Below, piece by piece: positions 1-64,000 of a stretch of 64,000 bases of DNA. A program made the position numbers and the translations under genes. The stretch comes from Malacoraja senta. Lineage: Eukaryota. The notes under the pieces were generated by a model that was not told where the DNA came from, made no database searches, and saw nothing but the letters and a program-made list of their open reading frames with translations. Numbering within the stretch: position 1 is the stretch's first letter; each line of letters begins with the position of its first letter. The DNA is taken from positions 994,001-1,058,000 of the forward strand of contig CM075993.1 of assembly GCA_038087875.1 (NCBI GenBank), given 5' to 3'.

Positions 1-149
1 TGGGGAGTCATTCCCTGAGCACACACACCCACGTCTCCGTCTCCGCCTTCTGTCCTCTCTCACGAGGAGAGTGGTCATTGTGATCCAGGCCCATCAGCAT
101 TTTCGAACCAAAAGCAAATGGCTGGAGGAGTGATTGTAAGGGGAGGGGG

Positions 150-665
150 TGGTGTAGGGGGGGGGGGGAGCTGGAAAAGAGAGATGGGCAGGACAAAGCT
201 GAGCAGGGAATAGGTAACTGACCCAACTGTACTCACCTATTGCCTAAGACAGACACAAAGAACTCAGCGGGACAGGCAGCATCTCTGGAGAGAAGGAATG
301 GGTGACGTTTCGGGTCGAGACCCTTCTGCCCTGCCCCTCTTATCTTCCAGCAGCCTTTCCTCATCCCACAACTTATCTTAAGAAGGGTCCCGGCCCCAAA
401 CCGCTCCTATCCATGTGCTCCAGAAATGCTACCTGACCCTCTGAGTTACTCCAGCACTCTGCGCTTTTTTGTGTGTGTGTCTGCAGTTCCTTGTTTCTAC
501 TGCTGGAGGAACTCAGCGGGTCAGGCAGCATCTGTGGAGGGAAATGGGCAGAGGATGCCTTCTTCAGGCTGATGCTCCATTAGACTGAAGAAGGGTTCCA
601 ACCTTAAATAATATCTGCCTGACCCGCTGAGTTCCTCCAGCAGTTTGCTTTTTGTTGAAGATTCG
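150..665. mobile_element. Cluster of Penelope-like element (PLE) 3'-terminal fragments in both orientations
   Basis: Several partial matches to the window's recurrent terminus (ctgaagaagggtc...gaaacgtcacc...agatgctgcctgacccgctgagttactccagca), which follows a GIY-YIG ORF end at 14250-14592 and 32255-32900. Confidence 0.7.
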
Positions 666-980
666 CTATCAGTGCTTCAGTGCCTCTCTGTGTAAGACCC
701 AGCCTGCGGTGGGCAGTGGAGGATACACATTATCTCCTGCTCCTCACTCTCTTCCAAAGGCAATTATTTTCCTGTTTAAATAATATTTACTGCAGCTGCA
801 ATATAAATATTCACAGTGCATATTTTTTAAATTAGTCTGCGTGAGCTGTTTGTTCATTGCTGTGGGTAAACAAACTCCCTGCAATCACCAGGAGTACCGA
901 GACAGTCAGGCCAAAGATGATCTCAGGGGCCATTTATTTTACACAGAGTGGTTGATATCTGGGACATGTTGCAGAGCGGG

Positions 981-1111
981 TGTAGGAAGGAACTGCAGAT
1001 GCTGGTTTAAATCGAAGACAGACATAAAATGCTGGAGTAACTCAGCGGGACAGGCAGCATCTCTGGAGAGAAGGGATGGGTGACGTTTCAGGTCGAGACC
1101 CTTCTTCAGAC
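981..1111 (-). mobile_element. PLE 3'-terminal fragment with hammerhead-like core
   Basis: Reverse complement reads gt-CTGAAGA-A-gggtctcgacct-GAAA-CGTC-accc followed by the family tail. Confidence 0.75.
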
Positions 1112-1736
1112 CAGCCATGGAGTCTGCTTGCAGGACCTTGCAAATGTACAATGAGTGAGAGGTGTCTACACTGGAGGATTGTGAGAAGAACCTCGCCTCT
1201 TCTCCCCCTACACACCAAGGCACAGAGTGTGGTACAATGGGACGAGTGTGTAACGTTATGACGTTGATGCACAGAGTCAAAGAGCTGTACACCATGGAAA
1301 CAGACCCTTCAGCCCAACTTGACCATGTTGACCAAGATGTCCAAGACAACTTGTCCCATTTGCCCATGTTCCACCCATATCCCTCTATGCACAACCCAGC
1401 GCTGACAGCCATACCAACCATTACCCACTGAAAGCCAATCTCAGTGTGCTGTTTCCATTCACGACCATTTGAAACAGCAGCGTTGGAATCTTGGCATGAG
1501 GAACCAGACAATGGGAGAAAGAGTCACAGAACATGTAGTTACATTGAAGGATTCATCCACCAATTACAACATTAGTGAATTCTTCAAACACCCACTCCAG
1601 GATAGATGTGTGTGCAGCTTCAATAACACATGGATTTGGTCCAAGTTATTAGGCAGCACAGTTGGCTCACAAGACTCCAATCTGAAGAGCAATGATAGCA
1701 GGAACACGGAGGATGGTTTGTCTGTCCCTGCTACAA

Positions 1737-2332
1737 ATAGACAGTAGACAATAGGTGCAGGAGTAGGCCATTTGGCCCTTTGAGCCAACACCGCCATTCA
1801 ATGTGATCACGGCTGATCATCCACAATCAGTACCCCGTTCCTGCCTTCTCCCCATATCCCTTGACTCCGCTATCTTTAAAAGCTCTCTCTAACTCTCTCT
1901 TGAAAGCATCCAGAGAACCGGCCTCCACCGCCCTCTGAGGCAGAGAATTCCACAGACTCACAACTCTCTGTGTGAAAAAGTGTTTCCTCATCTCCGTTCT
2001 AAATGACTTACCCCTTATTCTTAAACTGTGTGGCCCCTGGTTCAGGATTCACCCAACATCGGGAACATGTTTCCTGCCTCTAGCGTGTCCAAACCCTGAA
2101 TAATCTTATATGTTTCAATGAGATATTAATCTAAATTCCAGAGTATACAAGCCCAGCCGCTCCATTCTCTCAGCATATGACAGTCCCGCCATCCCGGGAA
2201 TTAAACTTGTGAACCTACGCTGCACTCCCTCAATAGCAAGAATGTCCTTCCTCAAATTTGGAGAGCAAAACTGCATAAAATACTCCAGGTGTGGTCTCAC
2301 TAGGGCCCTGTACAACTGCAGAAGGACCTTGT
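1737..2332 (-). mobile_element. CR1-type LINE, 5'-truncated 3' fragment
   Basis: Minus ORF 2115-2354 contains LYRALVRPHLEY...QRRFT...RLGLYTLEFR, the CR1 ORF2 C-terminus; 3' UTR ends ...aatggcctactcctgcacctattgtcta. Confidence 0.85.
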
Positions 2333-2856
2333 TGCTCCCATGTGGCAGCAGCATCCCTTCAGAAGCAGAAGGGAAGGCTGTAAGCCTGAAACGGCATCAG
2401 CTGCAAGACGTTGTTGCTCCAGGTTGAATGACACCCATTCACACACATCCATGCATCTCACCCAGTCCCCAGGCTTATGAAGAGGCTAATCCCGACATTT
2501 CAGAAGACGTTCTAAACCAACTGTATCACCACAATGTGTAAGTCGACCAAAATAAAAACGTTAGGCACCAAATGCTGGAGTAACTCAGCGGGTCAGGCAG
2601 CATCTCTGGAGAGAAGGAATAGATAATGTTATGGGTTGAGACCTTTCCTCAGTCTGACCCAAAACGTCACCCATTCCTTCTCTCCAGAGATGCCGCCTGT
2701 CCCACTGAGTTACTCCAGCACTTTGTGTCTTTGGTTTAAAGCAGCATCTGCAGTTCGTACTTACACAAAGTAAAAATGTTGTTATGTGAGTTAGAGTCTC
2801 TCTGGGGTTGAAAGTGGTTGCCAATCACTCACGGCCCATCAGTGATGAAGAACTGC

Positions 2857-3173
2857 ACAGTGGGGCAGCGGTAGAGTTGCTGCCTTACAGCGAATGCAGC
2901 GCCAGAGACCCGGGTTCGAACCCGACAACGGGCGCTGTCCGTACGGAGTTTGTACGTTCTCCCCGTGACCTGCGTGGGTTTTCTCCGAGATCTCCGGTTT
3001 CCTCCCACACTCCAAAGACGTACAGGTTTGTAGGTTAATTGGCTTGTTGTATGTGTAAATTGTCCCTAGTGTGTGTAGGATAGTGTTAGTGTTAGGGGTC
3101 GCTGGTTGGCATGGACTCGGTGGGCCGAAGGGCCTGTTTCCGCGCTATATCTCTTAACTAAACTTAACTAAAA
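2857..3173 (+). mobile_element. tRNA-derived V-SINE (HE1-like)
   Basis: A-box-like tggggcagcggt, B-box ggttcgaacc, V-domain-like core gtacgttctccccgtgacctgcgtgggttttctcc, CR1-like 3' end gggccgaagggcctgtttcc, (CTAAA)-type tail. Confidence 0.85.
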
Positions 3174-3619
3174 CCATTATAAATGAGTTGAAAATGTGTA
3201 AGAACTGGGAGGGGTTTTGGGCACAGGGGTTGCAGATCTTTAGTGGATCTAGCTGACATTATTGCATCACTGAAAACAAGATGAGTGAAGGATCAACAGA
3301 CATGCCATTGGAGCTTAAACATGATTCCTACTGTGTGCATTGTGGCTTGATCAGGATGTAGCATCTTATGTGATGCCTCTAACAACTGAGGGGGTGTGAT
3401 CAGTCAGATCGTGCCAAGGGAAGCTGAAAGAGGCTATGCATCGCACGCTAAAGGAAAGTCAATAGAACGCAGCACTTGCAGAGAAAAAAACACAAAAGCA
3501 TTTGGTTTCCATTGAGAAAATCTAGTACCTCACTTTTCAAACCTGAACCCTCGTCGCTATTTCGGGACCAGAGCAACCAACTCCAGCCAGGCCTCGATAC
3601 TGAAGATGGGACCCGACCC

Positions 3620-4096
3620 AAAACGTCACCTATCCATGTTCTCCACAGATGCTGCCTGACCCGCTGAGTTACTCCAGCACCTCTGTGAAACGTCACCTAT
3701 CCATGTTCTCCACACAGATGCTGCCTGACCCGCTGAGTTACTCCAGCACCTCTGTGAAACGTCACCTATCCATGTTCTCCACAGATGCTGCCTGACCCGC
3801 TGAGTTACTCCAGCACTCTGTGAAACGTCACCTATCCATGTTCCGGCAGCATCTATGGAGCGAAGGAAATAGGCAACGTTTCGGCCCGAAACCCTTCCGG
3901 GTTTCGGCCCGAAACGTTGCCTATTTCCTTCAGGGTTTCGGCCCGAAAGGTTGCCCATTTCCTTCGCTCCACAGATGCTGCCTGACCCGCTGAGTTACTC
4001 CAGCGTTACTCTGTGAAACGTCACCTATCCATGTTCTCCACAGATGCTGCCTGACCTGCTGAGTTACTCCAGTACTCTGTGTCCTTTTTTGTAAAC
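3620..4096 (+). repeat. Tandem amplification (~66-69-bp units) of the PLE terminal segment, with an embedded fold-back piece, running into the gap
   Basis: gaaacgtcacctatccatgttctccacagatgctgcctgacccgctgagttactccagcac recurs near 3620, 3687, 3756, 3822 (partial) and 4015. Confidence 0.85.
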
Positions 4097-4296
4097 NNNN
4101 NNNNNNNNNNNNNNNNNNNNNNNNNNNNNNNNNNNNNNNNNNNNNNNNNNNNNNNNNNNNNNNNNNNNNNNNNNNNNNNNNNNNNNNNNNNNNNNNNNNN
4201 NNNNNNNNNNNNNNNNNNNNNNNNNNNNNNNNNNNNNNNNNNNNNNNNNNNNNNNNNNNNNNNNNNNNNNNNNNNNNNNNNNNNNNNNNNNNNNNN
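4097..4296. other. Assembly gap (200 N)
   Basis: Run of N. Confidence 1.
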
Positions 4297-4716
4297 GAAC
4301 CTGATGAGACGTGTCTGAGAATGTAATTCTGAAGCTGTGCACAGTGTGTTGTTTCAGCATTGCTGGCAGTACGGCATACGCCTGCTTCTGAAACTCAGGA
4401 GACAAATAACCCTTCCCCTGAGCTTTAGAGGGAGTGAGTATACTTCACCTGTTTTTCAAACTGGGTGATAAAGTGAGGGGCCGGAGCGATTCAGACAAGC
4501 TGGCACACAATGATTAAAATGAATGATTAGCAAGTCCAATAACATGGATAAAGAAACTCAGATAAAATACAGAGTTGGTGCACAAATATAAAGGAACTGA
4601 AATGAGAACGTGGCACAGAGGCACTTGGTGACGTGAAACCTCTGCCAATCTGTGGCTGAGATCACACCCGTATCTCCCCAGATACCTTCGCCACTAACCT
4701 CCATCCTTCCCACAAA

Positions 4717-5140
4717 TTGTACACTCTGGAATTTAGAAGGATGAGAGGATATCTTATTGAAACATATAAGATTATTAAGGGTTTGGACACGCTAGAGGCA
4801 GGAAACGTGTTCCTGATGTTGGGGGAGTCCAGAACCAGGGGGGCACAGTTTAAGAATAAGGGGTAGGCCATTTAGAACGGAGACGAGGAAACACTTTTTC
4901 TCACAGAGAGTGGTGAGTCTGTGGAATTCTCTGCCACAGAAGGCGGTGGAGGCCAATTTACTTAATGGTTTCAAGAGAGAGTTAGACATGGCTCTTAGGG
5001 CCAACAGAATCTAGGGATATGGGGAGAAGGCAGGAACGGGGTACAGATTTTAGATGATCAGCCATGATCATATTGAATGGTGGTGCTGGCTCGATGAGCC
5101 AAATGGCCTACTCCTGCACCTATTTGAATGTTTCTATGTT
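4717..5140 (+). mobile_element. CR1-type LINE 3' fragment
   Basis: Same family as 1737-2332 and 25886-26315 (ttgtacactctggaatttagaagg ... ggcctactcctgcacctat). Confidence 0.85.
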
Positions 5141-5572
5141 TAACAATTTCTTGGATGTGCATATCTGTGAATATCTATCCTGGACCCAGCACATTGATGC
5201 AATCATGAAGATAGCCCATTAACGCCTCTACTTCCTTAGCAGATTAAGGAGATTTAATATGTCAACGAATACTCTCTTGAACTTGTACAGGTGTACGGTA
5301 GAGAGCGTATGGACTGGTTGCATCATGGCCTGGTTCAGCAACTTGAACGCCCAGGAATGAAAGAGATTACAATAGGTGGTGAATACTGCCTTGGCCATCA
5401 TGGGCACTGACCTCCCCACCATCACTAAGGGGCACTGCCTCAACAAGACAACCAGCATCATCAAGGACCCACACCACACTCTCATTTCACTCCTGCCATC
5501 GGGAAGAAGGTAGAGGAGTCTGAAAACGGTGACGTCCAGGTCCAGGAAAAACCTCTTCCCAACAACCTTCAG
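5141..5572 (+). mobile_element. Degenerate Rex1/Babar-like LINE 3' fragment
   Basis: Decayed reading similar to the RLYFLR...YRCSIES...IIKDIFHP...LLPSGRRYRS stretch that is intact at 51752-52372. Confidence 0.7.
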
Positions 5573-5589
5573 GTCTTCTTCTTCTTCAC

Positions 5590-5850
5590 TTCTTCACATA
5601 AAGTGCAAGTGAAATGAATTTGCCAGCAGCGGTACAATGAGAAAGAACACACAAAAACACAATAAAAATTTAACACAAACATCCACCACAGCACTGTGGT
5701 GAAAGGCACAAAATTTGGCCAGTCCTCCTCCATTTTTCCCCGTGGTCGGGACCTCAACCCTCCGCAGCCGCCGATGCGGGCGTCCAAATGTGCAGACAAG
5801 GTAAAAAGTCCAGGTAAGACAAGAATCGGTGCTTCCCTACCGGAGACCGC
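5590..5850 (-). mobile_element. Unclassified GC-rich dispersed element with LINE-like 3' UTR
   Basis: Reverse-complement similarity to 37556-37975 (ggaggaggactggc...tggtggatg.ttgtgttaaatttt...gctgctggcaaattcatttcact). Confidence 0.6.
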
Positions 5851-6189
5851 GGCTTCAGGTTGGTGTAGGCATCTGGATGCAATGGTGTCTGTCTTGTGTT
5901 TCTATTGCGTGGTGCTGGAGAGATTGGTGAACACAGGGCCGCGACATGAACGCTCTTTCCTTGACCCCAACCATCAGGTGACTGAACACGACAAACTCCA
6001 ACTAAACTCCAAACTACCAACTGCCTTGGTTGCACCAGTTTTTTTTAGTTTTGGTACGATATTGAGTTTTATTATTTATTGAACTTCTCTATCTTTGAAT
6101 TCTGTGTTGACAAACTTGCGCTGCTCAACTAAGAATGTCAAGTGATTCTCTTTGTTTGTATTGATACATTTTTACTTCCATCTTTCATG

Positions 6190-6301
6190 TCCCTTGTTCC
6201 AATTTATTTCGGTAGAAGACCAACTTGTTGACAACGCTGTGAGTGGCGTCTAGTTTTGCGTTTGGTTGGCAAGGCCAGCTTTCACAACTGCATTGCAACG
6301 T
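6190..6301 (+). repeat. Left arm of long inverted repeat (partner 8473-8594)
   Basis: 6190-6275 is the exact reverse complement of 8509-8594 (86 bp); 6276-6301 matches 8473-8498 with one mismatch. Confidence 0.95.
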
Positions 6302-6608
6302 GTTGTGTGTTGGAACATATGACAATAGAACACTCTTGACTCTCTGGGAAGAGAAGAAGCCAAATGTCATTGAACGTAGGCTGACTGTTGATGACGTTGT
6401 TCTGTTCTCTCTTAAGTATCTGTCCAACTTTCCTCCAAAGCCACCAGTTGATGCTGCTTGCACCATCCCTCCTGGGAGTGACGTCCAGATGACAACTGGT
6501 CAGGTTGGAATAGCCTCATCACACATCCTTTTGTATCTTTCAACTCAGATTTATAAACTGAGCCTCCCTTCTTTGAACCGTGGCTTTAGAAACCTCCACA
6601 GAAAAATT

Positions 6609-8033
6609 CACCTGGATCAACATGCATCACCTATCATGCATCACCTGGATCAACATGCATCACCTGGGTCAACATGCATCACCTGGGTCAACATGCATCA
6701 CCTATCATGCATCACCTGGGTCAACATGCATCACCTGGATCAACATGCATCACCTGGATCAACATGCATCACCTGGATCAACATGCATCACCTGGATCAA
6801 CATGCATCACCTGGATCAACATGCATCACCTGGGTCAACATGCATCACCTATCATGCATCACCTGGGTCAACATGCATCACCTATCATGCATCACCTGGG
6901 TCAACATGCATCACCTGGGTCAACATGCATCACCTGGGTCAACATGCATCACCTATCATGCATCACCTGGGTCAACATGCATCACCTGGATCAACATGCA
7001 TCACCTGGATCAACATGCATCACCTGGATCAACATGCATCACCTATCATGCATCACCTGGATCAACATGCATCACCTGGATCAACATGCATCACCTGGGG
7101 TCAACATGCATCACCTATCATGCATCACCTGGATCAACATGCATCACCTGGATCAACATGCATCACCTGGATCAACATGCATCACCTGGATCAACATGCA
7201 TCACCTGGATCAACATGCATCACCTATCATGCATCACCTGGATCAACATGCATCACCTGGATCAACATGCATCACCTATCATGCATCACCTGGATCAACA
7301 TGCATCACCTATCATGCATCACCTGGATCAACATGCATCACCTGGATCAACATGCATCACCTGGATCAACATGCATCACCTATCATTGCATCACCTGGAT
7401 CAACATGCATCACCTATCATGCATCACCTGGATCAACATGCATCACCTGGATCAACATGCATCACCTATCATGCATCACCTGGATCAACATGCATCACCT
7501 GGATCAACATGCATCACCTGGGTCAACATGCATCACCTATCATGCATCACCTGGATCAACATGCATCACCTGGATCAACATGCATCACCTGGATCAACAT
7601 GCATCACCTGGATCAACATGCATCACCTGGATCAACATGCATCACCTATCATGCATCACCTGGATCAACATGCATCACCTGGATCAACATGCATCACCTA
7701 TCATGCATCACCTGGATCAACATGCATCACCTATCATGCATCACCTGGATCAACATGCATCACCTGGATCAACATGCATCACCTGGATCAACATGCATCA
7801 CCTATCATGCATCACCTGGATCAACATGCATCACCTATCATGCATCACCTGGATCAACATGCATCACCTGGATCAACATGCATCACCTATCATGCATCAC
7901 CTGGATCAACATGCATCACCTGGATCAACATGCATCACCTGGGTCAACATGCATCACCTATCATGCATCTCCTGGGTCAACATGCATCACCTGTGTCAAC
8001 ATGCATCACCTGGGTCAACATGCATCACCTATC
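6609..8033. repeat. Minisatellite of interleaved 19-bp (CACCTGG[A/G]TCAACATGCAT) and 14-bp (CACCTATCATGCAT) units
   Basis: Directly visible; explains the three overlapping low-complexity + strand ORFs. Confidence 0.97.
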
Positions 8034-8224
8034 CTTTGTTGGTCTGTAACAACATCTGAACTCTAATCGAACAAAACACAAAGTGCTGGAGGAACTCTGT
8101 GGGTCAGGCAATGGACAGATGACAGTTCAGGTCAGGACCCTTCTTCAGACTGATGAAGACAGATGCCGCCTGGCCTGCCGAGTTTCTTCAGCAATTTGTA
8201 CTGTGTCGGTCATGATATTGTCGC

Positions 8225-8372
8225 TGCCTCTGGGACCCTGCAGTGTGCATTTGGGGAACTGAATGCTCTTCATCACATTTGTGGTGACACTTCAGAGGTG
8301 TTTCATTTGCTACAAAGCAATTGAAAAGTACTAAGGTCATGACATGTACTATCTGAATGTCGACCTTTCTTT
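8225..8372 (+). mobile_element. Ancient Deu-SINE-like 3' remnant
   Basis: Decayed resemblance, from memory, to the DeuSINE tail (gtgac.acttca...ttcatt.gct..aaagc...aggtc.tga...ctat...aatg...ctttctttt). Confidence 0.4.
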
Positions 8373-8472
8373 TAGAGTCTGCCAGGAGGATCCCACATTT
8401 AGATTCATTACCCCCCTCCCAAATTTCCACCTTGCAGACGGAACTCTGGGAGGAACCGTTCCAGGTAGCTCA

Positions 8473-8594
8473 ACGTTGCGATGCAGTTGTGAAAGCTGGC
8501 GGAGATAAGCCTTGCCAACCAAACGCAAAACTAGACGCCACTCACAGCGTTGTCAACAAGTTGGTCTTCTACCGAAATAAATTGGAACAAGGGA
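8473..8594 (-). repeat. Right arm of long inverted repeat (partner 6190-6301)
   Basis: See left arm; carries an extra 10 nt (gcggagataa, 8499-8508). Confidence 0.95.
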
Positions 8595-8694
8595 ATAACT
8601 TGAAAAGTGAAAATGTATCAAAAAAACCCAAAGAGAATCAATTGAGGACCAAGGTTCAGCACATCAGTGGAATCCCTACACCATCAAATCCAAG

Positions 8695-8936
8695 GCAGAC
8701 AAAAGTGCTGGAGAAACTCAGCGGGTGCAGCAGCATCTATGGAGCGAAGGAAATGGGCAACGTTTCGGATCGAAACCCTTCCGGGTTTCGACCCCGAAAC
8801 GTTGCCTATTTCCTTCAGGGTTTCGGGACGAAACGTTGCCTATTTCCTTCGCTCCATAGATGCTGCTGCACCTGCTGAGTTTCTCCAGCACTTTTGTCTA
8901 CCTTCGAATTTCCAGCATCTGCAGTTCCTTCTTAAA
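8695..8936. mobile_element. Fold-back (head-to-head) pair of PLE termini, subfamily B
   Basis: gacaaaagtgctggagaaactcagcgggtgcagcagcatctatggagcgaagg... mirrored by ...ccttcgctccatagatgctgctgcacctgctgagtttctccagcacttttgtc. Confidence 0.85.
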
Positions 8937-10734
8937 CACCATCAAATCCAATCCATCTTCAGAGACTATCCATGCTGCTGACCCTACTACTTGAGGTCAC
9001 TGCAGAACGACCGTTCAGCTGACGTCTCGGAGAGGGCAATTAGTTCATTCTCCAAATGGAATTGTCATCCTGGACGGGGATGCTGCCAAGGAACCTTCAT
9101 ATGGAAAATGAATACCTGTCAGCTAAATTATTTCCAGTGATTACTGCTGACCTCAGCGAGCACCTCACTCTTTGTCCCCACGGGCTAACTCCTGCACAGC
9201 TCTCGCTGAACATTCAGTACGAGAGCAGAGCGATGAAGAAGACAGCGGAGCAGCCCTGGTAATTACTAACTCAATGATTTACAGAAATGTTACTGCAGTA
9301 ACTAATTCTCTGAGCAGTGGTTGTATTTTAAATCTAAATAATGGAACAGGTCAAATTGGGATCAAGTGTTTAATGATTCAACTTCTCGCTAATATAGTTT
9401 AAATTCCAGAAGCGGTCTGCTGGAAGGTGAATAAAGACAGCAGCTAGGACAAGATCAAGCCCAACGTGTGGCTAAAAGCATCACCTTCACCAACCCACTC
9501 ACACTCCAGCAGCAATCACTTCCGACATGCGGCAAGTTGCGGTGGTGCGTGGCTACGAGCCGCTTCGGGTTCTCACGGCCCCGTGAGCTGCCGTTCAATG
9601 TGACTGAGTGTGGGGAGAGTGAGCTGAGTGCATTGTTGAGGTGCTGACCACAACACAGAGTGCTGGAGGAACTCAATGGCCCAGGTGGCACGTGTATGGG
9701 AATGGACAGGCAATGTTTCACACTTGACCCAAAACATCATCTGTCCATTCTCTGCATAGATGCTGCCTTACCTGCTGAGTTGCTCCAGCACTTTTGCTGT
9801 CAGTATGAGTCACTGTGTTGGTGTGAGTTAGCGTGCCAGTGTGGTGTGAGAAAGTGTGAGTTGGTGCAAGTCACCCTGAGTCTACCTGACTGACTGTGTG
9901 CGACTTGTGTAACCATTGCTGGAAGCTATGATGCATTCAGAAGCAGAATGAAGTGGAAGGCTTTGATGTCTGTTTGGTCACAGGTGTTAGTATCTTTCAT
10001 GGTTACTGGTGGTCAGCGGTTGTAGATTCTTCTGCAATAACAAGTATTGATGATTTGACAGAGTGAACCAGGAGCTAAAAGACATCTTTGCACCATTTTC
10101 TCTTCTGAGGGAAGTGACGTCTGGTCAAGGAGCTTCAGATCGTGCAGGTAGATCTTCTGTGCCCTACTTGCTCTTTGCTCAAGGTTATATCTTGTGGGGC
10201 TGACAGATTAGCCTGATTGGGGTCATTACCTGTTTCCCTTGTTCAACCCTCACGGATTCTGGCCACAGCAACCTTGGCCTTTGGAGACGGCCCAGGGGGG
10301 GGTGGGGTTGCAGTTACTTAGAAACTTGGTTTGTTGTTCTGAGGGAGAATACTAAGAAAGAGGACATAAAGAGATGTTTTTTGCTGAAGGATCAATAACC
10401 AAAGAGCTAGAATCAAGGTGATTGGGAAATGGGTTCCAATGGACATAATGAAAGACTAGCCGATTGCCACTGGGTCTTTACGGGAACAACCTGGCCAGTC
10501 CCCCTCTGCAATCTCTCTCCACAAAAAAAGAACTGTTGGCACAAGAAAACCATTTTTGTTATAGTTTAGATTCAGATGCAGAACCTGACAGTGGGATGTA
10601 AATACATGCACTGGTCATTTGCTGAAGGAAATTGGATCAATGCTTCAAGGAGAAACTTTCCAAGGACTGGAGCTAACTGCACTGGTCCATCAGAGAGCCG
10701 GTGTAGACTCAGTGGGCTGAACCTGTAGGAAGGA

Positions 10735-10922
10735 AGATGCTGGGTGAAGATAGATACAAAGTGCTGGCGTAACTCCTTAGGATAGAAGGAATGGGTGACG
10801 TTTCGGGTTGAGACCATTCTTCAGACTGGAGAAGGGCCTCGACTCGAAATGTCACCCATTCCTTCACTCCAGAGATGCTGCCTGTCCCGCTGAGTTACTC
10901 CAGCATTTTGTGTCTATCTTCA
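10735..10922. mobile_element. Fold-back pair of PLE termini
   Basis: gggtgacgtttcgggttgagaccattcttcagac / tggagaagggcctcgactcgaaatgtcaccc centre with inverted tails. Confidence 0.75.
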
Positions 10923-11571
10923 GTGGGCTGAATGGCCTTGTTCTCACTATGAGGCCCCGTCATTTGATTCCTGTTGACACTGGGCTGACATTGACAATGG
11001 TGGGTAATGGTGGAAGGATCAGTTGCCACTTTATTCATATCATTGCTGGGTATTTAACTTCCAGGAAGTTATAGGTTTGCCTAGCAAGCACCGCCAGGGG
11101 AAACAGCTCTCCTTGATCTTAAATATTTAGTTGATGGCAAATGAAAATGCTGGACTACATAATAGTTAGTACTAAATCCTTCAGAGTTTAATTGTTTAAT
11201 TTAAGGTCCTTACAAGGTAAAGTACCTTGAAAGTTTCAGAGTACATTGGCTCAAATCTTATTACCATAAATCGTCTACCAAGGAACATTTAACAGCATAG
11301 TTACAACTTAATAATGTAGGAAATGTGACCAAGACCAGCATTTCAATGGATATTATTTCTACATGTCTGGGGCTGGATTTTTATACGTCCATGGAACAGG
11401 ATGGATTACTAAACCAGTATCATTACTGATGAACGGCATTTATAATAACTGAGTAATATCAAACGCTGGATAAGTGGAAACATGAAATTTCAAATTATCC
11501 TGCACCATACCCATTCACTCATTGAACTGCAGCCGACTCGAGTACCTTCTGATCTAATCACAGACTACCAA

Positions 11572-11998
11572 CAGCTTAAAGTTTCTCGGCATGCGAATGC
11601 CTCAAGATCGCTCCCACACCCAGCATGTTAATGCAATCATAAAGAAAGCTCATCAACGCTTCTACTTTCCTGGGAGATTGAAGAAATCCAGGTATGTCAA
11701 TGAATACTCTATTAACTGTCACCCATAGAGAACATACTGACTGACTGCATCTCAGTCTAGTTTGGCAACTCGAGCGGCCCGGAATGAAGGGGTCTACAGA
11801 GAGTGACCAAACACTGCCTGGTCCTTCCTTGTTGATGCCCCCACCAATGAAGGGATGTACAGGAGGCGCTGCCTCGAAAATGCAGTCAATATCATCAAAG
11901 ACCCACACCAGCCTGGCCACGCTCTCATCTCACTGCTGCCATCGGGTAGATACAGGAGCCTGAAGACCATGACGGCTAGGCTCAGGAATAGCTTCTCC
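11572..11998 (+). mobile_element. Degenerate Rex1/Babar-like LINE 3' fragment
   Basis: ORF 11855 reads RRCLENAVNIIKDPHQPGHALISLLPSGRYRSLKTMTARLRNSF. Confidence 0.75.
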
Positions 11999-12029
11999 CT
12001 ACACTCTTGTACACCACACAACACCAACT

Positions 12030-12165
12030 TCAGTCTGAAGAAGGGTCTCGACCCAAAACGTCACCCATTCCTCCTCTCCAGAGGTACTGCCTGTCCCGCT
12101 GAGTTACTCCAGCATATTGTGTCTAACTTCGGTTTAAACCAGCACCTGCAGTTCCTTCTTACACA
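12030..12165 (+). mobile_element. PLE 3'-terminal fragment
   Basis: cagtctgaagaagggtctcgacccaaaacgtcacc... family tail. Confidence 0.75.
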
Positions 12166-12327
12166 CTAACCTCAGCACCAGGGATCTTCTACGGACTGTG
12201 TCTTTGGTTCAGCATTATTCTGGTTACCCAGTGCTAATCTAATGTATTACTGATTATTGTATATCATCTGTGTGTTATTGCATTAACGGGCCTGTTGAGC
12301 TGCAGCAAGAATCTCATCAAGAATCTC

Positions 12328-12627
12328 TTTAGAGATACAGCGCGGAAACAGGCCTTTCGGCCCACCGAGTCCGTGCCGACCAGCGATCCCCGCACATTAA
12401 CACTATCCTACACACACCAGGGACAATTTTATATTTACACCAAGCCAATTAACCTACAAACCTGCACGTCTTTGGAGTGTGGGAGGAAACTGAAGATCTC
12501 GGAGAAAACTCACGCAGGTCACGGGGAGAACGTGCAAACTCCGTACAGACAGCACCCGCAGTCAGGATCGAACCCGTGTCTCTGGCGCTGTGAGGCAGCA
12601 ACTCTACCGCTGCGCCACCGTGCCGCC
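12328..12627 (-). mobile_element. HE1-like V-SINE, near full length
   Basis: Reverse complement of the 2857-3173 type; tRNA head ggcggcacggtggcgcagcggtagagttgctgcctcacagcgcc. Confidence 0.85.
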
Positions 12628-12757
12628 CTGGTGTGATTATGGTTCCGTTTACGTTGCTCTTGGATTTTGTTTAGTTTAGGTTTGGGAATGTGGGAGGCAC
12701 CTGGAGAAACCCCTCGCTGGTCAGCGGGAGAATGTACAAACTCCGCACTGACACAGG

Positions 12758-12985
12758 GCGGTGAATCTGTGGGACTCTTTGCCGTAGAAGGCTGTGCAGG
12801 CCATTTCAAAGGATATTTTTAAGGCAGAGATAGATAGATTCTTGATTATTACGGGCGTCAGGGGTTATGGGGAGAAGGCAGGAGAATGGGGTTGGGAGGG
12901 AGAGATAGACCAGCCATGATTGAATGGCGGAGTGGACATGATGGGCCGAATGGCCTGAATCTGCTCCTGTCACTTATGAACTTAT
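12758..12985 (+). mobile_element. CR1-type LINE extreme 3' fragment
   Basis: gtgaatctgtggga.tc...gagatagatagattcttga...ggggttatggggagaaggcagga...gggccgaatggcct. Confidence 0.75.
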
Positions 12986-14249
12986 AGCAGCAGCATTGGC
13001 TCTAATCTCCTCGCTTTGTTGCCGCCAGCTCAATGTGAACCTCCCTCCCCAAGCACGTGTCACCCACACACAAATCTGTTCTGCAGGTGTGCACTAATAA
13101 GAGGTGCACGTTGTAAGTTCAGTCTTTTTACATGAATCTCACAATACATACATTGCAGCAATTACTGCATTTCAAAAATAATCCTTTTACAGTGGAAAAG
13201 CTAATGCATAATCATCGCAATGCTGGAGGTTTTATATTGCTGATGCTCACGAGGTAAGTTAGACTCCAATTTGTTTCTAATGAGGGAATTGGTAAAGAAG
13301 ACGAGAATATATCCCTGCATTCTTTCAAGATTAAACAAATCATGGCTCTCTCCAGATGGCAGAGTGCAGATGAGAACCAGGTATTGTTTAAAATGTCAGA
13401 GATATTATGAATATATGAAGATAGACACAAAATGCTGGAGTAACTCAGTGGGACAGGCAGAGTGATCCATCTCTCCCTCCTAACCCCATTCTCCTGCCTT
13501 CTCCCCATAACCTGACACCCATACTAATCAAGAATCTATCTATCTCTGCCTTAAAAACATCCACTGACTTTGTCACCACAGCCTTCTGTGGCAATGAATT
13601 CCACAGATTCACCACCCTCTGACTAAAGAAATTCCTCCTCTCCAGCATCTCTGGATAGGAGGGATGGGTGACGTTTCGTGTCGAGACCCTTCTTCAGAAA
13701 CAGACCATCTTGTTGGACCCATGCTCACTCCTGCAGCAACATGCCTTCCCCTAGCCGTTACCCTTTGGCCAACTGAATATGCCACGGCCTACAACTCAGT
13801 TACAATAATCCCACACATTATATTCTGCCCACTTTGACATCAACTCCTCCACAGTTGACCACTTGCATGCACAACAGGGGCGCCCTGCAGTGGACATTAC
13901 ATTTACTAACTCACACCTTGCAGGGATGTGGAACAAAAACAGAGCACCCAGGGGAAACCACACTGTCACAGAGAAAGTGTGCAAGCTCCACACAGACAGT
14001 GCTGGAGGTCAGGATTGAACCCAGGTCGCTGGAGTTGTGTGTAAAGCAGCGGATCTACAGTACCTGCACCCACCGCCCATCCATATCTCTACATCTCTAA
14101 TTCTGCCCCGTTCTGATCAAATGTTACCTGTTGTCACCACAGGTGTACTTGTCTTTTTGACTGTTGCAGACACCAAAGGTTTTTATTGTATTCTGGAAAA
14201 AAAATAAAGTGTATTATTTTTTTTTAAATGGTTTAAAACCATTTTGTTT

Positions 14250-14592
14250 TAGCTTACACCCCAGCGGTATGAACATTGACTTCTCTAACTTCAATCCTTG
14301 CTTTCCCTCTCTCTCCATCCCTCCCCCTTACCAGTTCTCCTCCCTGTCTGACTGTCTCCGACTACATTTTGTCTGTTTGCTTTGTTGTTACCTTCTCCCA
14401 GCGAACAATGATCTATTCTCCATGTTCCTTGATCTTCATCCCCTTTGCCCTGTTTTCACACCTATATATCTATCTATCTCTCTCGCTCCCGTGACATCAG
14501 TCTGAAGAAGGGTTTCAACCCGAAACGTCACCCATTCCTTCTCTCCAGAGATGCTGCCTGTCCCACTGAGTTACTCCAGCTTTTTGTGTCTC
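14250..14592 (+). mobile_element. Penelope-like element 3' end (ORF C-terminus, 3' UTR, hammerhead-like core)
   Basis: Encodes SLHPSGMNIDFSNF, the C-terminal motif following PLE GIY-YIG domains; then pyrimidine-rich UTR and cagtCTGAAGAagggtttcaacccGAAAcgtcacc. Confidence 0.8.
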
Positions 14593-14783
14593 TCATTGTT
14601 TTGAGTTTAGTTTGAGCCTCCCTCTTCATGGTCCACTGCAGTGCCTGAACAACACAAAGTCATTGATCTGAATACTGTCAGGAACCATCTCTGATATTTG
14701 CCTGGGTTGGAATAAATTTGCCTTTGATTAAAAGTGATGCAGAGGTATCCCAGTAAATGTTAACCAAAAGAGTTACTGTATAA

Positions 14784-15016
14784 AGGGCCTGTCCCACTTT
14801 TCACGACCTAATTCACGACCTCTGCCGAGTTTGCCCTTGACTCATACTCGCAGCATGGTCATCACGAGGTCGAAGGAGATCATAGGTAGGTCGTGGCAGG
14901 CTGTGACGCTAGTCGTAGGTACTCGTGGCATCAAGTAGGTCGGGGCGTTTTTCTATCCCGATGAAAAATGTCCACGAGTAAAAAAGGTCATGAATTTGGT
15001 CGTGAAAGTGGGACAG
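14784..15016. mobile_element. PIF/Harbinger-like MITE
   Basis: TIR AGGGCCTGTCCCACTTT...AAAGTGGGACAG preceded by TAA; closely similar to 51471-51719. Confidence 0.8.
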
Positions 15017-17565
15017 CAGACTGTGGTGGCTTGTTTTAAGTCAAGATTTCCAATACATCGCAGACTGATGTATAAACTCTAGAACATGTACGTTACATAT
15101 TGAATGACAAACAGACTCTGATCGAGAACGTTTCATACCATCACAAACATAATTTAACCAAATCTTGTTGCTATCAATTAATCTGGAATTGCAACAAATC
15201 CATGAAAACACAAGAATTACATTAAGTTTTAAATACAAACGGAATTCTTGACTTTTTATCTGAAAAGCAGCAGCTTGGACCTAGTTGCATTATCAAATAT
15301 TGAATGCCTGTTTCCTTTTGTCTCATTACAATCGGAGTCTTCAGTCCACATGTTTAATCTTGTCACTAAGTGCTGGAGGAACTCAGTGGGTCAGGCAGCA
15401 TCTGTAAATGGAGCTGGAAGACAAGACTGGGGCAAAGGCAAGAGTTGAGGGAAGAAGTGGCTGTGGTAGATCATGGTTGAACTGTGGGAACCACAAAGAG
15501 GGATCAGTCACAGACGCCTGTCGGAGAGAGGAGGAGAACTTCTTCAAAGTCGACCTAAGTGAGTTCCTCCAGTACTTTGTGTTTTGCTCAGGAATCCAGC
15601 ATCTGCAGTTTCTTGTGTCACCATGTTCTTTTTATCATTTGCATCTTTTTTTATTCTTGTCTACCATCTATCGTACGGGGACGTAGCTTCATCACTGACA
15701 TTGTAAGTTCACAAAATCCATAAGCTCAAATTAATATCAGAATAGCACCACAGAAACTAGTTTTCATCCAACTGTGGGTGTCAATGAATCAACCGTGTTG
15801 TGATTATTCCCACGAGAGAGAATCCAATGGATAACAATATTTCCCTGGTGATAATCTATTAAATCCAGATCCCCTTTCTATTCAGAGTGAATATAATCCC
15901 CAACATAAGACAGCTCAGTTCCACGATTTTGGAATTCCAACGGCTAAACTTGTATCACATTCTGATATAAAATGTGCCACTGGCCTTCATCAGTCAGGGA
16001 ATTGAGTGTAGGTACACAAAAATGCTGGAGAAACTCAGCGGGTGCAGCAGCGTCTATGGAGCGAAGGAAATAGGCAACGTTTCGGGCCGAAACCCTTCTT
16101 CAGACAATTGAGTGTAGGTGTTGGGAGGTTGTGTTACAGTTGTACAAGACATTGATGAGGCTGAATTGGATGATTGTGTACAGTTTTGGTCCAGCAGTCA
16201 TAGGAAAGATGACACTAAGCTGGAAGAGTACGAGGATGTGTTCAGTACTCAATTTGCTGAGTTCTATGTAGAGGTTGGGAGTACCAGAATCTGTTTCCTC
16301 AGTGTTCAGGAGGCTGAGGGATGATCTTGCAGAGGCAGGTCCAATAACAGACATTTGGACAGGTGCATGATCAGTAAACATTCAGAGCGATATGGATCAG
16401 GAGGCAAGTGGGATGAGCTGACATGGGGCATCTCGCTGGCACGGAGGAGATGGGCCAAAGGGCCTGTTTCTGTGCCGTGAATGACTCTATGTAAGGGAGG
16501 AGGAGCTTCACTTCCATTGTGTCAAACTCCACTCACTTCCGAAGATCAACTCATTTTCTCTACAAGAAGGAATGGGTGACGTTTCAGTCTGATGAAGGGT
16601 CTCGACCCAAAACATCACCCATTCCTTCTCTCCAGAGATACTGCCTGTCCCGCTGAGTTATTCCAGCAATTTGTGGCGATCTTCGGTTTAAATCAGCATC
16701 TGCAGTTCCTTCCTACTCATTTTCTCTACGTGGGGCCACACACCGTCCAGTTGGATGTGACATACATAAGGCAAGGCATTGGGCTGGTGCCTAAGGAACT
16801 GCCCAAGGAACTGTGATGAGCAAGAGCCTCTGAGGTCAGACTTCACTTAGTGCAATGATGCAAACGGTGAATTGGCATTCAAATCTGGAGAGGTGAATTG
16901 CAATCAGCTGGTCTGTCAATACAATGATGCAGACTGATGAGTACTGATGGAAAACTATCAGTTTTCATGGCCACTGGCCCCCATGGACTTAGCAGTAGGA
17001 TTAACATACACAAACGGTGCAGAGATCCCTGGGTTTCTGTCAGTAATTCAGCACACCATTGCAGACCCAACCATCTACAACTAAAAGCACTGACTTGATT
17101 AGAATTTAAACTTTTTGTGAACTCATCGCACTGTAAAATATCCTGAAAGCTTATACAAGTTACATCTGACTTTTTTATTTTAATGCTAACCCATAATTAC
17201 CGCTCTGGAAATTATATGGATGAAAAAAAAATGTATTTTATGTTTTTGCATCATTATTTTATTGATAGATATTTCAAACTAAGATGCTTAAAATATGAAT
17301 TTAATTGATATTTCAGATTTTCCATTAATCATTTTGATTATGTACAAGTTTTTTATTCAGCTCGTTCTATAGTAGCTAAAAGGTTAATTAGACATTGATT
17401 CCTGGTAAATGTATGCAAAGTTTCTTTAGCACAATGTACAGCTCAGGCAACTGCTGAAGAAGGGCTACATAACAGACAACTAAGAGAACATAGTATAGTA
17501 CAGGGCGAGGCCCTTCTGGCCACAGTGAACTTGATGCCAAGTTAAGCTAATCTCTGCTTGAACAC

Positions 17566-18060
17566 AGAAACATAGAAAACAGGTGCAGGAGTAGGCCATT
17601 CGGCCCTTCGGGCCAGCACCGCCATTCAATATGATCATGGCTGATCATCCTGCTTTTCCCCCATATCCCTTGATTCCTTTAGCCCGAAGAGCTAAATCTA
17701 ACTCTCTCTTGAAAACATCCAGTGAATTGGCCTCCACTGCCTTCTGTGACAGAGAATTCCACAGATTCACAACTCTCTGGGTGAAAACGTTTTGCTTCAT
17801 CTCAGGCCTAAATGGCCTATTAGGATGTGATCCATACTCCTCCATTCCCTGCATATCCATGTGCAAATCTAAAAGCCTCTTCAACACGACTATGGTATCT
17901 GCCTCCACCACCACCCCTGGCAATGTGCTCCAGGCACCCACCACCCTCTGTGTAAAAAACTAGCCCCGCACATTTTCCCTCTGACCTTAAAGCGATGCCC
18001 TCCAGGCTTTGACACTTCCACCCTCATAGAAAGGTCCGAACAGCTACTCTATCTATGGCT
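17566..18060 (-). mobile_element. Two adjacent CR1-type 3' fragments
   Basis: Minus ORF 17645-17944 contains FTQRVVNLWNSL...FKRELD and VGAWSTLPGVVVEADT. Confidence 0.75.
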
Positions 18061-19729
18061 CCCATGACTAAATGTGAAGAAAGTTTTGAGTTTCATCCAA
18101 TTTGAGGAATGTGCCATCTTTACATTCTTTGATTGAATGATAAGATGTTAATGTTTCAATCTCCTCCGCTGTCGTTGCTATGATGAGTACAAATTAAAAT
18201 ATTTCTTCAATGAAGATCAAGGCAGGAAATGTCTTTCATAATCTGTTGGGGATGAAGCTCCCCGCTGTGCTCTTCTGAATATTTCCTGCGATGATCTTTA
18301 TGAATTAACTTACAAATGCTTTAAAACAATTCCAGGCTCTAATCACCAGAGTTCCTGATGCCTCACGATTAAATCATCTTTGCCAAGGGAACAATATTCT
18401 TCCCAGATGGCTGGCTCTGCTCCAGTGTGCCAGGAAGAACCAGTGGGAGGGGTAGGGCAAGGGGTAGGAAAGTGGGAGACATATGAGACTACAGATTGTC
18501 ATGTGAAGGAGGAGAGTTTCTGCAAGAACTCTAGAGTTTCGACTCGAAACATCACCCATTCCTTCTCTCCAGAGATGCTGCCCGTCCCGCTGAGTTACTC
18601 CAGCTATTTATGTCTATCTTCAGTTTAAACCAGCATCTGCAGTTCCTTCCTGCACATTTCGTCTGATGCACTACAATGCTGAGAACTAAATTCTGCGCCT
18701 GCATCTTCCCCTTTGCTCTATCTATCGTACTAGAGTTTGGCTTCATTGAATTAATGCGTGGTGTATCTGATATATTTGGATGGCGTCTAAAACAAAGCTT
18801 ATCACTGTACCTCCTCATAGTTTGACCATTGAGCAGAATCAAGATTGAGAACCATAGATGGTTGGGTAGTAAGGAACTGAAGGGAGGAGGAAAGGCATGT
18901 AGGCAGAACACTGGGACTGTGGAACAGTGGGTGGTGCAGTAGGTATCAGAGGCTGAGCAGTCTGCAAAGTTCTCCCCTTCATTCTGAAGACGTGGCTTCA
19001 ACAATTGATCAAGGTGTCCTGATGTAACGTTTGGCAGGAATTGCAAGTGAGGGGTGAGGGGGAGGAGCTGGACACAGAAGATCCACAAACATAATTGGCA
19101 CAACAGAAAAGCTACTGCCAGTAAACTGAATTCTGGGCTTTCCTCCGACTAGATGTAGCTGGGAATGAAATTACAGACGAGTCTTAAAATTCCTTCTGAT
19201 TTGCTGCAGCCAGCAAATCCTCCTTCAAAGACATGCATTGTTTTCAGTGATGTGTTTTCAGAAAACTAAATGCGTTTGATCTTTTGGAATGCACATCAGA
19301 ACCAGAAGGGAGAGGAGAGAATATATTTAAATATCAAAGTCTGTCGGCTCTGCTCAGGAGCAGAATTTTATTTAAAAGCCAGAGAGAAAATGTTTAATTA
19401 GGTTTCAACTGTCACTATTCCAATTGCTGTCAAGATTTGCATTCAGTGTGGCCAAGGTGCAGCGTTGTCCAAGTGGTACAGTCTTGCAAACGGATTTGAA
19501 ATCTCACTTGCTTAATATATGGAGCTTTGACGTATTCCCGGGTACTGACCTCCCCACCGTCGATGGGATCAAAAAGGCGGCCAGCATCAGCAGAGACCCA
19601 CACCACCCTGGCCACGCTCTCATCTCATTGCTACCATCGAGTAGAAGGTAGAAAACACCTGACCTCCAGGTTCATGAACAGCTTTGGCCCATCAGACTCT
19701 CCTTGGCAACTATGATCTTCAGAGTTTTA

Positions 19730-20180
19730 AGGAAGAACTGCAAATGCTGGAAAAATCCAAAGGTAGACAAAAATGCTGGGGAAACTCAGCGGGTGAGGCA
19801 GCATCTATGGAGCGAAGGAATAGGTGACGTTTTGGGTCGAGACCAGGAAGCATCTATGGAGTGAAGGAATAGGTGACGTTTCGGGTCGAGACCAGGAAGC
19901 ATCTATGGAGCGAAGGAATAGGTGACGTTTTGGGTCGAGACCAGGAAGCATCTATGGAGTGAAGGAATAGGTGACGTTTTGGGTCGAGACCAGGAAGCAT
20001 CTATGGAGTGAAGGAATAGGTGACGTTTCGGGTCGAGACCAGGAAGCATCTATGGAGTGAAGGAATAGGTGACGTTTCGGGTCGAGACCCTTCCGGGTCT
20101 CGACCCGAAACGTCACCTATTCCTTCGCTCCATAGATGCTGCCTCACCCGCTGAGTTTCTCCAGCATTTTTGTCTCCCTT
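19730..20180. repeat. PLE fold-back element whose left arm contains 6 tandem 49-bp units
   Basis: gcatctatggag[c/t]gaaggaataggtgacgttt[c/t]gggtcgagaccaggaa starting at 19801, 19850, 19899, 19948, 19997, 20046; inverted arm ~20095-20180. Confidence 0.9.
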
Positions 20181-21351
20181 TGATCTTCAGAGGAATGTTT
20201 TTGGATGGACTTTTTGTTTTGTTTTTTGCAGTACCACGGTTGCCTGGTATTACGGCTTTAATTTATTGTATTATTGATCATTAAATGTTTTTCTTCTGTG
20301 AATGATTGCATTCAAACCTGTTAATTTGCAGCAAGCAGAAATCCCATTGTTCCATTGACGGCACACATACCACAATTAAACACTCTTGACTCTTAATCCA
20401 CTTACAGGTATTGGATTTCAGATCACCACAATGAACACTGAATGAAATAAAGACTCCTTACCCCCTAACCCTGGCACCTGGTTGTTGGGGAATTATTTTA
20501 ACCCTGTGGTGGGCAAGGCTCCCACCATTGGGGTCAACAAAACGATCTACTCTGAGGACTCAGATCCGAGGACGTGCTGCTGAGTGGTACCACCAGAGAA
20601 CACTTGGCAGGGCTACTTGTCTCTTCACCAAAACCCTTTACTGACAGCTGATAGAGGACGAGCTGGGCTGAGCAAAGGGTCTTGATCTTGTTGTGAAACT
20701 ATACCCTAGCAAGTCTCGGCAGTGGTGAAGCATTCTTGGGAACTGGAAGGAGCAATAAAAAGCACAACGGCACATTCTTTGGACCAGTTTCATGAATCCG
20801 CTGATCAATTGTTACAAATACAGAGTGAAAATCTAAAGGGAATGACAATTTTGCAGGATAGCTGTGGAAGAGGTCCGAGGTAAAATTGAATTGCAGCTAC
20901 ACTAAAAGATCTTTCTTGCTTCTGACTTTTAAAGGTCAGCAAAGGCTTCCTCTTTCTTTCAGGAGGGATTGCATTCTTGAAACCCAACCTATTATCTCTC
21001 GTGTCATTAATATTACATTGTAAAGAAAATTGAATCATTTCTTGCTCAGAAGTAGAAAATCAATGGGTTGTGCCAGATCATTTTTAACCCTGTTTACCTG
21101 CTCTCCTCTCCCTGCAGTAGAGATCCTAAAGTGTGGATTCTCCCAAATGAACAGGCCCTGAAGATGTGACGCTACCTGGGGTACAGTCCTCCCGAGGTAG
21201 AGATAGTTCCAGACTGTAGAGGATCATCTAATGACCTGCAAAGTGCAGCAACTTCCCCTCAGCCCAAATCCAGTCAGGTAATTCAACAACAAACAGAGAC
21301 TGAACCTATTCCACAAGAGATTGAACAACCCAGTTCCACAAATTGATTCCC

Positions 21352-21702
21352 CATCAAGGACCCACACCATCCGGGCCACACACTCATCTCCCCGCTACCT
21401 TCAGGTAGAAGGTACAGGAGCCTGAAGACTGCAATGACCAGGTTCAGGAATAGCTACTTCCCCACAGCCATCAGGCTATTAAACTTGGCTCGGACAAAAC
21501 TCTGAACATTAATAGCCCATAATCTGTTATTTGCACTTTATCAGTTTATTTATTCATGTGTGTATATATTTATATAATGGTATATGGACACAATGATCTG
21601 TTCTGTAGTCAATGCCTACTATGTTCTGTTGTACTGAAGCAAAGCAAGAATTTCATTGTCCTGTCAGGGACACATGACAATAAACTCTCTTGACTCTTGA
21701 CA
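21352..21702 (+). mobile_element. Rex1/Babar-like LINE 3' end with UTR
   Basis: Reads IKDPHHPGHTLISPLPSGRRYRSLKTAMTRFRNSYFPTAIRLLN; UTR ends aataaactctcttgactcttga. Confidence 0.8.
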
Positions 21703-22120
21703 CCTCCCTGTGTTTGTGAGTGCGTTCATAGCCTGCGAGTGCAGATGACAAAGAGCAATATTGCTGAACTATTCACTTGATGTGGAGGTGGAGGTGGAGG
21801 TTGGGGGACATGGAGCGTGAACTCCAAACCAGGGTCACAAGTGTAAAACACTCACTAATCACGGATATTTCACCAGAATCTTCCTTATCCTGAATGTCAA
21901 TACAATGTGGAACCTGCCTTCATGGACAGTGATTACGTTGAATAGAATCATACAGTCAGAGCCATTCAAACAACATCGCACTTCATGTCGACTGGAGGCA
22001 TGCTGTCCAATCTGATTCTTTCCCCAGCGCTTTCAATGATTCAATTATATTTATTGTGGCATGCACCTGAGTACAGTGAAATGCTTAGTTTTACATACAC
22101 CCTGGTACACCTCACTCAGC

Positions 22121-22246
22121 GTCTGAAGAAGGGTCTCGACCCGAAACGTCATCCGTTCCTTCTCTCCAGAGATGCTGCCTGTCCCGCTGAGTTCCTCCAG
22201 CACTTTGTTTTTTTAACACAGGATTCCAGCAATCTCTCGTGTCTCT
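22121..22246 (+). mobile_element. PLE terminus with intact minimal hammerhead core
   Basis: CTGAAGA (22123-29), A, stem II GGGTC-TC-GACCC (22131-42), GAAA, CGTC. Confidence 0.8.
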
Positions 22247-22931
22247 GAGACTTAAAGTCATTGGCAGAAGGATTGGCGGGGTGGTGAGAGGAAAGCTTGT
22301 ACACTGACACCTGTTGGGAGGTTAGATCACTAACGCAGGAGGAAAGGAACAGAAGGTTATGCAAATACGGTGAGACTGAAAGAGGTGAGAAAAGATTCCT
22401 ACGATGTATTAACACGGTGCGGGGAGGATCAGGGAAGTCCAACTGGGTTGGCAAGTCTGTTTCTGGGCAGAACGCCTTCTGTAATCCTATTTCCTTCGCT
22501 CCATAGATGCTGCCTCACCCGCTGAGTTTCTCCAGCATTTTTGTCTACCTGTAATTCTAGGTGTTCAGCGTAGGCTTCTAACCCTAATTTAGATACAGAT
22601 GACTACTCCACACTCAACTGAAGGTGTTACCTCCCCACCTTCCAGCTTCACACCAAGCAAGTTCAAGCACTGCTTACACAGCACAGCACAAGTAACTCAG
22701 CGGAAAATAGGTGACGTTTCGGGTCGAGACCTTTCTTTAGCACCACTGGGGAACATGGACAGGTGGCCCCAACCCATCACTTCTCCATCCATGTTCTCCA
22801 GAGATGCTGCCTGATTCGCTGAGTTACTCCAGCACTTTGTGTCTTTTTTTTTTCCCACTGTAAAATCCCTTCAACACATGAAGCTCAAAAGCTGATGTCT
22901 GCCTCAAATGATGAATTAGTAGTAGTAGTAT

Positions 22932-23182
22932 TAGTCTAGTTTATTGTCAGGTGTACCGGGGTACAGCAAAAAGCTTTTGTTGCGTGCTAACCAGTCAGCA
23001 GAAAGACAATACATGATTACAATCGAGCCATTTACAGTGTACAGATACATGATAAGGGGATAATGTTTAGTGCAAGGTAAAGCCAGCAAAGTCCGATCAA
23101 GGATAGTACGAGAGTCACCAATGAGGTAGATAGTAGTTCAGCACTGCTCTCTGGTTGTGGTAGGATGGTTCAGTTGCCTGAT
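22932..23182 (-). mobile_element. LINE 3' UTR fragment (Rex1/L2-like); second copy at 53870-54112
   Basis: Two closely similar ~250-bp copies ending, on the minus strand, in gacaataaacta. Confidence 0.7.
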
Positions 23183-25885
23183 ATGGTAGTGAATGGGATA
23201 CATTACACACTCTGGCTATGAATCATGCAGTTAAAAGAAAATTATAGAGCCAGGGAAAAAAAATGAGAACTTGCACTGAAAATGAAACATGTTACAGGGC
23301 CTCTGCATCATCTCATTAAGTGTTATTAACCAGGCCAGTCTGTTTACTCTGCAGGAAATGAGCAGGAATTACAATGAACCAGCTCACAGCACGGCTTAAT
23401 GTGCTGACAAATCCCGGGCTCTGGGTATGATCAAAAAACCATAATTCATAGGAGCAGAATTTGTCCACTCGCCCATCGAGTCTGCTCCACCATTTGATCA
23501 TGGCTGATCTACCTGTCCTTCTCAGCCCCATTCTCCTGCCTTCTACTGTGACCTTTGATGCCCATCAAGAACCTATCAATGTGCAATTAAAAAATGCCCA
23601 AAGACTTGGCCTCCACAGCCGCATGTGGCAATGAATTCCATAGATTCGGCGCCATCTTGCTGAAGAAGTTCATCCTCATCTCCATTCTAAAGGTACATCC
23701 TTTTATTCTGAGGCCGTGCCCTCTAATCCTAGACTCTCCCACTTCACATCCACTCTATCCAGGCCTTTCATTATTCGGTATGTTACAATGTGATCCCCTG
23801 TCATCCAAAAATGTGACAAGGCCTTTTTCTCCTCTGATCTTCTTTGCAATATTATCTGTGTAGTTCGAAAACGTTGAAGTCTCTTTGGTGTCCAACAAGC
23901 AAGTGGATATTGCTCTGAACAATGATAAATGACACTGCAATTGGCCATTCCAAATCATCTATTTTAATCCCACATCCTTGCTCTCTCTCCATTCACCAGC
24001 GGTAACCCGGTCACAATCCCAAACATTGTAATTAAATCAGCTTCAATTAGTCCTTGTGGTTATGTCCAGATTCCAAACACGTCTTGCAAAAAAATATTCT
24101 CTTTAATCCAATTCCATTTCATTCCCTCTTGCATGAATCGTACATTATGACCTTCTTTGGTGCTACTTCACAAAATAATCTTTCCCTGTTTACTATTTTA
24201 AATATTAAAAATTTCCAATACTCCAATTAGATCCTCATAGAGTCTACATGGCCTTGCAGCCCTTGTCTACGCCCACCAACATGCCCCAGTCCCATGTGCC
24301 TCCACCTAGCTCATATCACTCTAAACATTACCTGTACCTGCTCAAATACCTTTTCAATGTTGTTACTGTACCTGTCTCATCCACCTTCTCTTGCAGTTTG
24401 TTCCATATACCCACCACCCTCTGCGAGTTGGGTGGTATGTAAATGGAATTACCCCTTATGGAATATGGAATATGGAACCCATTAGGTTCCTATTAAATCT
24501 TTCTCCTCTCACCTTAAACCTATGTCCTCTAGTTCTTGATTCTCCTAGATTCCTCAAGACTCTGTGCATTCACACAATCTATTCCCCCCCCATAACATTA
24601 TGCTCTAGTATAAGATCACCCCTCAGCCTCGTGTGCTCCAAGCAATAAAGTCCTAGAGAAAGATGCTGGAGTCATGCTGGAGTCACTCAGCAGGTCAGGG
24701 AGGTCCTCGAGAGAAGACGGAGAGGTGATGTTAAAGTCCTAGCCTGCCCAACCTGGCCCTTTAGCTCAGTCCCTCAAGTCCTGGCCCTCCGAGACTGTTG
24801 TTATATTGTCCACATCTCACTCCGCTTGCTCTTCTCAGCCCTGTACTGAATGCCGATTCCTTGATCTGCTGACTACACCCTCCGGAGTAACATCCAGACC
24901 GGTTACTTCCTGCTTCCCATGCTCCTCTCCGTTTGTGCATGAGATTATGAAAATATGAAATACTTGTGAGAGAGACCGAATCAATTACTGAGGAGTTCCA
25001 CTTCAATCTAATTTGAGAGCATGTGAGCAATGTCACAGGGAACAGGAGATGAGGAGGGTGGTGCATGTTGAACAGCTGCCCTTTATCATAAAACAATTGG
25101 TTTCTGAGCAAACCTGTAAGATTGGAATCTCTCTTCATTATGTGTAAAAGGCACCAATCAAAAATTCCAGGGGATTGCACATTTTCAGTGAAATTTCTGT
25201 CCAATTACATTTGTGGCAAAAATCGTTCACCTGGTTGCGCCCACATTTCTCCCGCCATCTCCCACCCCCTCCCCAAGTCACCCCGCTCCTTTCCCCTCCT
25301 CCGTATACTCGTCTCCCAAACCCCCCAAGACCATGTTTACCCTTTTATCACCCTCTTTCCCCACCCCTCATCCTCTTCCACATTCTCAACAGTCTTTTGT
25401 CTCTCTCCTTTGTCACCTACTCCTCCCATCTGGCAAACACCTACAGCCCTCAACTGTATCCACCTATCACTTGCCCGGCTCTGACAGTCCCCCCCCCCCG
25501 CTACCCCATCAGTCTGGACAAGGGTCCTGACCCAAAGTGCCATCTGTCCATTCCCTCCACAGATGCTGCCTGACCGACTCAGTTCCTCCAGCACTTTGTG
25601 TTTTGCTCCAGATTCCAGCATTTGCAGTCTCTCGTGCGTCTGTTGTGGAAGATTGCTGTCCCGATACACAGGAGAGAAACAGCCATAATTCAGAGCCAGC
25701 GCGCAACACCACCAGGAACAGCTTCTTCCCCTCTGTTAGCAGGCTTTTGAATGGTTCTTCAAAGAGCCAGGGCACTGTCCAATTCACCGCTCGCCCATTG
25801 TGGACATTGCACTTTGTCTACGGAACTGATGCGCTACAATGCTGAGAACTATATTCTTCCCCTTTGCTCTTCCTATTGTATTTAT

Positions 25886-26315
25886 AGACAATAGACAATA
25901 GGTGCAGGAGTAGGCCATTCGGCCCTTCGAGCCAGCACCACCATTCATTGCGATCATGGCTGATCATCCACAATCAGTACCCCGTTCCTGCCTTTTCCCC
26001 ATATCCCCGGACTCTGCTATCTTTAAGAACTCTATCCAACTCTCTCTTGAAAGCATACAGAAAATTGGCCTCCACTGCCTTCTGAGGCAGAGAACTCCAC
26101 AGACTCACAACTCTCTGGGTGAAAAAGTGTTTCCTCATCTCCGTTCTAAATGGCCTACCCCTTATTCTTAAACTGTGGCCCCTGGTTCTGGACTCCCCCA
26201 ACATCGGGAACATGTTTCCTGCCTCTAGTGTGTCAAAACCCTGAATAGTCTTATATGTTTCAATAAGATCCCCACTCATCCTAAATTCCAAAGTATACAA
26301 GCCCAGCCGCTCCAG
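25886..26315 (-). mobile_element. CR1-type LINE 3' fragment
   Basis: ORF 25974-26330: LERLGLYTLEFR...GDLIETYK...TRGHSLRIRG...FFTQRVVSLWSSLP. Confidence 0.9.
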
Positions 26316-27031
26316 TTGACTTGATTGCATTAATGTATAGTATTATCTAACCTGGATAGCACGCAAAACAAAATGTTTCACAGTACCTCAGTACATGTAG
26401 CAGTAATAAGCCTAAACCAGTTGCAATCAAAGAATGGTACGTGCAATAAGACAGAGTTTCTTCAGTGAAAGAATTTGCTTTACCCAACAACAGCCTTTGA
26501 TAACAAGTGCAATGGAAAGGAGCTGATTGGACACTACTACACAATCTGATAAATCACACAGGAAAGAACGAGAGATGTTATTGGTGTGAACAAGGCGAAC
26601 TACATCAGGCCGATGCAAAATTAATGTAATAACAATCTGAACTGTGCCGTCAAACTCCACTTGGTTCTCATCCATCATCGACCTATTACACATGCCTTTG
26701 TCCAGTAGTATTCCAGAGCCCAATAATGATCACATATTGCAACTGTGTAATCTATTCCACTCGGGACTACTCTCTACATTAAACAGCACTGCTAACTTCA
26801 TCCCAAATACTGTCTAAGGCATTGCTGTACGCCATTGCCATACGCCGGTTTGTACGATCGACTGGGCTACATCCACAATTCTCTGCAATTTCTTGCGATC
26901 TTGAGAGCAGAGCATTTGCAAAACCAACCTCCGAGACATCCCAATAGGATGCTTTCCATTGTGCTTCTGTACAAAATGGTAAAGGGCCTGTCCCACTTAC
27001 GCAACTTGCCGGCACCCGTCATAGTTTAAAC

Positions 27032-27371
27032 TAATAATAATAATAATGGATGGGATTTATATAGCGCCTTTCTAATACTCAAGGCGCTTTACATCGCATT
27101 ATTCATTCACTCCTCAGTCACACTCGGTGGTGGTGAGCTACTTCTGTAGCCACAGCTGCCCTGGGGCAGACTGACGGAAGCGTGGCTGCTAATCTGCGCC
27201 TACGGCCCCTCCGACCACCACCTATCATTCACACACATTCACACGCAGGCAAAGGTGGGTGAAGTGTCTTGCCCAAGGACACAACGACAGTATGCACTCC
27301 AAGCGGGATTCGAACCGGCTACCTTCCGGTTGCCAGCCGAACACTTAGCCCATTGCGCCATCTGTCGTCCC
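27032..27371 (-). mobile_element. tRNA-derived CORE-type SINE with L2-like tail and (TTA)n end, nested in a MITE
   Basis: Head gggacgacagatggcgcaatgggctaag...ggttcgaatccc; core gtgtccttgggcaagacacttcaccc; tail tgtaaagcgccttgagtattagaaaggcgctatataaat+(tta)n; MITE TIR at ~26983. Confidence 0.8.
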
Positions 27372-28701
27372 TGATATTTAAAATCTAGCAGCAACCAGAA
27401 AAAGGTACGACTCTTTGGGCGACTACTCACGACCATACAGGCGTCACCCCCCAACGTCCAAGTGAAAAAATAAGGTCGGACAAGATCAGAATAAGTCAGA
27501 GAAATTGACACCGTTTCTTAAAAAACTTTGGCTGTTTTTTCACTTGGAGTGTAGTCTGTATTTGTGTAGGAAGGAACCGCAGATGATGGTTTACAAGTTG
27601 GGCCGAAGGGGCTGTTTCCACACTGAATCACTCCATGACTCTAATGCCACCATCTTCTGCTCAGACGTAGGGTCAGACTGCAGATTGATCAGCATTAGCC
27701 AGAAGGTTCAACCATCCTCAAGGGAGTTCAGAGTTTTAAAGGATTTACCTCTGTTTGGTATTCCCCTTATCAGCATTGCTTCATTTGACTTCATCCAGTT
27801 TTGCCATGAAGTGTACTGAGGTACAGTGAAAAGCTACGTGTAAAGGTCGGTGCAGTTGGTCATAGCACGTAAACTGACCCTTCGGCCCACCTTGTCCATG
27901 CTGACCAAGTTGGCATCTTGGGCTAGCCCCACTTGCCTGCATTTGGCCCATAGCTCTCTAAACTCTACCTGTCTGAATGTTCCCTGTGTTTCTCTGGAAG
28001 CGGTTGAGTTGCATTGGCCGTAGCCTCAGAGTGAGACGGACAGAATCTCCGCTATCATCGAACGCTGATACTCGCCAGTCAATTACAGTTTCCATTTGTC
28101 CAGTTTGAGTAAGGTGTGATTGGCCTCCAGCTGGTAAAACAGAGTGAAGGCTGAGACACCGAGAGATTCACGCTGATTCTATGTCAAGCATGAGATTACA
28201 CCTGACACATTTCAGATACATTTTGTAAATGATTCTCTGTATTTCGATCTACTTGCAAGTTGCTGATGTCCACAGATCAACGTATGTTTAGCAGAGTAGA
28301 ACTAGTTTGTAAAACTTCTCCCCATTCAGCGGCAGGTGTGTTTCCGGATGCATCTTTCTCCTCAGCCCTCCTGTGGTGCAGCTGCACCTCGTATAGAGGT
28401 TGCAACTAATGTAGGGGTGACAAATCCTCTTGGTTTTGCAGAGCATTTAATGAGAAGCTTGTCCCACTCCTGAAACTCTCAAAAGTACCCGCTTCACCCC
28501 CTGCTGTTCCTCACAGTCTCCTCAGAGCGGGAAAGTGAATACATTCCCTGCTGCCCTTTGGTCACTTGTCCCAATGCCTCATGTGGACAGTTAAAGTTTG
28601 TCTGGTTACCATTCTCCAAGGCTGCTTGGAACGTAATGGCGGTAAAGTTGCTGTCGGACCAAATGGAAAGTCCAGGCGTAGTTGGTGTTCGAAGTAACAT
28701 G

Positions 28702-28842
28702 CTTCTTCTTCTTGCGTATGACGTGCACAGCCTAAACTTGTGGGACAACTTGTTCTATTTGATCTTACTGGGTTGTGCACGCCAGGTTGATTGCATTCGT
28801 CGAAACAGGGCGGACCACGTGAAGGTTGCAATCTTCCACCCC
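28702..28842 (-). mobile_element. Short non-autonomous retroposon with 5' HDV-like ribozyme fold and (AAG)n tail, copy 1
   Basis: GAAGTAAC duplicated on both flanks (28691-98, 28843-50); tail catacgcaagaagaagaag; homologous to 44305-44440. Confidence 0.85.
28789..28842 (-). ncRNA. Predicted minimal HDV/CPEB3-like self-cleaving ribozyme (54 nt)
   Basis: GGGGUGG(P1)-AA-GAUUGCA(P2)-ACC(P3)-UUCACGU(L3)-GGU(P3')-CCGCCCU(P1')-GUUUCGA-CGAA(J4/2)-UGCAAUC(P2'); all helices pair, first pair G-U; activity untested. Confidence 0.8.
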
Positions 28843-30007
28843 GAAGTAACCGCGATTTATTAAAACTGGCGTGCAGCTGGAGTCCGGACAAAGCTGATCT
28901 CCTGAGCGTGGCTTTGTTACAGCTTTAACATTCTCACAGAATTACACAGAAACTTGATTAACAGTAAAACCCGGTCTTGATTGCAGAATGGAGGTTAAGG
29001 ACCTGTCCCACTTACGCTATTTTTTCGGCGACTTGCCGGCACCCGTCATAGTCGCAGCAGGTCGCCAAATTTTCTTAACATGTTGACAATCCAGTGGCGA
29101 CTAGATAAAGGTTGTGGGGTGACGCCTGTATGGCTCGAATGTTGTGATGAAATGGGGCACAAGCAGGAATAGTAAATGTGACTATTTGGCAAAACTCATT
29201 AAATCCACACATAGACACATCTGCAAACCTTCCATGAACCATCCTCAAAACATTGATAATGATAATTTCAATGAGCTGACGCTACGACACATAGTTTAGT
29301 CATTGCTCAAAGGATAAGGCCACACACAAATAGAAACTATGGAGAATGGCCAATTAGCTTGGCTGTGTTGGTTGACAGAGGACATCTCTGGGTCTATCAG
29401 GAGCAGATCAATTGGACTCTCAATGTCTATGTCAATAGGAAACTCAACAGACAATGCCTTACTCCATGTGTAGGAATATGTAGATGATGGTTTAAACCGA
29501 AGGTAGACACAAATGCTGGAGTAACTCAGCGGGTCAGGCAGCATCTCTGGAGAGAAGGATTGGGTGACGTTTCGGGTCACGAGCCGTGGGCCAATTTCAA
29601 CAATGTTTTGAGGATGGTTGACCAAGGTTTGCAGGTGTCTATGTGTGCATATAATGGGTCCCACCAATACAATGGCGATGAAGGAATGGTGAGATGCTTC
29701 CAAGGCAGGTTGGAGCGGGTGCTGTGACTCCCATGTTTACAGGCTTTGTCCTTCAGTTCAGGGGTAGCTGGACTGTGGGAATGATGTCTGGTTTCTAGAA
29801 CCCTGCACCAAGGCTTCCAATTCCACCAACGCTCATTGATAGAGAATGGCCATTTGAACGAGATAGGAGGTGGTTGTAGATGCCTGGACAACCCAACCAT
29901 TCCCTGGCCCTGCAGCAATACATTCGTTTAGTTTTGTCAAGAGATACAGGGTGAAAACAGGCCATTCGGCCCATCGATCACACCGACCAGCGATCCCGGC
30001 ACATTAA

Positions 30008-30457
30008 AGGGCCTGTCCCACTTAGGCGACCTCTTAGACGAGTTTAGGAGACTCTGCGCTCGCCACAAGATCATCACATGGTCACAGGTGAGTCTCCTTC
30101 ATGGTCAGGAGGTGTTCCGGCATTCTGGGAACTAGTCGTGGCCTCAACATCTTGAAAAGTTTTCTGCGACCAAAAATTGGTCTCCATGGAGAAAATCGAT
30201 ACTTTTGTAGTCATAGGTCTAGTTATAGTGGGGTCGTAGGTAGTCGTAGTTAATCGCTTTTGCTGACCGGTCATTTTCATTGACTCATTGCGAAAAAAAA
30301 GATATGTAAACAGCGGCACGTGATTAAGTCGTAGATAGTCGTAGCTTGTCTTCTACATAGTTGTAGGATGCGTTTGATATTCACTTTTCGGCTATTCAAC
30401 AAGACTATGACAGTCACCTGCACTCGCAAAAGAAGTCACCTAAATGGGACAGGCCAC
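30008..30457. mobile_element. PIF/Harbinger-like MITE inserted in an HE1-like SINE
   Basis: TIRs agggcctgtcccacttagg / cctaaatgggacaggcc; TAA duplicated; flanks rejoin to the SINE sequence gcacattaacactatcc. Confidence 0.8.
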
Positions 30458-32254
30458 TAACACTATCCTAGACACACTAGGGACAATTTACACTTATACC
30501 AAGCCAATTAATCTACAAACCTGGAATGTGGGAGGAAACCGGAGATCTCGGAGAAAAGCCATGCGGTCACGGGGAGGGTGTACAAACCCCATACAGACAG
30601 CACCCGTAGTCGGGATCGAACCAGCGCTGTAAGGCAGCAACTCTACCGCTGCGCCGCCCTATGTGTCTTCACGAGAGGAAGATGGAAATATCATGTGAAA
30701 ATTGGAAGAAAAGCAGGATATTGGAAATGATATAAAAACTATTTGTGCACGACATTCTGCCAACTCTCCATCACGAGAACAATCACTAAAAGCAAAGAAC
30801 CTCCCTGTTTGAATGTTCCTGCTAAACTTTTAAAGACATTCCTTTGCTTTTGTTTCATTAAATTACAGATTCACGGCTTGCCAAGCTGTTGTAATGTAGA
30901 GGAGTCACACAGGCTGCTGCTGCTCGCAGTTGATGAATACAAATGAAACTCTTGTGTATTATATATATTCCTTTCTTTCAGGACTGCTGCTGCTGCTGTG
31001 ATTAGGCATGTTCTGAGAAATCTGTCGGCCTCTCACTAGTAAATGGAGGAAGCCCTTACTTGTTGCTAATTCCCACTGCCCCTCCACCATGCCATATGTG
31101 GGCTAAGCTTGCAGAGCTCCACGACAAGGCTGCTACTGCCTGGGTTTGATAACCCTCTGGCCCTCATCTGCTGTGGAGGAGGGACAACTAAAAGCATTAA
31201 TCACACTTTCTCACCACCAATTGCTGCATTTGTTTTTATACCTAATGCAAGCATATTCTGAATGCGCACAGGCAAGTTGAAAATGTCTCCTGCCTGCCCA
31301 TTCAATCTGGCCAAGAATCGTGGACCTATTGACATCAACGGTTCACACAGGCCATGAGTCAGCTGTGGCAGGTTACAAAGAATATGGCACGACTGTGCAG
31401 TGATAAGTTGTTCAAATCACTCTCACTGGAGTCCAGGATGGCTCTGGAGGTAAAGGCACCATCTGCTTCCTTTAAATTAAAAAAAACCACATCACGTCAT
31501 GTGATGAGCAGACTCTGGTTAAAGAGGCTGTTGTCAGCAGAACAATGAATGTTGTGACGAGCTCTGCCCCCAATCCCCAACCTGCCATTGTCCAAGACCG
31601 CTCCTCTGCCTAATGCGAGGCATTGTCGAGTTTTTCCAGAACTGAGTATTCATTGCAATTCTTTCTTGCAAAGATAGGTTAGGGACTTTCCCTTTCATTT
31701 CAAGAAAGCCAAAGCAATTTGTCGCTCAAATCCATCAAATGTCTTTGAGAGGTTGAGCAAGACACCAGAGGTTGGAGTAACTCAGCGGGCCAGGAGGCAG
31801 CACCTGTGGTGGGAATGGACAGAGGATGTTTCTGGTTGAGATCCTTATTCAATCTGTCTCCTTGAGAGGTTACACCTTTCCATTGTTTCTTCCATTCCTG
31901 AACAGACATCGTCCTCAAGTCTTATAGCTTCACACTAATTACTAACCTCACGTAAGTGACCAAGCAACTTGCAAACTAAGTTGTGGACGTCGTTTAGTTA
32001 TGGATCGAAGGTGGTATTAATCCCTGATAAAGTGGCTTCATTTCCCCCCAAATTAATGGAATGCAATGTTGCAAATTAATCAAAGTAGTGGGATGCAAGG
32101 AGAAGGAACAAGGTCAGACTTTTCCCAATTTCCAATTTAAGGATGATGAGGTCAGTTAGTTCCAGCCAAGGTCATGTATTGTGAGTGGCAGCCTTGGCAG
32201 AAGAGAACAAGTAATCTCAGTGGGTCTTTGCCAGTTCCAGAGCAAAACCATTGA

Positions 32255-33120
32255 TGCTAAGTGCCGGAGTAACTCAGCGGGTCGGGCAGTATGTGTAAGA
32301 ACGTGGATAGGTGACGTTTCATGGGTCGGGTCCCTTCTTCAGACTGATTGTAGGAGGGCAGGGGAAGAATGCAGGAAAAGGGAAAGAGGCAAGACAATGC
32401 CAGGCAATTGATAGGTGGATACAATTAAGGCGGGGGAGGGGCTAATAGGCAGATGGTTGGACAAAGGCCAGAGATGAAAATACAGAAGGTGTGAGACAAA
32501 AGGATTGAAGAGTTGCAAATTGTGAAGCTAGAGGAAGGAATGTCGATGGAAGGGGTAGGGGAGGGGAGGAATATGTGCAAGTCCAGGCGGGGCACAGGAG
32601 AGAGAGGGGGAGGGGCAGGGGCAGGGAAAGCAGCAGGGATGAGGGAAGAAGGGGGTGTGGGAAGTTTATCGTAAAATTGGAGAATTCAATGTTGATACGG
32701 CTGGGGTGTAAGCTACCCAAGCATGCTGTTCCTCCAGCCTCACTCTGACAATGGAGGAGGCCCAGGACAGAAAGGTCAGTGTGGGAATGGGAAGGGGAGT
32801 TAAAATGGATAGCAAATGGGAGATGCCATAAGCCTAGGTGGACTGAGCACAAGTGTATTGGTGAAACAGTCGGCGAGTCTACGCTTGGTCTCGCCAATAT
32901 CCCACACCTGTGTCCACCTGTTACCTGTCAGGCTTTGTTCTGCCCCCTCCTCCCTTCCTGCTTTCTTTCCCCTCCCCTTAAAATGAGTCTGAAGAAGGTT
33001 GGTGACCCGAGACATCACCTACCCATGTTCTCCAGAGATGCTGCCTGGCCAGGTGAGCTACTCCAGCACTTTGTGTCTTCTTTTGTAACTAAAGAGCATC
33101 TGCAGTTGCTTGTTTCTGAG
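32255..33120 (-). mobile_element. Penelope-like retroelement remnant: GIY-YIG endonuclease C-terminus plus 3' UTR, with an inverted terminal copy at the truncated 5' end
   Basis: Minus frames give IGETKRRLAD..., HFNSPSHSHTDLSVLGLLHCQSEA, LGSLHPSRINIEFSNF; 32900-33120 is a + oriented copy of the terminus. Confidence 0.85.
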
Positions 33121-33544
33121 ACCTTTGCTAGCTGTGTCCCCTCTGTCACCAAAGTGCCTTACACACATAACCTGACAGCTGCAGCTGTGAATCTCCCCAC
33201 TGTTTTCCTGAATGTCAATTACTGCACCTTCATTGCTGCAAGTTCACATTTGCAACGTATACTGTTCAGTGCATACACAAGCTCATTAGACGGAGCGTGG
33301 GGCAATTTAACCAAATTCTCTGAGCCTGCAGATTATAATGAAGTAATGGGAGTATAGCTGTGAGACTGAGTGACTTTCACAACAAATCCATTCCCCTTGC
33401 TGGTATTAAAGACGTGACATTTTCATATCTCAACAAGAGACTCCAGAGATGCTGGAATTTTTGAACAAGGAACAAACTACTGGAGGAACTCAGCGGTTCA
33501 GGCAGCATCTGCGGAGGAAAGCCTAGTTTTTGGCTCCAGGCCAA

Positions 33545-33815
33545 AGGCTGCACAGTGGTGCAGCTGGCAGAGCCACTGCCTCACAGGGCCAGAAACCCGG
33601 GTTCGAACCTGACCTCGGGTGCTGTTTCTGTGGAGTTTGCACGTTCTTCTTCCTGTGACTGCGTGGGATTCCTCCGGGTGCTCCGGTTTCCTCCCAAACC
33701 TCAAAGACATGTGGGTTATGAGGCTGGCCTCTAGAGTGAATGGAGAGGGTGCAAACAGAACTAGTGTGAATCGTTGAAGAATGGTCAGCGTGGCCTCGAT
33801 GTGGCCTCTAAACTA
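33545..33815 (+). mobile_element. Older HE1-like V-SINE
   Basis: gcacagtggtgcagctgg...gggttcgaacctgacc...gagtttgcacgttct...ccggtttcctccca. Confidence 0.7.
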
Positions 33816-33852
33816 AGACCCTTCATCTAGTTCTCCCTGAATGACAAACTTA

Positions 33853-34187
33853 AGGGCCTTAAAGATCCCACTTACGCGACCTTTACAGGCGACTGCTGGC
33901 ACCCGTGATAACATGTTGAACATTTCGGCGACCAGAAAGACTCTGGAGACCTCTCACGACCATAGGAGACCTTTCACAACCATACAGGCTGTAAGGTCGT
34001 GAGAGGTCTCCTATGGTCCTGAGAGGTCTCCTGTGGTCCTGAGAGGTCTCCTGTGGTCCTGAGAGGTCTCCAAAGAGTCGTAGCGTCTTGCTGGTCGCCG
34101 CTGATTTTTCAACATGTTGAAAATGTTGGCGACCTATGACGGGTGCCAGCAGTCGCCTGTAAAGGTCGCGTAAATGGGACAGGCCCT
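33853..34187. mobile_element. PIF/Harbinger-like palindromic MITE with internal 20-bp subrepeats
   Basis: Long inverted arms cccacttacgcgacctttacaggcgactgctggcacccgt / acgggtgccagcagtcgcctgtaaaggtcgcgtaaatggg; TTA/TAA flanks; (gagaggtctcctgtggtcct)x3. Confidence 0.85.
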
Positions 34188-35837
34188 TAACTCGCCCTTC
34201 TGCCTTGAGTTATGATCTGAATGCTTTGAGTTTGACAGGATCGAGCACTGCAGTTACTCTTACTCAATTTACCCCCTTTTGTGAAAATCCAAGGTGCCAT
34301 TCCCCTCTCTTTCATGGTGAACAAGGCACCTGCCATATATCAGCTTCAGTGCTCAACCCTGCTAACCATTAGAAACTTAGCACAGTACAGCACACAAACC
34401 AGGCCCTTCGGCCCACAACTTCTGTGCCAGCACCAATCAGGGCCAGCCGCAAGCAACCTGCGGCAGGATGGTGTGCTGGATGGCCCATTGTTGGTGTGAT
34501 CTCAAAAGAGGGATGCAATGTGGAGGACTATGGAGGAGGGGGGCCGGGGGGAAGGGGCATGGGGAACGGGATATGGGCCAAATGCAGGCAAATGGAATGA
34601 GATTAGATGGGGCATCATGATCAGCGTGGATAAGATGAGCCAGAATGAGTGTACTGTATGGGTCTATGATTCTGGTTATAACTAAGACCCTCTGATTCAG
34701 GCAACATCCTGGTAAACCTATTCTGCACCCTCCAATAATCAGAAATTTATCAGACCTGGCTGGATTTCAAAAGGCACTGAATTCTGGCGAAGCCTTGGTG
34801 ACTTCACTGGGAGCAGAGAACATTGAGCTCATCGCAACACAGTTTGTGGTCTCCATTAACATACACTGCCCCCTCCAGTCATGAGCAACCACCTCGTCAT
34901 GATGGCAGCTAGCTGTTCCTTGGCATCTTTCCACCCATCTTTCCCTCATTTCTTATTATGTTCACATTCCTTATTCCCTCCCTCGTTGAGGGCAACTCAT
35001 TCATGAGCCTGCCCTGGTCTCTCCTTCACCCCCATTCTGCCTTACAGTGCCAGAGACCCACCCGCGTTTAATCCTGACTATTGAGTTTGTACCAAAGGTA
35101 GGCACAATGCTGGAGTAACTCAGGCAAGACAGGCAGCATCTCTGGATAGAAGGAGTGGTTGACGTTTCGGGTCCAGACCCTTCTTCAGACTGGACTCGAC
35201 CCTTCCATCCAGAGATGCTGCCCGTCCCGCTGAGTTACTCCAGCATTTTGTGTCTATCTTCGGTAAAGCAGCATCTGCAGTTCCTTCCCACACATACTGA
35301 GTTTGTACATTCTCCCCGTGACCTGCGTGAGTTTTCGGTTTCCTCCCACATCCCAAAGACGTACGGGTTTGCAGGTTAATTGGCTTGGTATAAATGTAAC
35401 TTGTCCCTAGTGTTTGTCGGGTAGTGTTAATGTGCGGGGATCACTGGTCAGTACGGACTCGGTGGGCCGAAGGGCCTGTTTCCGTGATGTATCTCCAAAC
35501 TAACCCCTACTAAAAACCTAAACTACACAGCCTTTCAAAACTACCTTCAACTCCCTGCTCCTCAAACTAATTATCACAGTTTGCCTCTCTCATTTTCCAC
35601 CCAATTTCGTTGACTCGCTATCTCACACCACTTCTAATTTAGTATTCCCAGTGTTTATTTATAGTCAAAAATATGCTGGCAGGCACAATTCATAAACATA
35701 CATGTCATGTTGCAGCTACAGTGCGGTTCCGTCAGATACATTTCCAAAGACCTTTAACGTTATAGAGGTGCTGGGACTCAGTATTGGTGCAAAGAAAGCG
35801 ATCAGCATTATCACCCTGGATTTAATGGCTTTTTTAT

Positions 35838-36123
35838 TTGAGATACAGAGCAGAAACAGGCCCTTTGGCCCACCGAGTCTGCACCGTCCAGCGATCCCCG
35901 CACACTAGGGACAATTTACACATACGCCAAGCCAATTAACCTACAAACCTGCACATCTCTGGAGTGTGGGAGGAAACCGAAGATCTCGGAGAAAACCCAC
36001 GCAGGTCACGGGGAGAATGTACAAACTCCGTACAGACAGCGCCCGTAGTCGGGATGGAACCCGGGTCTCCTGCGCTGCAAGCGCTGTAAGGCAGCAACTC
36101 TACCGCTGCATCACCGTGACTGC
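35838..36123 (-). mobile_element. HE1-like V-SINE
   Basis: Same family as 12328-12627. Confidence 0.85.
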
Positions 36124-37332
36124 CACCCTGTCTTGGTTTCATTCCTTCTGATCACTTTGGGCTCTCATCTCGTTCTGACCTTAACAGACCTCTTACCCCT
36201 ATCGATAGACACAAAATGCTGGAGTAACTGAGCGGGTCAGGCAGCATCTGTGGAGACAAGGACTAGGTGATGTTTCGGGTTGAGACCCTTCTTCCCGTCA
36301 ACTGCTCCTGCCTGTTCGGCTTGAGAACACCAAGGCCAAATACTGTTGCTGCACTCTTACACCAAATCAACAAATTAAACGCTAAAACTACAACCTTGGA
36401 GAGAAATAAAATAAACTCAAGAGTTTTGTTTCCTTGTTTCCTTTCCAACTCCTTCTCTTTCCTACATGGGACAGGCAGCAGCATCTCTGGAGAGAAGGAA
36501 TGGGTGACGTTTCGAGTTGAGTCTGAAGATGGGTCTCGACCCGAAACGTCACCCGTTCCTTCTCTCCAGAGATGCTGCCTGACCCACTGAGTTTTACTCC
36601 AACACTTTGTGTCTATCTTCAGTTTAAACCAGCATCTGCAGTTGAATCCTACACACTTTCCTACCTGGTTGACCTCTGTCAACCATTGCTGCAAATTCAA
36701 GGTCATTTGACTTCCTTCTCTCTGTCACCATGCAGTATTTATTGATTTTGGAGGAGGTGAACACATATCCCCAGCGGCAGTATCTATTCTAGGATTCTGC
36801 CACTTGACCCGTTTCCCAGAGACAGTTCCCAGAATCCTGGCATCTCAGACATTGGCACTTGTGTTTTTTCGAGGAATAATGAGCGCCAAGCACTCCCACA
36901 TCAGCTGGAAACATCGCTGTTCAAGTTGTGAGAAAGCATGAGTCATGGCTCTGCTTCTGTGCATGCCACACCAATTTAACATTAGCTGAAAATATTTACA
37001 AGATTTCTTTAAAAATAATATTTGTCTCTGTGCCTGATGGCTCAGATATTGAGTAAGTGAGCCATGTAGACAACTTCACAGCATTCATTCCCTGCTCCTG
37101 TCATGCAAGATAACCACGTTTGGGTGCTAATCGGAAGATGGAGCAGAACCAGAGCCCTTCAGCCCTCGAGTCTCGTCCACCATTCCCACGTCGCAGCCTA
37201 TTATGGGGGGAGATGATTCCTCTACGACTGCTTCCTGCCATCACCCCAGAATAGACTAGCTCTAACATTAAATAACCCTTGCATTCCCTCTCTCTCCGTC
37301 CCTCCCACCCAAGCCTTTGAATTAGTTTTAAA

Positions 37333-37532
37333 GAAGGAACTGCAGATGCTGGAAAATCGAAGATACACAAAAAAATGCTGGAGAAACTCAGCGGGTGCAG
37401 CAGCATCTATGGAGCGAAGGAAATAGGTAACGTTTCAGTCTGAAGAAGGGTTTCGGCCCGAAACGTTACCTATTTCCTTCGCTCCATAGATGCTGCTGCA
37501 CCCGCTGAGTTTCTCCAGCATTTTTGTGTACC
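37333..37532. mobile_element. Near-perfect fold-back PLE terminus pair
   Basis: aaaaatgctggagaaactcagcgggtgcagcagcatctatggagcgaaggaaataggtaacgtttc mirrored exactly around a loop holding CTGAAGA-agggtttcggccc-GAAA. Confidence 0.9.
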
Positions 37533-37555
37533 TTTGAATTAGTTTTACTGTCGTC

Positions 37556-37975
37556 CTATGGAGTTCCTGTGTGTGTATAACTCGTTGTCACCCATCCCAT
37601 GGCCAACTGGGATACTCCGACCTCCGGCCTGCGGCCTATAACATCCTGAAGCCTCAGTCTCCGGTAGCAAAGTGCCGAGTCGGGACCTCCAAGCCGCGGA
37701 GTGTGTTTGTCCATCCCGACGTCGGAGTTTGGATCATCCCGACGAGAGTGCCTGTACATAGGGCCATCAGTGGCGGTGACTACGGAGGGGTTATGGCCCC
37801 GACCACGGGTGAACAAAGGAGGAGGACTGGCTGAACTTTGTTGCCTTCCACACAGTGGTGGATGCTTGTGTTAAATTTTATTGTGCATTGTGTGTGCTTT
37901 TTAAGTGTATCGCTGCTGGCAAATTCATTTCACTGCACCTTTGGGAGTATGTGACGAATAAAATTGACTTTGACA
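37556..37975 (+). mobile_element. Unclassified GC-rich element with LINE-like 3' UTR
   Basis: Homologous to 5590-5850; ends gtgacgaataaaattgactttgac. Confidence 0.55.
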
Positions 37976-38394
37976 CTGGCCTATTGTGCGCTCTGCATTT
38001 CATTTATTATCTTTGCTTTTTGCATATCTTCCATTAATTTCTCCTAAATATCGTCGATATCTCTGGTTTCCCTTTCCCTTAACTTTCAATCTGAAGAAGG
38101 GTCTCGACGCGAAACGTCACCCATTCCTTCTCTCCAGAGATGCTGCCTGTCCCGCTGAGTTACTCCAGCACTTTGTGTCCTCACTATTTTTGTAGGGTAT
38201 GTCTCTTAAATAACTTACAGGTGACAATCAGAGGAAAGAAATTCTCTCTATCCACCAGCTGAAGGGTCATTACATTAGGGTGAAAAAGGGGAAAATTGCC
38301 AGGCCTGATGCCCTTATTGTCAGCCCTTTGGAATGAGGAAGATAGACACAAAATGCTGGAGTAACTCAGCAGGACAGATGGTTGTAAAGAGAAA

Positions 38395-38785
38395 AATACC
38401 AGAGTGCAGAATTACATTGTTCAATGACATTATACCTATAGCAAGTTGACCACAAAGAACACAATATTCCAAATGCAGCCTCAACAACATCTTGTACAAC
38501 TGTAACATTGGGTTACAGCCTCTATACTCAATACCCTGACTGTTGGAGGACAATGTACCAAATGTCTTCTTGACCACCTCATGTGTCCACCTGTGTCACC
38601 ACTTTCAGAGAACTGTGCCACCTGTGCACCTAGATCCCTCTGCTCTACAACGCTCTCCAGGGCCCGAACATTCACTGGGAAGGTCCTGCCCTGGTTTGAT
38701 TTCCCAAAAAACAATGCCTCGCAATTATCTGTATTAAACTCCGTTTGCCATTCTTCAGCCCACTTGCCCAGTTGATCAAGATCTC
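38395..38785 (-). mobile_element. Older CR1-type RT fragment
   Basis: Minus frames: VVEQRDLGAQV; VKKTFGTL...GIEYR...LQLYKMLLRLHLEYCV. Confidence 0.8.
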
Positions 38786-38809
38786 ATAAAAAAATAACTG
38801 TGCACGTAC

Positions 38810-39062
38810 ATGCACACACTTACACACATACTCACACACAACACACACACACTTACACACACACACACACACACACACACTTACACACACACACTTACCA
38901 ACACACACTCACAATCTCTCACACACACACACCAATACGATCTTATGCACACACACACACTCATGCACAGACACACAGTCAAAAACTGACACACACACAA
39001 TCTCTCTCGCACACACAAAATGTCACGCACACACACACGCAAAAAACACACACACGCACACT
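38810..39062. repeat. Imperfect (CA)n microsatellite
   Basis: Directly visible. Confidence 0.95.
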
Positions 39063-41179
39063 CTCTCTACTGTAACTATGTGCCCTTTTATGAGATTCTC
39101 CCACACAGTGAAAACACATCAAGATCTAGTTCCCCCTAAGGATCTTATCTACTTCAATAATATCATCCCTCATTCTTCCAAACTCCATAGCAGGAAATGG
39201 GAATAAAGAATTCATGGCACTGTGCTTCCACGCTCTGCCTGCCTGCAGTTTCATGTTGAAGTAGTCTCAACGGATTCCAAATTGAATGCTTCTCATTTGT
39301 CAGGCAATGAAGATATGTTGATCATCCCATATCAATGATAGCCCATTCTTCTTTGCTACCTATCTGCATTTAAATCGCAGCTTGCCCAGATATTACATAC
39401 ATATTAATATCTTTGAAGAGGTTCACGTGTTCATTTATAATTTGATTAGTACACAGAGCAACAATTCCGCTCATAGCTAATCCACATATTACACAGAAAC
39501 ATATTTCTGTAGCAAATACTGTACATTTACATTCAGTGCTTAGAAACAACTCTCATTTCAAATCCAATTTGTTTTAATATAATTGTCCAAAACATTAGTA
39601 CTACCAAAAGCTAACACTAAGTCACCAACTCACCCTACCTTGACTTGACCTTTTAGTAAAATAAAATTCCCCCATGATCTTCAGCCAGCTTTGATCATTC
39701 TTTTGCAGCAGCATCTGTGACCTATCTCATATCGCTCCATGTATTTCTGAATCAAGTAGAGTTGGCTGCAATCACAAGATAAACGGCATCTTTGAACTCA
39801 TGCATTAAAGACGAGGTTGGAGTGCCATGATTGAGTTTACCGAGTCCCACCTGCACTGCCCACTGTGACACGAGCCGACATGAAAGACAAGTAGTCATCA
39901 TCCCTGGCTTATATAATGTGTCCCAACCTACCATTCCTTGGTTTAAGGGCTTGACAAGACCAGATCATTGGATTATTAGTTCGGGATTACAATCCCCAGT
40001 CCTTTCCTTTAAATTCCAATTTGATGTCATTACAATTGGTTTGTTTCCATCTTGCATCCCTGAGCAAAATAACTTTTTTTTTCCTGTTTTGTTTCCTTGT
40101 TTGGTTACGGGGTATTGTTGTGAATAATGTATGATATTATTGATTATTGCACATTTATTTATGTCATCGCATTAACATGTCTGTTGAGCAGCAGCAAGCA
40201 AGAATGTAATTGCTTCCTTGCTGGTACATAAAAACTTGATGACGGAGAAAGACACGGAGAGGTGGACGGGGTTAAGGAGGGAATTCCAAACCTCATGTAC
40301 ACTGATTGCTAATAGACAGACACAAAAAAGCTGGAGTAACTCAGCGGGACAGGCAGCATCTCTGGAGAGAAGGAATGGGTGACGTTTCGGCTCGAGACCC
40401 TTCTTCAGACTAAGTCGGTTTAAACCTGCATCTGCAGTTCCACCATAGACACTAATTGCTAACCTGGTTAGGTCAGCACCAACTGGGAACAGAACATGAT
40501 AACACAAGACCTTCCCATCTTCAGACTGAGGAACACAGCAGATGAGGAATTCCCCATTGCAGTGGTTTGCGGAAGCAGAATTGTCCGTTACCCAAATCCT
40601 GAATTGTGCGTTATCACGTTGATGGCAAGAGTTAATATAAGGTTGAACCATAATGTCAAATGTACCACACGTGGTGAAATAAGTCTTGCACACAGACTGC
40701 TGCTCTGAACATCAAGTTAACACATCATCAACCTACAATTGACTGCAATAGTCATTCCATAATCTGTTGCGATTTTGTATTGTGGCTTCCCTTGGGGAAC
40801 TCCTTCTGCCTCAATGAGCACACTGAGGTCGATTCTTTAAGAAGCTCAGATGGCAGATCTTAATTTGCAGCCTTCCATGTGAGAGTACACAGCTCAGCTA
40901 AGCACTAACAAAGCCAGATTTACACACTTGAATTAAAGCGCAGAGTGAGAGAGTAACTGTGTACGGCCCAACACTCTCCCCTTCAAATCTAAGGAGAGTG
41001 AGGTAGCTGAAGCCTGGAGCCCTTCCTCAAACCTCCACATCTCGACTTGAATACGAGTAAAGATGTTAATGTATCACGGGAAGGTGGACACGAGGCAAAA
41101 GCTGAGCCATAAGCAATGACTGATGAAGATGCTGAATGTTCAGGACCATTATCACACGCTGCTAGTCCAATGTGTCAGA

Positions 41180-41393
41180 GAGAACTGCAGATGCTGGTTT
41201 AAATCGAAGATAGACACAAAAAGCTGGAGTAACTTAGTGGGACAGGCAGCATATCTGGAGAGAAGGAATGGATGACGTTTCGGGTCGAGACCCTTCTTCA
41301 GTCTGAAGAAGGATCTCGACCAACGTCACCCATTCCTTCTCTCCAGAGATGTTGCCTGTCCCGCTGAGTTACTCCAGCATTTTGTGTCTATCT
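41180..41393. mobile_element. Head-to-head PLE terminus pair joined at the hammerhead cores
   Basis: ...gggtcgagacccttcttcag-t-ctgaagaaggatctcgacc... with ~85-bp inverted arms. Confidence 0.85.
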
Positions 41394-41601
41394 GCTGCTA
41401 TTCCTATGTTTTATCTGCCATATCCTTTTCTATTCTTTAAAGTGCCCTTTTAGACTGCTACTGTCATTGTTGGTCACTTAGTCTAATATCTCCTTTAAAA
41501 AAGGCACGCAGTACTGGAGTTACTCAGAATTGTTGGAAAAACTTCTCAAGAAAGGTCTCAACCTGAAACGTGGCCCATCTATGTTCACCCGAGCCGCTGA
41601 G

Positions 41602-41915
41602 TTAGTTTAGTTTTAGTTTAGAGATATAGTGCGGTAACAGGCCCTTTGGCCCACCCAGTCCGCACCGACCAGCGATCCCCACACATTAACACAATCCTAC
41701 ACACACTAGGATCAATATACATTTACACCAAGCCAATTAACCTACAAACCTGCACGTTTTTCCAACAATTTGGAGTGTCGGAGGAAACCGAACATCTCGG
41801 GGAAAACCCACGCAGGTCACACGGAGAACGTACAAACTCCGTACAGACAGCACCCGTAGTCGGGATCGAACCAGTGTCTCTGGCGCTGTGAGGCAGCAAC
41901 TCTACCGCTGCGCCA
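41602..41915 (-). mobile_element. HE1-like V-SINE inserted in a PLE terminus
   Basis: (TTTAG)n tail at left, tRNA head at right; flanks rejoin to ccgctgagtt|actccagca. Confidence 0.85.
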
Positions 41916-44304
41916 CCAGCGCTTACTCCAGCACTTTTTTTGTAAACCAGCATCTACAGTTCCTTGTGTCTAACATCTCCTTAGTGCAATACGTATGGGA
42001 ATGTTAACATTAATGGTACAATATAAATGCACGTTTTTGGTGGAGTGTCAAATTGCCTTTGGCTCCTCCAGAGCAAAGAGTAGAAATTAGACTTTGGTCA
42101 TTAAATGCTTGGTAAAACAGCATAAAAGCGTTGAACTCATACATTTTGATACCTTTTTCTTGTTCTTCATCTATCATTACTGCAGGCAGCTAAAATATAT
42201 CTCAGTTAAGGACCACTTAATAACTCAATCCGTTCCCCAGTTGCCTTTACTCCCATCTGTTAAAAGCATTGCGTTTTTCTCAGACTCAGGCCTATGTACA
42301 TGATGTTTTACACAGAGGGAACCAAGAGTTTGTACATTTGTGCACTACATTCTATAAAGTGTTGATTTCTTCCAACATTGATTTTAGTTTTGTTCAGTTG
42401 AAAGATACAGCATGGAAACAGAGCAATCAGCACACTGAATCCACACCGACCATTCATCTGCTGTTTATAGCAGTTCTGTTGTCCCACAAATGCATCCAAC
42501 TCCCTGCACACACTGGGGGGAAATTTTACAAACCCGCATGTCTTTGAGGTGTGGGAGGAAACCAGAGCACCCGGAGGAAACCCACGCGGTCACAGGGAGA
42601 ACGTGCAAACTCCACAACAGACAATACGCGAGTTCAGGATGGAAGCCGGGTCTCTGGCACTATAAGGGAAGGGTTCCACCTGCTGTGTCTCTGTGCCTCC
42701 TCGACTGATTGAATCAAATGTCAGGAGGACAATATGCATGGACATCGCACATCTACAACTTGATCAATGAGATTTGAAGTTTGCCACCAGGATTGGGTTG
42801 CAAGATGCAGGACAGAACGCCACAGGAGATCCTTCTTCCCTGTGGCTATCAAACTGTACAACTCCTCCAACTTCTGTCGTGGTGTGACTGAGACTGACTC
42901 CCTTCCTCCCCCCACCCCCCACCACCCCTTCCCTAATCTTTGAGCATCCCAATCCTTTCCACTCGTCACTTTAATTTCATGTTTCAGGTATGTTGTGTTT
43001 TTATGACTGTTGGCAGATCAATTTCCCCCCTGGGATGAATAAAGTTCTATCGTATCGTATCACATTGTACCGACCGATTCTCCCTCCCATCCTTTGAGTC
43101 TTGTTACGTGCTGATGGACATTCTCTAGTCTCTCCCATAAACGACACGCGGAATTTGGATCCTTCGATAGAGTCGATGCTCTCAGGAGACAAACCAGAAA
43201 ATGTCAGGGAATAAAAGTAGGAAAGGCTAAACGGTGGCTAGCTCAGAGGTATTTCAGTCTCCTGTTAAAATGATAGATGGAAAAAACAGGAAAAAAGTGT
43301 GAAAATGCATTAATGAGGCTTTTGTCAGGGATTTGTATGTCAAGGGCACTTAGGTCCCTTCGACTCAACAAGAAATGATCAATTGGAGCCACTTCTGTCG
43401 TCAAGTTGTCCAAACCCATCAACATCCCAGCGAGAAGATGTGGCACAAAGCCACAAGGGAAACAGCTCGCTTTGTGAGCAGCGTTTTATTGACAAATATA
43501 TTTTCAAAGAGGAAGAGAAGGAAAAGAACAATATCTGAATTGAAATTGAACAGAAATGTTAAAAAAAACATTTTTTTGTCGGAGAATACGAAATTTAAAC
43601 ATTGTTCCCCCCAAAAAAGAGGCGCAGGGAGTGTAATGTTCAGAGTAGCAGTCTTGGGCAAAATTGATGAAGGATTCAGAGAGCTTGAACAGTGATGCAC
43701 AACATTTTTGCTCTCTTCCACATGAAATATATTCAACCGACTATGGAATTGGAGGGTGCTGATTGAAAAACCTCTGAGCAATTGGAAGAAAGTTGGAAAA
43801 TTACAAGGGGAAACACGGAAACACGGAAACACAAGATGATGCAGCCACCAGTGAGAAGGTCGGTCAGAGACCACATAATGAAATGGATAATTCGATGGGA
43901 AAATGAGAAGCCACTCAGTCACAAACACTGCAAGGGACAGTGTGAATGGTCAAGTCATGGGTGATTTAGGTGCTTTCAAAGAGCATATTCATCTAAAAAA
44001 ACAGAGGAAAATTAGCTATGGACGAACACACAGATGAGATAGAGTTTTGTATATCCATTCTACGGGAAAGTAAGAGGTTAGTTGTTGACTGTGAATGAAA
44101 TGAAATAAATTTAAAGATGAGTGAGGATATAAAGAGGGGTGGGTGGACAATCTAGGCAGAAAATTGTGTGTTTGCAGCTGTGAAATGGTAGACTGGCTCA
44201 GATTCAAAATATTCCCAGTCAGGTTGAATTGATTGTTGTATGCAGAAGTAGGTGAGGTATAGGAACAATGACAATCTTGCTTACCGCAGCATCACAGGCA
44301 TATG

Positions 44305-44440
44305 GGGGAGGGAGACTGCAGCCTTCACGTGGTCCACCCTGTTTCGTCGAATGCAATCAACCTGGCGTGCACAAACAGAAGATCAAACAGAACCAGTTGT
44401 CTTACAACTTTCGGCTGTGCACGCCATACAGAAGAAGAAG
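44305..44440 (+). mobile_element. Short non-autonomous retroposon with 5' HDV-like ribozyme fold and (AAG)n tail, copy 2
   Basis: 11-bp degenerate TSD acaggcatatg (44294-44304) / ataggcagatg (44441-44451); GGGGAGG-GA-GACUGCA-GCC-UUCACGU-GGU-CCACCCU-GUUUCGU-CGAA-UGCAAUC; tail gccatacagaagaagaag. Confidence 0.85.
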
Positions 44441-44548
44441 ATAGGCAGATGGACTCAGACAGCATCCAATTTGACAAGACAGTGAAAATAAAAAAGGCAG
44501 TGCCCAAAACACAATTATATAACAATTGTTTGGTGGTGGTGGATAATG

Positions 44549-45480
44549 GTTTGGTGTGGTGGATAATGAAGTCGATTTTCAAAGTCTACAGAGAGATTTA
44601 GGCCATTTGGAAGAGTGGGCTGAAAGATGGCAGATGGAGTTTAATGCTGACAAATGTGAGGTGCTACATCTCGGCAGGACAAATCAAAATAGGACGTACA
44701 TGGTAAATGGTAGAGAATTGAGGAATGCAGTTGAACAGAGGGATCTAGGAATAACTGTGCATAGTTCCCTGAAGGTGGAATCTCATGTAGATAGGGTGGT
44801 AAAGAAAGCTTTTGGTGTGCTGGCCTTTATAAATCAGAGCATTGAATATAGAAGTTGGGATGTAATGTTAAAATTGTACAAGGCATTGGTGAGGCCAATT
44901 CTGGAGTATGGAGTACAATTTTGGTCGCCTAATTATAGGAAGGATGTCAACAAAATAGAGAGAGTACAGAGGAGATTTACTAGAATATTGCCTGGGTTTC
45001 AGCAACTAAGTTACAGAGAAAGGTTGAACAAGTTAGGTCTTTATTCTTTGGAGCGCAGAAGGTTAAGAGGGGACTTGATAGAGGTCTTTAAAATTATGAG
45101 CGGGTTAGACAGAGTTGACGTGGATAAGCTTTTTCCATTGAGAGTAGGGAAGATTCAAACAAGGGGACATGACTTGAGAATTAAGGGACAGAAGTTTATG
45201 GGTAACATTAGGGGGAACTTCTTTACTCAGAGAGTGGTAGCTGTGTGTAATGAGCTTCCAGTGGAAGTGGTGGAGGCTGGTTCGATTTTATCCTTTAAAA
45301 ATAGATTGGATGAGTATATGGACGGGAAAGGAATGGAGGGTTATGGTCTGAGTTCAGGTAGACGGGACTAGGGGGAAGTATTTTTTTTTTTCTTCTTCTT
45401 TTTTTTAATGTTCGGCACGGACTTGAAGGGCCGAGATGGCCTGTTTCCGTGCTGTAATGGTTATATGGTTATTATATGGT
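44549..45480 (+). mobile_element. Young CR1-type LINE, 5'-truncated; 271-aa uninterrupted RT C-terminal ORF
   Basis: ORF 44556-45371 (WQMEFNADKCEVLHLG...LYKALVRPILEY...QRRFTR); 3' tail (ATATGGTT)n. Confidence 0.95.
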
Positions 45481-45764
45481 AAAAAGACGCTTGTAGTCAT
45501 CCAATAGGGCCATTGCTGAGGTAGGATATTTGAGAGTGCCTCTGTGAAGTATCTTAGCGTGTTGCACAGGATTAAAAGTGCAATGGTAATATAGCTTATA
45601 TTTGCAAAATACATAAATACAAAGATTAAAAGGTGCAAGAAGGATTTTTAATTTTTGTATACCTTCTGATAAGGAAATTACATGCTGAGAAGATGGTGCA
45701 TTACTCAAGGAAAGAGACAAAATGCCAGAGTAACTCAGCGGTTAGGCAGCATCGCTGGAGGACA

Positions 45765-48098
45765 TGGATAAGTGACGTTTTGGGTCAGGATCCTTCTTCA
45801 GACTCAATATGGATAGGTGACATTTCGGGTTGGGACCCTTCTTCAGACTCAACAATGATAGGTGACATTTTGGGTTGGGACCCTTTGTCAGACTCAATAT
45901 GGATAGGTGACATTTCGGGTTGGGACCCTTCTTCAGACTCAATATGGATAGGTGACATTTCGGGTTGGGACCCTTCTTCAGACTCAATATGGATAGATGA
46001 CATTTTGGGTTGGGACCCTTCTTCAGACTCAACAATGATAGATGACATTTCGGGTTGGGACCCTTCTTCAGACTCAACAATGATAGATGACATTTCGGGT
46101 TGGGACCCTTCTTCAGACTCAATATGGATAGATGACATTTCGGGTTGGGACCCTTCTTCAGACTCAACAATGATAGATGACATTTCGGGTTGGGACCCTT
46201 CTTCAGACTCAACAATGATAGATGACATTTCGGGTTGGGACCCTTCTTCAGACTCAACAATGATAGATGACATTTCGGGTTGGGACCCTTCTTCAGACTC
46301 AATATGGATAGGTGACATTTCGGGTTGGGACCCTTCTTCAGACTCAACAATCATAGATGACATTTCGGGTTGGGACCCTTCTTCAGACTCAACAATCATA
46401 GATGACATTTCGGGTTGGGACCCTTCTTCAGACTCAACAATGATAGATGACATTTCGGGTTGGGACCCTTCTTCAGACTCAACAATGATAGATGACATTT
46501 CGGGTTGGGACCCTTCTTCAGACTCAACAATGATAGATGACATTTCGGGTTGGGACCCTTCTTCAGATTCAACAATGATAGATGACATTTCGGGTTGGGA
46601 CCCTTCTTCAGACTCAATATGGATAGATGACATTTCGGGTTGGGACCCTTCTTCAGACTCAACAATGATAGATGACATTTCGGGTTGGGACCCTTCTTCA
46701 GACTCAACAATGATAGATGACATTTCGGGTTGGGACCCTTCTTCAGACTCAACAATGATAGATGACATTTCGGGTTGGGACCCTTCTTCAGACTCAACAA
46801 TGATAGATGACATTTCGGGTTGGGACCCTTCTTCAGACTCAACAATGATAGATGACATTTCGGGTTGGGACCCTTCTTCAGACTCAACAATGATAGATGA
46901 CATTTCGGGTTGGGACCCTTCTTCAGACTCAACAATGATAGATGACATTTCGGGTTGGGACCCTTCTTCAGATTCAACAATGATAGATGACATTTCGGGT
47001 TGGGACCCTTCTTCAGACTCAACAATCATAGATGACATTTCGGGTTGGGACCCTTCTTCAGATTCAACAATGATAGATGACATTTCGGGTTGGGACCCTT
47101 CTTCAGACTCAACAATCATAGGTGACATTTCGGGTTGGGACCCTTCTTCAGACTCAACAATGATAGATGACATTTCGGGTTGGGACCCTTCTTCAGACTC
47201 AACAATGATAGATGACATTTCGGGTTGGGACCCTTCTTCAGACTCAACAATGATAGATGACATTTCGGGTTGGGACCCTTCTTCAGACTCAACAATGATA
47301 GATGACATTTCGGGTTGGGACCCTTCTTCAGACTCAACAATGATAGATGACATTTCGGGTTGGGACCCTTCTTCAGACTCAACAATGATAGATGACATTT
47401 CGGGTTGGGACCCTTCTTCAGACTCAACAATGATAGATGACATTTCGGGTTGGGACCCTTCTTCAGATTCAACAATGATAGATGACATTTCGGGTTGGGA
47501 CCCTTCTTCAGACTCAACAATCATAGATGACATTTCGGGTTGGGACCCTTCTTCAGATTCAACAATGATAGATGACATTTCGGGTTGGGACCCTTCTTCA
47601 GACTCAACAATCATAGGTGACATTTCGGGTTGGGACCCTTCTTCAGACTCAATATGGATAGATGACATTTCGGGTTGGGACCCTTCTTCAGACTCAACAA
47701 TGATAGATGACATTTCGGGTTGGGACCCTTCTTCAGACTCAACAATGATAGATGACATTTCGGGTTGGGACCCTTCTTCAGACTCAACAATGATAGATGA
47801 CATTTCGGGTTGGGACCCTTCTTCAGACTCAACAATGATAGATGACATTTCGGGTTGGGACCCTTCTTCAGACTCAACAATGATAGGTGACATTTCGGGT
47901 TGGGACCCTTCTTCAGACTCAACAATCATAGATGACATTTCGGGTTGGGACCCTTCTTCAGACTCAACAATGATAGATGACATTTCGGGTTGGGACCCTT
48001 CTTCAGACTCAACAATCATAGATGACATTTCGTGTTGGGACCCTTCTTCAGACTCAACAATGATAGATGACATTTCGGGTTGGGACCCTTCTTCAGAT
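45765..48098 (-). repeat. Tandem array of ~51 x 45-bp units, each a PLE-derived hammerhead-like core on the minus strand
   Basis: Unit gactcaacaatgatagatgacatttcgggttgggacccttcttca; reverse complement contains CTGAAGA-A-GGGT-ccca-ACCC-GAAA-TGTC. Confidence 0.95.
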
Positions 48099-51000
48099 TC
48101 TTGGTACTCAAGATTTTCCAACATCTCATCACGGAATCAAAAAATAAGCAGTCAGAGTACATCCAGTATTGAAAATGAACCTGATGTGGTTAACAACCTA
48201 ACAGTGTGTGAACACTCATCTAATGGCAAAGTAAAAATGTTTTTTTAATGCAACATGATAAATAGGTACTATTTAGGGAAGATTGGTTTTAACACGATGA
48301 GGCAGAGATCATGCTCAGTAAACAAGCTGAATCTGCCAATGGGAAAAATGACCAAGGATCAGAGACTCAAGCAAACCAGCCCCCCCCCCCCCCCCCACCC
48401 CACCCCACCCCCAATCGATTCCATCTACACCACAGTGCCTCAGGAAAGCAGCAAACATAATCAAAGATCATTCACATCCAGGTCACTCTCACACAGAGGT
48501 TCATAAGTGATAGGAGCAGAATCAGGCCATTCCACCCATCCAGTCTACTCCGCCATTCAATCATGGCTAATCTAGCTCTTACTGTTGGTGGTAGAGTCTG
48601 GGACAAAGAGACTAATATTTGAATTCAGAGATAAAAGAGGAATGAAGTGAGGAAACATTTCCACCTACAAGTGGCGATCAAAATGTGACCATTTTAACCG
48701 CAGTTGGAAATTGCGAATGTTGAGTTGAGACTGGTTGTTTTTTGCTAACCAAAGGAGTTAAGGAATATGGGGAAAGGGCAGTAGTTGGCGTGAGATCACA
48801 GGTCAACCAGGCCATCATATAATTTCATCTTCATTCTGGCCCGAAACATCACCCATCCATGTTCTCCAGACATGCTCTTCTACAGATGCTGCCCGACTTG
48901 CTGAGGTACTCCAGCACTTTGTGTCTTTTTCCTTCATCTACTGGTGACATCAATGTTCTCGGGGGCTAAATGGCCTTCTTCCAAACTTCCTACTGCAATC
49001 CAACTAGCAAGGGATTATCTGTCAACAGTCAACGTGTCAACAAGAATCAACAATTTCCACACATCAGATCTTTGTGCAGCTTTGGTGGCAGTGAACCCCC
49101 TGGTGATATTGACGCTCTATACTGACACTATCTAAAGCTGCATCGTCACACAAGTATGCTGCAACATTTTATAACCTTTTAAACTGATTTAGCTTTTATT
49201 GAGTTTATAACTTACATTCCAAGCTCTGGAAAAAGATGAAATTTTAATGAGGTTTAAAGCTGAAATGGCCTGGCCTGCTGAGTAGGCTTTTATGTGACCT
49301 AGAAATGATGAGATTATTTGAAATGCTTATCTCCTCACATTAAAATAAAGCAAGAGAGGCCTGCGACGGTTTGAACACTCACTGGGCCTACTCCTACAAA
49401 CCCAGTGGACAAACATCAAGCAGTGTCCCAGGTTCCTCCAGAGCCTGAGCTGAAACACCACATCACAATCAGGAAGCAGGAGCAAAGACCAATTCTACAC
49501 CCTTCCCAACATCTGCAGACTCCTGGATCTCTGTAAACCTCTCTCAGCCCACCTCTCCTCATCTCTGAGACCCCCTCCAATCTCACGCTTCTCTCTTACA
49601 GCCTGCTGCAACCACACACCTTGTTCCCCTGTCCTCGTGCACACCCTTCAATGTGCTGATCTAGCAGCAGTAGATATATCGTGCAGACATCAGCAGACGA
49701 GATCTTTCCTGAACGTCTCCAAGCCCTTGAAGATGGCCGTTCCACCCTCCTCTATCAGCCTATATATAATCTGACCTATTGTGGTGTGGTGCCAAATCCA
49801 AGCCGAGATCATTGATGCTGCCGTGAAAGAGCTCTTGACTTGTAAGCATATAAAGGATGCTGGTATTTTGAGTTTGAGGGAAAAGTCCCGACTTGAAACG
49901 GCATCAGTCCACAGATGCTGCCCGACCCGCTGAGTTCCCCCAGCAGTGTGCTTTTGCTTTACATAAACGTAACTCGATTTGCTTTCCACTGCACTTATCA
50001 GTCGCAATCCTCTGCACAAGACTGGCTTCCAACTGGCACCATTCTGCTATGCAACTCTGACCGGAGATGAGAAGCAGCTCACTGATGGGAGAAGCAGTGC
50101 CGTTCAGAGGACAGGCAGACTCAGAAGGGCATCACTGAGTTTCTGGAAGTATAAATGTCCCTGCTGTTTACATTATGCCACTGAAGTGGAAACTGCCACT
50201 AGAACAACAGTGCCACGTGCAATGCGGGTAAGAATCGCTGAGAAATGGTTTATGGTATCATCTTTGACACCATTAATGCTAAACTACAGCTGTCAAGCAG
50301 ATTGAAGTAATATTAAAAAACTTGAATTGGTCACACTTCATTGCAAAGAGGCTGCACTTGGCCAACCTAATGGCTCTCATAAGAGTCACACTCAAATAGA
50401 AATACACAATTTTTTCCAATCCCATTATCACCTAAGCACTGATGTAGAATGCATTCCAGCACTGGCCTTTGGGATGAATAGAAACCAGTCATTCAGAAGA
50501 TCATCTGCCCATTCACACAATATGCCTTTAAACAAAAGTGCGGAGAATACGAACATCAGCAGGAGGTGAATCTTGGGGAAGGACTGTGAGCTGCCAGCTC
50601 TGGCTGTGCCAGCAGCACTGTGAAATAGACAGGCAGACAACCCAAAGCAATGCATTAACCTGCATTAGATACAAAACGCTGGAGTAACTCAGCGGGACAG
50701 GCAGCATCTCTGGAGAGAAGGAATGGGTGACGTTTCTATGAGTTACTCCAGCATTTTGAGTCTATCTTCGGTGTAAACCAGCATCTGTAGTTCCTTCCTA
50801 CACATTTACCTGCATTAGTCTACTCAAGGCATGGCTTGCAGCCATGTTCCTGCAGGGTACTTCTGATTTCAGAAATGGAAATACTTCTATTTATTAAACT
50901 TTAATGTTGGAAAATGCAAAGAACTCTTTACAGGAGCATGTCAGAGTTTGATACTGAGCCACCTGTAGGTATTGACCAACTCACTACTGTCCAAAAGCTT

Positions 51001-51470
51001 GGGCTAAATCTACCTTGGGTAGGTTTTAAGGAGTTTTAAGGAACGGGGTACTGATTGTGGATGATCTGCCATGATCACATTGAATGGTGGCGCTGGCTCG
51101 AAGGGCCGAATGGCCTACTCCTGCACCTATTGTCTATTGAGTGCGTGATGAGAACAAGAGTAGAGAGATTTAGGGAATAAATTTCAAGGCCTGAAGACAG
51201 AACTGCAATTAGCAGAGCGATTAAAGTCAGGACTATGCAAGAGGCAAGGACTGGAAGAGAGTTGATATGTTTCAGGATTATAGAACCGGTGCAGGCCACA
51301 CTGTTGGGGTCAAAGCAAGGTTACGACGCATAATTAAAAATAAGTGTACCATCTCAGGTACCACAGGTGCCGGCCCACGGCATTAAATGGTTCTTGTCCA
51401 GGTGCATGACCACCAACATATCCTTGGGAAGGCCGGGAAGAGCTCCATTCTGAGCTGCCTGGCCTCTTTA

Positions 51471-51719
51471 AGGGCCTGCCCCACTTTCAGGACCTAATTC
51501 ACGACCTCTGCCGAGTTTGCCCTTGACTCATACTCGCAACATGGTCGTCACGAGGTCGTAGGAGGTCGTCACTAGGTCGTAGGTAGGTCGTAGCAGGCCG
51601 TGTTGCTAGTCGTAGGTACTCGTGGCATCAAGTAGGTCGGGGCGTTTTTTCTAGCCTGATGAAAAATGTCCACGAGTAAAAAAGGTGGTGAATTAGGTGG
51701 TGAAAGTGGGACAGGACCT
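51471..51719. mobile_element. PIF/Harbinger-like MITE
   Basis: TTA|AGGGCCTGCCCCACTTTCA...TGAAAGTGGGACAGGACCT|TTA; sibling of 14784-15016. Confidence 0.85.
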
Positions 51720-51722
51720 TTA

Positions 51723-52575
51723 GGAGGAAGGATTCCTCCTACAGGGATGAGGTGGAGCAGCTGACAGGGTGGTGTGGAGAAAATAACCTGCTCCTCAACA
51801 CCTCAAAGACCAAGGAGCTCATAATTGACTACAGGAAGAAGAAAACGGACATTACACCACTAATCATCGATGGGGACTGTGTGGAAAGGGTGGCGGATTT
51901 CCGCTTCCTGGGAATCCACATTGAGGAGGACCTGACTTGGAGCGTGAACACCTCTGCGCTGCTGAAAAAGGTCCAGCAGAGATTGTACTTCCTGAGGGTG
52001 CTCAGGAAGAACAACATCGCCCAGAGACTGCTGCTGTCCTTTTATCGGTGCTCAATAGAGAGCATCTTAACATACTGTGTATGCGTGTGGTACACCAGCT
52101 GCACAGCGGCTAAGAGGAAAGCGCTCCAGAGGGCTATTGACAACGCCCAGAAGATTATCGGCTGCCCTCTCCTCACCTTGGAGGACCTACACAGTTCCCA
52201 CTGTCTCAAAAAATCCCAGAAGATCATAAAGGACATTTTCCACCCCGGTCACTCCCTGTTTGAACTGCTGCCGTCAGGCAGACGGTACAGATCAATGAGG
52301 ACAAGGACAAACAGACTCAAAAACAGTTTTTATCCCACAGCAATAACTACACTTAATGTAGCCACCAAATGAGTACAGGTGTGCTACACACCAAAGGGAC
52401 TGGGAAATCCACAGAAGAATGGGGTTTTTTTTTTCATGTTATTTATTTTAGTTGTTTATCTTAGACTTTTGCTCTTAGAAAATGTGTGCACTGACTGGTT
52501 GGCATTTCTAATGTCGTTGTACATGTTTACATGTTATAATGACAATAAAGTATTCATTCATTCATTCATTCATTC
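51723..52575 (+). mobile_element. Rex1/Babar-like LINE, 5'-truncated; 206-aa uninterrupted C-terminal ORF
   Basis: ORF 51752-52372 (WCGENNLLLNTSKTKELIIDYR...FRFLGIHI...QRLYFLRVLRK...LLPSGRRYRS); UTR with AATAAA and (ATTC)n tail. Confidence 0.92.
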
Positions 52576-54719
52576 CAACAGTGGTGAGTGGAGAGAGGCA
52601 GAACTTTAGCCCAGTGACTGTGAAGAGATGGGGGCATGTTTTCAGGTGGGGGTGCTGCAGGGGTTGGAGGTGGATGCTACTCCCCAACATCTGCTGACCT
52701 TGCCCCGTAAGCTTATATGTATGGGTAGCAGTGTTGACAATCCTGGAGCACCTGCTGTTCACCTTGTAAACAATCCAATATATACACACAACGCTGGAGG
52801 AACTCAGCGGGACAGGCAGCATCTCTGGAGAGAAGGAATGGTCTGAATGGGTGACGTTTCGGGTCGAGACCCTTCTTCAGACAATCTAGATTGCAAACAA
52901 TCCATTTCCTGCATTCAGGTCCCTTCAGCTTCCATCACTTTCCCAATCCTTGTCTGTAATTTAATGGGCAGCAAGTCTGGGCTGGATTTACCCAGCTAAT
53001 TGTTAGACTTGGTGCCCGCTAATCTTTGATATTACAGGCAGTATGATTTCGCTAAATCCAGTTCTCTCATCCATTCTGGATATCAAGCGGAACAGATCTA
53101 CTGATTTGTGGGATGGCAGGAACCAGACATGGTGTTTGGGAGGGGGGGGGGAGGGGCGGGGCGGGGAGGGGAGAGGCAAAGACTGGCAAGTTGCCCCTAA
53201 CGTATAGGGAGTGAATGCAAAGCCGGTCACATTTAGTTTACAGTTTTAGAGATCGGCCCTCCCGAGTCCACACCGACCCGTTGATCACCATTCACACTGG
53301 TTCTGCATTCTCATAGAAACATAGAAATTAGGTGCTGGAGTAGGCCATTCGGCCCTTCGAGCCAGCACCTGCCATTCAATATGATCATGGCTGATCATCC
53401 AAAACCAGTACCCCGTTCCTGCTTTCTCCCCATATCCCTTGAGTCCCCAAGAGCTAAATCTCAACCTCTCCCTTCTGCACTAGGGGGTAATTAAGAGACC
53501 AATTAACCCACAAACCTTCACATCTTCGAGATGCGGGAGGAAAACCAGAGCACCCTGAGGTGACCCACGATGTCACGGGGAGAACATGCAAACTCCACAC
53601 AGACAGGAACTAAGGTCAGGATTGAATCCAGGGCTCTGGCACTGAGGCAGCAGCTCTACCAGCAGCACTACTGTGCTAAAAAAGTGTTCGTTTTTTTTAA
53701 ACCAGTAAATTAAAAGTGTCATCTCAATATTTTAAAGAACAAAGCCTTTCTAGCATTCCCACCTGATGATAAACTTTAAATCGATATTAATAAAAACAAC
53801 AGTTATTGCCACTTTATTTTGGGAACTTGAATAGGTTACTGTGTTTTCTGTATGACAACAGTTTCAGTTATCAGTTTAGTTTATTGTCACGTGTACCGAG
53901 GTACAGTGAAAAGCTTTTGTTGGGTGCTAACCAGTCAGCGGAAAGACAATACATGATTACAATCGAGCCGCTTACAGTGTACAGATACATGACAAGGGAA
54001 TAACGTTTAGTGCAAGGTAAAGCCAGTAAAGTCTGATCAAGGATAGTCCGAGGGTCGCCAATGAGGTAGACAGTAGTTCAGGACTGCTCTCTGGTTGTGG
54101 TAGGATGGTTCTGTGGCAGTGATTGGAACCGAGAGGAGTCACCCTGCTTTCTTCATGGAAAATCCTGAGAGCATGGAAATCACAGTCGATATGTCAACCT
54201 GAGCTGGAGGAACTCAGCGGGTCAGGCAGCATCTGTGGAGGGAATGGACATGTGATGTTTTGGGTCGGGACTCTTCCTCTGGCCAAAGGAATGGAATCCA
54301 CCCATCACTTGCCAGGCTCTGTCCTGCTCCCACCTCTATATTCCGGCTTTTTCCCCCCTACTCCATCAGTCTGAGGCAGGATCCCAACCCAAAACGTCAT
54401 CCGTCCATTCTCTCCACATATGCTGCCTGACCCGCTGAGTTCCTGCAGCACTTGTGTAGGATGGAACTGCAGATGCTGGTTCAAACCAAAGTTAGACACA
54501 AAATGCTGGAGTAATTCAGCGGGCCAGGCAGCATCTCTGGAGAAAAGGAAGAAGGGTCTCAAACCAAATCGTCACCTATTCCTTTTCTCCAGAGATGCCG
54601 CCCGACCCACTGAGTTCCTCCAACACTATGTTTTGCTCTGGCTTACGTATCGACAGTTCTTTCTATGCTGTCAGGAACTCCAATGAAGACAGCTGGTTGA
54701 CTCCTCTGAAGTTTGATCA

Positions 54720-55015
54720 TGTCATGATACAAAAAAGACAGAATGTATTACAGTTCCCAAAATAAAGTCACAATAGCTGCTGTTCTTTATATTAATATTG
54801 ATTTAAAGTTTAATATCAGGAGAGATGGCAGAAGAGCATTGATCTTCAAAATATTGTCATGGGACTTTTAATTTACTTGCGAGTGCAGATAGGGCCTTGG
54901 CTTAAAATCTTATCCACCGAGCCCGCAGCTGTGTGTGGACATTCTCTCCGACTGTAATGAGGTGTCAGCCTGGGTTTAGTCCTTCAGACTCAGTGAGTGG
55001 GGCTTGACATCACAC
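54720..55015 (-). mobile_element. Ancient Deu-SINE-like remnant
   Basis: gcagatagggccttgg...gtgtcagcctgg...gagtggggcttga resembles, from memory, the reverse strand of the conserved Deu domain. Confidence 0.55.
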
Positions 55016-55449
55016 AAAGGCAAGAGAGAAACACAGTGTTTAGAGATAGTCACCCATTCACACTTGTTCCGTGTTATCCCACATTCCCATGCGCTCCCTA
55101 CACACTCGGGATAATTTACAGAAGTCAATTAACCTACAAACCTGCACGTCTTTGGGATGTGGGAGGAAACTGGAGCACCCGGAGGAAACCCACGCAGTCA
55201 CAGCAAGGTGGCGCAGCGGTAGAGTTGCTGCCTTACAACGCTCACAGCGCCAGAGACCCGGGTTCGATCCCAACAATGGTGCTGTCTGTACGGAGTTTGT
55301 ACATTCACCCCGTGATCTGCGTGGGTTTTCTCTGAGATCTTCTGTTTCCTCCCACACTCCAAAGCCGTACAGGTTTGTAGATTCATTGGCTTGATATAAG
55401 TGTAAATTGTCAATAGACAATAGGTGCAGGAGTAGGCCATTCAGCCCTT

Positions 55450-56577
55450 CATATAACCATATAACCATATAACCATAACAGCACGGAAACAGGCCATCTC
55501 GGCCCTTCAAGTCCGTGCCGAACATTTAAATTTTTTTTAAATTATTATTATTTTTTTTTAAATTAAAAATAAATACTTCCCCCTAGTCCCATCTACCTGC
55601 ACTCAGACCATAACCCTCCATTCCTTTTCCGTCCATATACCCATCCAATCTATTTTTAAAGGATAACATCGAACCTGCCTCCACCACTTCCACTGGAAGC
55701 TCATTCCACACAGCTACCACTCTCTGAGTAAAGAAGTTCCCCCTAATGTTCCCCCTAAACTTCTGTACCTTAATTCTCAAGTCATGTCCCCTTGTTTGAA
55801 TCTTCCCTACTCTCAATGGGAAAAGCTTATCCACGTCCACTCTGTCTAACCCGCTCATAATTGTAAAGACCTCTATCAAGTCCCCTCTTAACCTTCTGCG
55901 CTCCAAAGAATAAAGACCTAACTTGTTCAACCTTTCTCTGTAACTTAGTTGCTGAAACCCAGGCAACATTCTAGTAAATCTCCTCTGTACTCTCTCTATT
56001 TTGTTGACATCCTTCCTATAATTAGGCAACCAAAATTGTACTCCATACTCCAGAATTGGCCTCACCAATGCCTTGTACAATTTTAACATTACATCCCAAC
56101 TTCTATATTCAATGCTCTGATTTATAAAGGCCAGCACACCAAAAGCTTTCTTTACCACCCTATCTACATGAGATTCCACCTTCAGGGAACTATGCACAGT
56201 TATTCCTAGATCCCTCTGTTCAACTGCATTCCTCAATTCGCTACCATTTACCGTGTACGTCCTATTTTGATTTGTCCTGCCGAGATGTAGCACCTCACAT
56301 TTGTCAGCATTAAACTCCATCTGCCATCTTTCAGCCCACTCTTCCAAATGGCCTAAATCTTTCTGTAGACTTTGAAAATCTACTTCATTATCCACAACAC
56401 CACCTATCTTAGTATCATCTGCATACTTACTAATCCAATTTTCTACACCTTCATCCAGATCATTGATGTACATGACAAACAACAGTGGACCCAACACAGA
56501 CCCCTGAGGCACCCCACTAGTCACCGGCCTCCAACCTGACAAACAGCCATCCACCATTACTCTCTGGCATCTCCCAT
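55450..56577 (-). mobile_element. Young CR1-type LINE, 5'-truncated; 335-aa uninterrupted RT ORF
   Basis: ORF 55583-56590 includes GVPQGSVLGPLLF and YADDTK; almost identical to 44549-45480; (AACCATAT)n tail on the + strand. Confidence 0.95.
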
Positions 56578-57714
56578 TCAATGTGATCATGGCTGATCAT
56601 CCCCAATCAGTACCCCGTTCCTGCCTTCTCCCCATATCCCCTAACTCCTCTATTTTTAAGAGCCCTATCTAGCTCTCTCTTGAAAGCATCCAGAGAACCT
56701 GCCTCCACCGCCCTCTGAGGCAGAGAATTCCACAGACTCACCACTCTCTGTGAGAATAGATGTTTCCTCATCTCCGTTCTAAATGGCTTACCCCTTATTC
56801 TTAAGTGTGTCCCGAGTGTGTGTAGGATAGTGTTGACGTGCGGGGATCGCTGGTCGGCACGGACTCGGTGGGCCGAAGGCCCTGTTTCCGCGCTGTATCT
56901 CCAAACTAAACTAAACACAGCGCGAACGTGCAAACTCCACACAGGCAGCATCTGAGGTCAGGATCGAGCCCGGGTCTCTGGCTCTGTGAAGCAGCAGCTC
57001 TACCTGCTGCAGGGCGGTAGGTAACACCCTCGAGCAAGGTAAAGGCGGGAGGTTGTCCAGTGGTGGTCTGGCCTAGACTCACCTCATGCAGGTACAGCGA
57101 GGCCACCAAAACCACAACGCCCTCTATCTGTAAGACCTCCACCGCTCACTGACGGCAAACACAGGCCTAGGCCTGAGCCTCCGGCCTGAGCCATTATTTA
57201 AACCACTGAAAGTCAATATACTCTGACCCTCATTAAATGGAAAGATCATTGCCAGGTTCACCTGTGGATACCCTTAAACAATAATCAATAAACATTCTGC
57301 TCAGGAATATAATTACCTTGGAAATGTCATAAATTCTTGATACTTTCTCAATGAAGTCGAAGCTTTTACCAACTTCTCTCACGGGGCTGAATGTGGTAAA
57401 AATGCAAATGTCTGCCCGCCACTAAAAGAGACATTTTTATCTTAATGTGGAAGAATCATCGCTCCTCTTGACTCTGGCTGCTGGCAATGTGGGATTCTAG
57501 TGCTGTGGTCATCAGTTATGTGTGGTTTATGCTCATACACTGCGCCACTTTAACGCACTCTGATATCACACTCATAAATTGACTCAAACACTAGCATCTT
57601 AAACAGAACAGAATGAGGGAAATACTGATCTATTTCCCCTCGCTGTGTGGACAGGGAGACACACTGTGATTCTCAACCGCCCACTGTTCATCAACGTGGG
57701 CAAGAATAAAGAGG

Positions 57715-58172
57715 GATAGATGGATAGAGAGAGAGACAGAGAGGGAGGGAGGGAGGGTGGAGGGGGGGAGAGGAGGGGTAGAGAAAGTGGAGGGGGAGAG
57801 AGGGTGGGAAGGGGTGAGTGTGGGAGACAGAGGGAGTGTGGGAGCGGATGGGAGGGGGGAGGGTGGTAGCAGATGGGAGGGGGGAGAGAGATAGAGGGGG
57901 AGAATGTGGGGAAACGGAGAGAGGAGGGAGAGAGAGGGCGAGGGGAGAAAGTGGGGAGAGAGACAGAGAGAGAGACAGAGACAGACAGACAGAGAGAGAG
58001 AGACAGAGAGACAGAGACAGAGAGACAGAGAGACAGAGAGACAGAGAGACAGAGAGACAGAGAGACAGAGAGAGAGAGACAGAGAGAGAGAGACAGAGAG
58101 AGAGAGACAGAGAGAGAGAGACAGAGAGAGAGAGACAGAGAGAGAGAGACAGAGACAGAGAGAGACAGAGAC

Positions 58173-58205
<33 letters not shown>

Positions 58206-58240
58206 CAGAGAGAGACAGAGAGACAGAGAGACAGAGAGAC

Positions 58241-58284
<44 letters not shown>

Positions 58285-58470
58285 AGAGAGACAGAGAGAC
58301 ACAGAGAGACAGAGAGACAGAGAGACAGAGAGACAGAGAGACAGAGAGACAGAGAGACAGAGAGACAGAGAGACAGAGAGACAGAGAGACAGAGAGACAG
58401 AGAGACAGAGAGACAGAGAGACAGAGAGACAGAGAGACAGAGAGAGACAGACGGGAGATAGTGTGAGAGA
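57715..58470. repeat. Polypurine tract and (GAGACAGA)n/(GA)n microsatellite
   Basis: Directly visible; explains the RE-rich and SL-rich ORFs. Confidence 0.97.
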
Positions 58471-60339
58471 GACTCAAATACGTAAAATACTAGGTGGAAC
58501 TAAAGGAGAATAAAGAGGGGCCAAGAAGGAAAGAGGGACAAACTGCTAAAGGACATGACAGGGATATTGAGAGAGAGGGAGAGGCAGTGGGAGAAAAAAC
58601 AAGAGGAATCACGGGGCAAAGAATTATCGTAAGCGCTGATCAATGTTGAGATCTCTCTGATCTCCCACCCTCAGGGGAACGCTAGCCTTTAGGAACTGAT
58701 AAGAAGGACTCTCGATCAGATTTGCCATCACATTGAATAACCCTGCGTGTATTTCAAAGTGCTGTCACCAGTGCGTTCAGCCTAATAGGATGCTGAGGAG
58801 CTGATTGTAAGCTCTATCTCTTCGATTTGAGTGATACATTTTATTAAATGTCAGCCTCCCTTTTTTTCCCTTCACTAAGCCCGCGATGATATTGTAATAT
58901 AATAGAGAGAGAAGATGGCACTCAGTGACTGATGTTGCTGTCAGAGAACGTCATGCATCACTACACGCCAGAATGATGTTCACACAAGCTTAATAGTAGC
59001 ACCATTACAGTGGAATAACACTGACTGGACCTGGATATTTACCGTAGAACACTTCACAGCCAGTGCCTGCGCTGTATTGCAGAGGACACGTCTGCTCTCC
59101 TAATCAGAAGAAGGATATATTTGCCCTTGAAAAAGCAAAGATGAGGATGAACTGGAATTAGGATTGTCCTTTTCTTTACAAATTTTCCTCCTGTTCAGAA
59201 GGCACTTGATTGTTGTTAGATGAATTTATGAGCATGAATCTGCCAGCTGCCTTATCCAATATTCACTACTCATAAACACACCGTTTCAGCTCGCTATTTA
59301 ACCGAGGGATCAGCATCAGAGTGACTGTGTCTTCACTCAACCACATACTTGAAGATATAACATATGTTGTTGATAAAGGGGAACTGGTGGAAGGACTGTA
59401 TTTAGATTACCAGGAGGCATTTGATAAGGAATCGCATCAGATGATTCTCCAGGAAATAATAGCTTCTGGTGCAAGAGGCAACATGTAGTTCTGGATCGAA
59501 GACTGACTGGGTAACAGGAAACCGTTTGCAGGAATAGGTCTATGTCCGGTTGTCAGGATGCAATGAGTACTGTGCCACAGGGGCTGGGGCTCTGGGCCCA
59601 ACTTTGTACAATTTAAATCGGACATTTCAGAGACTTGCAAGATGATGCCAGAGTGCGGGGACTCTGTGCGTGTTGTTCCAGAAGAGGATCTATTACTCTC
59701 ATGTGTGGAATGATTGATGGATAGCATGAAGAACAAGCACTTACTTCACTGTATCTCTGTGCAGGTGACAATGACAAGGCTGTTGAAACATTGGTTCGGA
59801 AGCAAGCACCAAGGGGAGGGCCACTAAATTTGCTGGTCTCAATCCAAAACGTTACCCATTCCTTCTCTCCAGAGATGCTGCCTGTCTCGCTGAGTTACTC
59901 CAGCATTTTGTGTCTATCTACCAAAACATGACTACGTTTTCAGCTGTGGATCAACATGCATCTGCCTCTGAAAGTCAACCAGCCTGACTTCAACCTGTCC
60001 ATGCTGATTGAGATGCACCATGGCTAGTTCCACCTGCCCATGTATGGTCCATATCTCTCTCATCCTTTCCTATCCATGTACCTAGCTAAATATATTTTAA
60101 ATGGGGAAAAGGACCTCCAGAAACTCCGAAGGTTGACAACCTCGGAGAGAATACATCCTCCAAAATCTCAAAGTGGCCCCCTACTCTGAAACTCTGCCTT
60201 ATGGTTCGAGATTCCCCAGGAGAGCATGGAACCTCTCAGCATCCATCATGTCAAGCAAGGAGCAGTCTTTGTTGCAGTCGACTCCGGCACCACTCCCCAA
60301 CTCTTTGTCTGCCTCATCAACAATTGTGTTGCTGCTGTC

Positions 60340-60500
60340 ACTTGCACCCGTGCAGAAACTCCCCTGTCTGCCCTCACTTGCACCATTTCAAGCACCTCTC
60401 TCCCCTTTCCCGATCTCTCAGTCTCAGGTTTGCTCATCCCTGCCCAGTAATCTTGACCTACAACCCTAGGAGATGCAACACCTGTCCCCGAACCTCAGAT
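60340..60500 (+). mobile_element. Degenerate PLE RT/linker remnant
   Basis: ALTCTISSTSLPFPDLSVS and PRRCNTCP resemble the PLE RT 'LPFLD' motif and the Cys linker. Confidence 0.5.
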
Positions 60501-60939
60501 TCCTATCATTTCTCCAAATCCTTCTTCTTATTTATGGTCACAGTCCACGGTTTCCCAACTCAACTTTCAATTGCCTTAATCACATTTATTTAAGACATTA
60601 GTTTCACACCGAAGTTTCTCACATTCAAACGGGATGTGACATTTTTCTATCATATTATGAAAACTCTTCTCCGAAGGATCTTTTACGACAGGACCATTAA
60701 TTAAGCAAGCCTCATTGCACAGTCAGATCTAAAGTAGCCACAACCTAAAGTACTTCTCAAATTCATTCGATTGAAGTTTTTAGGTTGAATTTGTCAATCT
60801 TATTGAAGAGGTTTAAGTCACCCATTATATGACACTACCTTCCTAACATGCCCTCAGTGTACACTGCTTTATGCTCTGGCCCTGCAATGCACCTGCTATT
60901 GACGTATACAGAATGCCTACATATTGTACAATGCATGCC

Positions 60940-61220
60940 GGCAGCACCTTCAGCAACAGACTGGTTCCACCAAGATGCAGCACAGAACGCCACAGGAGAT
61001 CCTTCATCCCTGTGGCTATCAAACTGTACAACTCCTCCCCCTTCTGTCGTGGGGTAGACTGAGACTGAGACTGACTCCCCCTGCCCGTCCCCTAACTTTG
61101 CAAATCTCCAAGCCTTTCCACTCGTCACTTTAATTTTGTGTTTCATGTATTGTATATATTTACTAACTGTTGGCAGATCAATTTCCCTCCTGGGATAAAT
61201 AAAGTACTATCGTATCGTAC
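60940..61220 (+). mobile_element. Rex1/Babar-like 3' end with (TATCG)n tail; sibling at 42795-43062
   Basis: STFSNRLVPPRCSTERHRRSFIPVAIKLYNSS; aataaagt..tatcgtatcgta in both copies. Confidence 0.8.
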
Positions 61221-61389
61221 AATCTACTCTTACCTGTGACTCGAAGATAGACACAAAAAGTTGGAGTAACTCAGTGGGACAGGCAGCATCTCTAGAGGGA
61301 AGGAATGGGTGACATTTCCGGTCGAGACCCTTCTTCAGACTGGAGAAACCCATTGTCTGAAGAATGGTCTTGACAAACCCTACGCAAAC

Positions 61390-61580
61390 CCAAGCCAATT
61401 AACCTACAAACCTGCACGTCTTTGGAGTGTGGGAGGAAATCGAAGATCTCGGAGAAAACCCACGCGGTCACGGGGAGAGCGTGCAAACTCTTTACAGACA
61501 GAACCCGTAGTCGGGGTTGAACCCGGGGTCTCCGGCGCTGCAAGCGCTACAAGGCAGCGTCTCTACCAGCGTGGCCACCC
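61390..61580 (-). mobile_element. HE1-like V-SINE fragment
   Basis: Same family as 35838-36123. Confidence 0.75.
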
Positions 61581-63374
61581 TCACAGTGGGCCTAATTCTC
61601 ACAGGTGTCATGACTGGTAATGAAAGCCACGGTTTGGGCATCGCCTGCTCAGTTCCACGGAATCTTGCCGTGCAGTTGCTGCTTTGACAACATTACCGCA
61701 GGAACCACAGCTTGAAAATGGGCTGTAATCTGTTGCACTGATTTAGTCCCCAAGCTGAGTTAGGAAATCTAATATCAAGTCAACTGGTTTCCTGGGAATT
61801 CCTTAGGAATTGGTGCCACGTTATATAACCCCGGCTTGATGCTTCTTTTGCCCAAGGCCATCCCCGGCTTACATTGGAGAGCAATCAGCTCAAAGTGCTG
61901 ATAACAAGGAAGATGGATACAGTATCCTGCCAGCAGCAGCAGGAGGTGATTCTATTGGCGACTATGTCGAACCGTATGAGGGTAGAGCACAGAATGAGAT
62001 TTCTGTCAGCAGGAATAACAAATCTACAGCAGAATTGTCACAATCGGCAGAGGCCTGAGCTGCAGCTCCCTGTGCAAAATGTGGGGCCGCTGAGATTACA
62101 AAAAATGAAATATTGAGCATTTGTCACATCCCAGTTCGATAAGGACAGCTCTGATCTTTACATTCAATCTGCAGAAATCCACCAATACAACACTCTAACA
62201 GTGTCTGTACAGCAACTGAAATAATTCATTTAGAATTCCCCTCCATTGGTGCAAACCAGCTTATATATCCACGACTGGAATAGAATCTGAGGATTGCACA
62301 GCAGAACGGGAGGCCATTCGGCCCAATAAACCTGTGCTAGAATTCAGCAGTGATCCTATTGGTCCCATTCTCCAACTCATCTCACTATTCTGCTGCACCA
62401 CTGAATTGAATTGAATTAAATACATTTTAAGTCTGTACACATACAAGGAATTTGCCTTGGTGCTTTGCTCGCAAGTATATACAGTAGACGATATACAGTA
62501 AAAATATAATATTATAATTTACACATGTGAAGAAGGAAATAAAATACCAGAGCAAAAGGAGGCTACAGACTTTTGGCTGTTGAGTGGAGCCATCAGATCG
62601 CACTTTCCGTATCTCAACATTGTGTGTGGACAATGGTTGTGAAAATCGCTGGTACTCTTTATCAATCACTTTACATGTATGTCCTCTAGCTTCTGAACCA
62701 CTGCCACTCCTGATTTTGAACCCCCTCTTAAAGCTCTGCACTATAAGAAAATGTCCCCATTACTGAACTCCCTCATTTCTGTGTTATTCCCTCTGGACCC
62801 GTTACAAGGCCATGATATTGGAATTGGTTTCTTATTGGTACATGTACAGTTTTGCATGCTACCCACTCAGTTTACACCATGCATGAGTACGTAAACCAGA
62901 CAGGAAATATACAGAGAAAAGCAACCAGGATATATGGTGCAGACGATGTTACAGCTACAGAGAACGCAGATAAAATAAAGAAAAAATGCAAGGACAGCAG
63001 TGAGGTAGGTTGGGAGATCGGGAACACACCCTTGGCCTATGTGAGGTCCCTGCAGTAGTCTGATAACAGCAGAGAAGAAGTTGTTTCAGCCTTTGTTAAA
63101 GTAAACTGTACTTTACTGTCCTGAATTGAGAATAATTCTCCAGCTAATGCATAACCAATGGTTCATAAAGAGTTTATGATATATTAATAAAGCAAGTGTT
63201 CTGTGTGCTTTTCCATAGCCTTCTCAATTTATCTCATTCTAGGATTGTGCAACCTCTTTAGCATTGTGGCTTTTAGCTATTGTTTCTCCTCAGACTTTCA
63301 TTACTTCATCGTACATGCCTCGAGTAATGGTATCTGGTTGATTGAGATGGTTCCTTCATCGACTGCAGTCCTCA

Positions 63375-63700
63375 TAGTCATAGAGTGTGGAAACAGGCCC
63401 TTCAGCCCAACTTGCCCACACCGGCCAACATGTCCCAGCTATACTAGCCCCACCTGCCCGCATTTGGTCCATATCCCTCCAAACCTGTCTAATTGTTTCT
63501 TAAACATTGGTATAACCCCTGCCTCAACTACCTCCTCTGGCAGCTCGTTCCATACACCCACCACCCTTTGTTACCCCTCAGATTCCTGTTAAATCTTTTT
63601 CCCTTCACCTTAAACCTACATCCTCTGGTCCTCGATTCCCCTACTCTGGGCAAGAGACTCTGTGCATCTACCCGATCGATTCCTCTCACGATTTTATACA
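63375..63700 (-). mobile_element. CR1-type 3' fragment
   Basis: ggaaacaggcccttcagccc...ggcagctcgttccatacacccaccaccc...cctctggtcctcgattcccctactctggg. Confidence 0.7.
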
Positions 63701-64000
63701 CTGTGGGAGATTACAACATACCTCCTCTGGGACTGACACTGGTACTCCTCTCAATGGCCCTGTGGAAGGGTGGAAATTTGGACATGATGGTGTTCTTTCT
63801 TCACTATATATTCTATATTTTCATCGTGTTAACCCTGGGATCTCCACAGATTTTTCTCACTCTCTCCCCCATTGATTTAATGGTATTACACACTGTGAGC
63901 CTTTTGTCTGAGTTTCGAACTAATTAGCTTTTCTGGGATGCATTAACTAAAACAAACCTTTAATCATCCCACACCAGCAGGTTGAAGACACTTTGAGACG

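What the first reader, a model, noticed from the sequence alone, without database searches (positions are those of the whole stretch)
45765..48098. 2.3-kb satellite in which every 45-bp unit is a hammerhead ribozyme core
Seen: the minus-strand unit reads ...gagu-CUGAAGA-A-GGGU-ccca-ACCC-GAAA-UG-UC-aucu..., about 51 times. It grows out of an ordinary PLE terminus at 45713-45800, and little beyond the core was amplified. Established: PLE termini carry minimal type I hammerheads with a tiny palindromic stem III that work as dimers, and tandem hammerhead repeats are known from newt satellite 2 and metazoan retrozymes, which have longer monomers. Inference: a minus-strand transcript would juxtapose adjacent cores and might be cut into 45-nt monomers or circles. 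Caveats: stem III is AUGU rather than ACGU (wobble pairs only) and stem I is about 2 bp, so the array may be catalytically dead and simply slippage-derived.
Basis: partly seen in the sequence, partly recalled or inferred. Interest (0 to 1): 0.7.

Follow-up and report, generated by a model that had tools for sequence, protein, structure and literature searches.

The report
Hammerhead-motif minisatellite grown from transposon stub
Fifty-one 45-base repeats in a probable skate genome nearly all keep the core motif of a tiny self-cutting RNA, but the array sits inside one old jumping-gene insertion and likely grew there by ordinary DNA repeat expansion, so it is probably a passenger and not a new miniature RNA replicon.

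Summary
The array is real: 51 units of 45 bp plus one full, core-mutated copy of a very common ~95-nt hammerhead-bearing repeat (74 fragments in this window, likely Penelope ends). 48 of 51 units keep the whole core. All 51 have AUGU for the family's ACGU stem III, a CpG-type decay that predates amplification. The origin points to DNA-level growth in place. One 8-bp target duplication brackets the whole array. The unit seam lies about 10 nt past the cut site and matches target bases. The insertion's ends sit at the same site in three other organisms. An 11-unit block is exactly duplicated. Two other arrays of the same repeat in the window lack the CUGANGA box. Read depth fits a single locus. 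Activity is open: AUGU costs 4.3 kcal/mol, yet the model reaches the double-hammerhead fold more easily here than in intact family copies. No RNA data were found. Tandem hammerhead units of 51-972 bp are already in print, and this scan noted similar 38- and 43-bp arrays in other genomes. Verdict: a transposon-derived minisatellite of a known kind; about 7% that it is cut in vivo.

The parts
45802..48096 (-). Array of 51 x 45-nt units, each 28 nt of minimal hammerhead core plus a 17-nt linker
45712..45801 (-). Terminal full-length copy of the ~95-nt dispersed repeat; keeps ACGU but has G12>A and a stem II mismatch
48105..48112 (-). 5' copy of the 8-bp target-site duplication (CTTGAGTA on the minus strand)
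   Evidence: chance 134 of 19899 random 25-nt window pairs
45702..45709 (-). 3' copy of the 8-bp target-site duplication
47152..47646 (-). Units 11-21, first copy of an 11-unit (495-bp) higher-order block
   Evidence: 0 of 20000 shuffles of unit order reach it
46657..47151 (-). Units 22-32, exact second copy of that block
48069..48096 (-). Hammerhead core of unit 1 (C3 at 48096 to C17 at 48069); predicted cut 3' of 48069
   Evidence: consensus in PMC4209133 Fig. S3
3621..3843 (+). Control: 69-bp x 3.3 array from the same repeat, without the CUGANGA box or stem II
19796..20089 (-). Control: 49-bp x 6 array from the same repeat, without the CUGANGA box

Best explanation
The array is a single-locus minisatellite that lies inside one old insertion of a hammerhead-bearing, likely Penelope-derived end-piece, and it likely grew in place by DNA slippage and unequal exchange, carrying the ribozyme motif as a probably idle passenger. 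Steps. (1) A ~95-nt stub inserted with an 8-bp target duplication (shown in sequence; Penelope identity inferred from the motif). (2) Its first ~38 nt were duplicated once with a seam that includes target-like bases, likely a stutter during or after insertion (seam shown, timing inferred). (3) One unit acquired two CpG-type transitions, ACGU>AUGU in stem III and CG>CA in loop II (shown by comparison with family copies). (4) That unit expanded to 51 copies, with block duplication and polar drift of variants (pattern shown, mechanism inferred). (5) No selected RNA function: if transcribed, the double hammerhead would form rarely because stem III is four pairs with two G.U (predicted, untested).
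For: One TSD brackets array plus terminal copy; 3 of 14 near-full solo copies also show flanking repeats of 10 bp or more. The seam lies about 10-11 nt after C17 and ends in TTGAGT, which matches the TSD, so it was not made by cut-and-ligate. Contigs of organisms B, C and D run from the unique 3' flank into the terminal copy (to 45769, 45774, 45741), and those of C and D run from the 5' flank into the first core, so the insertion is older than these lineages while the units are 97.8% alike. Units 11-21 equal units 22-32 with four variant units in register, 0 of 20000 shuffles. The ancestral-like CCAT allele clusters near the terminal copy (p=0.001; ACC allele p=0.04). ACGU is in 20 of 29 solo copies with a complete core region and in all 9 intact ones; AUGU is in 2 of 29. 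UG at this position is in 0 of 56 rows of the published min-HHR alignment (my count). AUGU costs 4.3 kcal/mol against ACGU, and P(stem III) falls from about 1e-3 to about 2e-6 in a dimer. Four units fold worse than 195 of 200 shuffles (z=+1.8), unlike the self-paired retrozyme circles of PMC7229834. Two arrays of the same repeat lack the CUGANGA box. The depth ratio of 38.5 against 31.6 expected from this array alone leaves little room for other loci. Of the four private substitutions in the array, three hit the conserved boxes and one hits stem II.
Against: 48 of 51 units keep the full core, and the G12 CpG survives in 49 of 51 against 15 of 29 solo copies. The folding model does not show the array to be worse than its family. 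The gap to the double-hammerhead fold is 17.1-28.2 kcal/mol (median 18.8, 46 adjacent pairs), against 20.5-48.4 for the 9 intact solo copies doubled in silico, and undoing all three changes gave 17.2 against 17.6. AUGU is still self-complementary through G.U pairs. Five units have a linker change that turns a stem I G.U into A-U. The 32-nt motif folds at -5.6 kcal/mol, which nominally passes the -5 cut-off that Li et al. used for 'active'. The 11-unit duplication could be an assembly effect; no long reads were seen. No PLE open reading frame links to the repeat in this window.
Confidence: 0.8

Rival explanations
1. Accidental retrozyme: the same in-place origin, but read-through minus-strand RNA forms cis double hammerheads (stem III between neighbouring AUGU, stem I closed by the 17-nt linker), perhaps with help from the PLE protein, and is cut into 45- or 90-nt pieces in vivo.
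For: The double-hammerhead fold is nested and geometrically possible, and is closer to the ensemble than in family baselines. 48 of 51 cores are intact, so there are many sites. An anole PLE hammerhead cleaves only with protein (PMC11167929).
Against: Stem III has two G.U pairs and stem I is U-A plus G.U. The 2-bp helix I cases in the published alignment are G-C pairs. The MFE pairs the CUGA box with the cut site. Even intact min-HHR dimers cleave poorly in vitro, and 1 of 9 Xenopus retrozyme dimers cleaved. No host gene was found in the window.
Confidence: 0.08
2. Mobile mini-retrozyme: the array is a reverse-transcribed concatemer of a 45-nt circular RNA, inserted in one event.
For: The whole array lies between one pair of target duplications, and the units are 97.8% alike.
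Against: The array ends in a diverged full-length stub that is orthologous in three other organisms. The seam matches this locus's own target bases. Depth fits one locus. The seam is absent elsewhere in the window. A circular 45-mer is barely structured (-2.3 kcal/mol).
Confidence: 0.04
3. The copy number or the 11-unit duplication is partly an assembly artefact of a shorter or longer array.
For: Long, near-identical tandem arrays are error-prone (general knowledge), and the window has one 200-N gap at 4097-4296. A second sample of organism A (X9) held only 0.14 of the query's words though its 3' flank is identical.
Against: X1 depth ratio is 38.5 against 31.6 expected. There are ten unit types with a polar pattern.
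Confidence: 0.08

Closest known systems
Minimal type I hammerheads in pLTRs of metazoan Penelope-like elements (Cervera and de la Pena 2014, PMC4209133; parts 1-2 of 4 of the main text, plus passages and part 2 of 3 of the supplement)
   Same: CUGANGA plus one extra base, G10.1-C11.1, GAAA-NN-UH with no loop III, short helix I; dense dispersed solo copies; inverted pairs.
   Different: Here the core is reiterated 51 times at 45-nt spacing. Positions 15.2-16.2 are UG, seen in 0 of 56 rows of their Fig. S3 by my count. No PLE ORF is in the window.
Vertebrate non-LTR retrozymes as defined by Li, Clavereau and Pollet 2026 (bioRxiv 10.64898/2026.07.22.740005; parts 1-3 of 5 read; supplements closed)
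   Same: Tandem repeat with a hammerhead in each unit, derived from a PLE end; they propose local amplification of a PLE terminus followed by unequal crossover; units 51-972 bp, up to 300 units, one chondrichthyan included.
   Different: The unit is 45 bp, slightly below their minimum. It is at one locus with no sign of mobility. Their closed supplement may list chondrichthyan families like this one.
Expressed metazoan retrozymes, including the axolotl repeats (Cervera and de la Pena 2020, PMC7229834; passages)
   Same: Type I hammerheads in head-to-tail repeats, up to 62-mers in a coral.
   Different: Those have canonical hammerheads, 150-450-bp units, many loci, shown cleavage and highly self-paired circles. 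This unit folds worse than shuffles and has no expression evidence.
Transposon-derived minisatellites, e.g. the 52-bp SINE/tRNA-V minisatellite of Xenopus (PMC10794172; passages)
   Same: A ~50-bp piece of a dispersed retroelement amplified in place, attributed to unequal crossing over.
   Different: The amplified piece here happens to hold a hammerhead core; chromosomal position is unknown.

Membership tests
PLE minimal hammerhead (min-HHR) | Core C3-A9, G12-A15.1, U16.1, H17 | tested here: met
   48 of 51 units complete with stem II; core list from PMC3088659
PLE minimal hammerhead (min-HHR) | Extra base after A9 and G10.1-C11.1 pair | tested here: met
   G-C in 10 of 10 rows
PLE minimal hammerhead (min-HHR) | Palindromic 15.2-16.2 giving a Watson-Crick dimer stem III | tested here: not met
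   AUGU in 51 of 51 units, middle pairs G.U only; the family has ACGU in 20 of 29
PLE minimal hammerhead (min-HHR) | Helix I of at least 2 bp | tested here: inconclusive
   U-A plus G.U in the major unit; U-A plus G-C in 8 units and U-A plus A-U in 5. No covariation in a 10-row alignment
PLE minimal hammerhead (min-HHR) | Lies in the pLTR of an element with RT and GIY-YIG ORF | not testable with these tools
   No whole genome held; no GIY-YIG hit among 86 frames scanned. PLE identity is inferred from the motif and from unchecked earlier notes
PLE minimal hammerhead (min-HHR) | Self-cleavage as a dimer | not testable with these tools
   Needs an in vitro assay; the folding model does not discriminate
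Non-LTR retrozyme | Tandem repeat with at least 2 consecutive hammerhead units, motif MFE below -5 kcal/mol (operational rule of Li et al.) | tested here: inconclusive
   Consecutive cores yes; MFE -5.6 but in an inactive fold; their descriptor was not seen
Non-LTR retrozyme | Multi-locus family that spreads by retrotransposition | tested here: not met
   Depth ratio fits one locus; array lies in an old orthologous insertion. Rests on one low-depth run
Non-LTR retrozyme | Highly self-paired monomer of about 150-450 nt | tested here: not met
   45 nt; z=+1.8 for four units; circular monomer -2.3 kcal/mol
Non-LTR retrozyme | Expressed as linear and circular RNA | not testable with these tools
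   No RNA run available to lay
Transposon-derived minisatellite | Unit is a sub-fragment of a dispersed element, at the element's own site | tested here: met
Transposon-derived minisatellite | Signs of DNA-level turnover (block duplication, interspersed variants, polarity) | tested here: met
Transposon-derived minisatellite | Length polymorphism between individuals | not tested
   Needs long reads or PCR

The most novel reading that the evidence does not exclude
Minisatellite expansion turned a lone, dimer-dependent hammerhead into a 51-mer that pairs up in cis, so read-through RNA is diced into 45/90-nt pieces or circles: a retrozyme caught at birth, with a unit shorter than the 51-bp minimum in the one survey read, working through a G.U-wobble stem III.
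Probability: 0.07. Interest if true: 0.6.

Novelty: new member of a known kind. Interest (0 to 1): 0.25.

Why it matters
Under the best reading it is a clean, well-resolved example of the step that Li et al. propose (a PLE end seeding a hammerhead tandem by local amplification), and a warning that motif-plus-tandem rules can file passenger minisatellites as active retrozymes. If it did cleave, it would set a lower bound on retrozyme unit size and show how such RNAs arise from neutral DNA turnover. The test is cheap because the natural variants (ACC, GAAT and G12>A units) give built-in controls.

Tried and rejected
Whole-genome search: no genome is held, so other loci were judged only from contig depth and joints. 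Rfam: no hammerhead model matched; the weak mir-4850 and U4 hits (E 3.4-7.4) are chance. Expression: no RNA holder listed, which is no evidence either way. The low share of X9 (0.14) is unexplained; X9 was laid only on the 3' side. Whether relatives carry the array could not be seen. One contig of organism D spans terminal copy, seam and unit at flank-like depth (45772-45844, depth 6.4 against 6.2), but it has 30 reference letters on one side, under the tool's 31-letter rule, so it is only a hint that the first duplication is old. Coding reading: the array is open in one frame per strand because 45 is a multiple of 3 and those frames lack stops. The SH3_TNRC18 Pfam score had 0 significant stretches and is a repeat artefact. 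Host gene: 15 plus 71 open frames gave only RVT_1 and ALKBH8_N above cut-off; short exons would be missed. The promoter scan is for bacterial promoters and says nothing here. 'Dead by folding energy' was tested and rejected as an argument. Covariation on a 10-row alignment gave no compensatory change. In one search my slice of the 69-bp unit was offset; one search repeated the test on the whole array. Lunse et al. (min-HHR dimers) is not held; only its title was seen in a reference list. Literature searches listed no paper on a 45-bp hammerhead array in a cartilaginous fish; most subscription papers and bioRxiv supplements are not covered.

Full report
Observation. The array is as described. 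TRF gives 45773-48097, period 45, 51.7 copies, 96% matches and no indels. On the minus strand there are 51 units of exactly 45 nt followed by one full copy of a dispersed repeat. Each unit has CUGAAGA, one extra A, a 4-bp stem II, GAA, AUGU, C17 and a 17-nt linker. This matches the min-HHR consensus in Fig. S3 of PMC4209133 except for the palindrome. 48 of 51 units have the complete core, one has a stem II mismatch and two are core-broken. Rfam has no matching model. The terminal copy keeps ACGU but has G12>A, so it fails the core consensus of PMC3088659.

Context. A profile built from seven window copies finds 74 fragments of the repeat in 64 kb with the array masked, and 0 in the reversed window. 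Six of the 74 are units of the two smaller arrays, and many lie as inverted pairs. Earlier unchecked notes on the same genome call the animal a skate, and several notes on other shark and skate genomes call this repeat a Penelope end. I could not test the PLE link: no genome is held, and no GIY-YIG domain appears among 86 frames scanned. Of 29 fragments that cover the whole 28-nt core, 9 are intact, all with ACGU; overall ACGU is in 20, ACAU in 4 and AUGU in 2. This is the pattern of CpG decay (inference from the substitution types). The array unit differs from the family at two such sites, stem III and loop II, in all 51 units, so a decayed genomic copy was amplified.

Origin. An 8-bp direct repeat flanks the array plus terminal copy (48105-48112 and 45702-45709). 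Random 25-nt window pairs share 8 bp in 134 of 19899 cases, and 3 of 14 near-full solo copies have flanking repeats of 10-14 bp. The unit follows the element for about 10 nt beyond C17 and then reads TTGAGT into the next core, which matches the target duplication. A seam there cannot come from ribozyme cutting and ligation, which would be seamless at C17. Contigs from three other organisms, about 92-96% alike in the flank, run from the unique 3' flank into the terminal copy (3 of 3 other organisms laid). Two of three run from the 5' flank into the first core, and the third starts at 48103. So the insertion is old, while the units are 97.8% alike. The order of variants shows an exact 11-unit block twice in tandem (0 of 20000 shuffles) and ancestral-like alleles enriched near the terminal copy (p=0.001 and 0.04). 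Both are expected from unequal exchange and slippage (established minisatellite behaviour, recalled; also invoked in PMC10794172) and not from copying a 45-nt circle. In run X1 the major unit is at 38.5 times flank depth against 31.6 expected from this array alone. This is rough (flank depth 4, and X1 may be the source sample), but it argues against a multi-locus family.

Is capture of the core special? Probably not. 29 of 74 fragments start at model positions 2-3, just before C3, and loose ends in four runs cluster there too. Two other arrays of the repeat in the window (69 bp x 3.3 and 49 bp x 6) contain no CUGANGA. One search lists low-depth joints that go back over the core with periods of about 33-54 nt and different seams in all four runs. 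These look like independent stutters at other loci, but the reference held only the core, so only core-bearing ones could show, and the tool warns that such joints often come from repeats. If breakpoints were uniform, only 4 of 51 possible 45-nt pieces would hold the whole core; the sharp 5' edge of the stubs removes that rarity.

Could it cut? Adjacent units can be drawn as a nested double hammerhead. AUGU/AUGU is 4.3 kcal/mol weaker than ACGU/ACGU, and the stem III probability falls several hundredfold, from 1.3e-3 to 2.2e-6 in a dimer. UG at this position is absent from 56 published rows, one of which has CA (my count). The MFE pairs the CUGA box with the cut site, and four units fold worse than 195 of 200 shuffles. 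Against a verdict of 'dead': the gap to the active fold for 46 natural adjacent pairs (median 18.8 kcal/mol) is smaller than for each of the 9 intact solo copies doubled in silico (20.5-48.4), and undoing all three changes gains nothing (17.2 against 17.6). Nearest-neighbour energies omit the tertiary core and protein help, so they do not decide the question. The prior is low all the same. Intact min-HHR dimers cleave poorly in vitro (PMC4209133), the anole PLE ribozyme needs protein and is dispensable for insertion in vitro (PMC11167929), and 1 of 9 Xenopus tandem dimers cleaved. There is no expression evidence either way.

Comparison and novelty. It works like a transposon-derived minisatellite. 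Its unit is a decayed member of the min-HHR class that fails the Watson-Crick palindrome feature. By the operational rule of Li et al. 2026 it might be counted as a non-LTR retrozyme (units 51-972 bp, up to 300 copies, one chondrichthyan sampled), and they already propose local amplification of PLE ends. It fails the multi-locus and self-paired-monomer features of the expressed retrozymes (PMC7229834). Their supplement was closed and may hold similar families. This scan has noted 7 x 43-bp and 11 x 38-bp arrays of the same kind in other genomes (unchecked AI notes). What stands out here is only the length of the array and how cleanly its history reads.

Verdict. Observation confirmed; interpretation partly supported. 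Best explanation 0.80: in-place minisatellite with a passenger hammerhead motif. Cut in vivo about 0.07-0.08. Mobile 45-nt retrozyme 0.04. New member of a known kind; interest 0.25.

Noticed in passing
window 3842-4083 and 8697-8900: Two similar nests of inverted and 34-bp duplicated pieces of the second subfamily (GUU cut triplet) of the repeat; the first is continuous with the 69-bp array and lies next to the 200-N gap at 4097-4296.
   Followed up: partly
window 19764-20174: Inverted pair of stubs whose minus arm holds six 49-bp units beginning inside stem II; G12 varies between G and A among units.
   Followed up: partly
window 6608-8030: 1.4-kb minisatellite of 19/14-bp subunits (periods 19, 52, 71), open in all three plus-strand frames.
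   Followed up: no
window 16013-16105, 31759-31855, 52781-52882: Solo stubs flanked by 10-14-bp direct repeats, likely target duplications.
   Followed up: partly
run X11, joint 48094 to 48052: A low-depth contig of organism D repeats the same seam but has two changed letters at C3-U4; if orthologous, the first duplication is old and its core is broken in that lineage.
   Followed up: no
window 55586-56596 (-), 51704-52369 (+), 44547-45371 (+): Retroelement pieces: RVT_1 hit, ALKBH8_N hit (a domain I recall at LINE ends) and a 274-aa frame without a Pfam hit.
   Followed up: no
whole window: At least 39% of the window is repeated within itself, and no host gene exon was found.
   Followed up: partly
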